DNA of 64,000 nt from IMGVR_UViG_3300019458_000021:1-64000, one strand, 5' to 3'; shown: positions 1-64,000, counted from the first letter of the stretch. The notes: generated from the sequence alone by a model not told the origin. Numbers and translations: made by a program.

Positions 1-399
1 AAGGTTGCTTAATCTGTGATTTTCCTTGTTTCCGTCCACGTGGTCAAGCTCCAGTACCAATCTTTTACCATTCCAAGTTTCGATCTTACACTCCTCACAC
101 TGAGATTTCTTCAGTCCTTCCCTAAACAATCGTTCTTTAAGAGAGCGTGTTGGATAAGTTGGGTGTTTACCAGTTAAAATCTCTTGTAGCGGTGTCGTGA
201 TACGGTCCAGGTATTCTTTTCGAGCGTTGCTCAGTCCCTCTATTCGTGTGGGATTTGGCCTTGGTCTGTACACACGAAGTTGTGTTGCACGATACCGAAA
301 CGTTTGATACGGTAAATCAAGCTGTCTAGCAGCCTCCTGCATGGAAGCAGAAGTCCTTACGGCTTCGATAATCTGTTCTTTCGTTATAGTTCGATGCAT
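1..399 (-). CDS. HNH endonuclease, partial (runs off left edge)
   Basis: Manual translation from ATG at 399: MHRTITKEQ...LKERLFREGLKKSQCEECKIETWNGKRLVLELDHVDGNKENHRLSNL; not in the ORF track. Confidence 0.85.
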   Translation of the reverse strand, partial: MHRTITKEQIIEAVRTSASMQEAARQLDLPYQTFRYRATQLRVYRPRPNPTRIEGLSNARKEYLDRITTPLQEILTGKHPTYPTRSLKERLFREGLKKSQCEECKIETWNGKRLVLELDHVDGNKENHRLSNL

Positions 400-409
400 T
401 TTGGTATTT

Positions 410-530
410 ATTTAAAATCGACTTTGAGTGATCTTTCTTTGGCTTATCCAACTCTTTTTCGATTTGCTTCTTGAGAGCAGTGATTTTCCCTCAAAAATGT
501 TAAGAAAATTCGGAATTGGTTTAGTCACAA
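410..530 (-). pseudogene. Frameshifted paralog of the 779..1003 gene
   Basis: VTKPIPNFLNIFEGK / ITALKKQIEKELDKPKK versus IPNFLSVFEHKLERLKKQIKTELAKPK; frame change at GGGAAAA. Confidence 0.55.
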
Positions 531-544
531 AATCCCCATATGGT

Positions 545-619
545 TGGTAGGAGCTGTAGGGATTGAAACCTACGACCTTCTCGGTGAAACGAGTTGCTCT
601 ACCGCTGAGCTAAGCTCCC
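545..619 (-). tRNA. Degenerate tRNA-Val-like gene (6-nt anticodon loop, 8-nt T loop)
   Basis: Body nearly identical to tRNA-Val at 1016..1090; loop TTTCAC; CCA encoded. Confidence 0.6.
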
Positions 620-778
620 TCTACCGCTGAGCTAACCACCCATAATCTTTTGTATTTCCTTCACCAACTTCTTGCGAAACTGTTCATATTTCTTTTCCGA
701 CAGCTCGCCAAACTCGTATCCAAGCTTCTCGACAGATCACCAGGCTCGCGCATCTACCGATTACACCATACTCCCGTC

Positions 779-1003
779 TCAAATCTCCCTCCCACAATGC
801 GGGCAGAGTTTTGTTTGTTGCTTCCTCACTTTGTGCACAGCATGTTTCAATGTCTTTGCATTGTTCAACATGTCTTTCAGTTGAGCACGATGCCGCTCGC
901 GTTTTGGCTTCGCAAGTTCGGTCTTGATCTGTTTCTTCAAACGTTCCAGTTTGTGTTCAAACACACTGAGAAAGTTTGGTATCAATTCTTGATCTTTGCT
1001 CAT
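779..1003 (-). CDS. Hypothetical protein with C-terminal CPHC motif
   Basis: ORF track; coiled-coil-like body; frameshifted paralog at 410..530. Confidence 0.7.
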   Translation of the reverse strand: MSKDQELIPNFLSVFEHKLERLKKQIKTELAKPKRERHRAQLKDMLNNAKTLKHAVHKVRKQQTKLCPHCGREI

Positions 1004-1007
1004 CTTT

Positions 1008-1433
1008 TCAATCCATGGTAGGAGCTGTAGGGATCGAACCTACGACCTCGATCTTGTAAGGATCTTGCGCTACCGCTGCGCCAAACTCCCTCGATATTTT
1101 CGTATATACTTGATGCGGTCTTATATCTACGATAAATTCTTTTTCCTTTGTGACACCGGTTATTTCTAACAAATTATCCAAACGGTAAAAATCATCCCAC
1201 ACTTCACCTTCGTAAGAAGGGCATGACAGTACCACAGCACCTTGTCCTTTTAATTTATCAAGAAATATATATCCACCAACAGCTGTATGCCATACAACGC
1301 CTTTTCTTGGATACTTGACAATCAAATAACAGTCATCGGCGTCTTCGGCATAGCCTATCAAGCGAGCAAGCTCAAAGCTCAGGAGTACTGGCTCGTTAAA
1401 GTGATCAAGACACATTTGTTGAATATCGTTCAT
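1008..1433 (-). CDS. Hypothetical phage protein (3' end overlaps tRNA-Val)
   Basis: ORF track; start overlaps stop of upstream ORF. Confidence 0.65.
   Translation of the reverse strand: MNDIQQMCLDHFNEPVLLSFELARLIGYAEDADDCYLIVKYPRKGVVWHTAVGGYIFLDKLKGQGAVVLSCPSYEGEVWDDFYRLDNLLEITGVTKEKEFIVDIRPHQVYTKISREFGAAVAQDPYKIEVVGSIPTAPTMD
1016..1090 (-). tRNA. tRNA-Val(TAC)
   Basis: Cloverleaf GGGAGTT/GCTCCT-A-CCA, loop CT-TAC-AA. Confidence 0.93.
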
Positions 1434-1654
1434 ATTGTCTTCACCATAATAAAGGGTTCTTCCTTTGGTGCTTCTTCATAGTCCTTACCGAGAACAAACG
1501 CTTCCTCTCTTGGCGAGAGCCTTGTTATCTTATATCCGACGAAGTGGCGAGATCCGTCAGGAAGCTCCATCACGCTCGATGATTTCAGCTGAATCTCAGG
1601 AACTTCTTCTACTGGTTTCGTTCTCCACACATTCGCGAAGAAAATGTCTACCAT
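1430..1654 (-). CDS. Hypothetical protein
   Basis: Start moved to MVDIFF downstream of tRNA-Trp, with RBS GAGGAG. Confidence 0.6.
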   Translation of the reverse strand: MVDIFFANVWRTKPVEEVPEIQLKSSSVMELPDGSRHFVGYKITRLSPREEAFVLGKDYEEAPKEEPFIMVKTI

Positions 1655-1667
1655 GTTATCTCCTCTG

Positions 1668-1738
1668 CAGCCCCGTACGGACTCGAACCGCAACCAACGG
1701 TTTTGGAGACCGGTATGCTGCCATTACACCACGGGGCT
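1668..1738 (-). tRNA. tRNA-Trp(CCA)
   Basis: AGCCCCG/CGGGGCT acceptor, loop CT-CCA-AA, G73. Confidence 0.92.
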
Positions 1739-2213
1739 ATTTTCTTGTTTTGGGCACACGAGCTTCATACTCGTAGGTGCGACCAATCGTGATGTGAAAC
1801 CGCCAACCACGCGGCAACCCAAACTCTGCACGGATTTGGTTCAACATAGCGCAGTCTACATCGATCCAATAGAAAAATCCACCGTCTGGATCGTCTGCTG
1901 CACGAAGATTACCGTGTTCGTATCGGAAATTGACTTTTTTTCCCTGATATTTCTTCCAAAGTTCGGGATGCTGAGCACAGGCATGTTCGCCTCGGATAAC
2001 CGAGATGTGTGCATCCCAAGCTGGCTTGTGAAGAATAATGTGCTTTTCGCGTTGAAGCCACCAACGGTAATACCGTGTGATTTCTTTATCAACGTCAACA
2101 ACACACCACCACTTAGTGCGATTCTTCATATCGCCTCGGTACGGATCGTAAACAATCGTACCATATCCGTCGAGATAGTCGACAGACATCCCGTCACGAT
2201 TCAAGTGCTTCAT
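1737..2213 (-). CDS. 2H phosphoesterase family protein
   Basis: Two HxS/T motifs (AHISV, FHITI); start moved to MKHLN because the longer ORF begins inside tRNA-Cys. Confidence 0.7.
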   Translation of the reverse strand: MKHLNRDGMSVDYLDGYGTIVYDPYRGDMKNRTKWWCVVDVDKEITRYYRWWLQREKHIILHKPAWDAHISVIRGEHACAQHPELWKKYQGKKVNFRYEHGNLRAADDPDGGFFYWIDVDCAMLNQIRAEFGLPRGWRFHITIGRTYEYEARVPKTRK

Positions 2214-2232
2214 GATGAAAAATCCTTCTGTG

Positions 2233-2304
2233 AGACGTGTGTAGGAATCGAACCTACCTTGACGACCTTTGCAGGGTGTCACATAGCCACTCTGTTACCA
2301 CGTC
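2233..2304 (-). tRNA. tRNA-Cys(GCA)
   Basis: Loop CT-GCA-AA, U73, T arm GTAGG/CCTAC. Confidence 0.85.
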
Positions 2305-2310
2305 ATGTGT

Positions 2311-3186
2311 TTACTTTAGCCGCTTTGCTAACTCATCTAGTTTTTTACCTAAGTAACTGAATGCTGTATCAGCAACATACCAACCCTCTCCCACCATGTT
2401 CGGCATTTGCATGTACGATGCATACTTGTTGCTATTTCTTCGATACCAAACAATGTTCCCGCGCTTTGTTGGTGCCACTGCTATAAAATTTGGACGCTTT
2501 GTTAGATTTGGATTTGAAGCATAAACAACATCAAACTTCAACCCATGCTTTGCAAGCATGGATTTGAAACGATTATAGTACACAGCATCTTTTTCCCACC
2601 ACGGATACGACTCTGGATCACCAGCGTACCGTCCCTCCGTATTTTCGAAGTACGGATTAACAAATGTACCTTGCCGAGCTGTGTATCTAACTTTAGGGCC
2701 TCGAACATCTTTAACGATATAGTCAAACTGAATTCGTGTCGGAACTTGTTCCGGCGCAATTTGTGAAGCAGTTATTGGTTTCCCACGCACCTGGGCCTTT
2801 GCTTCTCGAGTCTGCTGCGAATTGAGGTTCACCTTGGCATCAATGTACGCTGCTTTTACAGCCTTCAAACGGTTTGCAATCGTCTTATACTCGGTTGTTA
2901 ATTTTTCGAGACGAGCTGCAAGATCTGGATGCGTCCGTTTATTGATGATGATCACACCATGCCTGCCTCCAAAAACCAAATCATCTGGCGTGGAGAGCGA
3001 CGTCGAGATCCAGGGGCTGATGGCCAGTCCCGGTGCCACGGTGTGCTGCGGCCCACCGACCTGGTCGCCCGCCGCGGCGAGGAAGATATCATCGATTTGA
3101 CCCTCAATGTGCTTCTTTCGATGTTCAATCACACGTTGCTGCCGTTCAATCGCCTCAAGCGATTCACGGACATGTATTAACTTCAT
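2311..3186 (-). CDS. Hypothetical protein, paralog of 5672..6400
   Basis: Shared motifs NPY.E....RYAG.PE.Y.W and G.IVWYRR. Confidence 0.85.
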   Translation of the reverse strand: MKLIHVRESLEAIERQQRVIEHRKKHIEGQIDDIFLAAAGDQVGGPQHTVAPGLAISPWISTSLSTPDDLVFGGRHGVIIINKRTHPDLAARLEKLTTEYKTIANRLKAVKAAYIDAKVNLNSQQTREAKAQVRGKPITASQIAPEQVPTRIQFDYIVKDVRGPKVRYTARQGTFVNPYFENTEGRYAGDPESYPWWEKDAVYYNRFKSMLAKHGLKFDVVYASNPNLTKRPNFIAVAPTKRGNIVWYRRNSNKYASYMQMPNMVGEGWYVADTAFSYLGKKLDELAKRLK

Positions 3187-3219
3187 GGGGTATATTTCCT
3201 TGGCTTATTTTTAGTCCTT

Positions 3220-3294
3220 TGGAGCGGGTAGAGGGATTCGAACCCTCCTCCTCTGATTGGAAGTCAGAGATAATAGCCACTATACGACACCCGC
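3220..3294 (-). tRNA. tRNA-Gly(TCC)
   Basis: GCGGGTG/TACCCGC-T-CCA, loop CT-TCC-AA. Confidence 0.95.
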
Positions 3295-3297
3295 AGG

Positions 3298-3498
3298 TTA
3301 AACTTTAACCTTGTAAGGATCCCAAGCTTCATTCAAAGTAAGTGCATGCCGTGCCTTGAACTCTGCTGTTGGGATGCACCAACAGGTCCCGTCTTCTGCT
3401 AACACAAACAACCGATCAATCTCTTCACTAAACGGCCTCGTATCGGTTTTACGAGCGTTCGAACCGGACGTCTTTAAATTCATTGCAAGTCTCATCAT
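3298..3498 (-). pseudogene. C-terminal remnant resembling group-I-intron-associated PD-(D/E)XK endonucleases
   Basis: NLKTSGSN...IDRLFVL...WCIP; catalytic N-terminal part absent. Confidence 0.45.
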
Positions 3499-3600
3499 TT
3501 CCGTTAGTGCTTTTGCCCAAGATTTAACACAACCGTTAGTATTGACTGCTAAACCAGAACTTGGTGAAGGCTAGAACCCAGCCAATGGGCCAATCCCGCA

Positions 3601-3948
3601 TCATACTTCTTCAACATTGAACGTCAAAGGATGATTGTGATCCCTTGAGTAATCAGTTGCTTGCTTTGCTTTCGTTTCAGCGATATCCTTTGGATATACA
3701 CCGCAAATTACTTTCCCAGTCGTGTGAGCACTCATCATGACATTGAATGCTTTCTGGCTATCCATATTGAAGAACTTGATCAAGACTTCGACGACGAAGT
3801 TGAACGGTGTGTAATCATCGTTCAACAACACAACCTGATACATCGGTGGTTCTTTCGTGCGAACTTCTTCACGTTCAAGAATCGCCGTACCCGAATCGCC
3901 CTGCTTCTGTTCCTGATCTTTATCTATGTCAAATGGATTTTCAGCCAC
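3601..3948 (-). CDS. clpS: ATP-dependent Clp protease adaptor ClpS
   Basis: EPPMYQVVLLNDDYTPFNFVVEVL...AHTTGKVICGVYPKDIAETK. Confidence 0.96.
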   Translation of the reverse strand: MAENPFDIDKDQEQKQGDSGTAILEREEVRTKEPPMYQVVLLNDDYTPFNFVVEVLIKFFNMDSQKAFNVMMSAHTTGKVICGVYPKDIAETKAKQATDYSRDHNHPLTFNVEEV

Positions 3949-4001
3949 AGTGACCTCTCATCTGTTTATGAAGCACACGGAGGGATTCGAACCCTACATT
4001 A

Positions 4002-4075
4002 GGAGCACTAGACTGGACTTGAACCAGCACAATTTCGCTTTGCAGGCGAATGCATTATCTTTCTGCCACTAGTGC
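4002..4075 (-). tRNA. tRNA-Cys(GCA), second copy (D loop lacks GG)
   Basis: GCACTAG/CTAGTGC-T, TTCGC-CTGCAAA-GCGAA. Confidence 0.85.
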
Positions 4076-4267
4076 ATTTCTCACATTTTCCAACCCATAC
4101 TTGTGTATTTTACGATGACAATTAGCACAAACTGGAATACACTTTTCTGCTTCTCGTAATATTGCAAAATCTGAAATACGCTTTGCAGGCAGCTCCATTA
4201 GCCTCTCTGGCACGTGTGCGTTCGAAACAAACACCTTACTTCTTATTGCGTGGTTTGACAACCCCAT
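4055..4267 (-). pseudogene. HNH endonuclease C-terminal remnant
   Basis: EAEKCIPVCANCHRKIH motif without the N-terminal part. Confidence 0.55.
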
Positions 4268-4557
4268 TTTCTATACGACGAGCTCGCAATTCTGCCATTG
4301 TCTCGATTCTCGTCCTTTGAACAGGTGGCGGTGGTAGTGGATCTCGGAGCAGGGAGAGAATTGCGTTTAGAAGGGTCTTCACTGGTCATCTCCTTACACT
4401 CCGTTGCAATGATCACCACGCGTTCATCATCCACATCAATTGTTTTCTTCGACATGTTGTTCCGTACGAAATGACATGTGAAGTAATCAAACGGCCCTAC
4501 TACAGCCAAGTGTTGGTCACCACCCCAAAATAATGTAATCATCAACACCCATTTCAT
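4243..4557 (-). CDS. Hypothetical protein with hydrophobic N-terminus
   Basis: ORF track; start moved to MKWVLM. Confidence 0.5.
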   Translation of the reverse strand: MKWVLMITLFWGGDQHLAVVGPFDYFTCHFVRNNMSKKTIDVDDERVVIIATECKEMTSEDPSKRNSLPAPRSTTTATCSKDENRDNGRIASSSYRKWGCQTTQ

Positions 4558-4632
4558 TGGCAACCCCGCACAGAGTCGAACTGTGATCTACTGGTTCAGA
4601 GCCAGTCATACTAGCCGTTATACGACAGGGCA
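4558..4632 (-). tRNA. tRNA-Gln(CTG)
   Basis: ACTGG-CTCTGAA-CCAGT, T arm CACAG/CTGTG, CCA. Confidence 0.9.
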
Positions 4633-4641
4633 ATTGTCCGC

Positions 4642-5547
4642 TTACAGGCGGGCAAAATCTGCAAACCCCGCCTCGATTAGCTCTTCCTGGCAAGTGTGAA
4701 TGTCACGCTCACCAGCAAGATGCTTGTTGATAATCTCTTCTACCTTCTTATTATCCATACGCACTGCTGGAAGTTTCTTGATTAACAATAGTCCCAACAC
4801 GTGCGACTTCAATGGTGTATCGGTCACGTCAAGAATACCACCGACCGATTTGATGTTTTTGTGAATATCCTGCAACGATGTAATTTCAGGCAACATCTGC
4901 ATGTACATCTTTCCACCAATGTGCTGTGAGCAATGCTCAAGCGATCGCAATTCGATATTACCTGCAATCGAACAGTGTGTGCCAACAACAGCTGGCATTC
5001 CAAATAGAGAGGTTAGATGGTTGTGGTTAATAAACAACTCACCATCTACTTGCGTTGGACAGCCTTCCGCGGTCTTCAATTCACCACCCGCGCAAATGAA
5101 GTTTCCTGTAACGTGTCCGAATTGCACTGGAAACTTCTCTTCCTTAACTGCACCAGCGTCAAAGTGAACGTCACCGTTTACGTCGTACGCTCCGGCTTTA
5201 TTCAAGGAAGCATTGGCAACTTTGTGTTGTTTAAGCCATCCTTCGCCGCTTGTTGGTGACGCTGCGGCAGGCACTGCTGTTTTTGCTACTGCTGTTTTTG
5301 CTACAACAGATACCGGAGCTGCAGGGGTTGCACTACCAGCTACTGCTCCTTTTCCGTGTGCGGATTTTGCGTTCTGATAGTATGTACCAGCACCCGCAGG
5401 CGTCATGTTAAATGGTGGTTGTTGCAATAGCTTAAGAAAGTCTTGGCGAGACATGCCACCCTGAACAACATGTTGAAGGTAGGCCGCTTCCACATCTTGC
5501 TTCTTTGCCATCTCGGTGAGAGGCTTCTTGAGATCTTTGATTCGCAT
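4642..5547 (-). CDS. Phage protein with LRR-like repeats
   Basis: Repeats such as GCPTQVDGELFINHNHLTSLFGMP; late promoter upstream; start MRIKDL. Confidence 0.75.
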   Translation of the reverse strand: MRIKDLKKPLTEMAKKQDVEAAYLQHVVQGGMSRQDFLKLLQQPPFNMTPAGAGTYYQNAKSAHGKGAVAGSATPAAPVSVVAKTAVAKTAVPAAASPTSGEGWLKQHKVANASLNKAGAYDVNGDVHFDAGAVKEEKFPVQFGHVTGNFICAGGELKTAEGCPTQVDGELFINHNHLTSLFGMPAVVGTHCSIAGNIELRSLEHCSQHIGGKMYMQMLPEITSLQDIHKNIKSVGGILDVTDTPLKSHVLGLLLIKKLPAVRMDNKKVEEIINKHLAGERDIHTCQEELIEAGFADFARL

Positions 5548-5570
5548 GGTGTCTTTTCCCCTGGATTTAG

Positions 5571-5674
5571 GGATATTTATAAATATCCACCAATCATCGT
5601 CAAAAGAAAACATTCAATGATTGGTGGATATTTATAAATATCCACCAATCATCGTCAAAAGAAAACATTCAATG
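5571..5674. repeat. Duplicated 49-nt unit containing an 18-bp palindrome (divergent late promoters); also a 27-bp inverted repeat
   Basis: GGATATTTATAAATATCC at 5571 and 5626; inverted repeat 5571-5597 / 5617-5643. Confidence 0.9.
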
Positions 5675-6400
5675 GAAAACGGTCCTGAACAGCAGCTTAA
5701 GCGTCTCGCCCATGCACATAAAGCATTGGTTCATCGAGAGCGTCATTACCGCAACGAGTTGCAGGATCTTAACTCGAAGCTGGTTGGAACTCGGCAAAAA
5801 ACCGCTGGATACTTAGAGGTTGTTGACGCAACAGGAAAACCAGTATTTTGGATCGAAAACATTCCGCAAAACATCGAATTTCGTCGATTGTACCAGATTG
5901 CAATACTTGGTCTTAGTCGGGTAGAGCGGGAAATCAAGAAGAACGAGACAGCACAACGCAACGTAAAGAGAGAAGACGTCAAACCAGTAACAACACCAGT
6001 ATCACAGATTCCTCAAAATCGAATTCCTGCAAAGATCTCATTGTCTATGTTTAATTCAATTGACAATCCATACTACGAATTCACCTCTGATCGCTATGCT
6101 GGTCCTCCTGAAGGTTATCAGTGGGATGCATCAGCTGGACTCGAATACTTCGAACTGAAGAGATTACTTGCTCGCTACAACATGAAAATCGACACTGTTT
6201 ACGCCAGCTCAGATAGTGTGACAAGACGATTTGCTGCTGTTGGCGAACGTGGTTCAATCGTGTGGTATCGTCGGCCTGGTAAGGAACGAAGCACACGACT
6301 TTCGATTCTTGGTATGGTGTTCAAGGGCGATCACCTGATAACCCGCAAAACAGCAGGAATGCGAAACGCACTCAAGACGTTGAAAGATAGGGCTAAATGA
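5672..6400 (+). CDS. Hypothetical protein, paralog of 2311..3186
   Basis: Shared C-terminal domain; isolated plus-strand gene in a minus-strand cluster. Confidence 0.8.
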   Translation: MENGPEQQLKRLAHAHKALVHRERHYRNELQDLNSKLVGTRQKTAGYLEVVDATGKPVFWIENIPQNIEFRRLYQIAILGLSRVEREIKKNETAQRNVKREDVKPVTTPVSQIPQNRIPAKISLSMFNSIDNPYYEFTSDRYAGPPEGYQWDASAGLEYFELKRLLARYNMKIDTVYASSDSVTRRFAAVGERGSIVWYRRPGKERSTRLSILGMVFKGDHLITRKTAGMRNALKTLKDRAK

Positions 6401-6503
6401 TAGGGCTAAATGAAAATTGCCGACTTAAAACGGGTAATTTTTGTAGTCATAAACACCTGTTACGGTATTTATGTCTTTAAAACGAAACGAGACCTTCAAA
6501 GAT

Positions 6504-6575
6504 TGGCAAGGGCGTAGGGAATCGAACCCTATCCTATTTGCTTCAAAGGCAAAAGTAGCTCCAAGCCTCGCCCCA
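6504..6575 (-). tRNA. tRNA-Gln(TTG) with shortened D arm
   Basis: TTTGC-CTTTGAA-GCAAA, T arm, CCA; D arm GCT-TGG-AGC. Confidence 0.8.
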
Positions 6576-6586
6576 ATTACAACAGA

Positions 6587-6705
6587 GTTGATTGTCGGAA
6601 TAACTGTCTTACGACCGTTGTGTCTACCATTCCACCATAGAACTTACGTGCTAGAAGGACTCGAACCTTCACGTCTTTAGACGAAGTATGTCATTCCTAC
6701 GCAAC
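6587..6705 (-). ncRNA. Structured RNA motif copy A enclosing a permuted tRNA-Leu-like module
   Basis: GTTG-CGTA-GGAATGAC-ATACTTC ... GTTATTCC-GACAAT-CAAC; encloses variable arm, T arm, acceptor, then Leu-type D arm. Confidence 0.7.
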
Positions 6706-6708
6706 TGT

Positions 6709-6777
6709 TGGTCTCCCTACCAAGACTCGAACTTGGTCCGCAACGTCCCGAACGTTGTACGCTCACGCTCTAGGGAG
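6709..6777 (-). tRNA. tRNA-Pro(CGG) with truncated D loop
   Basis: CAACG-TTCGGGA-CGTTG; C1-G72, A73; close relative of Pro(TGG) at 12772. Confidence 0.8.
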
Positions 6778-6782
6778 ATTTA

Positions 6783-7019
6783 CTACTGATGCATTTGTTG
6801 CTGTTCCTGCCGAGCCTTTTCGATTGACTCGAGATGCTTGCGGATATATCGCATGAATAGCAGTGCTTTGTCCTCCGCAAGGAAGATAGCATTGCCGATA
6901 TCGTCAATAGGCACAGGAAACTGAAATCCAGTCTCCGTCTCGTACCACAATTCTCTTTCACGATAAAAAATGAACTTAACCTTTTTGTTGTCAACAACCA
7001 TTTCTTTCAATGTACTCAT
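6783..7019 (-). CDS. Hypothetical phage protein
   Basis: ORF track; RBS GGAG. Confidence 0.75.
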   Translation of the reverse strand: MSTLKEMVVDNKKVKFIFYRERELWYETETGFQFPVPIDDIGNAIFLAEDKALLFMRYIRKHLESIEKARQEQQQMHQ

Positions 7020-7033
7020 GTGCTTCTCCTTAG

Positions 7034-7131
7034 AGCGGACCGGGGAATTGAACCTAGCACTATAGATCTAGAATTTAAGTGCCCCATCTCCCGATTCACT
7101 GTCGGGCGTACTAACGTTGTACGAGGACCGC
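7034..7131 (-). tRNA. Atypical tRNA: Gly-like body, GTG anticodon, hairpin inserted in the T stem
   Basis: GCGGTCC/GGTCCGC-T; CCCGA-CAGTGAA-TCGGG; GCACT...AGTGC insert before GGTTCAATTCC. Confidence 0.6.
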
Positions 7132-7137
7132 ATTGTT

Positions 7138-7221
7138 TGGTTGCGGAGGTCAGGAGTCGAACCTGCTATCAGGTGGTTATGAGCCACCTATGGTCAATGA
7201 TATCCGTTCCACTTCTCCGCC
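7138..7221 (-). tRNA. tRNA-Met(CAT), initiator-like, enlarged D loop
   Basis: GGTGG-CTCATAA-CCACC; 1:72 mismatch; about 15-nt D loop. Confidence 0.8.
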
Positions 7222-7226
7222 ATTGA

Positions 7227-8510
7227 TTACTTGTGAAATTGCTCTTCTTCTGTTGAACCTTTCAAAGCCGTTGTCGAAGATTTACCTGATTGAATTACTT
7301 GAGTAACTTCATCGAAGTAACTTGTACCAACTTCACGTTGGTGTTTCACCGCCGTAAATCCTTTCTCAGCTGCTGCAAACTCCTTCTGTTGAAGTTCAAC
7401 AAAAGCAGTCATGTGATTCCTTGCATATCCATACGCTAGTTCAAACATCGAATAGTTCAGCGAATGAAAGCCAGCAAGAGTGATAAACTGAAACTTGTAT
7501 CCCATTGCGCCAAGCTCTCGTTGGAACATCGCGATTGTAGCATCGTCGAGATTTTTCTTCCAGTTGAACGATGGTGAACAGTTGTACGCTAATATCTTAT
7601 CGGGATATTTGCTATGAATCGCTTCCGCAAATCGTTTTGCAAACGTCAAATCTGGTTTGCCTGTTTCACACCAGATCAAGTCTGCATACGGTGCATATGC
7701 AAGCCCACGCGAAATAGCCTGATCGAGACCGTTGCGAACACAAAAAAATCCCTCTGAAGTTCTCTCGCCAGTCAAGAACGGTTTATCGTTTTCATCAATG
7801 TCACTGGTCAGTAAGTTTGCTGCTTCGGCGTCCGTTCGTGCAAATAGCACTGTTGGCACACCCATAATGTCAGCTGCTAATCTCGCAGCGACTAATTTCT
7901 CTACTGCTTCTTTTGTCGAGACAAGAACTTTACCACCCATGTGGCCACATTTTTTCACTGATGCGAGCTGATCTTCAAAATGAACACCAGCCGCACCTGC
8001 TTTAATCATTGCTTTCATTAGCTCATGTGCATTTAGCACACCACCAAATCCTGCTTCTGCATCTGCAACAATTGGAGCAAAATAATCGACTATGCGACAT
8101 CGGGGATCACCGTTGCTTTCCATGTGTTGGATTTGGTCTGCTCGTTGCAACGCATTGTTGATCCGTGTAACAACGGTTGGAACACTTGTGGCAGCATACA
8201 ACGATTGATCCGGATACATACTCAAACTGTCATTCGCATCAGCCGCAACCTGCCAACCCGACAGGTAAATCGCAGGCACGCCTGCTTTAACTTGCTGAAC
8301 TGCTTGATTGCCTGTTAGTGCACCAAGAGCATTGACGAATGGCCGCGTATGGAGAAGGCTCCACAACTTGTTTGCGCCTTGTCGCGCAAGAGTATGTTCA
8401 ACTTGGATAGACCCACTTAAACGATTAACGTCTTCAGCAGTATATGGTCGCGTTATCCCTTTCCATCTTGCATCTGTTTCCCACTCACGGTGCAATCGGT
8501 TGTCCATCAT
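7227..8510 (-). CDS. aceA: Isocitrate lyase
   Basis: Catalytic KKCGH motif, [18 protein letters not shown]-terminal GSTEEEQF; full length 427 aa. Confidence 0.98.
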
Positions 8511-8573
8511 TGTTCCCTATTGTGAAATGCAGGAGACATTATACACTGAAACTAGTCAATGTTAACACAAACT

Positions 8574-8647
8574 TGGAGCAGCTAGTGAGATTCGAACTCA
8601 CGCCCTAACGCTGGCAACGTCAGATACTACCGTTATACTATAGCTGC
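8574..8647 (-). tRNA. tRNA-Gly(GCC)
   Basis: GCAGCTA/TAGCTGC-T-CCA, loop TT-GCC-AG. Confidence 0.93.
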
Positions 8648-8837
8648 AATTGGATAATTCCTGCATGCACTTTTCGATGACAATTGCTGCACAAGCACAC
8701 GCATTTTTCAACTCTGTTTGATAAATGCCCAGTTGCTTGTTTAGGAAGCGAAACTCGGACGTGGGTTTATTGTCGAGGCAGTTCGAACATTGTTTCATGT
8801 TCATATTTATGTTTCGAAAAACAACCTATTTTCGAAT

Positions 8838-8912
8838 TGGCGCCCTGTATCCGAATCGGACGGCTCTTCAACGTTCGAAGCGTTGCGTGCATTCCATTAC
8901 ACCTTACAGGGC
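8838..8912 (-). tRNA. tRNA-Arg(TCG)
   Basis: CAACG-CTTCGAA-CGTTG; T loop TCCGATT; CCA. Confidence 0.85.
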
Positions 8913-8959
8913 AGTGTACTATCTTTATATCTTCGTTCCACCTTAGGGAACTACCTTTG

Positions 8960-9043
8960 TGGGCAAGGTGGGACTCGAACCCACACGATCACAGATCACA
9001 AGATTCTGAATCTTGCACGGCTACCAAATTACGTCACAAGCCC
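8960..9043 (-). tRNA. tRNA-Leu(CAG)
   Basis: Long variable arm, CAAGA-TTCAGAA-TCTTG, A73. Confidence 0.92.
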
Positions 9044-9092
9044 GTTTCGTTTCTTTATGAGCGTGTATACCGATTCCACCACAAGGCCAAAG

Positions 9093-9389
9093 TTAGTTAA
9101 TGCTGAGTAGTTGTTTTAGTCGATTTTCGTTAAACCCGTACACAATAGTGTTTCCAACAACAATCAGTGGAACACCATGCCCACCCAGTCGTTTGAATCT
9201 AGCTGCTGCATCGAAATCTTTTTCGATATCGTAGTCAAAGTAAACTATGTTATTTCGTCCGAAGAACACTCGCGCTTGACGGCAATACGGACACCGCGAT
9301 GTACCATACATCGTCACAGTTGGTTGACTGGATCCAATGCTAGGTACAATCAACGCCAACAATAATCCAAGAACGTCTCTTCGTTTCAT
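9093..9389 (-). CDS. Glutaredoxin-like protein with N-terminal signal-like segment
   Basis: CPYC motif, GVPLIVVG; RBS plus start duplicated (18-nt tandem repeat). Confidence 0.85.
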   Translation of the reverse strand: MKRRDVLGLLLALIVPSIGSSQPTVTMYGTSRCPYCRQARVFFGRNNIVYFDYDIEKDFDAAARFKRLGGHGVPLIVVGNTIVYGFNENRLKQLLSIN

Positions 9390-9416
9390 ACAGTCTCCTC
9401 GTTTCATACAGTCTCC

Positions 9417-9508
9417 TGGCGGAAGACCGAGCACTCGAAGCCCAAACCGCTCTCACGGTTCAATCTGATTTCGAATCAGCTCTGGCGCGCCTGTCCAGTT
9501 GATCTTCC
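9417..9508 (-). tRNA. tRNA-Ser(CGA)
   Basis: GGAAGAT/GTCTTCC-G-CCA, loop TT-CGA-AA, long variable arm. Confidence 0.9.
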
Positions 9509-9531
9509 CAGTGTATCTTTGCGTGACCAAT

Positions 9532-10080
9532 TTAGTCCCACAATGCTCGTAAGTATTTACCAAACAATTTCATTCCGTTGTCGATGCGTTGTTCTCGTTG
9601 TTCTCGTTTGTACTCATCTCGCTCATTGTACTCATCTCGCTCATTGCTAGGATGGATTTGTTCAAAAGCCCAAATCATCTCACTAAGAATGTAATCCCAT
9701 CGTTGGTGAAACAATTCGTCCGTGTCCCATGCATGTTCCACAGGAGGAGCCGCAGTCGACCGAAGATGTTCTGGTACATCCGCGTCATCCGTGAATGGTG
9801 ATCCATGTTTCACTTCTTGAAGCTTCTTCAACATTGGAAGAACAATATACGCCAATGTTGAATCCATTGACCACACGTCGTAGTTGTCAATGCGAACTTT
9901 GATGGTTCGTTTCTTTTTGCTCTCCAACCAGTCACACAAAGAACGGACCCAAGTGTTAGTGTTAGCCAACCAGTCACCAAGTTGATGACAACGATCTTCT
10001 GAAACGCCAACGTGTTGCAACAGATGTGCGAGCTGGTAAGGACCAACCCAACTACGATATTTCCCGATGTACACTTTCAC
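9532..10080 (-). CDS. Hypothetical phage protein
   Basis: GTG start after GGAGAAATAGAC; longer ORF call begins inside tRNA-Leu. Confidence 0.75.
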   Translation of the reverse strand: MKVYIGKYRSWVGPYQLAHLLQHVGVSEDRCHQLGDWLANTNTWVRSLCDWLESKKKRTIKVRIDNYDVWSMDSTLAYIVLPMLKKLQEVKHGSPFTDDADVPEHLRSTAAPPVEHAWDTDELFHQRWDYILSEMIWAFEQIHPSNERDEYNERDEYKREQREQRIDNGMKLFGKYLRALWD

Positions 10081-10098
10081 GTCTATTTCTCCTATGTT

Positions 10099-10184
10099 TG
10101 GTGGTCTCGGAGAGACTCGAACTCTCACACCTATCGGCACCACCCCCTCAAGATGGCGTGTCTACCAAATTTCACCACGAGACC
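10099..10184 (-). tRNA. tRNA-Leu(GAG)
   Basis: CCATC-TTGAGGG-GGTGG, long variable arm, CCA. Confidence 0.93.
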
Positions 10185-10386
10185 ATTCAATTCATTCCGA
10201 TCGTTCATGAACAACATACGCAATGCCCGACTCGACATATCCAGCCGGTTCATTTGTGTAATGTTAAATCATGTATTAACAATGTACTTGTAATCCATCT
10301 CGCTTTGAAGCATTCTTTCGTACAAAACGAGGCCCACCCCGTTCCGGCCGGTGTGAATCTCCAGGAAAGAGATTCGAGTACTGGCT

Positions 10387-10653
10387 CTATCTTCGAACAT
10401 TTGTCTCGGTGTCCAGCCAACCAACTGCCGTGGGCCCTACTTTCACGTATTGGGGTACTAAGTGTTGTTTCAGGTCTTCGTACAGGGTGAAAGCTCCCGC
10501 TGATGAAGTGTACAGCTTCTCCCAACCGTCTTCTCCGTAGACCCAAAGGTCGGCCCCACCGTAATAGCTCGTGATGAGCGCGGGCATCCCTTTGTAGGTC
10601 CCACACCAACCAGTGGTGCCGAACATCTTCACTTCTTTAGCCTCTGCCAGCAT
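10387..10653 (-). CDS. Hypothetical protein
   Basis: ORF track only. Confidence 0.5.
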   Translation of the reverse strand: MLAEAKEVKMFGTTGWCGTYKGMPALITSYYGGADLWVYGEDGWEKLYTSSAGAFTLYEDLKQHLVPQYVKVGPTAVGWLDTETNVRR

Positions 10654-10735
10654 CTTTAACCCGATGTTCTGCTTCGCCTAGTTTAGTTTTCATGAACTAT
10701 TTAGTAGTCTGAAAACTATGAACACCATTCGATAC

Positions 10736-10810
10736 TGGTGCCGGCTGTTGGTATCGAGCCAACCCCTCCACGTCTTCAGCGTGGCGCTAATCCATCTCAG
10801 CTAAACCGGC
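10736..10810 (-). tRNA. tRNA-Phe(GAA)
   Basis: CCACG-CTGAAGA-CGTGG, CCA. Confidence 0.92.
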
Positions 10811-10941
10811 TTTAATCAACGCTAATAGTTCCTTAGAACTTACCACAACCATTTTCCACTCACTCTTCAGCTATTCTCTTCTTGGGAATGTCATAATGAG
10901 CGAATCGACTTCTGTGAAACCAACAACGTTTAATGCCAAGA

Positions 10942-11112
10942 TTAGTCTGCTTGTTCACACTTCAATGTTGCGTTAGGATCATCTTCAAGAAGATCCTTAT
11001 GCTGCGCAATCGCAAGTGTGCATTCCTGTTGCGTTTCAAAGCGTAGTTGTGACGGTATTTCAATCGGACCACTGCATCCGTGAAACGTCATAATAACGAT
11101 TATCCAATACAT
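10942..11112 (-). CDS. Small hypothetical secreted or membrane protein (56 aa)
   Basis: Manual translation MYWIIVIMTFHGCSGP...; RBS GGAGG. Confidence 0.55.
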   Translation of the reverse strand: MYWIIVIMTFHGCSGPIEIPSQLRFETQQECTLAIAQHKDLLEDDPNATLKCEQAD

Positions 11113-11146
11113 TGTATTCCTCCTGTTGGATAACCCTATTTATTTC

Positions 11147-11617
11147 TCATCTCAGTACCATCAATACATAATCATAAGGATTGTGTCCTTGATAATCAAG
11201 TGCCTTGTGATGGTAGTCTAAAACGTCGAGCATTTCGGGTGTTATTTCATCAAGCGGAATTTCCTGAAAACCAACACTTCGATAGATCGATTCATGACCG
11301 GGCCGAGCATTAACATATACAGGCCGTTCCTTGTAACCATCAAACACGTGGTCCATTAACGTTTTTATATATCCTTGACCTTGATATCGAGGCCACGTAC
11401 GAACGTTGTCCATAAACACATATCCTCTTCCTCGCCCACGAAGTTTGAACAAACTTATTCGCGACACAATTGAATTGCCGTTGTACAAGTAGTATGTGTC
11501 CTGATCTTTCGTGATGCGAAACGAACCAGGCAACTTACGAAGCACTTGTTTGCCAGGCCGATTGCTGTGAAACATTCGGGCTGTGCCAGGCGTCCATGAG
11601 ATTTCGTTGAGTTTCAT
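11147..11617 (-). CDS. GNAT family acetyltransferase
   Basis: VRTWPRYQGQGY acetyl-CoA motif and YRSVGF; start moved to MKLNEI. Confidence 0.8.
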   Translation of the reverse strand: MKLNEISWTPGTARMFHSNRPGKQVLRKLPGSFRITKDQDTYYLYNGNSIVSRISLFKLRGRGRGYVFMDNVRTWPRYQGQGYIKTLMDHVFDGYKERPVYVNARPGHESIYRSVGFQEIPLDEITPEMLDVLDYHHKALDYQGHNPYDYVLMVLR

Positions 11618-11641
11618 AGTTAAGTATTTACGTGGTTTGTG

Positions 11642-11703
11642 TGTACAGGGGTGGAATTGAACCACCGACACGCACGCTGCTCTACCAACTGAGCTACCTG
11701 TAC
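11642..11703 (-). ncRNA. tRNA-like RNA lacking the anticodon arm
   Basis: GTACAGG/CCTGTAC acceptor, canonical D and T arms, only 12 nt between them. Confidence 0.75.
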
Positions 11704-11714
11704 AAAGAGCTTGA

Positions 11715-11809
11715 GTTATTGTGTACACGGAAGACGCTGGATTTGAACCAGCTATGTCTGATTTGTAGTCAGATTTTCAACCAATGAAGTAACCGTTGTA
11801 CTACGCAAC
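11715..11809 (-). ncRNA. Structured RNA motif copy B enclosing anticodon arm (ACA) and T arm
   Basis: GTTG-CGTA-GTACAACGG-TTACTTC ... CCGTGTAC-ACAA-TAAC. Confidence 0.7.
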
Positions 11810-11818
11810 AAGCTTCAG

Positions 11819-11907
11819 CGGAAGGTAGAGGTGTCGATCCCCCAGCAGTTCTTCACCGCTGTTCACTTGTTTTCAAGGCAAGCCTGTTCGCCGGAACAAT
11901 ACCTTCC
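11819..11907 (-). tRNA. tRNA-Ser(TGA)
   Basis: GGAAGGT/ACCTTCC-G, loop CT-TGA-AA, long variable arm. Confidence 0.88.
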
Positions 11908-11981
11908 GTGGCGTTCCCAACCGGATTCGAATCCGGTGTTTCAACCTTCCGTAATGGCGAGCTATTTCACCAAAACAGCTG

Positions 11982-12053
11982 TGAACGGTACGGGAATCGA
12001 ACCCGTCTCTTCGGCTTGAAGGGCCGAGGATCTCTCCAGAAATCCAACCGTTC
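11982..12053 (-). tRNA. tRNA-Glu(TTC)
   Basis: TCGGC-CCTTCAA-GCCGA; GAACGGT/ACCGTTC. Confidence 0.88.
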
Positions 12054-12639
12054 AATGTTTTTTGCTGTTTCGTCCAGCATATGTTGCTGTCTGTGAATGA
12101 CAGTTTGGACAAAGAAATTCCAAATTTTGCAGACGATTGTCATTATTCACACCATTTTTGTGTTCAAGCTGCAAAGTTAACGTTTCTCCCTGCCATATAC
12201 CACCATTTTCGCACTTTGCACACTTATAATCAAGTCTACATTCTTCAACGAGACGCTTTTTCAGATCTTTTCGATCATACGTTGAGTTTTTGGTAAGAAT
12301 ATCCTTCAACGCTATTTTTCGCAAGCGTTTGCTCAATCGTTTCCTTTCATAACCAGCACTGTACGGATCAAAATGATCAGTCGAAATGTTATGTTTAAAT
12401 AATCGTGCTTGAAGAATTTTGTATGATGCTCCTGAAACGCTCATACCCATTCGCCGAACAACTTCTGCGCGCGACTTTGATCGTTGAACAGCTTGTTTCA
12501 ACAACTCGGTGTTATCAAACACGCTTGTCTGTTGTCGCTTATGTGGTGCAAAGTGTTCGGTTGAAATTTTGTGTTGTTTGATTGCAGTTAACAATCTTTC
12601 CCGCGTCATTCCACCATTTTTATAGCCAAGATTTGCCAA
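12052..12639 (-). CDS. HNH endonuclease
   Basis: YKCAKC...LQLEHKNGVNNDNRLQNLEFLCPNCHSQT; start uncertain. Confidence 0.9.
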   Translation of the reverse strand: MANLGYKNGGMTRERLLTAIKQHKISTEHFAPHKRQQTSVFDNTELLKQAVQRSKSRAEVVRRMGMSVSGASYKILQARLFKHNISTDHFDPYSAGYERKRLSKRLRKIALKDILTKNSTYDRKDLKKRLVEECRLDYKCAKCENGGIWQGETLTLQLEHKNGVNNDNRLQNLEFLCPNCHSQTATYAGRNSKKH

Positions 12640-12771
12640 CGCCTGTTTTAGATTTGTTGCTGTAGATATCGCTCGTTCTAATATTTCTTTCAGGAGGACT
12701 TATATGGATTGGGACAATATAGTATTTATAGGACACCATCAGGGGCATACCAATAGACGAACACTACATAA

Positions 12772-12846
12772 TGGTCTCCGTACAAGAACTTGAATCTTGT
12801 CCACAACGCCCCAAACGTTGTACGCTAACCCTCACGCTCTACGGAG
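12772..12846 (-). tRNA. tRNA-Pro(TGG)
   Basis: CAACG-TTTGGGG-CGTTG, C1-G72, CCA. Confidence 0.88.
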
Positions 12847-12946
12847 AAATTTGTAGCACGACAAAACCACCTCTGTGTGCGTGGCTGTGGGACGCTACTT
12901 TGTCTTATAAACGCTTGGCGGATGACTGTTAGGAACATCAATCGAG

Positions 12947-13092
12947 ATTAAACGTGCAGAGAACATGCGGTTTCCCGCTCGGGTTATGAGCCCGCTTGGC
13001 CCCACGGCCGATTCGCCACAAAAAACACCTCGATGCTCTTTGTGGCGAATTTTAGAGTCGAACTAAATGAAGTAACTCTACTACTGCGCAAC
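12947..13092 (-). ncRNA. Structured RNA motif copy C enclosing a circularly permuted tRNA-Met(CAT)
   Basis: T arm plus ATTCGCC precedes GGCGAAT plus D arm plus CGGG-CTCATAA-CCCG; closed by GTAGTAGAG/TTCTCTGC. Confidence 0.75.
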
Positions 13093-13095
13093 GAT

Positions 13096-13172
13096 TGGTC
13101 TTGGTGACAGGAGTCGAACCTGCGTGGTCTCCGCCCCAAACGGAGTGACTAACCAGACTAGCCTACACCAAG
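13096..13172 (-). tRNA. tRNA-Pro(TGG), second copy
   Basis: CTCCG...loop TT-TGG-GG; CTTGGTG/CACCAAG-A-CCA. Confidence 0.9.
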
Positions 13173-13934
13173 AATGTCTTTTGCATAGCCTACACGACGC
13201 AATTGCGTGAGGTCAGCTTGTGTATATGTTTGGTATTTTCCTTTGATGTGTTCTGGCATCGGAAAATACTCAATTGCATTGCTCGAATCTTGCGTGATGA
13301 TTCGCGCTAATTCGTTAAATGATATTGCCACACCTGTTCCAACATCGTAGATTCCGCCAATAGGATTGGCGAGAAAGGACATGATAACATTCACGACATC
13401 TTCGACATGAATGAAATCTCGTTGTTGTTCACCGCTCTCAAACAGTCTGACTTTACCAGTTGTTTTGTATTGCTCACACAGTTGATGTATCATCGACGCC
13501 ATACGTCCTTTGCAATGCTCACCAGGACCGTACACGTTGAAATATCGTAGTCCAACGACGTGTGGCAGTTTAGTCGCTCGAACAAGGTCGTCGAACATCA
13601 GCTTTGACCATCCGTAAAGATTCAACGGATGTTCCTGTCCTGGTGTGTTACCGTACACAGCGGCCGACGATGCATAGATCAAAGGAATGTTCTGACAGTA
13701 CTCTAACACACGCTTAGAGTAGTCATAGTTTAACTCCATCATGCGCGATACGTCTGTTTCGGTTGTGTCTGCACACGCGCCTTGATGAATGACAGCCTCA
13801 ACATCAGTAAGTTCAAACAACGTGTTTCGGTTGTCGATATCGATCGATACTACTTGACGTCCTCGCGTCTGCAGTGTTTTTACAACATGACTTCCAATAA
13901 AACCATGAGCACCTGTCACAACAATCATTTCCAT
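13158..13934 (-). CDS. hldD: ADP-L-glycero-D-manno-heptose 6-epimerase-like NAD-dependent epimerase (C-terminally shortened)
   Basis: GAHGFIG, HQGACADTTE, YASSAAVYG, PLNLYGWSK, GLRYFNVYGP, YTQADL. Confidence 0.85.
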   Translation of the reverse strand: MEMIVVTGAHGFIGSHVVKTLQTRGRQVVSIDIDNRNTLFELTDVEAVIHQGACADTTETDVSRMMELNYDYSKRVLEYCQNIPLIYASSAAVYGNTPGQEHPLNLYGWSKLMFDDLVRATKLPHVVGLRYFNVYGPGEHCKGRMASMIHQLCEQYKTTGKVRLFESGEQQRDFIHVEDVVNVIMSFLANPIGGIYDVGTGVAISFNELARIITQDSSNAIEYFPMPEHIKGKYQTYTQADLTQLRRVGYAKDILGVG

Positions 13935-13973
13935 CTCTTATAAGTGATACATTACTTATAAGATGAAACAGGG

Positions 13974-14137
13974 TGCGGATGAACAGGATTTGAACCTGCA
14001 TAAGATATACAGACACCTTTCTTTCGGAACTCTTGTCGAAGGGCCTCTCGAGCGGTTATCCCTCAACTCACCGACTTAGTCGCATATCCACCTCTCTCCC
14101 GCTAGTGGGAAGCCGTCTTCATTTGCGCCACATCCGA
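13974..14137 (-). ncRNA. tRNA-like RNA with about 115-nt structured domain replacing the anticodon arm
   Basis: TCGGATG/CATCCGC acceptor, GCAGG-TTCAAAT-CCTGT T arm, internal GATATGC/GTATATC helix. Confidence 0.65.
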
Positions 14138-14142
14138 TAATA

Positions 14143-14219
14143 TGGTCAGGGTGAGAAGACTCGAACTTCCAACCTCCTGTCTCCAAAACAGGCCGTCTAC
14201 CAATTGACATTACACCCTG
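14143..14219 (-). tRNA. tRNA-Pro(TGG), third copy
   Basis: CCTGT-TTTGGAG-ACAGG; CAGGGTG/CACCCTG-A-CCA. Confidence 0.93.
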
Positions 14220-14226
14220 ATATTAG

Positions 14227-14291
14227 CGGCGAAGGAGGGATTCCAACCCCCGTTAGCCCCGCGGGGCTGTTCTCCATTAAACTACCTCGCC
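14227..14291 (-). ncRNA. tRNA-like RNA with anticodon loop collapsed to a tetraloop
   Basis: GGCGAGG/CTTCGCC; AGCCC-CGCG-GGGCT; T loop TTGGAAT. Confidence 0.7.
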
Positions 14292-14302
14292 AATCAAGCT
14301 GA

Positions 14303-14377
14303 GTTAAGATCGCAGACAGCAACAAAGTTCCACCAGGATTCTAGGGCGAAAGTGAAGTAACTGTCTTACTGCGCAAC
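14303..14377 (-). ncRNA. Structured RNA motif copy D
   Basis: GTTG-CGCA-GTAAGACAG-TTACTTC ... CTGTCTGC-GATCT-TAAC. Confidence 0.7.
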
Positions 14378-14381
14378 AACT

Positions 14382-14468
14382 TGGTGCCCTTGACAGGAGT
14401 CGAACCTGCACCCACTTATGTGGCCGATGCTCTCAACGTCGTGCGTTTACCAATTACACCACAAGGGC
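14382..14468 (-). tRNA. tRNA-Leu(GAG), second copy
   Basis: Loop TT-GAG-AG, long variable arm, CCA. Confidence 0.88.
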
Positions 14469-14492
14469 ATTATTTCTGTTTGATCATAGCGA

Positions 14493-14708
14493 TCAATTCA
14501 ATTCACCATTTACGGTATTGGATTCGCTCATTCTGTACAAGATGTTCACAGCTTCATGAAGTCCGTCCACAAAAGCGATTTGTTCTCCGATTAAACGAAT
14601 CTTTTCTTCTGGAGAAGAGTCTTCATTAAAGATTCGTTCGTCACGACGATTGTTAAAATAACACTTCTCCCTTGCATTCCCATCTGCTTGTTCGTCCCAC
14701 TTATTCAT
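14493..14708 (-). CDS. Hypothetical protein
   Basis: ORF track; RBS GGAG. Confidence 0.6.
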   Translation of the reverse strand: MNKWDEQADGNAREKCYFNNRRDERIFNEDSSPEEKIRLIGEQIAFVDGLHEAVNILYRMSESNTVNGELN

Positions 14709-14717
14709 GTCATCTCC

Positions 14718-14792
14718 TGGTAGTGGATGGCGGTTACGATCCGCCTACTCAACCTTATGAGGGTCACGTGATAGCCAGTTCACCAATCCACC
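14718..14792 (-). tRNA. tRNA with CAT anticodon (Met or Ile2)
   Basis: TGACC-CTCATAA-GGTTG, A73, CCA. Confidence 0.85.
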
Positions 14793-14826
14793 GTAGAAAG
14801 TTTGCCCAGTCGCTACATTGAATTCG

Positions 14827-14910
14827 TGGTGGATGACCTAGGATTCGAACCTAGCGTCCAGAGGACACGGGGTTACAGCCCGCTGCAGTCGCCAATGCTA
14901 CTCGTCATCC
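14827..14910 (-). tRNA. tRNA-Tyr(GTA)
   Basis: Loop CT-GTA-AC, variable arm, CCA. Confidence 0.92.
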
Positions 14911-15077
14911 ATTCCCCATTCTGCAACCGAATAAAGGCATCCGTAGATGTTGTTCCCTACTCTTCGCTCCGCCGGTGGGGTTCGGCCAAATTGGCCCGTG
15001 CATTTGTTAGACTTCCCGAGTTGTGGAAGTCACCAGCTCCTTGTTGGCTGGAAGATCACGGTATCTCTTACTTAATA

Positions 15078-15152
15078 TGGCGGAACGTACGGGAGTCGAA
15101 CCCGTCTCTCCTGATAGACAGTCAGGAATAATCGCCGATATACCAACGCTCC
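15078..15152 (-). tRNA. tRNA-Asp(GTC)
   Basis: CCTGA-CTGTCTA-TCAGG, G73, CCA. Confidence 0.93.
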
Positions 15153-15208
15153 ATATTTCTTTGGCACCGGCGGGGCTGTCCACCACAAACAGCCCCGCCC
15201 CAATCTTC

Positions 15209-15282
15209 TGGTATCCCGAAAAAGAATCGAACCTTCTTTTTCCAACCTTCGCAGGGTTAGTTCTGTATCCATCAGCCGAGAC
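15209..15282 (-). tRNA. tRNA-Arg(GCG), rare anticodon
   Basis: TAACC-CTGCGAA-GGTTG; GU-rich acceptor and T stems; CCA. Confidence 0.7.
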
Positions 15283-15284
15283 AT

Positions 15285-15377
15285 TGGAGGAAGATGTGGG
15301 ATTCGAACCCACGGAGCATCTTGACGACGCTCAACACCTTAGGAGGGTGCCGACATAATCCACTCATCCAATCTTCC
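15285..15377 (-). tRNA. Class II (Ser-like) tRNA with Arg anticodon CCT
   Basis: GGAAGAT/ATCTTCC-T-CCA, GCACC-CTCCTAA-GGTGT, 7-bp variable arm. Confidence 0.8.
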
Positions 15378-15515
15378 ATAAAAATCTTCAACCCATCGAG
15401 CTTTGTGGCTCTCTCGAATCTTTCCGTTGCGATTTGTTCGAAACGTTACACTCCCAACAGTTTCCAGTTTCTCGATTTGGAACAAACAGAATGTCATGTG
15501 TTGATGCGTTCTTAG

Positions 15516-15590
15516 GGGTGATCGACGAGATTCGAACTCGCCCTACGACTTTCACAGAGTCGGATGCTAACCGCTACATTACAATCACCC
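15516..15590 (-). tRNA. tRNA-His(GTG) with encoded G-1
   Basis: CGACT-CTGTGAA-AGTCG; G-1:C73. Confidence 0.92.
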
Positions 15591-15810
15591 CTAAGAACAC
15601 TACAAGGATTTCTCCTGTAGTGTTCTTCTAGAATACTTTCGTACTCCACCGTAGGCATTCCCTACGGTGATGATTCTTACTCATGCGTTTTCGCCGCACT
15701 TTCATCCTCACCGCCGACCATTCCTGTATGTTTATCGTCCACAGTCGGATCTCGTTTCCAATCTGGACGTTACGTCTAATCCTGCATGCCGCCTTAAAAT
15801 TGAACTTACC

Positions 15811-15847
15811 AAAAAGGAAGGGCTCTGGATTTCTCGCAGAGCCCTTC
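15811..15847 (-). terminator. Intrinsic terminator with a competing upstream helix
   Basis: GAAGGGCTCTG/CAGAGCCCTTC followed by CTTTTT. Confidence 0.75.
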
Positions 15848-16158
15848 GTGTTTGTTCTGCTTAGATCCGTTTTAGTCCCAGGTCGGATCTCCACGAAGGG
15901 CGCTGTTAGGCTGCTCAGGACGTTCGAATCGATACGAACGCATGGAGCCCTGCCCGAGTGACGTATCACTCAGATGCCAGCTATGTAGTGATTGACAGCG
16001 TTGCATTTCGTTACCCTTCATATTCCATGTTCAAAGTTAGTTCCAAAGAAATCAAACTGTACCTCTATTTATAGTAGAAGGTCAACAGTTTTGAAAACAC
16101 GTGACCAGAACACACTGGCTACACGTGTTGTGCAGTATATATGATTCGTTTCGAAAAA

Positions 16159-16509
16159 TCAACCACCGGACCATTGAAACGTAACTCTACGTGCTTTTGC
16201 ACGTTTGGTTGTCTTCTGCTTTCCTTTGTTCGCAGATTTTGCCACCGCAGATGTTGCACGTGGTGCAACATCTTCTGGAAGGACCATTTCGAGTTTGTCG
16301 TAATAACGTGGATTCTCTTTAAGATGGTCAAGCACAATTTCACGAGCAGCGGCGCGTGATTTTGTGTGCTCGAGTTCGTGTTGAATTCCTTTGTACAGTT
16401 GTGCATTGATCACCGACAACGGAACATTGTGACGCAACGCTAATTGCTGTGGCGACATCGTTGGGACGCTCAAAACACCTCTATGGAACAACTCTATTAG
16501 TCGCATTCG
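16159..16509 (-). CDS. DUF5661-like hypothetical protein
   Basis: GIQHELEHT...IVLDHLKENPRYYDKL motif; start moved to MRLIEL. Confidence 0.65.
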   Translation of the reverse strand, partial: RMRLIELFHRGVLSVPTMSPQQLALRHNVPLSVINAQLYKGIQHELEHTKSRAAAREIVLDHLKENPRYYDKLEMVLPEDVAPRATSAVAKSANKGKQKTTKRAKARRVTFQWSGG

Positions 16510-16510
16510 A

Positions 16511-17941
16511 CTAGTCCTTGTAACCGAAGCCCTTTGATGCACGCTTCAACAGTGCTTGACCACGCTTGAAGTCAAACATATCCTTCAACGTTGGCTGACG
16601 ACCACCATTGACAACAAACAATCGAACAACCTCAGGAATGTTTGTTGTGATTGGATTCATCCAAGAAGACATTTTGATCTGAGCTTGCTTCATACCTGCA
16701 ACAGTGCCCTGTGAAAGATGATCATGCAACTCTTCCATAGCACCAGCAACTGTCATGCAGAATGACGCCTGTGCATCATCACGCGTGTTGTTGTAGTCAG
16801 CTGCCTTGCGGAACGTGTCGATACTTGCCTTGAGTGCTGACATAACGTTGCCAGGAATCTTGACTTTCTCATCATGATTCATAGCTGTTGCATATGTCAG
16901 ATCTGTTTCTGGCCTGTTTTCCTCACCAACTGGGTCGTCGAAATCAACCTCACTAACCTTTGGTTCTGTTAGGTTTGGAATTGTGTCATCATTCTCACTT
17001 GGAGGAGCTGGATCATTGCCAGGACGCTTAGGCATGTGAGAATCTTCAGTAACCAACTTGGCTAATTTCTGTTCGTCTGGAGTCAGTTTACGAATGAATT
17101 GAACGGCAGCTGGTGCATTGTTTTCGAAATCGTACTTGCGACCGTTATAGATTACGTAAACGCGCTTCGGACGATCACTCCATGCATGTTCTCCAGCGCG
17201 TGCTTGACCTGCTCGTTCGCCTGCACCCAATCCAGCGCGATCCCATGCAGCGGCACGAGCAGCATATGCCATTTGCGGATTAACACCTTCAATAGATTCT
17301 GAACGAACCTTCTGAACATCCTTATATGGAACCTTTTTGTCAAGTCCATCAACACGAATTACAACGAAATCAGCTTGTGCGTTTGGTACGATAACTGTTG
17401 CGTTGTGTCCGTTCCACATCACCGGCTCGTCAGCGTGAAACAGGTTGCCTGTATTAACGGCTGAACGCTCTTCATCCTGCGCAACAAAAGCCATTTCACA
17501 ATCTTCTTTGTGTTGTCCTGCTTTGCCGCATTTCGGACAAGTTTCCTTCTCGGTTTCAGTTTCGCTGGAATCAGCATCTGCATCCACGTCGGATGGTAAA
17601 TCATCGGAATCTGCATCCATGTCGGAATCTGCATCGTCAGTAGGGATGTCTGAATCCGGCGACACTGCTGAATCGACATCGTCGTGATGTGGTTCGATTG
17701 GGGTCTTCTCTTCGGTTTCAGGGTCAATCTTAAACGCTTCGAGTTCAGCTAACGGTGTTAGTTTGGCACTGTAGGAGCCTCGCACCCACAGCTTTTTCAC
17801 AGCATCAGAACCAGATGCGTCGCTATGATAAATCGCTGCTTCTTCGAGGTTGTCCGTCCAGACAGGACGGTTGTAGGAGCTGCGTGAGCTGAAGAACAGT
17901 TTGCTGGTTCTGTTCTTGGAAATGATGAACCCTTGTTTCAT
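16511..17941 (-). CDS. Acidic late protein, probably virion-associated
   Basis: TATAAATA at 17964-17971 upstream; D/E-rich linker; start MKQGF. Confidence 0.75.
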   Translation of the reverse strand: MKQGFIISKNRTSKLFFSSRSSYNRPVWTDNLEEAAIYHSDASGSDAVKKLWVRGSYSAKLTPLAELEAFKIDPETEEKTPIEPHHDDVDSAVSPDSDIPTDDADSDMDADSDDLPSDVDADADSSETETEKETCPKCGKAGQHKEDCEMAFVAQDEERSAVNTGNLFHADEPVMWNGHNATVIVPNAQADFVVIRVDGLDKKVPYKDVQKVRSESIEGVNPQMAYAARAAAWDRAGLGAGERAGQARAGEHAWSDRPKRVYVIYNGRKYDFENNAPAAVQFIRKLTPDEQKLAKLVTEDSHMPKRPGNDPAPPSENDDTIPNLTEPKVSEVDFDDPVGEENRPETDLTYATAMNHDEKVKIPGNVMSALKASIDTFRKAADYNNTRDDAQASFCMTVAGAMEELHDHLSQGTVAGMKQAQIKMSSWMNPITTNIPEVVRLFVVNGGRQPTLKDMFDFKRGQALLKRASKGFGYKD

Positions 17942-18013
17942 TGAGGATCTCCTGTGTTTAGGATATTTATAGGAGACAAGGGGCAAGTGAACGTTTTCTA
18001 TCCCTCTGAACCG

Positions 18014-18045
18014 AAAAAAGAAAACGCCGCTCGAAGGCGGCGTTT
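18014..18045 (-). terminator. Intrinsic terminator
   Basis: AAACGCCGC-CTTCGA-GCGGCGTTT followed by a T run. Confidence 0.85.
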
Positions 18046-18063
18046 GTCCTAGAACGTAGGGCC

Positions 18064-19401
18064 TTACTTTACTGCCATTGGCTTCTTCGCCTTTCCATCG
18101 GCGAAACCATGTGAATACCCAGCAACGTTGCCAGAATACTGACCAGCATTAGCAAGATTCTTCTTCTTGCCACGGCCGTCTTTGTAGCCGATCTTGTAGC
18201 CGACATTATAGTCGACACTATTTGCCAAAGCTGTTGGTTGAGTGAAACCAGCCGCAATTTGTTTTTTGCGAATCAATTGAGCTGGATCACCAGCTTTGCG
18301 GACCTTTGTAATCTTCGCATGCACAGGAGCAGCTTTTGCTGAGCTTTTGCCATCGATATAACCAACGCCAACATTCGGCCAGTACATCAGAGTTGTGCCG
18401 ACTGGCAACTTACGGTTTACAGATGTTGACTGGATGAATACGTCGTACGCAGCATGATCACCTGGACGCAGTTGAATCGTTCCAGTTGTCGGAAGACCAA
18501 GAAGCTGACGAGCACCATGACCAGCGTAGACAGCACGCGTTGCACGATCACGAATCATGATCAGCTTGTACTCTTGAACTTCGTCTTCTTTCTTAACGAG
18601 TTCATAGAACGCTGCACCACGAAGCATTGGCTTGCCGGTCATGCGTTCACAGAAGTCACGAATCTCAAAGCAATGGGATGCGGTGACCTTCCACTCATTC
18701 ACTTGGGCGGAGATGTCCGTCATCGTCGATTGAATCGCTTTGACGTCAACACCACTTAGGTCAGTCGTGTAGAATGCCTTAGTCGAACCAACACCTGTTG
18801 CACGTGCGCTGAAATACGACGCTGTGGCCGCACGAGTTGCAGTTTCAGCAACGCGGAGACCTTGTTCCGTTTGTTCCCATTCCATGATATTGTTCGCAGG
18901 AATCCCCATGTTTACAAGCGAACGTTTGTATCCATGAGGGACGCGGAACGTGAACGTCCAGCGATCGGTTGCGTGGAGCTTGAAGATCTCACCACCGAGA
19001 CGGCTGCCGAGCCACTCGTATGAAGCATTCTCTTCACCGTCGGTGATTGCCAGGATCAGGAACGATACGTTCGGATCGTTCGCATCCGGCATACGTGAGA
19101 ACTGATTGATCAGGTAACCAACCGCATCGTAAAGACGAGTCTGACCGAGAGTTGCTTTGAACAGGTGTTCAGATTGAGGTTGAACAGACATCACGGGCAG
19201 CACAGTGACGAAAGGTTCGATGGAGCTGCCGAAATCGACGACGCTGATGATACTGTCGAGTTGATGCTGTTGAGTGTTGTGTTGAATTTCTTGCAGCTGT
19301 GAGTTGTAATCTCTTGCGCATGGACGCTCGAGTCCGTAGCTGCGAATGGAACCGCTTCGATCGCGGGCAATGCCGATGTAAGTCTTGTACGCTTTTGTCA
19401 T
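18064..19401 (-). CDS. von Willebrand factor A domain protein
   Basis: DRSGS MIDAS-like motif, TRLYDAVG, ITDGEEN; start moved to MTKAY. Confidence 0.8.
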   Translation of the reverse strand: MTKAYKTYIGIARDRSGSIRSYGLERPCARDYNSQLQEIQHNTQQHQLDSIISVVDFGSSIEPFVTVLPVMSVQPQSEHLFKATLGQTRLYDAVGYLINQFSRMPDANDPNVSFLILAITDGEENASYEWLGSRLGGEIFKLHATDRWTFTFRVPHGYKRSLVNMGIPANNIMEWEQTEQGLRVAETATRAATASYFSARATGVGSTKAFYTTDLSGVDVKAIQSTMTDISAQVNEWKVTASHCFEIRDFCERMTGKPMLRGAAFYELVKKEDEVQEYKLIMIRDRATRAVYAGHGARQLLGLPTTGTIQLRPGDHAAYDVFIQSTSVNRKLPVGTTLMYWPNVGVGYIDGKSSAKAAPVHAKITKVRKAGDPAQLIRKKQIAAGFTQPTALANSVDYNVGYKIGYKDGRGKKKNLANAGQYSGNVAGYSHGFADGKAKKPMAVK

Positions 19402-19461
19402 GATAATACTCCCGTCTAGTAAAAAGTGAAAGGTCTGTTTCAAGTCTTGAGCGCTTAGTGT

Positions 19462-19541
19462 TGGTGCTCGAGGGGGGATTCGAACCCCCGACCGATTCGG
19501 TTTTAGAGACCGCCGCTCTGAAACCACTGAGCTACTCGAGC
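19462..19541 (-). tRNA. Amber suppressor tRNA (anticodon CTA)
   Basis: GCTCGAG/CTCGAGC-A-CCA; GCGGT-CT-CTA-AA-ACCGA; perfect T arm. Confidence 0.88.
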
Positions 19542-19659
19542 GTATTTATGGCTTAAGAAAACAAATCCCCATTACCCTTGTCAGAACAAGTCGAATGTGA
19601 CTTTCCAAGATTCGACAGAAAGTGTCAACATAAATAGGGTTATCGGACGGAGGAAACAC

Positions 19660-20334
19660 ATGAAGAAAGTACTAGTGTTCGTTGCAATGTTGTTGTGTTT
19701 CACCAATACCAATGCCCAAGATTATTCGGTTGTACGCCAAACGGTGTATGGGGTATCAATTGGTGGTGCACACGGATCGGCAGTGGTGATTGCTAACGGA
19801 TATTTGCTTACGTCTGCACACGTTGTCGAAGCTGTTCCCAAAGCACAGATCTATATAGGTCCAAATAATGCCACAGCAAAAATCGTCAAGATTGATCAAG
19901 CAGCCGACATCGCACTTTTACACGCGCCTGACATACACTGTCCATGCGGTTCACTTTCAGAAAGACTTCCGATGATCGACGAACCTCTCGTCGCTGTAGG
20001 ATTTCCGTTGCCAGAATTAACACAAGTTCAATTTGCAACCGACGGACGGTTTCAAGGATTAAACACAGCGGGACAATTGGTAATGACCGTTAACATTTCT
20101 TTCGGCAACTCAGGCGGTGGAGTGTTCATCGTGAACACTAATGAGCTCGTTGGACTTGTTGATTCGATCATCGCGATCCCACAAGGACCGAGACAATATG
20201 GCATTCAAGCTTTCCACCATTACATGTCAATAGCTGTGTCGATTGTCAAGATTCGAGCATTCTTACGATTGGCCACAGGACAGCCAACACCAGAGCATCT
20301 TGGTGGTCTGGTGCCAAAAGTGTTCAACAATTAA
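19660..20334 (+). CDS. Trypsin-like serine protease with signal peptide
   Basis: LLTSAHVV, DIALL and GNSGGG catalytic triad motifs. Confidence 0.9.
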   Translation: MKKVLVFVAMLLCFTNTNAQDYSVVRQTVYGVSIGGAHGSAVVIANGYLLTSAHVVEAVPKAQIYIGPNNATAKIVKIDQAADIALLHAPDIHCPCGSLSERLPMIDEPLVAVGFPLPELTQVQFATDGRFQGLNTAGQLVMTVNISFGNSGGGVFIVNTNELVGLVDSIIAIPQGPRQYGIQAFHHYMSIAVSIVKIRAFLRLATGQPTPEHLGGLVPKVFNN

Positions 20335-20711
20335 CGAACCGGTTTACCAACTTCAAGGTTACGAAGTGTAAGTTCAGCTTCCCGCAGAGCAGCTGACGCT
20401 GCTCGCAACTGATCTTCATAGCGAAGGATCAAAGCACGCTGAGCCTGAGTTGGTCGTTCGATCTGACGGAGTTCGAATAGTTTGTCTTCGAGTTGTTGAA
20501 CACGAAGTTGAGCCGTGTTCATGTCCTGACGAACAACAATCTTTTGGCTGAGTTGTTCTTGACGTGCTTGATAGTTCTCGAAGTCTGCTGTCTTAACGTA
20601 TCGGCCATCAAAAGCCTGGGCTGCTGTTGCAAGCGTCGCAATTGCAGCAACTGCGGCCGCGATCTTAGTTAGTGTTTTGTTGGCAGCGACAAAGTCGGAC
20701 AAAGATGACAT
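20331..20711 (-). CDS. Membrane-anchored coiled-coil late protein
   Basis: Hydrophobic N-terminal helix; late promoter at 20734-20741. Confidence 0.6.
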   Translation of the reverse strand: MSSLSDFVAANKTLTKIAAAVAAIATLATAAQAFDGRYVKTADFENYQARQEQLSQKIVVRQDMNTAQLRVQQLEDKLFELRQIERPTQAQRALILRYEDQLRAASAALREAELTLRNLEVGKPVR

Positions 20712-20790
20712 TATACCCCTCCAGTTAGTGGGGTATTTATATTCATCCGGAAAAGTCGGGGCGTTTTCCCGCCCCGACATGTTCCCAAAA

Positions 20791-21711
20791 TCAAATCAAT
20801 TCTAATGAAGTACCACACGCGGCACAGAACTTAGCGCTAGCCTTGTTTACGTGTCCGCAACTGGTGCATTTTTGCTTCTTCTTCACAGTAATAGCTTCAA
20901 CAACTGCCTTACCGGTCTCGACTTTGCCAAGCAAACGAAGAACAAGTGTGTAGCTATCTGCTTCGGTAGGAAACCAAGCAACAGTGTGAAACTGTTGATC
21001 AGAAACACCACCTGCTACCGTAATTCCGTTCTCGTTGATTGCGTTCATCGGGATCTGTGCTGAATCCATCACTGAATGACTCATTGCGCTTGCGGGCGCG
21101 CTGCAAGAAATTTGTTGAGCACCATCGTTTGCACTAAATGTTACACCCTGAGCATTCTGAGCCATCAAATTATTGACGGTCACCGTGTCAGCATTATTCA
21201 TTAAACGGTTGCCACCTAACGTATTGGAACACCAAATAATCGGCGGATTATATGGAAAAGGCCAATCAGGCGAACGACGCCGTGGTGTGTGAACCCACTT
21301 ATCGTGATATTCGCGTTCAATGATCTCTTTCTTGATCACGAATTCAGTTTTTGGCGGTCGCTGCTCGAATTTGTACTCGATGACAACGATACCATCTTCA
21401 GAACCAATCCCACGATGATTCTCAATACGTGCAGTTCGTTCAATGAACTTGAAACGATTGCCTTGGTTGAAGTTGCCATTTTTGACAAAACGCTCAATTT
21501 CAATCGAGCCACGAGCCGGCACAACAAACTCTGTGCCATCGCCAATGTCCGTGCCATCGATCGAAATTTTGACCAATGCACGGACAGTGTCCATGTTCTT
21601 GATATAGATTGAGTATTCTGCACCGAAAGGCAGATAGATGATGTCCTTGAATTCGCGAAGGACTTTGCCGTTATGTTTAATAGCTACGGCGAGCTTATTG
21701 CCATACATCAT
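20791..21711 (-). CDS. Hypothetical protein with C-terminal double zinc ribbon
   Basis: CTSCG...FCAACG; RBS GAGGAG. Confidence 0.8.
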   Translation of the reverse strand: MMYGNKLAVAIKHNGKVLREFKDIIYLPFGAEYSIYIKNMDTVRALVKISIDGTDIGDGTEFVVPARGSIEIERFVKNGNFNQGNRFKFIERTARIENHRGIGSEDGIVVIEYKFEQRPPKTEFVIKKEIIEREYHDKWVHTPRRRSPDWPFPYNPPIIWCSNTLGGNRLMNNADTVTVNNLMAQNAQGVTFSANDGAQQISCSAPASAMSHSVMDSAQIPMNAINENGITVAGGVSDQQFHTVAWFPTEADSYTLVLRLLGKVETGKAVVEAITVKKKQKCTSCGHVNKASAKFCAACGTSLELI

Positions 21712-21897
21712 TGTGACTCCTCTTCAACGGCGTACCGACTAAACGCCCAAAATTAAAGTCGGTGAAGTTGGATTCGGTACTATTACCCAATCCAGAAGTC
21801 ATGTGGTCGACTATTTATACCTCCTTTGCTCAACTAAGACAAGCCAAGATTTTGCAATACGTTCTAGTTCTTCTAAGGAAGCGTTCTGCTTTATTGT

Positions 21898-22206
21898 TCA
21901 TTTCTTGTTTCGTTCCGCTTGCTTGCGAGCCCATTCTCTTTGATCGTCAAGAGCTTGACCATAGCGACCACGGCGGCCAGGACGTTCAACTTGATACATT
22001 GTTGCAACATCCAAACGATCGTTAAGATGTTCTGCTTTCAAGTCTTTAAGAGTGTCCCGTTCACCAGGAGAAAGGTTTTCAACAAGCTCTCCAGGTTTGT
22101 GAAAGTGCGTGTTGTTGATTTTCCGGCTACCTACGTGTAAAGGATGGTGCCATTGGAAGAACCACGCGCGGTCAATTAAGCCTCGAATTACGCTGCTAAG
22201 CCTCAT
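21898..22206 (-). CDS. Hypothetical protein
   Basis: TAATG coupling to rpsU stop. Confidence 0.6.
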   Translation of the reverse strand: MRLSSVIRGLIDRAWFFQWHHPLHVGSRKINNTHFHKPGELVENLSPGERDTLKDLKAEHLNDRLDVATMYQVERPGRRGRYGQALDDQREWARKQAERNKK

Positions 22207-22430
22207 TAGTATAATTTCGGAGGAAGTTTGTTTTTCTGCTGATCGCGTTTCCAACGCATGATGGCCGCAGACTTTTTGCGATTGCGTTTCACGCCTGGAC
22301 GTTCATAAGCTTCCAGCTCATGAAGTTTTCGAAGAACGCCACCAGCTTCAACTTTCTTCTTCAGCTTTCGCAATGCGTTATCGATGTCCTTTGAGGACTG
22401 TCGCTCAAGGGTCAGTTCAACTTTTGGCAT
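22206..22430 (-). CDS. rpsU: Ribosomal protein bS21 homolog
   Basis: IDNALRKLKKKV...EAYERPGVKRNRKKSAA pattern. Confidence 0.85.
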   Translation of the reverse strand: MPKVELTLERQSSKDIDNALRKLKKKVEAGGVLRKLHELEAYERPGVKRNRKKSAAIMRWKRDQQKNKLPPKLY

Positions 22431-22613
22431 ATGTAGATGGTCCTAACACTAATCAGCGCAACGATCATTTAAGGTCATGAAATTGTCAACAAGCCTGCAT
22501 GAACTTTTCGATGGCAATTTGCACACAACCGTCGACACTTGGCAATTTCTTTAAGAACACGAGCCAATCTACCACCCATTTGGCTCGAAATCGTAAAATC
22601 TTTTCCATGGCAA

Positions 22614-22653
22614 CCTCTCAGTTCGATCTAAATATCAGGATCGAACTGAGAGG
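22614..22653. terminator. 15-bp perfect inverted repeat (terminator or processing hairpin)
   Basis: CCTCTCAGTTCGATC ... GATCGAACTGAGAGG just 3' of a tRNA-Met. Confidence 0.55.
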
Positions 22654-22661
22654 TCCGAAAG

Positions 22662-22734
22662 TAGCGGGAGAGGGAATCGAACGCCCCGGCCTTTAGGTTA
22701 TGAGCCTAACGAGCTGCCACTGCTCTATCCCGCA
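22662..22734 (-). tRNA. tRNA-Met(CAT), 1:72 mismatch
   Basis: TTAGG-CTCATAA-CCTAA. Confidence 0.88.
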
Positions 22735-22770
22735 ATAGAAACAATATGTTATTTATGTTTGAGGGTCATG

Positions 22771-23325
22771 TCAACGATGTCCTGTGTGAAGCATCTCAAT
22801 GTACTTTAGAATTTTGTCCTCTACACCATCTTCAGACAGAAAGGAAAAGTATGGAATAGCATGCTTATGCAAAAGGGTCTTCAACTCAACGTCTTTATGT
22901 TTTGCCTGTTCTTCTGTTTGATTACGTCCAGCCTGGACATAAGGGATTGCTGGATTGCGTTCTAAGAAGATATTGATGTTGTTGTACGAATGGAACACAT
23001 CAAGAAGGAACGGCTCAAACGATTTCGGAAACCATTCTGGCATGTACAACAATCCCAACAGAATTGAGCTGTCGACCACCGCATAATCGATGTCATGTCG
23101 AATCAGGCGACGAATCATCCGATGTTGTTGGCCAAAAATGTAGTCTTGCTCGGTGAAGATGTGCGTCATACTTTCCCACACACAATCTTTTGCGAATTCG
23201 TGTACGAATTCGACTTTCATTCCCTTCTTCTTCATTTTGACGTATAGCGCAGGTGCAATCGTTGATTTGCCTACGGAAGGACCAGCAAAGAAGTTGATTA
23301 CAGTCAGTTTTTTGTTATCGTACAT
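22771..23325 (-). CDS. NadR-like P-loop ATPase/kinase
   Basis: INFFAGPSVGKST Walker A, EFAKD, VVDSSILL. Confidence 0.75.
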   Translation of the reverse strand: MYDNKKLTVINFFAGPSVGKSTIAPALYVKMKKKGMKVEFVHEFAKDCVWESMTHIFTEQDYIFGQQHRMIRRLIRHDIDYAVVDSSILLGLLYMPEWFPKSFEPFLLDVFHSYNNINIFLERNPAIPYVQAGRNQTEEQAKHKDVELKTLLHKHAIPYFSFLSEDGVEDKILKYIEMLHTGHR

Positions 23326-23448
23326 GGAGAGCCCCTAAGAGCGTCTATTGTACTTCTTACTCTTGGGTTACTCAACTAAACGGTTGCTCGGTTTCCTTCT
23401 TGTGAACCTAAACGTCAATGAAACGTATTCGGCAAAGCCTTGTATTCC

Positions 23449-24471
23449 TCACAAGAAATAGTGAATGATGTCGTAGTGATCTTCAAAGCATTCGTCGCTT
23501 CGAACCTCGCTTACAGGCACCCAGTACGCATCTTTCGCATCATCGCTGCCTTTCACTTCTGGTAATGGTCCAGGCGGCAATTCGATCAGAAATGCGTGTG
23601 TAATCGTTCGACCACGAAGCGATCGTTTCGGTGCATCGAAAACGTGTTGTGCTTTGATCGAGCCTTTAAGAACTGGTGCCGGAACCTTGAGACGAGTCTC
23701 CTCGCGAAGTTCGCGAATCATAGCTTCTATCAATGTTTCACCTTGTTCGATAAATCCGCCAGGTAACGCTTTCAGGCCCATCCCAGGAGCAGCACCACGC
23801 GTGACCATCAGAAGGTGTCCCGATTGGACAACAACTGCGTCGACAGTAACGAACACAGCCGGAAACGGAGCACCCTCCCAGCTCTTCTTGTATCGCTTGA
23901 TGATCTCGTGTTCCTTAGCGAGCGTTCGATAATCTTCCGTCATCTTGAACACTTCGAGACAGCGATATACAGGTTGTGGAAGAAGCGTCTGCAAGAACTT
24001 CAGATTCTTTCCTTCGAAGAACAGTTCGCGGATATCCGTTGCATTGACGATTTCGTTCATCTCATGTTCAACAATTGTCCACTGCGGAAACATCTTGAGA
24101 TAGTAGCTGCTGTGGTCCTTCGTATGGCCGATGATTGCGATTTTTGCTGGTTTGTCACGCCACCCGCCGGCCCGAACAGTTCGTTCAACTTCTTCTTGAA
24201 TGCTCGCTGCCCAAAGTTGATCATTGTACAGCTGATCGCGGATAAGCGAGACTTTGATTCGATCAATCGCATGCGGCATGGAGTCGTAAATCATTGCAAT
24301 ACGTTCATCAGCCACAAACGGATTCTTTGGAGTACGAGGCGCAAATGAGCTACCAATGCACAGGATAACTTTGTCGGAGATCGACAAGGCGGTCTCGACC
24401 ACTTGTCTGTGACCAATATGGAACGGCTGAAACCGTCCAATGAAAACAACATAGTCGTAGATGTATGACAT
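23449..24471 (-). CDS. nadM: Bifunctional NMN adenylyltransferase / Nudix hydrolase (NadM-Nudix)
   Basis: [12 protein letters not shown] and Nudix box [22 protein letters not shown]. Confidence 0.95.
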
Positions 24472-24554
24472 ATCGAACTCCTCGATATCGAAGACAAATC
24501 GGTCTATTCCGATTTGCTGTTACTTTAAGTTACTTAGTGGTTAAGGTCAACCAC

Positions 24555-24821
24555 TCATTTGTAACTTGCAAGATGCTTCCTCAAAAGAGCTACGTGCTCT
24601 TTTGTGCACTTACAAAGTTCTGTGTACTGCTTTTTGTGCTCGTCCGAGAGATCCTTCTGTTGAAGGCGTGCTTCACACATTGCAATAATCTTGTCGCAAT
24701 GACCGATACACGTTTCGAATAGAGCCTTTTCACTCTTGATATGCTCCGGTGAAGCATCACTCTCTACAAGAGGAAGACCAGCAGCTTTGCGGTAGTAGTT
24801 AAGATCCATGTGTTTCTCCAT
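24555..24821 (-). CDS. Hypothetical protein
   Basis: ORF track; MDLNYYRKAAGL phage-type start. Confidence 0.7.
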   Translation of the reverse strand: MEKHMDLNYYRKAAGLPLVESDASPEHIKSEKALFETCIGHCDKIIAMCEARLQQKDLSDEHKKQYTELCKCTKEHVALLRKHLASYK

Positions 24822-24845
24822 AACCTATTGCTATTTATGGAAGAA

Positions 24846-24878
24846 AAGAGAAAAGGGTGAGAAAACTCACCCTTCTCT
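24846..24878 (-). terminator. Intrinsic terminator
   Basis: AAGGGTGAG-TTTT-CTCACCCTT followed by a T-rich tract. Confidence 0.75.
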
Positions 24879-25690
24879 TACAACTCTACAACCAACGCTT
24901 CATCCCAATCAAAGTGTTCATTAGGGTAAGCGCGCGGATTAACAATCACTTGTGTGTTGCCGATCTTGTAGTTGAACACATTGTGCACATGACCATGCAC
25001 CAGTATGTCTGGTTGGGCATCGATAATCTCTGCGTCTAACTCAGAGACGAATGCTGGATTCATGTGATTCCCTTTGAAGCGGCGATGAACTGATTGTTCA
25101 CTTACACCATGATGAACAACCAACACCACCTTTCTTCCAAGTTGTTTCTGTTCCTTTACGGCCGAAAACACGTAATCCTTTGCATCAGCATGATCACGGT
25201 ACACATCTTGCGGGCGCAACCCACGCCAATCGGGAGCGACTGGCCATCCTTGTGATGGCGGGCCATCAAAATATGTTTGGCTGTAATCCGCCATGTATAC
25301 CTTCGACATCGCCATCACACCCGGATTACCGCGCTTGAAATCAGTCCAGAGAGTTGCTCCAACGAAAGCAACGTCGTCGATCACCATGGTTTCTTTCTCG
25401 AGGAGATAGACATTGGTAATCCCAGCTTTCATTAGAGCATCCTTGAACTTTTGCCGCGAATACAGGAATGAGCCACCACTGTAGAACTCGTGATTTCCAA
25501 ACACATAGATCACGTGTTTGAACTGGCTTGCCACCATCTTGAAAAATGGTTCCCCGATGCGATCCCACAACGAGACGGCACACACATCGCCCGCCAGCAC
25601 AAGGACAGTGTCCTTGTCTGTCTCGAGTTCAATCATACGAAGAATCGGAGCGAACTCCAAATGGAGATCACTGTGAGGTCTTATAAGCAT
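24878..25690 (-). CDS. Calcineurin-like metallophosphoesterase
   Basis: SDLH, LAGD, GNHE, VVHH and HGHVH motifs. Confidence 0.92.
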   Translation of the reverse strand: MLIRPHSDLHLEFAPILRMIELETDKDTVLVLAGDVCAVSLWDRIGEPFFKMVASQFKHVIYVFGNHEFYSGGSFLYSRQKFKDALMKAGITNVYLLEKETMVIDDVAFVGATLWTDFKRGNPGVMAMSKVYMADYSQTYFDGPPSQGWPVAPDWRGLRPQDVYRDHADAKDYVFSAVKEQKQLGRKVVLVVHHGVSEQSVHRRFKGNHMNPAFVSELDAEIIDAQPDILVHGHVHNVFNYKIGNTQVIVNPRAYPNEHFDWDEALVVEL

Positions 25691-25777
25691 AAATAAACCA
25701 ACGATTATATGATCGACGTCTTTTATTCTCTACATGAGAATACAAACGATCGACTATCCCTCAACAGGCTGAAACAA

Positions 25778-34965: not shown

Positions 34966-36725
34966 CACACGACGAACAATACATTGCGTGCGTTAAGCAC
35001 ATTCTCGAGCACGGCGTTCAAAAACCAAACCGCACAGGGATCGACACGATCGGTGTGTTCGGCTATCAAATGCGTTTCGATCTGCGCGACTATTCGATTC
35101 CATTACTGACGACCAAGAAGGTGCACACAAAGTCGATAATTCATGAACTATTGTGGATGATGTCAGGTCGCGAAGATGTGAAATATCTTGAACAACACCA
35201 AATCACGATATGGGATGAATGGAAGAATAACAAAAGTCAACTAGGTCCAGTTTACGGCGCCATGTGGAGAGCTTATCCGCCCCCTCCAACGTTTTCACCA
35301 ACGCCCATTCGAAACGTTATAGACAATACGAAGATGCGCTCTTGGCAAGATGTTGTACCAACAATGATCTTATCGGAAGGAAAATATTCAAACAAACGAT
35401 TTACAAACATACAGGGAAGGTGCTATGTTGTTCTTGGTGTAGATGGTTTTCAAAATAATGGGGCTAAAGGACGAACGACAACTTATGCTGTTCGGTTTGA
35501 ACAAAGTGGCTGGATAAAACATGGTGTTAGCACAAGATTGGTTCGTTCAGGTCGATTTGTGGATCAGTCGGTGCCGTCTATCTATGGGATTGGAGCACTT
35601 GGTAACTATCGAAACAAAAAAGAAACGGAACAAAACAAACACTTACGACGAACGTGGGAACTGATGCTGTCTCGATGTTATAATCCTAATGATATAGCTT
35701 TTGAAACACACGGCAAGCAAGGCGTAAAAGTGTGCGAACGCTGGAAAGTTTTGAGCGATTTTCTTGAAGACGTCAAACTGCTGCCCAACTGGTTTGTCAA
35801 GCAACAAAAACAGAACTATGTCCTTGACAAAGACTATTACGGTTCTTCAAAACTTTACCATCCTGAAACGTGTGTGTGGCTTCCAAGATCACACAACAAT
35901 CTTTACCGCAAGGATGCTGTGCCTATTGTTTTATCTTCACCATCTAGCACACTGTTCTTTCCATGTGAAAACACCGCGGCAAAGTTTGTGGGGACAACAG
36001 CAGTAGTAATCAAAGCGAGACGTCTTGGAAAAGTAAAAACACTTATAAACGGTTTTGAGGTTGAACCATTTGTCAATAAAAACTTCGTTGTTCGATATCC
36101 AAACACGATTGATCAAGTCGCTACTATCGTTTGGAAACTGAAGAACACACCAAACGACCGCCGTCTCATTGTGTCGGGTTGGCATCCAGGGCTCTTGCCC
36201 TTCGATGGCATTTCTCCTTCTGAAAACGCTTCTCTTGGTCGTCAAGCATTGCCTCCATGTCACTATACGTTTCAACTATATGCAAAACCACTAACTGTTC
36301 AAGAGAGGTTGTATTCAATGACACGTCTTTATCACATTCCGGATGATGGATCAATGGATAACATAGAACAAATCCTCGATGAAAACAAAGTCCCAAAATA
36401 CGAATTGTCGCTGTTACTGAATCAACGGTCATGTGATGTTGGACTTGGTGTTCCATTTAATATCGTTCAATACAGTCTAATGCTTCGAATGTTTTGCGAG
36501 GTTGCAAATATGTCACCAGGCGATTTCATTTGGAGTGGTGCTGATGTACACATCTATGTTAACCACGTTGAATCTTTGCAAGAACAGATCACAAGAGAAC
36601 CGTATCAGTCGCCAAAATTTCGATTCAACAAAAGGGTTGACTCAATTGATTGTTTCAAGTACGATGACTTCGTTGTTGAAGGGTACATATCTCATCCACC
36701 GGTCAAAATGGACGTAGCTGTATGA
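34959..36725 (+). CDS. thyA: Thymidylate synthase with in-frame insertion of about 275 aa
   Basis: RTGIDT, ELLWMMSG, GPVYG, IDQV, ALPPCH, QRSCDVGLGVPFN. Confidence 0.95.
   Translation: MVTHDEQYIACVKHILEHGVQKPNRTGIDTIGVFGYQMRFDLRDYSIPLLTTKKVHTKSIIHELLWMMSGREDVKYLEQHQITIWDEWKNNKSQLGPVYGAMWRAYPPPPTFSPTPIRNVIDNTKMRSWQDVVPTMILSEGKYSNKRFTNIQGRCYVVLGVDGFQNNGAKGRTTTYAVRFEQSGWIKHGVSTRLVRSGRFVDQSVPSIYGIGALGNYRNKKETEQNKHLRRTWELMLSRCYNPNDIAFETHGKQGVKVCERWKVLSDFLEDVKLLPNWFVKQQKQNYVLDKDYYGSSKLYHPETCVWLPRSHNNLYRKDAVPIVLSSPSSTLFFPCENTAAKFVGTTAVVIKARRLGKVKTLINGFEVEPFVNKNFVVRYPNTIDQVATIVWKLKNTPNDRRLIVSGWHPGLLPFDGISPSENASLGRQALPPCHYTFQLYAKPLTVQERLYSMTRLYHIPDDGSMDNIEQILDENKVPKYELSLLLNQRSCDVGLGVPFNIVQYSLMLRMFCEVANMSPGDFIWSGADVHIYVNHVESLQEQITREPYQSPKFRFNKRVDSIDCFKYDDFVVEGYISHPPVKMDVAV
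35280..36104 (+). mobile_element. Homing-endonuclease-like (HNH-type) domain inserted in frame in thyA
   Basis: TWELMLSRCYNP...GVKVCERW...LDKD...YHPETCVW; no intein or intron motifs recognised. Confidence 0.7.
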
Positions 36726-36837
36726 TCATCTATCGTATTCGCAGCAACAAAACGGGCAAAATCTTACTTCAGTCCGAAACCGTTGGTGATGCGATCCGTG
36801 AGTGCATCGCTCGTGGATACAATGTACGAGGCAAAAA

Positions 36838-38799
36838 ATGACTAAGACTCGCACGTCACTTCAAATCGCCCAAGATTATCTCGTCTTCGGTATTGATTAT
36901 ATTCCCTTCGACGAAGTCATTCAAATGCTTCGAGCAGCGGATGAACTCTATCACGGTGTCGAAGAGAGCTTCCTATCCGATTCCGAATATGACGAAGCCT
37001 ATCGATTCGCGCAGAGAAAAGAACCGACTCACACATACTTCCTCGGAACGGGCAGCAAGGTGCGTGGAAGTAAGATTAAGCTTCCGTATCCGATGGGATC
37101 GCTCACGCAAGTTTACGAGGGCGAAACCGCCAAATGGATTACACAATCGGGAGCTGACAGTACATCAGTCATCATTACGGACAAACTAGATGGGCTAAGT
37201 GCATTGCTTGTCTATGATCATCAGGGCAAGCTTCAAATCGCCTATTCACGAGGAGATGGTATCGAGGGAGCTGATATCACTCGGCACATCTCGTTGATTC
37301 CGTCTGTTCCTCAACAAGTTCGTAACGCGAATTTAGTTGTGCGTGGGGAAGTGATCATGAAGAAGCTAAACTTCCCGACGGCGCAATCAACGATGAAAAC
37401 TCGAAGTGGTCAGCTGTACAAGAACTCACGGAATATGACCGCCGGTCTGATGAACAGCAGTTCCAATCCAGCTGCAATCTACCAACTGCTCGATTTCGTT
37501 GCTTACGAAATCGTGGCAGGAGGTGACCACACTATGAAATCGCTGATGCTTGATGAACTGGTTATCAAACATGGCTTCCTCGTGCCTGGTTGGCAGTCGT
37601 ACAACGCACACGAACTAAACGACACGATTCTAATCGATCGTCTCAACCAACGACGAACCGAATCGGTATATGAACTTGATGGGCTTGTTCTCGATTTCAA
37701 CAATTCTGACTATCGTCAGGGATACGATACTAGTTCGCTCAATCCAAAATACGCTCGCAAGTTCAAAATTGCGGAGGCATCAAATCTTGCCGAGGCGACT
37801 GTTGTTGAAGTCGAGTTGAACCTATCGAAGGACGGTTACTTCAAACCGCGCGTTAAGATTGAGCCCGTTGAATTGGTCGGTGTAACAGTTCAATATGCAA
37901 CAGGATTCAATGCCAAGTTCATCTATGACAATCAAATCGGGCCAGGCGCTGTGATCAAAATCACGCGCAGCGGCGATGTGATTCCATTCATCACTGGTGT
38001 GGTTTCACCTGCGATCGTCAGTGATTTCAACACGTGGTTCGAGATGCAATTCGAGGCATATGGCGACTGGAAATGGACCGAAACTGGTGTTGATGTAATC
38101 CTTGTTGATGCGGCTAGCAATGAGAAAGTACAGTTTGAACGTTTGCTCGACTTCTTCAATACAATCGACATTCCAGCAATGAAGGAAGGCAATTTGCAAG
38201 AGATTTTTCGTGCTGGTTTCACAACACCAGAAGATGTCCTCAATCTCACTGGTGCTGAGCTGCAATCGTTACTCGGCCGGTCAATCGGCGCAAAAATTCA
38301 ACAAGGGCTTCGCGAAAAGTTCACAAACATCCCTCTGTATTTGTTGATGGGTGCTCACCCATCCTTCGGGCGAGGCGTTGGTGTTCGCAAGATGAAGAAG
38401 CTGTACGACAAGTTCGAAGGCAAGCTCGAAATGTTCCGCTTCCCGTCTAACATTGTTCTGATTGAAGGATTTGAAGCGAAGACGGCACAAAAGATTGCTA
38501 ACGGATATCAAACATTCATGCAGTTTCTTGACGACGTGAAACGCGTCGTTACGATTGCGCCTTATCAAGCGCCCGCTCAAGGCCAACTGTCCGGCTTGAC
38601 AGTCGTGTTCACTGGTTTCCGTGACGAAGATCTCGAAAAAGCGATCGAGTCGGCTGGTGGAAAGATCGGGTCGACCGTCAGCAAAAATACATCATTGCTC
38701 GTTGCAGCAGATCCGGATAGCACGTCTGGAAAAGCAGCAAAGGCTCGTGAGCTGGGTGTGAAAGTGATCTCTCCGGATGAAATGAGGACAATGGTATGA
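36838..38799 (+). CDS. ligA: NAD-dependent DNA ligase
   Basis: KLDG adenylation motif, RGDG, DGLV, RSGDVIP, C-terminal BRCT. Confidence 0.95.
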   Translation: MTKTRTSLQIAQDYLVFGIDYIPFDEVIQMLRAADELYHGVEESFLSDSEYDEAYRFAQRKEPTHTYFLGTGSKVRGSKIKLPYPMGSLTQVYEGETAKWITQSGADSTSVIITDKLDGLSALLVYDHQGKLQIAYSRGDGIEGADITRHISLIPSVPQQVRNANLVVRGEVIMKKLNFPTAQSTMKTRSGQLYKNSRNMTAGLMNSSSNPAAIYQLLDFVAYEIVAGGDHTMKSLMLDELVIKHGFLVPGWQSYNAHELNDTILIDRLNQRRTESVYELDGLVLDFNNSDYRQGYDTSSLNPKYARKFKIAEASNLAEATVVEVELNLSKDGYFKPRVKIEPVELVGVTVQYATGFNAKFIYDNQIGPGAVIKITRSGDVIPFITGVVSPAIVSDFNTWFEMQFEAYGDWKWTETGVDVILVDAASNEKVQFERLLDFFNTIDIPAMKEGNLQEIFRAGFTTPEDVLNLTGAELQSLLGRSIGAKIQQGLREKFTNIPLYLLMGAHPSFGRGVGVRKMKKLYDKFEGKLEMFRFPSNIVLIEGFEAKTAQKIANGYQTFMQFLDDVKRVVTIAPYQAPAQGQLSGLTVVFTGFRDEDLEKAIESAGGKIGSTVSKNTSLLVAADPDSTSGKAAKARELGVKVISPDEMRTMV

Positions 38800-39455
38800 G
38801 ACAGCAACGTCCGATGACAGAAGAAGAATGTGCTTACTTTCAAAAGTTGCTCGATGAACACTTTGACACAAAACGAAAGCTTCAAGAAGCCCGTCGTAAA
38901 GCGATTCAAACGCAGAAGGACATTGACAGAGCGCCTTCTCGTTATTGTGACTTTGTTGTGATTGTGGCAGTTGATCAATACGGCGGAATCGCTAAGGACA
39001 AAACGATTCCGTGGCGGTTTCCAGAAGACATGAAGTGGTTCCAAAATCATACAAAGGGGCACAAATGTGTGATGGGTTGCCACACTTACGAAGAGATTAA
39101 CACGATTCTCGATGAGAAGGCCAAGGACAGCGTGCTGCCTGATCGTGAATGCTTCGTTGTATCTTCAACGCTCGCAGATCTTCCGAACGCAAAGGTGATC
39201 AAGTCGCTGACAGAAATCGAAAAACATCTAGTTGCTGATGAACGTGAAACGGTGTTTGTCATTGGAGGCGAAAGGCTATTCCGTGAAGCATTGGCACTCG
39301 CCAACACGGTGTACATGACAATCATCAACGACGGTTACAATTGCGATCAACACTTTCCTGTCACATTTGTCACGGAACACTTCACTGAGGAACATACATA
39401 CAAAGTCAACACGAACGACAAGTTGCGTTTCACAACTTGGAAGCGAAACGACTAA
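38796..39455 (+). CDS. folA: Dihydrofolate reductase with N-terminal extension
   Basis: GGIAKDKTIPWRFPEDMKWF, VMG, VIGG. Confidence 0.9.
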   Translation: MRQQRPMTEEECAYFQKLLDEHFDTKRKLQEARRKAIQTQKDIDRAPSRYCDFVVIVAVDQYGGIAKDKTIPWRFPEDMKWFQNHTKGHKCVMGCHTYEEINTILDEKAKDSVLPDRECFVVSSTLADLPNAKVIKSLTEIEKHLVADERETVFVIGGERLFREALALANTVYMTIINDGYNCDQHFPVTFVTEHFTEEHTYKVNTNDKLRFTTWKRND

Positions 39456-39526
39456 TATCACTCGATTCAGCGTTGCCTAGTTGACCCTTTTGTCGTATAA
39501 TTCTCTGGTTTCAATGGAGAAAAGAC

Positions 39527-39685
39527 ATGGCACAGTTAACTCGAGAGCAGTTCCGCGAGTTTCGGATGAAAGTTGGTAAATACGTTCGTAAGGGGCACAT
39601 CCAGACCACCAAACATTGGATGTATGGACAACCAGTCGAGCCGAATGAGCTCAAGCCTGGACTAACAGGCTTTGAGAAACTATAA
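39527..39685 (+). CDS. Small hypothetical protein (52 aa)
   Basis: Manual translation; RBS GGAG. Confidence 0.5.
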   Translation: MAQLTREQFREFRMKVGKYVRKGHIQTTKHWMYGQPVEPNELKPGLTGFEKL

Positions 39686-39858
39686 TGAAACCGCAGAATC
39701 GAAAAGAAGCACACTTCCAACGAAGGTTCAAAGAGGAAGACGATCTTCCTTATGAGATCGAGCGAAGTGTTCGTGAAGGTAAGCGAGTATGGAAGAGACA
39801 GACTCAGAAGTTGAACCGCCGTCTCGGAAAAAACAACTAAAACGGGAGCTGGAGACGA

Positions 39859-40395
39859 GTGATGTTACTATGGGAAGTGACTGACAAAGAGAAGAAGGGT
39901 TCGTACGCAGGAGTGAGATTTGACACGGCGACGAACAAAGCGATACACAAGTATATCCACGATAACAAAATCCCAACCTCGGTACGTCCGGATCGGCTAC
40001 ACAGTACGCTCTTGTATAGCAGGAAATACCTTCCTAACTACAAGCCAGCTGGTAAGCTTGACAAACCATTGATTGGCACCCCAAAAAGCTTTGAGGTGTG
40101 GAAGACTCGTCCACCGGCCGGCTCTGATGGTAAACCAACAAACTGCCTTGTGTTGAAATATTCGTGCCCCGAACTTGAAACGCGCCACAAAGAGCTGATG
40201 AAGGAGCATAGCGCTCAGTATGACTACGACGAATACTATCCACACATCACTCTTTCGTACGACATTGGCGATATGAACATCAAAGATCTGCCGGACATCA
40301 AAGACACGGTGAAGGAGATCAAAATTGTCGAGGAATATGGTGAGGATCTTGACCTTGATTGGGCACGAAACAAAGGTGTCCGCAAAGGCAGTTAA
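39859..40395 (+). CDS. acb1: Anti-CBASS nuclease Acb1 (T4 gp57B-like 2H phosphoesterase)
   Basis: LHSTLLYS, FEVWKT, YDYDEYYPHITLSY, LDLDW match the T4 57B pattern. Confidence 0.85.
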   Translation: MMLLWEVTDKEKKGSYAGVRFDTATNKAIHKYIHDNKIPTSVRPDRLHSTLLYSRKYLPNYKPAGKLDKPLIGTPKSFEVWKTRPPAGSDGKPTNCLVLKYSCPELETRHKELMKEHSAQYDYDEYYPHITLSYDIGDMNIKDLPDIKDTVKEIKIVEEYGEDLDLDWARNKGVRKGS

Positions 40396-40503
40396 AATGG
40401 ATTTTTACATCTACCAGCTTGGAACAAAGGCATTCCACTACAAAAAGACCAAATAACAAAAAGAACGGCCACAAGATTGCAGCGACGGTTAGCAACTGGC
40501 AAG

Positions 40504-40534
40504 TTGACTCCCCGTTTCTTTTGAGGTATAAATA
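40504..40534 (+). promoter_or_regulatory. Composite sigma70 and late promoter for tmRNA
   Basis: TTGACT-17 nt-TATAAA(TA). Confidence 0.75.
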
Positions 40535-40539
40535 CACCT

Positions 40540-40890
40540 AACACTGTGTGAAGCAGCTGCAAGGCGGACAAGACCCGAGTTCGAATCTCGGCATCTCCAC
40601 CAACACGGTTCGAATGATAAGTTGAGTCTAGGGCAGAGGTACAACAGTTGTGAGACACTGCCATTGTGAGAAATGCTAGCAAAGCTCACACACGAACCAC
40701 CTATGGGGGTGAATGGAATTGATTGACGTGCGAGTGGCCAGTGGACAGTGCGAGAGACGACTGACGTAATCAGCGTAAAACGTTAAACGCAAACGACTCT
40801 GCGTACAATGTTGAGGAACTCTACGGAGTAGCTGCTTAACAGCAGCCTTGCCTCGACCGAGCGTGACTGCTTGGGAACAGGAAACGTCAG
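40540..40890 (+). ncRNA. ssrA: Circularly permuted (two-piece) tmRNA
   Basis: Acceptor piece ending CCGAG-TTCGAAT-CTCGG-CATCTCC-ACCA (40602) precedes GGGGGTG (40705) with G3:U70; tag ANDSAYNVEELYGVAA* at 40789-40839. Confidence 0.92.
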
Positions 40891-40920
40891 AAAGAGGAGC
40901 CTCGTGCTCCTCTTTCTTTA
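40890..40920 (+). terminator. Intrinsic terminator after tmRNA
   Basis: GAAAGAGGAGC-CTCGT-GCTCCTCTTTC-TTT. Confidence 0.85.
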
Positions 40921-40929
40921 GGACACATC

Positions 40930-41235
40930 ATGGACCGAATATTACAACTAGATGAAAAGCGGGCTAAGTACTGGCGCACACGTGCTCAAGATCTCTTCGA
41001 AGAAATGAAGGAGGAAGTTCAAACAGTGTTGGGCGTTCCGTTCGTTACGGCGGTTGCGTCACATACTGATTCGTTCTACCAAGTCGGACCACGTTACGTA
41101 TTCAATCAGTTCTCTAAACAGGATGAGTTTGTACACGTACTTGGCGAATATGACCAATCAATGATCCGCATTAAAACCGCGAAATCTCAATCGCTTACCC
41201 CTTATCCTGACGATATACTTACGGCGTTGTTCTGA
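40930..41235 (+). CDS. Hypothetical protein
   Basis: ORF track. Confidence 0.65.
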   Translation: MDRILQLDEKRAKYWRTRAQDLFEEMKEEVQTVLGVPFVTAVASHTDSFYQVGPRYVFNQFSKQDEFVHVLGEYDQSMIRIKTAKSQSLTPYPDDILTALF

Positions 41236-41286
41236 ATAGTACACATCGGAACAACGCCGTAAATACATCGTCATCAGGAGGCGAGT

Positions 41287-41982
41287 GTGTTTACATATAC
41301 CTACAAGAATTCTCGGGCTGAGGAAGAAGAACAGCCGAAAAAAGATCCGAAGAAGAAGCCATACAACGCGTATGAGACTACCTTCACAGCGGCTCAGGTC
41401 CACTTTTACCTTAGCGAAGAAATTGGCGAACCAAACGAATACACCGACATGATTCATCGGATCCTCGTCGCTGGTCCGAATGACATCATCTTTATCCACC
41501 TGAACACACCTGGAGGTCGGCTCGATACTGGTGTTCAAATTGTCAACGCCATGCAAAATTCTCAGGGCAAGATCATCACAGTTCTCGAAGGAATGGCATT
41601 CTCACTTGGTACATTGATCTTCTTGGCAGGCGACGAAATGATCGTCAACGATCATTGTATGTTGATGTTCCACAACTTCAAGAGTGGTATCTTAGGCAAG
41701 GGTCAGGAACTTGCAGCCCAACTTGAGGCAACAATGAAATGGTTCACCGCTCTTGCAAAGAACCTTTACATTCCCTTCTTGACAGAGGAAGAGTTTAATC
41801 GTATTCTGCGAGGCGAAGACATCTACATTCATTCCCCTGAAATTCGACGACGTCTTGATGTAATGATCAAGCAGATGTCAGAGTCGAAGAAACCCAATAA
41901 AGCTACAAGAATCACAAAGCCAACACCACCACCTGGTAAATTGCGCTACGAGGGTGATGACAAGGGTCGTCCTGCAAAGTGA
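41287..41982 (+). CDS. ClpP-like protease
   Basis: LNTPGG, AFSLGTLIFLAGD (catalytic Ser), LMFH. Confidence 0.85.
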   Translation: MFTYTYKNSRAEEEEQPKKDPKKKPYNAYETTFTAAQVHFYLSEEIGEPNEYTDMIHRILVAGPNDIIFIHLNTPGGRLDTGVQIVNAMQNSQGKIITVLEGMAFSLGTLIFLAGDEMIVNDHCMLMFHNFKSGILGKGQELAAQLEATMKWFTALAKNLYIPFLTEEEFNRILRGEDIYIHSPEIRRRLDVMIKQMSESKKPNKATRITKPTPPPGKLRYEGDDKGRPAK

Positions 41983-42026
41983 GTTGACGACCCTTGGGGG
42001 ATATCGTATGTTGAGAACAAAAACAA

Positions 42027-43025
42027 ATGACATCACTCGAACAAATCATCCGACAGTACGTCCCACTCTCCCGACGAGCAAGTAATGGGTGGTACTCAGT
42101 TCTGTGCAAAGTCTGTAACGATCATGGCCGTAAAGGACAACGTGCTGGATTCAATTTCGACGGTCCAAAAGTAGGCTATAATTGCTTCAACTGTGGTCAC
42201 GCTGCTGTTTACGATCCGACGGTCAACGGATTCTTGTCGCGCGATATGAAAACAGTCCTCGACGCTTTTGGTGTTTCGAAGGATGATTGGCAGCGTGTTG
42301 TTTTTGAAGCTCTAGCCAATCAAGATATTTCACACCGATTTGTCCATCCTTTGGCTGATATCGAGCCAACCGTGTTGCAACTCCCCCCTACATTCTATCC
42401 ATTAACAGACGATCCCGACGATGAGTGGGCAGTTGCTGCAAACAATCACCTAATGGAAAAACGTAGGATGACTTGGGAAGATTACCCATTCTACTTGTCC
42501 AAAAAGACTGATGAGCCAGAGCTCAAGAAATGGTTTGGGCGGCTCATTGTCCCTGTTTACAAAGGGAAAACTGTCGTTTTCTGGCAGGGCCGCGATTTAT
42601 CTGGCACACGATCGCGTAAATACTTAAGTCCTGACGTTCCACGCGAGAACGTGCTCTACGGATATGAACGACTAGAGGAGGAGACTGACACACCATTGTA
42701 CGTGGTAGAAGGATTCTTTGATGCGTATGCACTGAAGGGTGTAGCAATCTTCGGCAGCAAACTTACTCCTAATCAGCTGCGATGGATTAACCAGTCCAGA
42801 CGCCCCAAAGTAGTAGTTCCTGACAGATACGGCAATGGTATTGCTCTCGCCGAGCAAGCGTTAGATCTCGGTTGGTCGATTTCTACTCCAGACGTTGGCT
42901 CTTGCAAAGACGTTAGTGATGCGGTGGTAAAGTATGGATTGTTGTACACTTTGCGAACAATTAAAGACAGCACTTCAAGTGGCTATGAAGGAGCTGTCAA
43001 GGCAAAACTCTACTGTAATAAATGA
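42027..43025 (+). CDS. DNA primase (T4 gp61-like)
   Basis: Zn finger C..C...CFNC, VVEGFFDA TOPRIM, VPD...KD. Confidence 0.88.
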   Translation: MTSLEQIIRQYVPLSRRASNGWYSVLCKVCNDHGRKGQRAGFNFDGPKVGYNCFNCGHAAVYDPTVNGFLSRDMKTVLDAFGVSKDDWQRVVFEALANQDISHRFVHPLADIEPTVLQLPPTFYPLTDDPDDEWAVAANNHLMEKRRMTWEDYPFYLSKKTDEPELKKWFGRLIVPVYKGKTVVFWQGRDLSGTRSRKYLSPDVPRENVLYGYERLEEETDTPLYVVEGFFDAYALKGVAIFGSKLTPNQLRWINQSRRPKVVVPDRYGNGIALAEQALDLGWSISTPDVGSCKDVSDAVVKYGLLYTLRTIKDSTSSGYEGAVKAKLYCNK

Positions 43026-43441
43026 CACATGACGAAGCTCGTGAATACGTGAAGGGCCACCTTCAGCGTGTCGGGCATCGAAAAGCAGAAGTTACCGAGC
43101 GAATGATGGCTCGGTGGTTCAATGTTTTGAACACTGCTGTTTTTTATGGTCGACTGGACAAGCCGAAGAAATTCGAGGCTCGACGGCTGCGTGGAGTCTG
43201 GGGGCGTTGTATTCACCGACTGAACGGCGAACGAAGAGTTTTGTGCTTGGAACTTAACGATGAATTCACAAACCGAAGAATGTTCCTTGACGTTCTTGTT
43301 CATGAAATGGTTCATGCCTGGGAGCATCAACATCACACCGTTTCGGGACATGGTAAGCGATTTATGTCTTGGAAATCACGGATTAAACGAACTGTTGGAC
43401 TTGACTTATTGATTGAGGCATGTGAAAGTGACTATGAATGA
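43022..43441 (+). CDS. SprT-like zinc metalloprotease
   Basis: LVHEMVH and HGKRF. Confidence 0.85.
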   Translation: MTHDEAREYVKGHLQRVGHRKAEVTERMMARWFNVLNTAVFYGRLDKPKKFEARRLRGVWGRCIHRLNGERRVLCLELNDEFTNRRMFLDVLVHEMVHAWEHQHHTVSGHGKRFMSWKSRIKRTVGLDLLIEACESDYE

Positions 43442-43640
43442 AGATACTGAGTTACGTGCTGATCAGTGGCATACGATGACTCTTCAGCAACTCAATCACG
43501 AACGTGACAAGGTGATCAACAAACTCAACCTGTTACATGGAATGGTTGCAGGTAACGTAACATCACAGGGATTGTATCTTGCACTTGATCATGCTTTGAA
43601 CTATCTCAACGGTCTCATTGACAACCGCACACAACAGTAA
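43434..43640 (+). CDS. Hypothetical protein
   Basis: Coupled start MNEDTE. Confidence 0.6.
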   Translation: MNEDTELRADQWHTMTLQQLNHERDKVINKLNLLHGMVAGNVTSQGLYLALDHALNYLNGLIDNRTQQ

Positions 43641-43642
43641 AC

Positions 43643-45544
43643 ATGGCTAAAGAGAAAACATACACCGCCAAGGACATTCAAGACCTGGGCGATCGGGACT
43701 ATGTTCGTCTTCGAACACAGATCTATTTCGGCAACATGCATCCGACGGCGTATCGCGTTCCAATTCTGTCGGCCACAAAGCTCGTTGTTAAAGAGATTGA
43801 ATTCATTCCAGCCGTCTACAAAGCGGTAAACGAGGTCATTGACAACAGTCTTGATGAGTTTGCGCAGATCAAATCGAAAATCAAGCTGCTAAAAATCAAC
43901 ACAAATCTCAAAGAAGGATACTACTGCGTTGAAGATAACGGTCGTGGTATTCCAATTGAGAAGAAGAAAGATCGTGAAGGTGAACTCGTATGGGTTCCTG
44001 AGTTGGTATTAGGACGTCTTCGTTCCGGTCGAAACTTCAAGACCGAAAAAGACATTGGTGTCATCGGTCAAAACGGTGTTGGAGCCGCATGTACCAACTT
44101 TTGCAGTAGTGTATTTGAAGTCGATGTGTATCGAGATAACAAACACTACTCACAACGTTTTGAAGATGGTGCTGCAACTGTTGAACCAGCAAAGATGAAG
44201 AGTGTTGTTGCACAAAGCACAGGAACAACCGTTGCATTCACACTCGATCCGAAAGTGTTCAAGGATATTCAGCTACCAGAGCGATTGATTACCAACCGTA
44301 TTCACGAAATTGCTCTTACCAATCCCGATGTGACGATCGAATACAAAGGCGAGCGCATTCGTTACAAACGAGGGTTCGCGGAATACGTTGAGAAGCTAAA
44401 CGGATCGCATTCTGTATTCACAATTGACACACCCAACGTTCAAGGTGAAGTCTACCTGCTTTTCGATGTCAATAAAGATGAATCCGAAGAGATGTTCACA
44501 TGGGTTAACAGTTCTTTGCTATTCGACGGCGGCAAGTGCAATACACAGTTCCTTAACGCGTTTTTTGAGAAAGCGATTGTAGCACTTGGGTCTGAGGCAA
44601 AGAAACGCAAGTGTGAAGTCACTCGCAATGATGTCCGAGAAGGGTTGTTGATTTTATGCAACCTAAAAATGAAGAACCCTGAATACGACAGCCAGGCCAA
44701 AACTCGACTGACCGCTCCTGATCTTCGGAAAGACTTCGTTGAAGCTATCGAAAAACAGTGGAAAGCGTTTGCCAAGAAGAATGACACTTGGTTGAATGCA
44801 CTGCTGGCGCGCGCCGAACGTCGGCATAAATTTCAAGAAGACTCAAAAGCGATTGAAGAACACGAACTGAACAAAAAACGCAAACGTGTAGCTGGTCTCC
44901 TCGATGCAACAGGTCGCATTCGTTCAAACTGTCAGATTCTCATCACGGAAGGTGAGAGCGCACAGGGACAGATTAGCGAAGCGCGTGATCCAACAACGAC
45001 AGCTGCGTTTGCACTGACAGGCAAGATCAACAATGTATATGGCAACACGGCCGCCCAAGTATTGAAGATGGGCAAATTGACTGATCTGTTAGCTGCAATT
45101 GGTCTTACTCCGGGGAAGAAAGCAATTCGAAGTCACCTCAACTATGGTAAGATCGTCATTGCAACAGATGCCGACTACGATGGTGATGATATCTTCACAC
45201 TGCTTGTAAACTTGTTCTATCAGTTCTGGCCAGAACTGTTCGACAAGCACTATACGCCGTTTGTTTACAGACTCGTGGCTCCCAACGTAGTCGTGTCAAA
45301 AAGCGGAAAACGGATTCATTTCACCCGGCGCTCTGAGTTTGAGAAGGTTAAGGATAAGTATAAGGGATGGACAGTTGAGTATATGAAGGGATTAGGTTCG
45401 ATGTGGAAGGAAGACTGGGAGATGGTTCTCACAGGCGAAACCGATACATTGGTGCCCATCATCGATGATGGGAATATCAGCAGCACTCTCACTTTGTTGT
45501 TTGGCGAAAATGCCGATGCGCGAAAAGAATGGTTGTCAAAGTAA
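43643..45544 (+). CDS. Type II topoisomerase large subunit (gp39/60-like)
   Basis: EVIDNSLDE, DNGRGIP, GQNGVG, TEGESA, TDADYDG, YMKGLG. Confidence 0.95.
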   Translation: MAKEKTYTAKDIQDLGDRDYVRLRTQIYFGNMHPTAYRVPILSATKLVVKEIEFIPAVYKAVNEVIDNSLDEFAQIKSKIKLLKINTNLKEGYYCVEDNGRGIPIEKKKDREGELVWVPELVLGRLRSGRNFKTEKDIGVIGQNGVGAACTNFCSSVFEVDVYRDNKHYSQRFEDGAATVEPAKMKSVVAQSTGTTVAFTLDPKVFKDIQLPERLITNRIHEIALTNPDVTIEYKGERIRYKRGFAEYVEKLNGSHSVFTIDTPNVQGEVYLLFDVNKDESEEMFTWVNSSLLFDGGKCNTQFLNAFFEKAIVALGSEAKKRKCEVTRNDVREGLLILCNLKMKNPEYDSQAKTRLTAPDLRKDFVEAIEKQWKAFAKKNDTWLNALLARAERRHKFQEDSKAIEEHELNKKRKRVAGLLDATGRIRSNCQILITEGESAQGQISEARDPTTTAAFALTGKINNVYGNTAAQVLKMGKLTDLLAAIGLTPGKKAIRSHLNYGKIVIATDADYDGDDIFTLLVNLFYQFWPELFDKHYTPFVYRLVAPNVVVSKSGKRIHFTRRSEFEKVKDKYKGWTVEYMKGLGSMWKEDWEMVLTGETDTLVPIIDDGNISSTLTLLFGENADARKEWLSK

Positions 45545-45586
45545 CCATTCTAGGGTAAACTCCTGCCCAATCAAAGGAGAAATGAA

Positions 45587-46285
45587 ATGATAAAGCTTAC
45601 GCAGGACGATCTGCGACAACTCTATCTGAAAGATCTGGAAATGCCAGACGTCTTTCACGGACGCACCACGCCGAAAGTTCGACGAATCGATCAGTGGAAG
45701 AAAATCCAGACAGAGCTTCTGTCAGGCCAGGACAAGCCTCGTCACGTCGATCCGCTTGGTACAACGGATGTTTGGCTGTGGAGCGATATTCACTGGGGAC
45801 ACGGTAACATTATCAAGTACTGCAACCGTCCATTTCCGGATCGAAGCCTGATGGACGCTTGTTTGATTGGCAACTATAAGAACGTTGTCAAACCACAAGA
45901 TGTCGTGATTTTTGGTGGTGATATTGGATTCCACTGTGAAAACGACATCAATCACATCCTAGCACAATTGCCAGGATACAAGATTCAGATCGTCGGCAAC
46001 CACGACGTCCATCGCGACGGTAAGGTGATGCAGTTAGCTTTCAACGAACGACACCTGTGTCTCGTGCTTGATGTTGTTGATGCAGATGTTGAGTACCAGT
46101 TGCTTTTTACCCACTATCCGATGGACAGTGTGCCAGCAGGCTGTGTCAACATTCACGGACACATCCACGACAAACTTGCAAATGCTTGGAACATTAACAT
46201 ATGCGTCGAACATACAAACTACAAGCCGAAGCACATCAAGGAAGTACTTGCTCAGGCTCGCAAGTACATCGAAGCTCACGCATAG
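45587..46285 (+). CDS. Metallophosphoesterase
   Basis: SDIHWGH, GGD, GNHD, THYP, HGHIH. Confidence 0.9.
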   Translation: MIKLTQDDLRQLYLKDLEMPDVFHGRTTPKVRRIDQWKKIQTELLSGQDKPRHVDPLGTTDVWLWSDIHWGHGNIIKYCNRPFPDRSLMDACLIGNYKNVVKPQDVVIFGGDIGFHCENDINHILAQLPGYKIQIVGNHDVHRDGKVMQLAFNERHLCLVLDVVDADVEYQLLFTHYPMDSVPAGCVNIHGHIHDKLANAWNINICVEHTNYKPKHIKEVLAQARKYIEAHA

Positions 46286-46306
46286 TGTCGAGATAGTAGA
46301 TAAACT

Positions 46307-46660
46307 ATGACTATGACTCTTCGTGGCAATCACCGGTCGGCCCGCCATAGTGTGTCGTATAAACGTCTGATGTCTTTGTTCTATCACGTCGCCGCAGATA
46401 GAGGACAACACGTTCTATGCACGTTAGATAAGACGATTTTCACAATCAATGCCTTTACTTACAACGGGGTCCAAGTTGAACACCACGAACTCGGAGGCGC
46501 AATTCATATCAAATATCGAGATGATCGTGTGTGGTACGATCCAGAAGGTGAGAACACAATCAATATTTGCCGTCATTGGGATCCAGTAAATCGTCAGTAC
46601 TATAACACAGACCTTCGTGTCTTCCTCGACAACACAATTTTTGATCTTCTGAATGCCTAA
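46307..46660 (+). CDS. Hypothetical protein
   Basis: ORF track. Confidence 0.6.
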   Translation: MTMTLRGNHRSARHSVSYKRLMSLFYHVAADRGQHVLCTLDKTIFTINAFTYNGVQVEHHELGGAIHIKYRDDRVWYDPEGENTINICRHWDPVNRQYYNTDLRVFLDNTIFDLLNA

Positions 46661-48011
46661 GTCATCTACCTATATTGACGAACAACGTCGTCAATATTCA
46701 CTGTATGTAATGCAAATGCGGGCAATCCCCGCAGCCACCGATGGGTTGAAATCGGCTGGGCGACGTGTGTTGTGGATGGCACATGATGGTGCAAAGTATA
46801 AGAGTGCTGTGTTGGCTGGTGCTACAATGCCAATTCATCCCCACGCAAGTCCAGAAGGCGCAGTCAACACACTTGCTGCAAGATACGGGAACAACATTCC
46901 CCTGCTCACACCATACGGTATGTTTGGTACATTGTTGAAGCCAACAGACTTTGGTGCAAGTCGCTACACGTCCGTACAACTATCTAAGTTCGCAAAGGAT
47001 GTTGTGTTTCGAGACATCGAAATCGTTCCTATGCAGGAAAACTACGACGGCACACTTCATGAACCAGTCCATTTTCTACCATTAGTACCACTTGCTCTTC
47101 TAAACCCATCGGAAGGGATTGCAGTCGGATTTGCAACCAACATTCTTCCTCGAGATCTTGAGGAATTGATCGTCCAACAACTTGTGCATCTTAACGGCGG
47201 AAAGAACGCAAGAGAGCCTTTACCGAAACATATGCCGACAGCAGCTCCAAAGCCATTTCTTTCGGCGGCTGTTCGACGTGAAGAAACCGAACGCGGCATT
47301 GCCTACTATTTCAACGGCGAATACGATACTATCGATGCAACAACAATTCGCATAACAAAGCTTCCTTTTGGACTTCTTCACGAAAAGTTCCTAAACAAGC
47401 TCGACGAACTGTGTGACAGAGGAATTGCCCTTAACTATACCGACAACAGCAAGGATCAGTATGATATCGTTGTTAAGTTCAAGAAGGGTGAGATAAGTTC
47501 ACGACAAGAAGACGAAATCCTCGCTTTGCTTGGATTGACAATTCGCCATATTGAAAACCTCAATCTGGTCGACTTCAGCGGTAAGGCAATCTTGAACACC
47601 AATCCAACAGATTTTATCCGTGTTTTTACCAATTGGAGACTTGGTTGGTACGTTCAACGCTATGAACGTTTGCGAGACTTATTACAAATTGAATTACAGC
47701 GGTATTTGGACATCCGCACAGCAATCAAACATAAGGGAAACGAAACGGCCCGGAAATGCGAGAATCGAGCCGAATTCAAAGAATGGCTCGATGCGATTAG
47801 CATCGTTCACTTAGATTACATTGCCGATCTTCCTGTCTATCGCTTCACGGAAGAAGAACGACTCAAAAATGAACAACGAATTGTCGACGCAGAAGCACAG
47901 ATGAAAGAGTATCAGAGCTTGTTGTCCAGTGAACCCAAACGCCGTAAGGTTTACGTTTCGGAATTAGAAGAGGTTCTTAGAAACTATTCCAAAGGGTCCT
48001 ATAAAACATGA
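46653..48011 (+). CDS. Type II topoisomerase medium subunit (gp52-like)
   Basis: DGLK, HPH, ASRYT active site, GIAVGFAT. Confidence 0.95.
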   Translation: MPKSSTYIDEQRRQYSLYVMQMRAIPAATDGLKSAGRRVLWMAHDGAKYKSAVLAGATMPIHPHASPEGAVNTLAARYGNNIPLLTPYGMFGTLLKPTDFGASRYTSVQLSKFAKDVVFRDIEIVPMQENYDGTLHEPVHFLPLVPLALLNPSEGIAVGFATNILPRDLEELIVQQLVHLNGGKNAREPLPKHMPTAAPKPFLSAAVRREETERGIAYYFNGEYDTIDATTIRITKLPFGLLHEKFLNKLDELCDRGIALNYTDNSKDQYDIVVKFKKGEISSRQEDEILALLGLTIRHIENLNLVDFSGKAILNTNPTDFIRVFTNWRLGWYVQRYERLRDLLQIELQRYLDIRTAIKHKGNETARKCENRAEFKEWLDAISIVHLDYIADLPVYRFTEEERLKNEQRIVDAEAQMKEYQSLLSSEPKRRKVYVSELEEVLRNYSKGSYKT

Positions 48012-49015
48012 GCAATGATGTTGCTACCGACATTGCCGAATTTGCGGCTGAAGTCGGAAAAAGCGTTTCGCGCAAACGTCCTCGGGCGGAAGAGCTCACC
48101 TCAACACCACCATCTGCTGGTGTTGAGGTGAGCTCTTCTGCCAAAGAGATGTGGGCGATCTATGGCGGTCACATGTACTCTGCTTGCGAAGCAGCAGTCG
48201 GATCCTTGCCGCCTGGTCAATACACAATTGAGCACAACAACCAAATCGGTATCTACTTCAACCTCCATCACGTCAATCTAGATGATCTTGTCCACTTACC
48301 CGATTCAGTTTCGGATGCTGTGATTAGAGAGATCCGTACATTCTGGACGAAGGAAGAACATTTCCGCAAGTTTGGATTTCTGTGGAAGCGAGGTGTTCTG
48401 TTGTTTGGTCCTCCAGGCAGCGGAAAAACCTCTACACTTCAGGTCGTCGCGAAAGAAGTGATCGACTCTGGTGGTGTTGCTGTATACGTCAGCAATCCAC
48501 GACTTGCCTCACTAGGATTGAAAATCATGCGAGAGGTTGAGCCATCACGCCCAATCGTTGTGATGCTCGAAGATGTTGACGCAATCGTTGAAGAATATGG
48601 AGAGGCAGAATTACTCGCGGTAATGGACGGTGAATTACAGATTGACAATGTCGTGTTCATCGCTACAACAAACTATCTCAGCCGTCTTGATCCTCGTTTC
48701 GTGTGCCGGCCAAGCCGGTTTGATATCGTTCGTAAGATCGACTATCCAAATGAAAGCGCAAGACGAGTTTATCTTACAAGTAAGAATAAACGTCTTGCAA
48801 CAGAAGAACGCGCTGAGGAACTAAAACAGTGGGTTGGAGCAACAAAAGGGTTCTCTGTTGCACACCTCAAAGAATTGATCGTGTCTATCGAAGTGTTTGA
48901 GGTTCCATTTAAGGATGCTGTTGAGCGCCTAAGGGAACTCACGAAGGTTCCGACCGACACAGACAACTTCAAGAAGAAGGTTGGTTTTACCAACACTGAT
49001 AATGATGGAGATTAG
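48008..49015 (+). CDS. AAA+ ATPase
   Basis: GPPGSGKT, LEDVD, TTN, RPSRFD. Confidence 0.92.
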   Translation: MSNDVATDIAEFAAEVGKSVSRKRPRAEELTSTPPSAGVEVSSSAKEMWAIYGGHMYSACEAAVGSLPPGQYTIEHNNQIGIYFNLHHVNLDDLVHLPDSVSDAVIREIRTFWTKEEHFRKFGFLWKRGVLLFGPPGSGKTSTLQVVAKEVIDSGGVAVYVSNPRLASLGLKIMREVEPSRPIVVMLEDVDAIVEEYGEAELLAVMDGELQIDNVVFIATTNYLSRLDPRFVCRPSRFDIVRKIDYPNESARRVYLTSKNKRLATEERAEELKQWVGATKGFSVAHLKELIVSIEVFEVPFKDAVERLRELTKVPTDTDNFKKKVGFTNTDNDGD

Positions 49016-49273
49016 TTGGACATGAGTAAGCATCACGTCTCAGACACTCACTCTCGAGTGTTGAATGACGTTCGTCGCTTATCGCACGAACAGCTCGTAG
49101 AGTTGTATGGTATCGACATTGATAATGATGGTTCTGTATTTGATCCGACAGAGAACCAACAATTCGATACACTTGAGGATTGGGCCAGGTTCATTTCTGA
49201 ACGAGATAGTGATGACAACTACGGCTCATTCGTCAAGCGCGGCGGTAAACATCGCTACGACGACGAATACTAA
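49016..49273 (+). CDS. Hypothetical protein
   Basis: ORF track. Confidence 0.65.
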   Translation: MDMSKHHVSDTHSRVLNDVRRLSHEQLVELYGIDIDNDGSVFDPTENQQFDTLEDWARFISERDSDDNYGSFVKRGGKHRYDDEY

Positions 49274-49662
49274 GAGAAGAATTTCAACGGAGCGGTAAAC
49301 TTGTAAGGCTCGACGTGCGTCCAGCCTTTCATGATCAAATCATTTGACATCACCGGTTTCTTCCCTTTGGAACGATCTAAAGACCAAGTGATGTGGTATG
49401 TCTTGCCATCTTCACGACGTTTGGAACCATTTACAGAGACAACTAACGCTTCTAAACCGTCTTCCTCAGCATAACCAACAACGTTGATCATTGCATGTGG
49501 GATCATCAAGTCACCAGGATTTTCAACACCGAACTGTTGCGTGATATGATGACCAATGAAGTCCGGATACTTTGGTGGAAAACGTCGAGCAAGTTCGCAG
49601 CGAACTTGCTCGGGTACTTCATAGGCCATGTATCCAGTTCGTTGCATTTGGGTTAGCTTCAT
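49270..49662 (-). CDS. 2H phosphoesterase family protein
   Basis: GHHITQQF and TYHITWS motifs. Confidence 0.75.
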   Translation of the reverse strand: MKLTQMQRTGYMAYEVPEQVRCELARRFPPKYPDFIGHHITQQFGVENPGDLMIPHAMINVVGYAEEDGLEALVVSVNGSKRREDGKTYHITWSLDRSKGKKPVMSNDLIMKGWTHVEPYKFTAPLKFFS

Positions 49663-50195
49663 AAGCCAAGCTCCTTCAACTGCCGGATTGTGTTAGCGGT
49701 GGATGTATGGAGAATAGGAATACCGCCTTGTTGCTTCCAAGGATCCAACGCTTTCATTTTGTCGTCGATCAAGATTCGGTTCGGACCAGCCATCTGTGAC
49801 TTGTCAGCCGCACGACGAACAAGATTAACAACAACGTTCGCACCGAGATGTCGTTTGACCCACTCACGCTTTTCTGGTTCAGGTGCACCAACGACGCCAG
49901 TTGCTGAAAGAATCTGCGGATTGTACTTCTGCAAGTAGGACCACAATTCATGTGCATCGGGCATCGGTTCCATTGTACCCCAAAACGGAATACCAAGCTT
50001 CGCGCGACCACCAACACGACCCCACAATTCACGATCCAGTTTCTTGTTGCGCATTGGATGAGCATCGTCCTCCCATCCAGGAACCCACTCTTTTGCTTTC
50101 TTTACGAAGTCGACAAGAACACCGTCCAAGTCGACAAAAATCTCTACCGGTCGACCGGCCTGCTGACCATCCATTATGACCTCATCTAGTCTCAT
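49659..50195 (-). CDS. HAD-family 5'(3')-deoxyribonucleotidase-like protein
   Basis: FVDLDGVLVDF, ILIDD; start moved to MRLDEV. Confidence 0.85.
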   Translation of the reverse strand: MRLDEVIMDGQQAGRPVEIFVDLDGVLVDFVKKAKEWVPGWEDDAHPMRNKKLDRELWGRVGGRAKLGIPFWGTMEPMPDAHELWSYLQKYNPQILSATGVVGAPEPEKREWVKRHLGANVVVNLVRRAADKSQMAGPNRILIDDKMKALDPWKQQGGIPILHTSTANTIRQLKELGL

Positions 50196-50196
50196 T

Positions 50197-50421
50197 TCAT
50201 CCACCATCAAACCATTCTGATCCATGCACGGTGTTTTTGAAGCCTTCATGCCATGCACGATATTGTTCTGAGTGCTCCTCATATTCACATGTTGGCATTG
50301 CTTTGCCTTTATGTTGACCGTGCGTGTCAAGGAACAGCTGGGCAGCAGTGCAGCCTTTTTCATATGCTGCAGTGTGGGTAACGCCGCTGTTCTTTTCGTT
50401 TAGAAGTTCGTCAATTTTCAT
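50197..50421 (-). CDS. Hypothetical protein
   Basis: ORF track. Confidence 0.65.
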   Translation of the reverse strand: MKIDELLNEKNSGVTHTAAYEKGCTAAQLFLDTHGQHKGKAMPTCEYEEHSEQYRAWHEGFKNTVHGSEWFDGG

Positions 50422-50457
50422 GATTTGTATTTATCTTACCCTGTTTTCAAACAACTA

Positions 50458-53400
50458 TCAACCGCACTTGCTCGATCCACAGTTTGTGCACTTGTGGCAC
50501 CCTTCGCTGTAGACAACCAACGTCGATCCACAATCACCACACGTTACACCTTCCGCAGCTTCGCCGTCCTTGATGAACGATGACAGGTACTTCTTGATCT
50601 GGAACAAGAACGTTCCTACAAATACATCTTGGACTCGGTCGAGGGCAGCAACAATGTTTTTGATCAACACTCCATGACGAAGATTCAGACTGATCATACG
50701 AGCAACCTTTGTTGTGTTGTTGTCGACCGCAATCTTCTCGAGCGTCTCGTCGATGTGCTTCTTAGGAATCCCCTTGCTGCAGGCGAGCGCTGTCAGCACT
50801 TCAACAGCATCGTTTGACGTTACGGTTTTCTCATAGCTGTTCGTATGCACGAAGAATCCAAACGGTCGCAGCTTCTGATCATCCCACCAAAGAACGGTCA
50901 GGTACCACTTACGTCCTTCAGCCTTCAACGTCTTCATTGTCGCCGGAGCTGAATCAGGAAGCTTAACGTCTTCAAGGATGATCTCTTCATCGGCATCGGT
51001 TGCTGTTTTCTCGTCTTTGGCGCCAAGAACCGTCGTCATCGTACCGGCGCGATAGGTTGTAACACCTTTAACATATCCTGATGCAAACGCATCTGTGTAA
51101 ATCGACTTGAATTGCTCGAACGGATATTCGTTTGGAACATTGACCGTGTTATGGGAAACAATACCGTTGATGAGATAGCTATGTGTATCTTCCACTTCAA
51201 TATCGTACACATTTTTCAAACCTGCGCTCCGGATATCCGTAACCACAACGCTCGTGAGATGTCGATCAAATTTGAGGCCTGTTTTTTCTATAAACGACAT
51301 TCTAACAAAATTGCCTCTTTGTTGACACTTTCGCAATCTCGCTCTAACCATGCTGCCATATGTATTGCTTGGTTGTTGGGCAATCAATTGTTCAAACACA
51401 TCGTTTGAAATATAAGTTTGTTTCTGTGTTTTGCCCTGCACTGTATATATCATCTTGTGGTCTTCAATAGGTACAATCGTATCCATGTCTTCTAACCAAG
51501 CCGTAACACCATATGTTGTTTTTCCTTCTCCAACATTTCTTGTACAGAGGGAATACTGAACACCCATTGAAGATAACATGTGTGTCACTTTTTCTGCAAC
51601 ATCTTTGGCATACCCATCAAACACAACCAACGAGGCACCATACTCGTTTGTTTTCAAATAGCCATCAAGAGTTAGCCCTTCAATGAAAGCCTTCCAGATT
51701 GAAACCGGGGAATCCAACAGCCATTGAGGGAGATGTTTATTGGCAGCACCGTGTCCAAACTCTTGCTTAAACCAGCGAGCAATCGAATTCGAATGCACAT
51801 AGTGCGTATTGACGCCCCACCTGTCGTCAGTCTGAACATGATGGGTATTAAACAATTGCAGCATCAAACGTTCGCACAGAGCGGATACTTTTTCATTCTT
51901 TTCACAAATTGCAATAGAATGATCGGTCAAGCTTCCATCCGCCACCCACATTCCAAGTAGTAAAGCAAAATCTTCATCGACAACTTGCGGGAACTTCCTA
52001 TGCTTTGCGTTGGCTGCAAATGTTGGTTGAGGAGGGGATACGTAACCTCTCTCGACGACAAATGCGTTTGTGCGATAAAACACCTTGTCTCCAACTTCAA
52101 TATCGTCGAGTGATTTCCATCCCGTAGCACATTTTAGCTTATGGGTATAAGCGGCGGTTATCTCAAATCCGTTGTCAAAACGGACAGTAGCGCAAGGTTT
52201 GACGCCGCCAAAATAATGACGTGTTATTGCCTTTTCCTGACCATTTTCATCAAGAACAGTGAAAGAATCACACGGCACAACAAATCCTTCTTGCGATGGG
52301 TTGTGAATACCCAATGCTTCAACAGGTTTTAATCCCTTGTTTGTCGAAATTAGTGTACCCTCTGCCACACATTTCGACATTGCACTGTCAACCCACCTGG
52401 CGAATCCCTTTAGATCGTTCACATGATCTTTCACATTCAAACTTAGTGCTGTGGCGGCCCAGGAAGCGTTCGAATTCCACTGCTTCTTGCGTTTCATAAC
52501 ACGAACACCGTAATCTTCGCACAAAACTTCCTTTGTTAAACCACGATTCTTATCTATCTTGTAAACGAGTCCATCAGGAGCAACACCACGAAGAATCTCT
52601 TCATCGCCTTCTTTAGTGAACTTAAACATCGACGTTTCGTGCCACGCTCCTTCAAACCATTTAGGTGTGACATCCGCAATGTATTCGGGCATTGTACCAA
52701 CAATCACCGTACGAACGTACTCGTGCAAGAACACCGGTTCAAGTCCACCCGAAACAACATTGGCAAAGATCGACGTGTTACCTGTTGGTTGAATTGAGAG
52801 AAGAGAACTGTTCCGAATACCGTAATTGTTAAGTTTCTCCCAGTATTCCTGTGGAAGATCGAGACTACGAATAAACACGCCTTGCATGTGCTTGTCTGGA
52901 TCACACAAAGAGAACATTCCTTTCTCTTGTGCAAGATCAATTGAAGCCATGTATGCTGACTGTGCAACCGTCCTCATGACTTCATCGCGATACCGATCGG
53001 CGTTCTTGCTTGCGAATTTTGTTTTCAGCATGTAAAGGGCTGATCCCCAGCCAAGAATACCAACACCGATCCGACGTTTGTTCTGAATACTCCACTCATA
53101 TTCTGAAAGAGGAGCCTTCGTGAGATCGTTGATGTTATCGAGGAATCGAACCATGTAGCCTGTGTACTGCGCAATTTTTGCAAGATCAAACCCATCCTCG
53201 ATCACGAACTGTGTAAGGTTAAGCGATCCAAGATTACACACACCGCCAGGAGCAAGTGTTTGTTCACCACATTGTAAATTGTTGATATATGTCCATTTTT
53301 TCTTTCCATTTCTTGTTTGAGTCTCTTGAATACAAACAAAGAAGTTATGGAAGTTATCTACAGTTCCGTTATAAACATTCTGTTTCCCAACATACCTGAC

Positions 53401-56265
53401 TTCAACAACACGGTGGTTTTGATTTGAAGCATATTCCTTGAGATCCGCAAATGAACGATGTGGAGAATGAGGACCAATCAAACAAGCGACGTTCTGTTGT
53501 TTACATTCCTGTTGCCATTCTGTTTTTAATGGCTCACGCTTCAGTGTAGACTTCATGTTGTTATATATTATTGCCTGTTTCTCACGCTTATCTTGTGTGA
53601 TCTTATCAATTGCAGCTTTTGACAAGTCGCTGTATTTTTGCTTGTTCGAGTGGTTTCTGTGTGCCGTATAAGCACGACTACATTCAATCGAACAGAGACC
53701 AACTTCACGATAATGAGCATGAACCTCAAATTTGTCACCACACTGACAACATTCCTTGCGAATAAATAGATTTTGGTTATTGATAATCACATCATACTTC
53801 TGATCTTTGAGGCTAATGTATGTTTTTTGTTGCTTCGGCGACAACGTAGTAAACTCTGAATCCAACCCAACCCGGTCAGCACACTTGATTGAAAGTTCAT
53901 GAACTGATCCAATAGCATCAACTCTCCAAGAACTGAATTGCGTTGGGAGGTTGTGCTCTTTGGCATATTGCTCCCATTCGTTAACAGAGAAGCGTCTACC
54001 GAGTTGTTGTGTCAACGCCGTGGCATGATCTTCAATATCATCATGAGTACATCCCAAGTATCTTGAGTTGTTTTCTCCATTAGTCAAAACCGATGGAGAA
54101 GACACACCACGATATTGCTGCCACTGTTCTTCCGTCCAGTTGGCTTTTGCCCTACGCATTGGATTGTTATCACCACGTATCATCGAGCCATGATATTCAT
54201 CATGGGCTTGTTTGGACATAATTTCCAGGTTGGCTGGATCATTATTCAAGCTATTAAAATCTCTATGGTGAACAACATGCCCCACAGGAACCTTTTGTCC
54301 TGTTGCATACTCAGCAATCAATCTATGTTCTGCTTTGGTTACTCGTCCTAAATTAACCCACATATAATCTTGTGAAGAAAAATTGCTGTTAGGATAGATA
54401 TCTTCCCATGCAGCATGAAACTTATGCATCGTCTTGATGCTATCGCCTGCCATCAAGTCTTTTGTTTGTTTGTATTCTCCGGAAGTCAGTCGCCACTTAT
54501 GGTTGTTCGTGCAGCGAGCAAATGATCCATCTTCAAACACAACTTCATACACGTCCTGATCATATCCGGTAATACGAGGATGACGCATAAGACGGATATC
54601 AACCTCACTCTGGTCGTTGTAACAGAATACGGGGACATCCTTTCCTTCCTCAGCAAGTTGTTGAATTGTCACATTATGGCGTCCATCGGCCACCGCCACC
54701 AGAGTATCGCCCGTAAGGCAAGGGTTGGTTGCGTACACTGTCTCAGCATAGCTGAGAGGAAGAAAATGATTTGCACGATCGAGGAACAGTACGCCTGGCT
54801 CGGCACGATTGTATGTGCTTTGCATGATCAAGTCCCACAACTGCATTGTCGATACTGTCGCGTAGACAACGACACCATATCCCTTCGCTCGCCAATCTTT
54901 CAAATCGCCGTGCCATTCACCTTTATAATGCGGATCTTTTGTATTGGGAAACATAAGTTGCCATGTATCCATCTGTGCTCGATCAGTAGTTAGCTCAGCT
55001 ACCAGCTTCTCGTTTGGATGGTCAAAGGTCATTTCATCCGCAAGAAGTCGATCAATCTCCATTACTCGAAGAACACGAAACATGAAATCGTCCGTACAGT
55101 TAACAGATACGTTGAATTTCGTTAGACGTCCCGGTTGTTGTTTCGCTGTGATGAATTCGATTATGTCTGGATGCCAACAGTTGTGAATAAAGACACCATT
55201 CGCCACGAAGTTATGATATTCAGGCATTGCTATATCAAAAACTTCTTGCTCAATACTCTCCTCTACGCGCACCACTTTGTGGTTTGTGATTAAACGCTTG
55301 TTTAAAGCGGCAAGACTATCACTTGCGATTAAATCTTTTGCTTTTTTATACAACCCATCGCTTAATAAAAATTCGTGGTCGGGTGTGCACTCAATATAAT
55401 CGTCGTTGTTAAATACAACCTTAACAGTTGCTCGTATGCCTTTTGACCATACCATCAATGCCTGACGAACATACACATTACCCTGACCATCAGTGCAATA
55501 CAAGTAGGGTGTTTGACCTACTAACTCTTTGATGGGAACTTTTCCAAACAACGTGTTTATTGGTGTGTTCCCGCCAAGGCAATCCAAGACACCCATCATT
55601 GCGCCCTTACGGATCTTGCCTTTTGCCTTCGTATTCACACTCTTGCGACCAGAACCAGCAGTGATTACGTCAGACACCTTATCAAAGATCTCCATGTACT
55701 TGACAGCACCGGGCGTCTCGACGCCAATACCATCAATGAAGGCACCACGCGGACGAAGGTAAGAGAAGTTTTCACCCCAACCACCTTCTGACTTAAGTGT
55801 ATGTGCCTGAGCTCGAACATGTTCGAAGATGCCGTCGAGACTGTCTGGATCGTATTTCACTCGTGGGCCAGTGAAACAATTCATCAGAGTTGTGCCGCCC
55901 CACTGAGTGCCAGCGTTTGCATAGATCCGACCACCGCACGTTCCCTTGAAGTTTGATAGCAGATTGTAGAACTTCTCGGTCCACTCGAGCCGAAGATCCA
56001 TCGTTTTTTCCATCGAAGCCGCTGCAGCCGCAACACGGAAGATTGTGTCGTTGATGGTTTCATCATTATGATCCTTATACGTACTTGCCCAAACCTCTTC
56101 AGAGAATGCATCCTCAAAAACTGTCGGGTTTTCGTTGATCAGTCGACATTTGAGGAGATAGAGGTAATCGTCTTCGGTTAGGTTATCGCGTGGAGGGGGG
56201 GTCAGGTGATGTGATTGAAAAATGCTAGCGCGTGTCGCTGTATTCTCTTGAACAGAGCTCGACAT
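50458..56265 (-). CDS. nrdJ: Class II (B12-dependent) ribonucleotide reductase with three inteins
   Basis: TLMNC, GGGWG, TNP/CGEQ, RRIGVG, QPTGNTS, KGVTTYR, C-terminal Zn ribbon. Confidence 0.93.
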   Translation of the reverse strand: MSSSVQENTATRASIFQSHHLTPPPRDNLTEDDYLYLLKCRLINENPTVFEDAFSEEVWASTYKDHNDETINDTIFRVAAAAASMEKTMDLRLEWTEKFYNLLSNFKGTCGGRIYANAGTQWGGTTLMNCFTGPRVKYDPDSLDGIFEHVRAQAHTLKSEGGWGENFSYLRPRGAFIDGIGVETPGAVKYMEIFDKVSDVITAGSGRKSVNTKAKGKIRKGAMMGVLDCLGGNTPINTLFGKVPIKELVGQTPYLYCTDGQGNVYVRQALMVWSKGIRATVKVVFNNDDYIECTPDHEFLLSDGLYKKAKDLIASDSLAALNKRLITNHKVVRVEESIEQEVFDIAMPEYHNFVANGVFIHNCWHPDIIEFITAKQQPGRLTKFNVSVNCTDDFMFRVLRVMEIDRLLADEMTFDHPNEKLVAELTTDRAQMDTWQLMFPNTKDPHYKGEWHGDLKDWRAKGYGVVVYATVSTMQLWDLIMQSTYNRAEPGVLFLDRANHFLPLSYAETVYATNPCLTGDTLVAVADGRHNVTIQQLAEEGKDVPVFCYNDQSEVDIRLMRHPRITGYDQDVYEVVFEDGSFARCTNNHKWRLTSGEYKQTKDLMAGDSIKTMHKFHAAWEDIYPNSNFSSQDYMWVNLGRVTKAEHRLIAEYATGQKVPVGHVVHHRDFNSLNNDPANLEIMSKQAHDEYHGSMIRGDNNPMRRAKANWTEEQWQQYRGVSSPSVLTNGENNSRYLGCTHDDIEDHATALTQQLGRRFSVNEWEQYAKEHNLPTQFSSWRVDAIGSVHELSIKCADRVGLDSEFTTLSPKQQKTYISLKDQKYDVIINNQNLFIRKECCQCGDKFEVHAHYREVGLCSIECSRAYTAHRNHSNKQKYSDLSKAAIDKITQDKREKQAIIYNNMKSTLKREPLKTEWQQECKQQNVACLIGPHSPHRSFADLKEYASNQNHRVVEVRYVGKQNVYNGTVDNFHNFFVCIQETQTRNGKKKWTYINNLQCGEQTLAPGGVCNLGSLNLTQFVIEDGFDLAKIAQYTGYMVRFLDNINDLTKAPLSEYEWSIQNKRRIGVGILGWGSALYMLKTKFASKNADRYRDEVMRTVAQSAYMASIDLAQEKGMFSLCDPDKHMQGVFIRSLDLPQEYWEKLNNYGIRNSSLLSIQPTGNTSIFANVVSGGLEPVFLHEYVRTVIVGTMPEYIADVTPKWFEGAWHETSMFKFTKEGDEEILRGVAPDGLVYKIDKNRGLTKEVLCEDYGVRVMKRKKQWNSNASWAATALSLNVKDHVNDLKGFARWVDSAMSKCVAEGTLISTNKGLKPVEALGIHNPSQEGFVVPCDSFTVLDENGQEKAITRHYFGGVKPCATVRFDNGFEITAAYTHKLKCATGWKSLDDIEVGDKVFYRTNAFVVERGYVSPPQPTFAANAKHRKFPQVVDEDFALLLGMWVADGSLTDHSIAICEKNEKVSALCERLMLQLFNTHHVQTDDRWGVNTHYVHSNSIARWFKQEFGHGAANKHLPQWLLDSPVSIWKAFIEGLTLDGYLKTNEYGASLVVFDGYAKDVAEKVTHMLSSMGVQYSLCTRNVGEGKTTYGVTAWLEDMDTIVPIEDHKMIYTVQGKTQKQTYISNDVFEQLIAQQPSNTYGSMVRARLRKCQQRGNFVRMSFIEKTGLKFDRHLTSVVVTDIRSAGLKNVYDIEVEDTHSYLINGIVSHNTVNVPNEYPFEQFKSIYTDAFASGYVKGVTTYRAGTMTTVLGAKDEKTATDADEEIILEDVKLPDSAPATMKTLKAEGRKWYLTVLWWDDQKLRPFGFFVHTNSYEKTVTSNDAVEVLTALACSKGIPKKHIDETLEKIAVDNNTTKVARMISLNLRHGVLIKNIVAALDRVQDVFVGTFLFQIKKYLSSFIKDGEAAEGVTCGDCGSTLVVYSEGCHKCTNCGSSKCG
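51148..52371 (-). mobile_element. Intein 3 in nrdJ with LAGLIDADG endonuclease (408 aa)
   Basis: K/CVAEGT ... GMWVADG ... GLTLDG ... VSHN/T. Confidence 0.9.
53272..54720 (-). mobile_element. Intein 2 in nrdJ with HNH endonuclease, C-terminal Gln (483 aa)
   Basis: P/CLTGDT ... HHRDFNSLNN ... NNLQ/CGEQ. Confidence 0.88.
55180..55581 (-). mobile_element. Mini-intein 1 in nrdJ (134 aa)
   Basis: D/CLGGNT ... FIHN/C; no endonuclease domain. Confidence 0.9.
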
Positions 56266-56717
56266 TTATTGTGCTCCTTGTTGTTCTTGTTAATGATGTT
56301 GTGGTCAACCGACATTTGATGCACAGGTATCTCACATCGGTTAAGGAAATCTAGTCCTACGAAACTCTTTGGATGGTCTTCGATATAATATACGTCTTTA
56401 ATCCCTGCCTGGTAGAGGAGTTTTGCACATGAAAGACACGGAGCTAGAGTACAGAACAGCGTAGCGCCTTCACCGCTTTCTGTGCTTCTAGCTAGCTTCG
56501 CAATGGCATTCGCTTCCGCGTGGGAAAGCTCCGCATGCGTCTTGCCAGTTTCATCTTCGCAACAGTTCTCCCACCCCGGAGGCATACCATTGAAGCCGAT
56601 AGAAATGATTCGATCGTTCTTGACGATCAAACAACCCACCTGTTTGTCCTTGCAGTATGATAGCTTCGCATACTCCAAAGCCGCTCTCATGTGGGCGTGA
56701 GCGTATCGTTCTTTCAT
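56202..56717 (-). CDS. dCMP deaminase
   Basis: HAEANAI and PCLSC motifs. Confidence 0.93.
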   Translation of the reverse strand: MKERYAHAHMRAALEYAKLSYCKDKQVGCLIVKNDRIISIGFNGMPPGWENCCEDETGKTHAELSHAEANAIAKLARSTESGEGATLFCTLAPCLSCAKLLYQAGIKDVYYIEDHPKSFVGLDFLNRCEIPVHQMSVDHNIINKNNKEHNKCRALFKRIQRHALAFFNHIT

Positions 56718-56905
56718 AGGTTCGTCTTATTTACAGTCCGCTTATCAAGGTTTGGTTTTATGTGCGGAAATCACATTGTTTGCTATGATAGTTGAACATA
56801 GTTCGGGTTTCAACGGTTGACATTACCTGATTAGTCATTGTACTGTTTACCTCGTAAAGGGTGCACCCGTTCGGGTGTTTCGATCAATTCTCTGAGTCCT
56901 TAATC

Positions 56906-57196
56906 ATGGCCGAATTGAACAAAGAAGCAAAAGACAAAGATATTCAACAGATCGTGCGATACCTGGTCACGACTTTCAACTCCGCAACATCGAAGATGGA
57001 ACGCCCGTTCCGAACCAGTAAAGGCATTGCAAATCAACTGTACAAGTGGCAGACTGAGTTTGCATATCGATTGAATGATGTGATGCAAAGTCCACGGGCT
57101 CTACAACAAGCAAACATCGGCCGGTGTAACGAGTTCATCGACGAGGCCGTTCAAATTTTGAACCAACTCGAAGAGTCAAAAGAAGCGAAAAAGTAA
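56906..57196 (+). CDS. Hypothetical protein
   Basis: Start moved to MAELNK. Confidence 0.65.
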   Translation: MAELNKEAKDKDIQQIVRYLVTTFNSATSKMERPFRTSKGIANQLYKWQTEFAYRLNDVMQSPRALQQANIGRCNEFIDEAVQILNQLEESKEAKK

Positions 57197-57237
57197 CCAA
57201 AAACACCCGCATAAATACCCTCTCTCGAGGGCGATTT

Positions 57238-57789
57238 ATGCGTATTGAAGATGTGCTTGGTTATGATGAGGATATTCGCCGAGCGGCGAAGATACTCACG
57301 CAACAATGCTCACAGTTTCTGAAGGAAACTTGTGGTGTTCCTCTTCTGAAGTCACTGCCACCGTATCCGGACCTGCTCCAGAAGATCAAGGTTCGTCATA
57401 AACGCGAAGACACCGTTGCTGAGGCTTTCAACAAAGCGTTCAGCACAAACATTCGTCAACGAGCGATCTTCACTTACACCAAATCACCAGTAGTTGAAGG
57501 GTGTGAACCGTCGTACATATTCCCAATCAACGGGTATAAGTACCTTTACAGCCATGAGGTTCGTAATTCTTCTGTCGACTATCAAGATGTTTTGAACACG
57601 TTATTCGAGAACCTTAATGGAGACAAGGCTGTTGAGATTGTCACCGATCTTGTCAAATACACGTATGTAAGGGAAAATCTCATCGAGGGCATTCTATCAG
57701 AGAGTGAGATCATTTTCTACGGCATTCCGTACTTCTACGCGGTTCGAGTGCGCGGCTGTCCCGATTATCGCAAACTGCTAAATACTTAA
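57238..57789 (+). CDS. Hypothetical late protein
   Basis: ORF track; CATAAATA upstream. Confidence 0.75.
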   Translation: MRIEDVLGYDEDIRRAAKILTQQCSQFLKETCGVPLLKSLPPYPDLLQKIKVRHKREDTVAEAFNKAFSTNIRQRAIFTYTKSPVVEGCEPSYIFPINGYKYLYSHEVRNSSVDYQDVLNTLFENLNGDKAVEIVTDLVKYTYVRENLIEGILSESEIIFYGIPYFYAVRVRGCPDYRKLLNT

Positions 57790-57805
57790 CGCTAAAGGAA
57801 AATCA

Positions 57806-58114
57806 ATGACAGCTGTCAACTTATTCAAACTAATCAACGGTCAAGAGGTCATCGCAAAAATCAAGTCGCAAACTGACGAGTACTTCGATGTTCAAGATGT
57901 AAGAGAAATCGCTCCTGTGCCTGTGATGGGTCCGGATGGTAAACAAGGTTTCAAATTGACCTTAGCGCCATACATCTTCGCAACGAATGCCAATGAGAAG
58001 AACATGTTCATATACAAAGGCAGCATTGCTGGACGCGTATCCGAGCTTCCTGACAATCTCGAGAAGGAATACCTTTCGTCCGTGTCAGGCATCATGCTCG
58101 CCAAGGGAATGTAA
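57806..58114 (+). CDS. Hypothetical protein (small beta-rich, T4-like)
   Basis: LFKLINGQEVIAK start motif. Confidence 0.7.
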   Translation: MTAVNLFKLINGQEVIAKIKSQTDEYFDVQDVREIAPVPVMGPDGKQGFKLTLAPYIFATNANEKNMFIYKGSIAGRVSELPDNLEKEYLSSVSGIMLAKGM

Positions 58115-59097
58115 TGAGATCAGCGCGCGGTGAAATCGTTTACCAGTGTGACACATGCAGCCGAAAAGTGCGTGTTCCACTCAACATTTACAGTTTCGAT
58201 GTTGTGCAGCGATGCATCATCACCGAGAACTGTCCCGGTAAACTTTTCCCCGTCAAAAACCTGAAAGAAATTAACGAAACCCCTGTTTTTCCTCCTGAAG
58301 TGCCAGGACTTGAAGACTGGTTTCAACGGAAGATCCTGTTCAACCACGTGCAGTCGATTGCAAATCAGGTATGGCTGATTCAACACAACCTCGGTTCGAA
58401 ACCTCTTGTTCAAGTTTTGATCGACCGTCAAATTTCCAACGACGAATTCACACAAGTTGAGCTTGCTCCAGACGAATTCGAAGTGATCACAATCGACTTA
58501 AACACAGTACAGGTCGTTCTTTTTAGAGCCGAAAGTGGTATCGCTCAGTGCATTGGTACGGCTTCATTAAACCTGATTAACCCACAAGTTATCACAACAG
58601 TTACGCTGTCTGACATACAGTTGACTGGCGATGCTGAGCTGACTATTGCAACGAGCGATCCAAGCACATTGATTTCTGTCACAATCGTCTTCAAGGGCAA
58701 CAATCCTGACACAGTTGTATCATACGTCGGTGTTGACAACGCTCCTTCGATTGACTCACCATGGGTGGGAGCGAACATAGTCCACATCGCTGGAAAGAAC
58801 TACACGGTGCGAAGCTTCAACATTCTGACCAATCTACCAGCTGCTGCATACTTCTCGAACGGATTGATCAACGATGGCTCTCAAATCTTCTTCACAGGAT
58901 TCAGTTCAGAGATCAACCAAAACTTCATTCTGTTAGGACGTCCACCGTTCAGTGCTGTTGATCGAATCACCGATCAAGTGATTGACATTGCAACAATTGA
59001 TCCAGTCGCTCCGGCCACATATTACAACCGCGGAGAGATGTTTGCTAACCCTGCTGCAATTAGGTCAATATACCCTCCTGTGATCGTCGTTGCCTAA
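58114..59097 (+). CDS. Probable virion structural protein
   Basis: Beta-rich composition; TAATG coupling. Confidence 0.6.
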   Translation: MRSARGEIVYQCDTCSRKVRVPLNIYSFDVVQRCIITENCPGKLFPVKNLKEINETPVFPPEVPGLEDWFQRKILFNHVQSIANQVWLIQHNLGSKPLVQVLIDRQISNDEFTQVELAPDEFEVITIDLNTVQVVLFRAESGIAQCIGTASLNLINPQVITTVTLSDIQLTGDAELTIATSDPSTLISVTIVFKGNNPDTVVSYVGVDNAPSIDSPWVGANIVHIAGKNYTVRSFNILTNLPAAAYFSNGLINDGSQIFFTGFSSEINQNFILLGRPPFSAVDRITDQVIDIATIDPVAPATYYNRGEMFANPAAIRSIYPPVIVVA

Positions 59098-59145
59098 ACA
59101 ACACAAAAGCCTTATACTCGGCAACAATAACAACAAGGAAGCAAC

Positions 59146-60471
59146 ATGAACGATCAAGCTGAAAAGCAACAGCTTTTGCTTGAATATTTGCTATCGTCGC
59201 CTGATGCGTATGCGATATGCAAAGCTATCATCAAGCCCGAATACTTCAATCCTGAGTTTCGCAAGACAATCCAATTCGTTGACAAGTACTATGATGAATT
59301 TAGTGGACTACCCACTCCGGCTCAAGTTTACGCGGAAACCAAACTCGGGTTGGAATGCCGTCAAGTAACTCCTCAGATGCTGAAATGGACACTCCAAGAG
59401 ACGGAAGCGTTCTGTAAACAGCGAGCAGTTATGTCAAAAGTCTATGCCGCACCCGAGCTAGCGAAACAAGGCAAGTACGAAGAGATTCTTCAAGGACTAA
59501 AAGAAGCGATTCTTCTTTCACTCACCCGCAATCTCGGTGTTGATTACTTTCACGATCCTCTCGCTCGTCTCGAGGAACTGGTTCGGCAGCCACTTCGAAC
59601 ACCAATGGGATTTACACCCCTTGACGATTTGATGAACGGAGGATTGGCCCGTAGTGAGACGATCATGTTCTGTGCTAACTCAGGCGTTGGTAAGTCAATC
59701 ACACTCGCGAATTTAGCGTACAACTTCGTTCACCGTGGCTTCAACGTTGTGTACATCTCGCTTGAATTGTCTGAGAATTTGATCTCACAACGATTCGATA
59801 TCATGTATTCCGGTATTCCAACATTCCTCGTGAACAAGGAATATCAAACGATTGCAGCAAAAATTCATGAAGTGTCAGCAGGTGTCAAACTAGGCAACTT
59901 GAAAATCAAGTACATGCCTAGTGATACCAACGCCAATGAGATTCGAGCATATTTGAAAGAGTACCAGTTACAGTACGGATTTGCCCCTGATGTGATCATC
60001 GTCGATTATCTTGACAAAATGGGTACGAATCAGAAAATGGGCTATGAAAATATCTGGCTTCGAGACAAATACGCAGCAGAACAACTTGATGATTTGGGGA
60101 AAGAATACAATGCTTTCGTCGCGACTGCTTCCCAGCTAAATAGAGGTGCGATTGAGGCAGAAGAACTCAACCAAGGGCACACGGCTGGAGGCATCAGCAA
60201 GGTGAACACGGTCGACTGGCAGTGGGCAATTGTGATGACTGGAGCAATGAAAGCCGAAGGTGTCATGATGTTCACATGTTTGAAATCTCGTAGTAGCGAC
60301 GCTGTCGGTAAAACAGTTAATATGAGATGGGATAACAAACACCTGCGGATTCTTGATCCAGAAAAAGAGGAAGAAGAGGACGTCCTGATTGCTCCGGGTA
60401 TTGCTCGGTCAACGATCAAAGGATTGCCACAGAAAAGCAAAAAGTCAATACTTGATATTATAGGAGACTAA
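59146..60471 (+). CDS. Replicative DnaB-like helicase (gp41-like)
   Basis: ANSGVGKS, SLEL, IIVDYLD, ATASQLNR. Confidence 0.93.
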   Translation: MNDQAEKQQLLLEYLLSSPDAYAICKAIIKPEYFNPEFRKTIQFVDKYYDEFSGLPTPAQVYAETKLGLECRQVTPQMLKWTLQETEAFCKQRAVMSKVYAAPELAKQGKYEEILQGLKEAILLSLTRNLGVDYFHDPLARLEELVRQPLRTPMGFTPLDDLMNGGLARSETIMFCANSGVGKSITLANLAYNFVHRGFNVVYISLELSENLISQRFDIMYSGIPTFLVNKEYQTIAAKIHEVSAGVKLGNLKIKYMPSDTNANEIRAYLKEYQLQYGFAPDVIIVDYLDKMGTNQKMGYENIWLRDKYAAEQLDDLGKEYNAFVATASQLNRGAIEAEELNQGHTAGGISKVNTVDWQWAIVMTGAMKAEGVMMFTCLKSRSSDAVGKTVNMRWDNKHLRILDPEKEEEEDVLIAPGIARSTIKGLPQKSKKSILDIIGD

Positions 60472-60473
60472 CA

Positions 60474-60767
60474 ATGCCAAAAGTACAAACAACAGAAACA
60501 CTTAACATCGACGGCCAGCTTTACGCAGCAGCAAAGATGAGCCCGAACATTCAGCAGCTGATTGCAATGTTCGACGAATGGCGCCAAAAAGAAGTTGATG
60601 CACAATCGGAACTTCTGATGGTTCGCTCTGCTCTTCGCGACCTACAACGCGAAATGTACAACACAATTGTTGCTGAACGCGATGCTGCAATGAAGGCAGC
60701 CGCAGCATTTGCGCCGGCCCCTGTGCCTGCTCCAGCAAACGAGGACAGTGATGTCGAAGGCGAATAA
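60474..60767 (+). CDS. Hypothetical coiled-coil protein
   Basis: ORF track. Confidence 0.7.
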   Translation: MPKVQTTETLNIDGQLYAAAKMSPNIQQLIAMFDEWRQKEVDAQSELLMVRSALRDLQREMYNTIVAERDAAMKAAAAFAPAPVPAPANEDSDVEGE

Positions 60768-61068
60768 GTTCGACGAAGCGGAAATCTATGACGTTCGATA
60801 TGAAAGTTTGAAGGGGGAAGTGTCTCAACGGACGATTATTCCGATCATCGTTCCCCCTACAAACATCAAAGCTCTCGATGTGTCTGAACGCACCGCTCAA
60901 GAACAGGTTCTGCTGCGCAACTTGTGGGCTGCCTATGCAGACTACCGTGACCAATTCTCCGAACAAATGTTCGATTTTGAGACATGGTTGGATCACACCG
61001 GCCAAAGGCCTGATTTTGAGCTGAAATACCGTACATTCGTTCCTGAGAATCTGCAGACCATTGAGTAA
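60751..61068 (+). CDS. Hypothetical protein
   Basis: Start moved to MSKANK. Confidence 0.7.
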   Translation: MSKANKFDEAEIYDVRYESLKGEVSQRTIIPIIVPPTNIKALDVSERTAQEQVLLRNLWAAYADYRDQFSEQMFDFETWLDHTGQRPDFELKYRTFVPENLQTIE

Positions 61069-61128
61069 ACGGCTTTTTCTCTGAGCTGGTCATAAATAAT
61101 GCACACAGTTCTAAAAGGGAAGCTACCT

Positions 61129-62154
61129 ATGGATTTGCTCAAAAAACTCGAGGAAGAAGCTGCAGGGGGCGCAGTTGGAGCAGGGGCGGTTGCCGTTTAT
61201 TCCATGCCTCTTTTCGCTATGGCCATCAAGTCGAAAAAGCCGAAGAAAAAGAAGGTCAAGAAGCGCATGGGTCTTCATGAGGCGTTCCTAAGACTTAACG
61301 AGATTGAAAATGGACACGGCGATCCTAGCATGTCTCATCCTCAATTCGACCAAACAGAAGTCATTTCAAAACTCAAAGCACTTGAGAAAAAGGACAAGAT
61401 CGATAAGGGTTCCGCTACAACATTCGGACTCGAAGACGACAAGGGTAACCTTGTCCGTGTCACCGTTCAAGCTGATCAGGCAGATGAGTTCGAAAATGCG
61501 CTCAGTGCATTTCTTGCAAGTGAAGAAGAGCACGACGAACGTGTTCCAGAAGTTGCTGAAGTGTTGTTTCGTCTCCGTGACCGGTTCAACATTCTCGACG
61601 TAACGTGGCCAGAAGTTGAAGAGGATCAGGAAGAAGGACAGCAAGTTGCAGGTCAGGAAGGACAAGCAGGCCAGGAAGATCCAAATGCTCAGCCAGGCCA
61701 AGACGTTAGCGCTGACCTTGGTGCAGATGCAGGAATGGAAGCCCCAGCTGGAACTGATGACGTTCAGTCACTGCTCACTCAGGTAATTGACATGATGCGT
61801 GCAGACGCAGACGCTCGTAAAGCAGAAGCCGTTGCGCGCCAAAAGGAAGCTGAAGCAAAGGGCCACGTAGCGAGCGTTCATGGCGCCACAGCACGCGTCA
61901 AGCAAGAAGAACAGCTTCTTGACATGGAAGACTACTTCAAGAAAAAGCAAGAAGAAAAAAAAGAATCAAAGACACTGGCAAAGTTGGCACAGTGGAAGCG
62001 TGAAACAGCTGGCGAGCAAAACGCTATTCCTGATGAAGGTGCGGATCTGGGAGCAAAACAAGAAGAGGAAGAACTTGGTCGTAAGAACCTTCGCTTCCGT
62101 AGTCGAGTTCCGGCCTCTCACTTGGCAAACTTCATCCTCAAAAGGATCAAGTAA
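61129..62154 (+). CDS. Acidic late protein, probably structural
   Basis: CATAAATA upstream; E/Q-rich; start MDLLKK. Confidence 0.7.
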   Translation: MDLLKKLEEEAAGGAVGAGAVAVYSMPLFAMAIKSKKPKKKKVKKRMGLHEAFLRLNEIENGHGDPSMSHPQFDQTEVISKLKALEKKDKIDKGSATTFGLEDDKGNLVRVTVQADQADEFENALSAFLASEEEHDERVPEVAEVLFRLRDRFNILDVTWPEVEEDQEEGQQVAGQEGQAGQEDPNAQPGQDVSADLGADAGMEAPAGTDDVQSLLTQVIDMMRADADARKAEAVARQKEAEAKGHVASVHGATARVKQEEQLLDMEDYFKKKQEEKKESKTLAKLAQWKRETAGEQNAIPDEGADLGAKQEEEELGRKNLRFRSRVPASHLANFILKRIK

Positions 62155-62450
62155 TGGATTCATTCAAGCAGTATCTTGACCAACTGAATGAGTTGGCAGC
62201 ATCAGCAGCAGCCGCAAAAGCCGCTGAAATCGACACAATGATTGCTGCCATCGACAACAAGATTCAACAGTTGACCAATCCGCTTAATAAGCAGAAGATG
62301 GGCCTTCAACGTCAAAAACAAGTGCTCCTCCCTCAAATCGAGAAAGAACGACAAGAGGCAGAACAACAACAGGGCCAACCGATGAAGCCATCAAGCAATG
62401 CAACGACTACCCCTGGCAGTTCCGGAGCTCAAACTCCTGGACAGAGCTAA
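62154..62450 (+). CDS. Hypothetical coiled-coil protein
   Basis: TAATG coupling. Confidence 0.7.
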   Translation: MDSFKQYLDQLNELAASAAAAKAAEIDTMIAAIDNKIQQLTNPLNKQKMGLQRQKQVLLPQIEKERQEAEQQQGQPMKPSSNATTTPGSSGAQTPGQS

Positions 62451-63109
62451 TGTTCATTCACAAATCCGTAACACCCACTGAAACCAAAGTTCAAAATACA
62501 CCAAAGGGTCGCTTTTACACGACGCCATCCGGCAAAATCTATCCTTCGATCACCAATCTACTTGGGGTGAAAGAAAGGCCATGGCTGATCGATTGGCGAA
62601 CTTCTCTTGGTGAAATTGCTGCTGATAAGGAAACAAAGCGAGCTGCTGATAGAGGAACTGCTGTCCATTTGATGGCGGAACGTCTGCTTAATAATCACCC
62701 AAATCCAACCGAGGGACAAACAGCAACTGACGCTGCAGAATTTAACTCACTGCGATTGTTGTTAAAAAAGGTAAACAACATCTATGCTCAAGAGCTACCA
62801 TTGTACAGTGATACGTTGAAGATCGCAGGTCGTGTTGACTGTGTTGCAGAATGGGAAGGACGTCTTGCAGTTGTTGATGTCAAAACGTCGACAAACGACA
62901 AGTACACACAAATGATTGAGGACTACTACCTTCAAACAACGGCGTATGCCTTGATGTTTGAGGAGCTATACAACATCCAAATCGACGATGTTGTCATTGT
63001 TATGTCGGTCGAAAAGGGAATTGTACCACTCGTTTTCAAAGCGCAGGTTGAGGCGTGGATTTGCCCACTGATCGAGCGTATAAATACGTACTATTCCAGC
63101 AGAAAATAG
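62450..63109 (+). CDS. PD-(D/E)XK (Cas4-like) exonuclease
   Basis: YPSIT, RGTAVH, AGRVD, VDVKTS, QTTAYA. Confidence 0.9.
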   Translation: MFIHKSVTPTETKVQNTPKGRFYTTPSGKIYPSITNLLGVKERPWLIDWRTSLGEIAADKETKRAADRGTAVHLMAERLLNNHPNPTEGQTATDAAEFNSLRLLLKKVNNIYAQELPLYSDTLKIAGRVDCVAEWEGRLAVVDVKTSTNDKYTQMIEDYYLQTTAYALMFEELYNIQIDDVVIVMSVEKGIVPLVFKAQVEAWICPLIERINTYYSSRK

Positions 63110-63119
63110 GGGCACACCC

Positions 63120-63830
63120 ATGAAGCACGAAGCTGACATGACAAGCGAAGAGGCAATGAATTATGCCATTGACCGCATTAAGATGGCCATTGACGATCTT
63201 GATCGTGAAACCGTATTCGCTGTCTATGTAAGAATGTTTGGTCAAGATGGTATCACCACTCAAATGATGCAAGAAAGTCATGAGGGCAACCACATTTTGG
63301 GTGATACAACAAAAGTGGTGTTCACAAATCTCGGTGGTGGTGCCACGGTTGACGCGAAAGTTGACAGCGGAGCTACAACATCTTCGCTGCACGTTGACAA
63401 GATTGATGTCCATGGCAACCAAGTTTCGTTTGTTTCAAGCGCTCTTGGTGGACGTCGTTTCACTATGGACCTTGTAGGCAACCAACAAGTACATTCCGCT
63501 GATGGTGGGGTGAGCAATCGACCTGTGATCAAGTGCGATATTGAGGTTAACGGCAAACCATTACAAGGCATCATGTTCAATCTCAACGATCGCTCAAACA
63601 TGGACACTCCCGTTTTGTGTGGGCAGAATGTTTTGAAAGCTGGTGATTTCGTTATTGACGTTCAAAAAGGTCAAACCGAATCTGTTCCGGAAAACGCAAT
63701 TATCAAGAAAGAGATCGACGACAAAGCGATTGTAGAAGCAATTGAAACGCTTGCTAACTCCGGCATGACACTTGCTGAACTTTTCACACACATGCGAACA
63801 GTAGTTGTTCGCAACTTGAAAGATGAATAA
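63120..63830 (+). CDS. RimK-associated aspartic-protease-like protein
   Basis: AKVDSGATTSSLH, RPVI, DRSNMDTPVLCG. Confidence 0.8.
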   Translation: MKHEADMTSEEAMNYAIDRIKMAIDDLDRETVFAVYVRMFGQDGITTQMMQESHEGNHILGDTTKVVFTNLGGGATVDAKVDSGATTSSLHVDKIDVHGNQVSFVSSALGGRRFTMDLVGNQQVHSADGGVSNRPVIKCDIEVNGKPLQGIMFNLNDRSNMDTPVLCGQNVLKAGDFVIDVQKGQTESVPENAIIKKEIDDKAIVEAIETLANSGMTLAELFTHMRTVVVRNLKDE

Positions 63831-64000
63831 GTCCCCATTTTACGTCGTAGAAGAGTTCTTGTCACCACACCTTGCAGATGTTGTTCTCGACTACATAAGT
63901 TTCACTGTTCCTGATACAGACAAAGAGGGACATGAAGTTAAGACACGTAAACCATCCGAAAAGGCCGAAGGTATCGTTTACGAACGTCTTCTGACTCTTC
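63823..64000 (+). CDS. Partial ORF, possibly a 2OG-Fe(II) oxygenase N-terminus
   Basis: MNKSPFYVVEEFLSP; truncated by the window edge. Confidence 0.45.
   Translation, partial: MNKSPFYVVEEFLSPHLADVVLDYISFTVPDTDKEGHEVKTRKPSEKAEGIVYERLLTL

What the first reader, a model, noticed from the sequence alone, without database searches (positions are those of the whole stretch)
40504..40920. Two-piece circularly permuted tmRNA in a phage
The acceptor piece (T arm, CATCTCC-ACCA ending 40602) comes first. A 102-nt intervening segment closed by GGTTCG/CGAACC with internal hairpins follows, then the coding piece GGGGGTG with G3:U70 and tag ANDSAYNVEELYGVAA*. The pieces can pair (ACAGTG/CACTGT). It has its own promoter and terminator, and a ClpP-like gene lies about 370 nt downstream. 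Established: permuted ssrA occurs in Alphaproteobacteria, some Betaproteobacteria and some cyanobacteria. This gives a host-lineage clue or an independent permutation, and parallels the permuted tRNAs.
Basis: partly seen in the sequence, partly recalled or inferred. Interest (0 to 1): 0.7.

Follow-up and report, generated by a model that had tools for sequence, protein, structure and literature searches.

The report
Two-piece tmRNA gene in a jumbo phage
The window holds a genuine circularly permuted (two-piece) tmRNA gene, the RNA that frees stalled ribosomes and tags their unfinished proteins for destruction; it is real and probably working, but phage genomes carry hundreds like it, so it is a new member of a known kind.

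Summary
Rfam's permuted-tmRNA model matches 40542-40839 (+) at 97.2 bits (cut-off 47). CCA ends at 40602, the intervening segment is 102 nt, and the coding piece starts at 40705.

Related phage contigs carry the same gene. They keep the promoter, show compensatory changes in the acceptor stem, PK1 hairpin and stop-codon hairpin, and have a tag that differs by synonymous changes and one in-frame indel. The gene is therefore under selection.

This is not an independent permutation. It is a divergent member of the betaproteobacterial-type two-piece tmRNAs, and it sits inside a large phage-borne radiation. At least 237 IMG/VR contigs carry permuted tmRNAs with 65-126 nt intervening segments.

The host-lineage clue is weak. 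Family members occur in Xanthomonas phage Xoo-sp13. They also occur as second copies in bacteria whose own tmRNA is one-piece.

A ClpP-like gene follows the tmRNA in the close relatives L006/L007 and L008 and in five more distant viral contigs, which suggests a functional link that remains untested. No RNA data exist. No SmpB or ClpX-type gene is present, so host factors are needed.

Verdict: new member of a known kind, with modest interest.

The parts
40504..40533 (+). Sigma-70-type promoter: -35 TTGACT (40504-40509), a 17-nt spacer and -10 TATAAAT (40527-40533). The transcription start is inferred at about 40539-40541.
   Evidence: Read. L006 and L010 have TTGACC, 17 nt, TATAAAT with diverged spacers. 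The region aligns to the promoter part of the beta_tmRNA model. The strict scan did not flag it.
40540..40602 (+). Acceptor piece, about 63 nt. It holds the P2 5' strand CACUGU (40542-40547), the T arm (40575-40591), the acceptor 3' strand CAUCUCC (40592-40598), the discriminator A and the encoded CCA (40599-40602). The 5' end is inferred from the promoter.
   Evidence: RF04321 alignment and RNAalifold pairs for the T arm and acceptor stem.
40603..40704 (+). Intervening segment of 102 nt, removed on maturation. It is closed by GGUUCG (40607-40612) pairing with CGAACC (40693-40698). U is at position -1 before the RNase P site.
   Evidence: A stem closing the intervening segment is a family feature with many compensatory changes. 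The segment is single-copy in the genome. Its fold is not better than shuffles, and no Rfam family matches it.
40705..40919 (+). Coding piece. It holds the acceptor 5' strand GGGGGUG (40705-40711), a D-loop-like region, the P2 3' strand ACAGUG (40745-40750), the PK1 hairpin (40757-40776), the tag frame, the stop-codon hairpin, a 3' domain and the terminator.
   Evidence: RF04321 and RF01850 alignments and RNAalifold covariation.
40789..40839 (+). Tag reading frame from resume codon GCA to TAA, encoding ANDSAYNVEELYGVAA.
   Evidence: and ARAGORN -ps. Relatives encode ANDENAYTVEELYGVAA and ANDMAYDVEALYGVAA, with five synonymous differences and one 3-nt in-frame indel.
40831..40846 (+). Hairpin GCUGCU / UAAC / AGCAGC, with the stop codon in its loop.
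   Evidence: Fold. L006 has GCAGCC/GGCUGC, with two pairs changed on both sides.
40889..40919 (+). Intrinsic terminator: a 12-bp stem (40889-40900 with 40906-40917) whose 3' arm runs into UUUCUUU.
   Evidence: It aligns to the terminal helix of beta_tmRNA. Relatives have different G+C-rich hairpins followed by a T run at the same place.
40930..41235 (+). ORF of 101 aa of unknown function, lying between the tmRNA and the ClpP-like gene.
   Evidence: It has no Pfam, PHROG or Atlas lead. By eye, a similar ORF occupies the same position in L006; no alignment was run. L008 has no such ORF.
41287..41982 (+). ClpP-like serine protease of 231 aa.
   Evidence: Pfam CLP_protease scores 55.6 bits (cut-off 20.2). 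PHROG 1827 'ATP-dependent protease' scores 193.9 bits. Its Ser and His lie in the conserved GMAxS and H motifs of solved ClpP; that these are the catalytic residues is from general knowledge. The gene lies directly downstream of the tmRNA in L006/L007, L008 and five more distant viral contigs.

Best explanation
This is a working ssrA gene of the two-piece, circularly permuted form. It is a divergent betaproteobacterial type, carried by a jumbo phage from a cave metagenome.

Inferred mechanism:
1. Host RNA polymerase starts at the sigma-70-type promoter, near 40540. It makes one precursor of about 380 nt that ends at the terminator, near 40919.
2. The stem closing the intervening segment holds the two acceptor strands together.
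3. Host RNase P cuts 5' of G40705. The 3' side is trimmed back to the encoded CCA at 40602, so the 102-nt segment is lost.
4. The two pieces stay together through the 7-bp acceptor stem and helix P2 (CACUGU/ACAGUG and neighbouring pairs).
5. Host alanyl-tRNA synthetase charges the RNA through G3:U70 and the discriminator A.
6. With host SmpB and EF-Tu it enters stalled ribosomes. Translation resumes at GCA 40789 and adds AANDSAYNVEELYGVAA, which marks the protein for ClpXP-type proteolysis.

For the phage, the likely benefit is to keep ribosomes free and recycle amino acids while host mRNA is being destroyed. The adjacent ClpP-like protease may take part.

Shown here: the gene anatomy, its conservation and covariation, the family membership and the synteny. 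Inferred from known tmRNA biology: transcription, processing, charging, tagging and the benefit to the phage.
For: Detection and subtype:
- RF04321 scores 97.2 bits over a cut-off of 47.
- ARAGORN with -ps gives the same gene and the same tag.
- beta_tmRNA is the best lineage model. It matches end to end, from promoter to terminator.

Relatives:
- L006/L007, L010 and L008 each carry a permuted tmRNA, as does Xoo-sp13.
- Their acceptor stems differ by paired changes: GGGGGUG/CAUCUCC, GGGCCCG/CGGGUCC, GGGGAUG/CAUCUCC and GGGCCUG/CAGGUCC. All keep G3:U70.

Covariation and selection:
- RNAalifold on 14 sequences finds 27 of 34 pairs with compensatory change, and G3:U70 in 14 of 14.
- The PK1 hairpin covaries at one pair: U:A in the window, U:G in L006 and C:G in L010.
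- The stop-codon hairpin also covaries.
- The tag is conserved at the peptide level through synonymous changes and an in-frame indel.

Genuineness of the locus:
- The same locus was assembled identically from two samples.
- Phage genes lie on both sides.
- Complete relatives lack SmpB and ClpX-type ATPases, so they must depend on the host.
Against: - No RNA data exist. No RNA run could be listed, so co-transcription, processing and charging are unobserved.
- The window's gene falls below the cut-offs of all three lineage-specific Rfam models (60.9 against 84; 37.6 against 50; no cyano match). It also falls below ARAGORN's default threshold.
- The helix next to the tRNA-like domain (P2a) has mismatches, and the D-loop-like region departs from the usual UGGUUUCGAC.
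- The T loop of relative L006 is aberrant.
- The host is unknown, so compatibility with its SmpB and AlaRS cannot be judged.
Confidence: 0.85

Rival explanations
1. The RNA is made but acts mainly as a competitor or modifier of host trans-translation rather than as a rescue system. It might occupy host SmpB, or redirect tagging to a phage-specific tag. A tag-less tmRNA-like RNA of mycobacteriophage DS6A is reported to do something similar.
For: - The DS6A tmRNA-like RNA inhibits the endogenous tmRNA (stated in PMC11915505).
- The tRNA-like domain of the window clade is unusual.
- The tag carries a clade-specific extension, VE(E/A)LYGVAA.
- There is no phage SmpB.
Against: - A complete tag frame with resume codon and an AA-stop ending is conserved at the peptide level. 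A pure decoy would not need this.
- G3:U70, CCA and the T arm are all kept.
Confidence: 0.07
2. The gene is a decaying relic that is no longer functional.
For: - Scores are sub-threshold in ARAGORN's default run and in the lineage-specific models.
- P2a is weak.
- The branches in the tree are very long.
Against: - Compensatory changes keep every main helix.
- The promoter and terminator are conserved.
- Tag changes are synonymous, and the one indel is in frame.
- The gene persists in at least four diverged phage genomes.
Confidence: 0.05
3. The permutation arose independently in this phage lineage from a one-piece tmRNA.
For: The window's gene fails the cut-offs of all three lineage models.
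Against: - It aligns end to end with the beta model, including the promoter, P2, the PK1 hairpin, the loop motif of the 3' domain and the terminator.
- The relative L008 and five more distant viral contigs pass the beta cut-off at 106-126 bits.
- In the tree it nests among viral and bacterial beta-type sequences.
Confidence: 0.02
4. The sequence is host DNA, a fragment of an integration site, or an assembly artefact.
For: tmRNA genes are common integration sites for mobile elements (PMC12595487).
Against: - The gene is full length, with both pieces and its own promoter.
- It lies 40 kb inside a 237-kb phage contig, between Acb1 and ClpP-like genes.
- An identical sequence lies in contigs from two samples, with no differences.
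- No bacterial genome matched the clade-specific pattern.
Confidence: 0.01

Closest known systems
Betaproteobacterial two-piece tmRNA (Rfam RF01850 beta_tmRNA; native in Thauera, Azonexus/Dechloromonas, Accumulibacter and Gallionellaceae)
   Same: - The gene order is the same: promoter, acceptor piece, intervening hairpin, coding piece, terminator.
- It has G3:U70.
- It has a P2 helix between the extreme 5' end and the region before PK1.
- The PK1 hairpin has a CGUAA loop of the Thauera kind.
- The tag begins AND.

   Different: - It scores 60.9 bits against a cut-off of 84.
- The P2 sequence is CACUGU/ACAGUG instead of GGUUGU/GCAACC.
- The D-loop-like region and P2a are divergent.
- The tag is 16 residues ending YGVAA, where the native genes have about 10 residues ending LAA.
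- The intervening segment is 102 nt, against 18-42 nt in the sampled bacteria. That upper bound was set by my search pattern.
- The gene sits on a phage.
Phage-borne beta-type two-piece tmRNAs in IMG/VR contigs (for example L201, L285, L297, L156, L349) and the unannotated tmRNA of Xanthomonas phage Xoo-sp13 (MN047793.1, 39030-39373)
   Same: - All are viral, with long intervening segments of 65-147 nt closed by a stem.
- The 5' end has a ...UGUAUGAAGC-like motif directly after the -10 box.
- The tags start ANDxxY/F; L201's ANDSAYALAA shares its first six residues with the window's tag.
- Several are followed by a ClpP-like gene.
- Xoo-sp13 shares the ligase, ClpP, primase gene order.

   Different: - The window, L006 and L010 form their own long-branched clade.
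- That clade has an extended tag and a deviant tRNA-like domain.
- ARAGORN's default run finds 92% of the others but not this one.
- In Xoo-sp13 the tmRNA lies about 54 kb from the ClpP gene.
Two-piece tmRNAs of marine phages (OM43 phage Melnitz, pelagiphages, cyanophages; PMC9004378)
   Same: - These are phage-encoded permuted ssrA genes placed behind an early promoter.
- The phage's tmRNA type need not match the host's.
- The proposed roles are ribosome maintenance or protein turnover.
   Different: - Those are alpha- or cyano-type and marine.
- Some carry a glutamine riboswitch. No riboswitch or other Rfam family was found here.
Caulobacter two-piece tmRNA (alphaproteobacterial type)
   Same: It is the experimental model for the mechanism assumed here: one precursor is cut by tRNA-processing enzymes into two base-paired pieces that support tagging (as summarised in PMC11915505 and PMC9004378).
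   Different: It belongs to a different lineage. The alpha model scores only 37.6 bits here, below its cut-off of 50.

Membership tests
tmRNA, permuted (two-piece) form, Rfam RF04321 | Score at or above the curated gathering score | tested here: met
   97.2 bits against 47, covering model positions 1-213 in full.
tmRNA, permuted (two-piece) form, Rfam RF04321 | Circularly permuted gene order: the 3' acceptor part with T arm and CCA lies upstream of the 5' acceptor strand and tag template | tested here: met
   CCA ends at 40602 and G1 lies at 40705 on the same strand.
tmRNA, permuted (two-piece) form, Rfam RF04321 | 7-bp acceptor stem between the pieces, with G3:U70, discriminator A and CCA | tested here: met
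   GGGGGUG pairs with CAUCUCC, followed by ACCA. G3:U70 is present in 14 of 14 aligned sequences, and other stem positions covary.
tmRNA, permuted (two-piece) form, Rfam RF04321 | Tag reading frame with a resume codon, ending in hydrophobic residues plus a stop | tested here: met
   The frame runs from GCA at 40789 to TAA at 40839. The tag ends VAA. It is conserved in relatives through synonymous changes and an in-frame indel.
tmRNA, permuted (two-piece) form, Rfam RF04321 | Pseudoknot PK1 upstream of the resume codon | tested here: inconclusive
   The hairpin at 40757-40776 with a CGUAA loop is supported by covariation. The second stem of a pseudoknot would have only 2-3 pairs (GCG with CGU), and this was not tested.
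tmRNA, permuted (two-piece) form, Rfam RF04321 | Precursor processed into two base-paired RNAs | not testable with these tools
   Only DNA runs from cave metagenomes hold the sequence. No RNA run was listed.
tmRNA, permuted (two-piece) form, Rfam RF04321 | Alanylation, SmpB binding and tagging of stalled chains | not testable with these tools
   This needs biochemistry. SmpB would have to come from the host, because none is found in this record or in complete relatives.
beta_tmRNA, Rfam RF01850 | Score at or above the gathering score of 84 bits | tested here: not met
   The window scores 60.9 bits, although the match is end to end. Relatives pass: L008 at 126.3 bits, and L201, L297, L156 and L285 at 106-119 bits. 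I therefore call it beta-like and divergent, not a formal RF01850 member.
alpha_tmRNA RF01849 / cyano_tmRNA RF01851 | Score at or above the gathering score | tested here: not met
   The alpha model scores 37.6 bits against 50. The cyano model has no match at the locus.
ClpP (Pfam PF00574) for the neighbouring gene | Family score over the cut-off, and the catalytic Ser-His-Asp triad | tested here: inconclusive
   The family score is 55.6 bits against 20.2. Ser and His lie in the conserved GMAxS and H motifs of solved ClpP; that these are the catalytic residues is from general knowledge. The Asp region did not align. No ClpX/ClpA-type partner is present in the record.

The most novel reading that the evidence does not exclude
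In this phage lineage the tmRNA, the small ORF of 101 aa and the ClpP-like protease would form one phage-run module. The phage would supply its own extended tag (…VEELYGVAA) and its own protease core, perhaps with the small protein as an adaptor. Together they would take over protein quality control and amino-acid recycling in a host whose own tmRNA is of the one-piece type.
Probability: 0.15. Interest if true: 0.6.

Novelty: new member of a known kind. Interest (0 to 1): 0.3.

Why it matters
The gene adds one divergent example to the known set of phage-encoded tmRNAs.

It also points to three things of modest general interest:
1. A large phage-borne radiation of beta-type two-piece tmRNAs exists. 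Its members turn up in phages and genomes of bacteria whose own tmRNA is one-piece, so the tmRNA type should not be used as a host marker.
2. Divergent members, including the one in the isolated Xanthomonas phage Xoo-sp13, escape default ARAGORN annotation.
3. A recurrent tmRNA-ClpP-like gene pair offers a testable link between phage-directed tagging and proteolysis.

Tried and rejected
- blastn of the locus against 50,697 phage records found nothing.
- The first pattern for long-spacer relatives found nothing.
- The clade-specific pattern found no bacterial genome. Its only new metagenome hit, L012, was a chance match inside a protein-coding gene.
- The intervening segment was tested as a structured or mobile element. 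Its fold is no better than shuffles. It is single-copy in the genome. No Rfam family matches it. Its length is ordinary among viral permuted tmRNAs. It is therefore not special.
- A long spacer was considered as the reason ARAGORN missed the gene, and rejected. ARAGORN finds 214 of 233 viral genes with 65-126 nt spacers.
- Host inference from a tmRNA tree was tried. With bacteria alone, the placement is unresolved and the branches are saturated. With viral sequences added, the clade nests among viral sequences.
- The extra two-piece copy in Stenotrophomonas has no prophage genes recognisable nearby.
- The 101-aa ORF was checked as a possible adaptor. It has no Pfam, PHROG or Atlas lead.
- An RNA-level test could not be made, because no RNA run was listed.
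- Two founding papers on two-piece tmRNA are not held in the library.
- The supplements of the tmRNA database paper held nothing on phages.

Full report
**Source of the window**

The window is the first 64 kb of a 237,379-bp linear IMG/VR virus record, estimated 68% complete. It was assembled from cave metagenomes. The window carries about 27-30 tRNA genes. Its genes include an NAD-dependent DNA ligase, DHFR, an Acb1 anti-CBASS protein, a primase-like protein and an SprT-like protein. The ligase, ClpP, primase order matches the 309-kb Xanthomonas jumbo phage Xoo-sp13.

**The observation**

- The T arm is at 40575-40591.
- CAUCUCC-ACCA ends at 40602.
- The intervening segment is 40603-40704, 102 nt. 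GGUUCG (40607-40612) pairs with CGAACC (40693-40698).
- GGGGGUG starts at 40705. It pairs with CAUCUCC, giving G3:U70.
- CACUGU (40542-40547) is complementary to ACAGUG (40745-40750).
- The frame from GCA 40789 to TAA 40839 reads ANDSAYNVEELYGVAA.
- The ClpP-like ORF starts 367 nt after the terminator.

Detectors give these results:
- Rfam's merged permuted-tmRNA model RF04321 matches 40542-40839 at 97.2 bits. Its cut-off is 47 and E is 1e-17.
- ARAGORN does not call the gene at default thresholds.
- With its -ps option ARAGORN reports a permuted tmRNA with the same tag.

Two details are weaker than stated.
- The hairpins inside the intervening segment fold no better than shuffled sequence (z = -0.95).
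- The promoter and terminator fail the strict rules of the scan tool. Comparative evidence supports both, as shown below.

**Relatives and selection**

A search with the ClpP-like protein found four related viral contigs. Three of them hold a permuted tmRNA directly upstream of the ClpP-like gene.
- L006 and L007 have the same sequence from two samples. RF04321 scores 120.5 bits and the spacer is 5 nt.
- L008 lies in a complete 350-kb genome with terminal repeats. It scores 126.3 bits on the beta_tmRNA model, above the cut-off of 84. Its spacer is 80 nt.

A DNA pattern found L010, with a 13-nt spacer. ARAGORN independently calls permuted tmRNAs in L008 and L010. The window's locus was assembled identically from a second sample (L015). 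The source contigs show no differences.

*Promoter and terminator.* The window, L006 and L010 share TTGAC(T/C), 17 nt, TATAAAT, with diverged spacers. Each has a different G+C-rich terminator hairpin at the same place.

*Acceptor stems.* The stems differ by paired changes, and G3:U70 is always kept:
- window: GGGGGUG/CAUCUCC
- L006: GGGCCCG/CGGGUCC
- L010: GGGGAUG/CAUCUCC
- L008 and Xoo-sp13: GGGCCUG/CAGGUCC

Short contigs from a third cave sample point to a further variant, GGGGUCG/CGACUCC. This is fragmentary evidence.

*Covariation.* RNAalifold on 14 phage and bacterial sequences recovers the T arm, the acceptor stem, helix P2a, a stem closing the intervening segment and the PK1 hairpin. 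Of 34 pairs, 27 show compensatory change. The stop codon sits in the loop of a hairpin that covaries: GCUGCU/AGCAGC in the window and GCAGCC/GGCUGC in L006.

*The tag.* The three clade tags are ANDSAYNVEELYGVAA, ANDENAYTVEELYGVAA and ANDMAYDVEALYGVAA. They differ by five synonymous changes, three replacement positions and one 3-nt indel. This pattern fits a frame that is translated.

**Which kind of tmRNA**

Of the three lineage models, beta_tmRNA fits best. It scores 60.9 bits over the whole model, from the promoter to the terminator helix. The alpha model scores 37.6 bits. The cyano model does not match at the locus. All three scores are below their cut-offs, so the window's gene is divergent.

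Its relatives are clear beta-type genes. L008 passes the cut-off, as do more distant viral genes at 106-119 bits. An independent permutation is therefore very unlikely.

**How common it is**

Two pattern scans of IMG/VR looked for a T arm and CCA, followed 65-126 nt later by a matching 5' acceptor strand.
- Of 238 matches, 237 have a perfect 7-bp acceptor stem with G3:U70.
- ARAGORN of 233 of them.

Long intervening segments are therefore ordinary in viral permuted tmRNAs. In those examined, a long terminal stem closes the segment and ends about 4 nt before G1.

Published work already reports such genes:
- 53 two-piece tmRNAs among isolated phages, mostly marine (PMC9004378)
- 79 phage tmRNAs in the tmRNA database (PMC11915505)
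- tmRNAs in huge phages (PMC7162821)

**Host clue**

A scan of bacterial genomes found beta-type two-piece genes mainly in Rhodocyclaceae, Zoogloeaceae, Azonexaceae and Gallionellaceae. It also found them in Stenotrophomonas, Cupriavidus, Herbaspirillum and Pseudaquabacterium.

One genome from each of those four genera was checked, and each also holds a standard one-piece tmRNA at 189-217 bits. Thauera does not. Their two-piece genes are therefore second copies, and the three rescanned (Stenotrophomonas, Pseudaquabacterium, Herbaspirillum) pass the beta cut-off.

Xoo-sp13 infects Xanthomonas. It carries an unannotated permuted tmRNA at 39030-39373, scoring 65.7 bits. Its spacer is about 147 nt and its tag is DNVDSFDFAMAA.

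Two trees were built.
- With bacteria alone, the window, L006 and L010 form a strongly supported clade (100/99). The branches are saturated and the placement is unresolved.
- The second tree added 182 unique viral sequences. Viral and bacterial labels then need only 4 changes on the tree, against about 68 when shuffled.
- In that tree the window clade sits inside an all-viral group of 33 tips (SH-aLRT 78-79). The bacterial second copies fall among viral sequences.

Left out of the trees were 12 bacterial loci cut at contig ends, duplicate viral sequences, and viral loci with too little flank.

The conclusion is that this is a long-standing phage-borne lineage. Its type says little about the host. 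Beta- or gammaproteobacteria are the most plausible hosts.

**The ClpP-like neighbour**

The 231-aa protein matches Pfam CLP_protease at 55.6 bits. It matches PHROG 1827 'ATP-dependent protease' at 193.9 bits, well above any head-maturation protease family. Its Ser and His lie in the conserved GMAxS and H motifs of solved ClpP, which I take from general knowledge to be the catalytic residues. The Asp region did not align.

Five of the 237 more distant viral loci also have a homologue, at 28-36% identity, directly downstream of the tmRNA on the same strand. All five of those tmRNAs are called by ARAGORN with tags starting AND. The four rescanned with Rfam pass the beta_tmRNA cut-off.

In Xoo-sp13 the two genes are far apart. 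The pairing recurs, but it is not universal, and it could simply be inherited gene order.

No SmpB gene and no ClpX/ClpA-type ATPase is found in this record or in the complete genomes of L008 and Xoo-sp13. Host factors would be required.

**Mechanism**

The proposed sequence of events is as follows.
1. One precursor is transcribed from the sigma-70-type promoter. Given the neighbouring anti-defence and replication genes, this is probably early in infection.
2. RNase P cuts before G40705. U is at position -1.
3. The 3' side is trimmed to the encoded CCA.
4. The two pieces are held together by the acceptor stem and P2.
5. The RNA is charged with alanine through G3:U70.
6. It enters stalled ribosomes with host SmpB and tags the unfinished chain.

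The anatomy and its conservation are shown here. The steps themselves are inferred from the established biology of two-piece tmRNAs, as summarised in PMC11915505 and PMC9004378.

Less likely alternatives are a decoy or modifier of host trans-translation, a decaying relic, an independent permutation, and host DNA or an assembly artefact. Their weights are given in the rival explanations.

**Verdict**

The finding is real and correctly interpreted. It is a new, divergent member of a known and abundant kind. Interest is modest.

Noticed in passing
window 39859-40395 (+): The gene directly upstream of the tmRNA encodes a 178-aa Acb1 anti-CBASS protein (Pfam PF23474, 114.9 bits). It is a counter-defence gene.
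   Followed up: no
window 19462-19541 (-): A tRNA with anticodon CUA, a possible amber suppressor. ARAGORN labels it tRNA-Pyl, and the Rfam tRNA model scores 64.1 bits. It might indicate TAG read-through or recoding in this phage.
   Followed up: no
window 545-619, 11642-11703, 11736-11791, 14227-14291 (-): Odd tRNA-like genes. One has an undetermined two-base 'anticodon' (ARAGORN). Three short Rfam tRNA matches were missed by ARAGORN.
   Followed up: no
MN047793.1 39030-39373 (locus L108 1501-1844): Xanthomonas phage Xoo-sp13 carries a permuted tmRNA that the GenBank record does not annotate. RF04321 scores 65.7 bits. The spacer is about 147 nt and holds a TATAAAT motif about 30 nt before the coding piece. 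The tag is DNVDSFDFAMAA with a GAC resume codon. ARAGORN misses it.
   Followed up: partly
Loci L072/L117 (Stenotrophomonas rhizophila), L071/L118 (Pseudaquabacterium), L063/L119 (Herbaspirillum), L090 (Cupriavidus): These bacteria hold both a standard one-piece tmRNA and a beta-type two-piece tmRNA. In the tree the second copies fall among viral sequences. The Stenotrophomonas copy has no recognisable prophage genes nearby.
   Followed up: partly
IMG/VR loci L123-L360: Hundreds of viral contigs carry permuted tmRNAs with 65-126 nt intervening segments closed by long stems. Many lie within tRNA arrays.
   Followed up: partly
Runs X1 and X2 (cave metagenomes): The window's phage and the L006-type relative occur together in the same two samples at comparable depth: 42 and 9 in one, 16 and 24 in the other.
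   Followed up: no
L006 3320-3340: The T loop of the L006/L007 tmRNA reads GGCGGUA instead of the usual UUCGAAU, although the gene scores 120.5 bits overall. ARAGORN does not call it.
   Followed up: no
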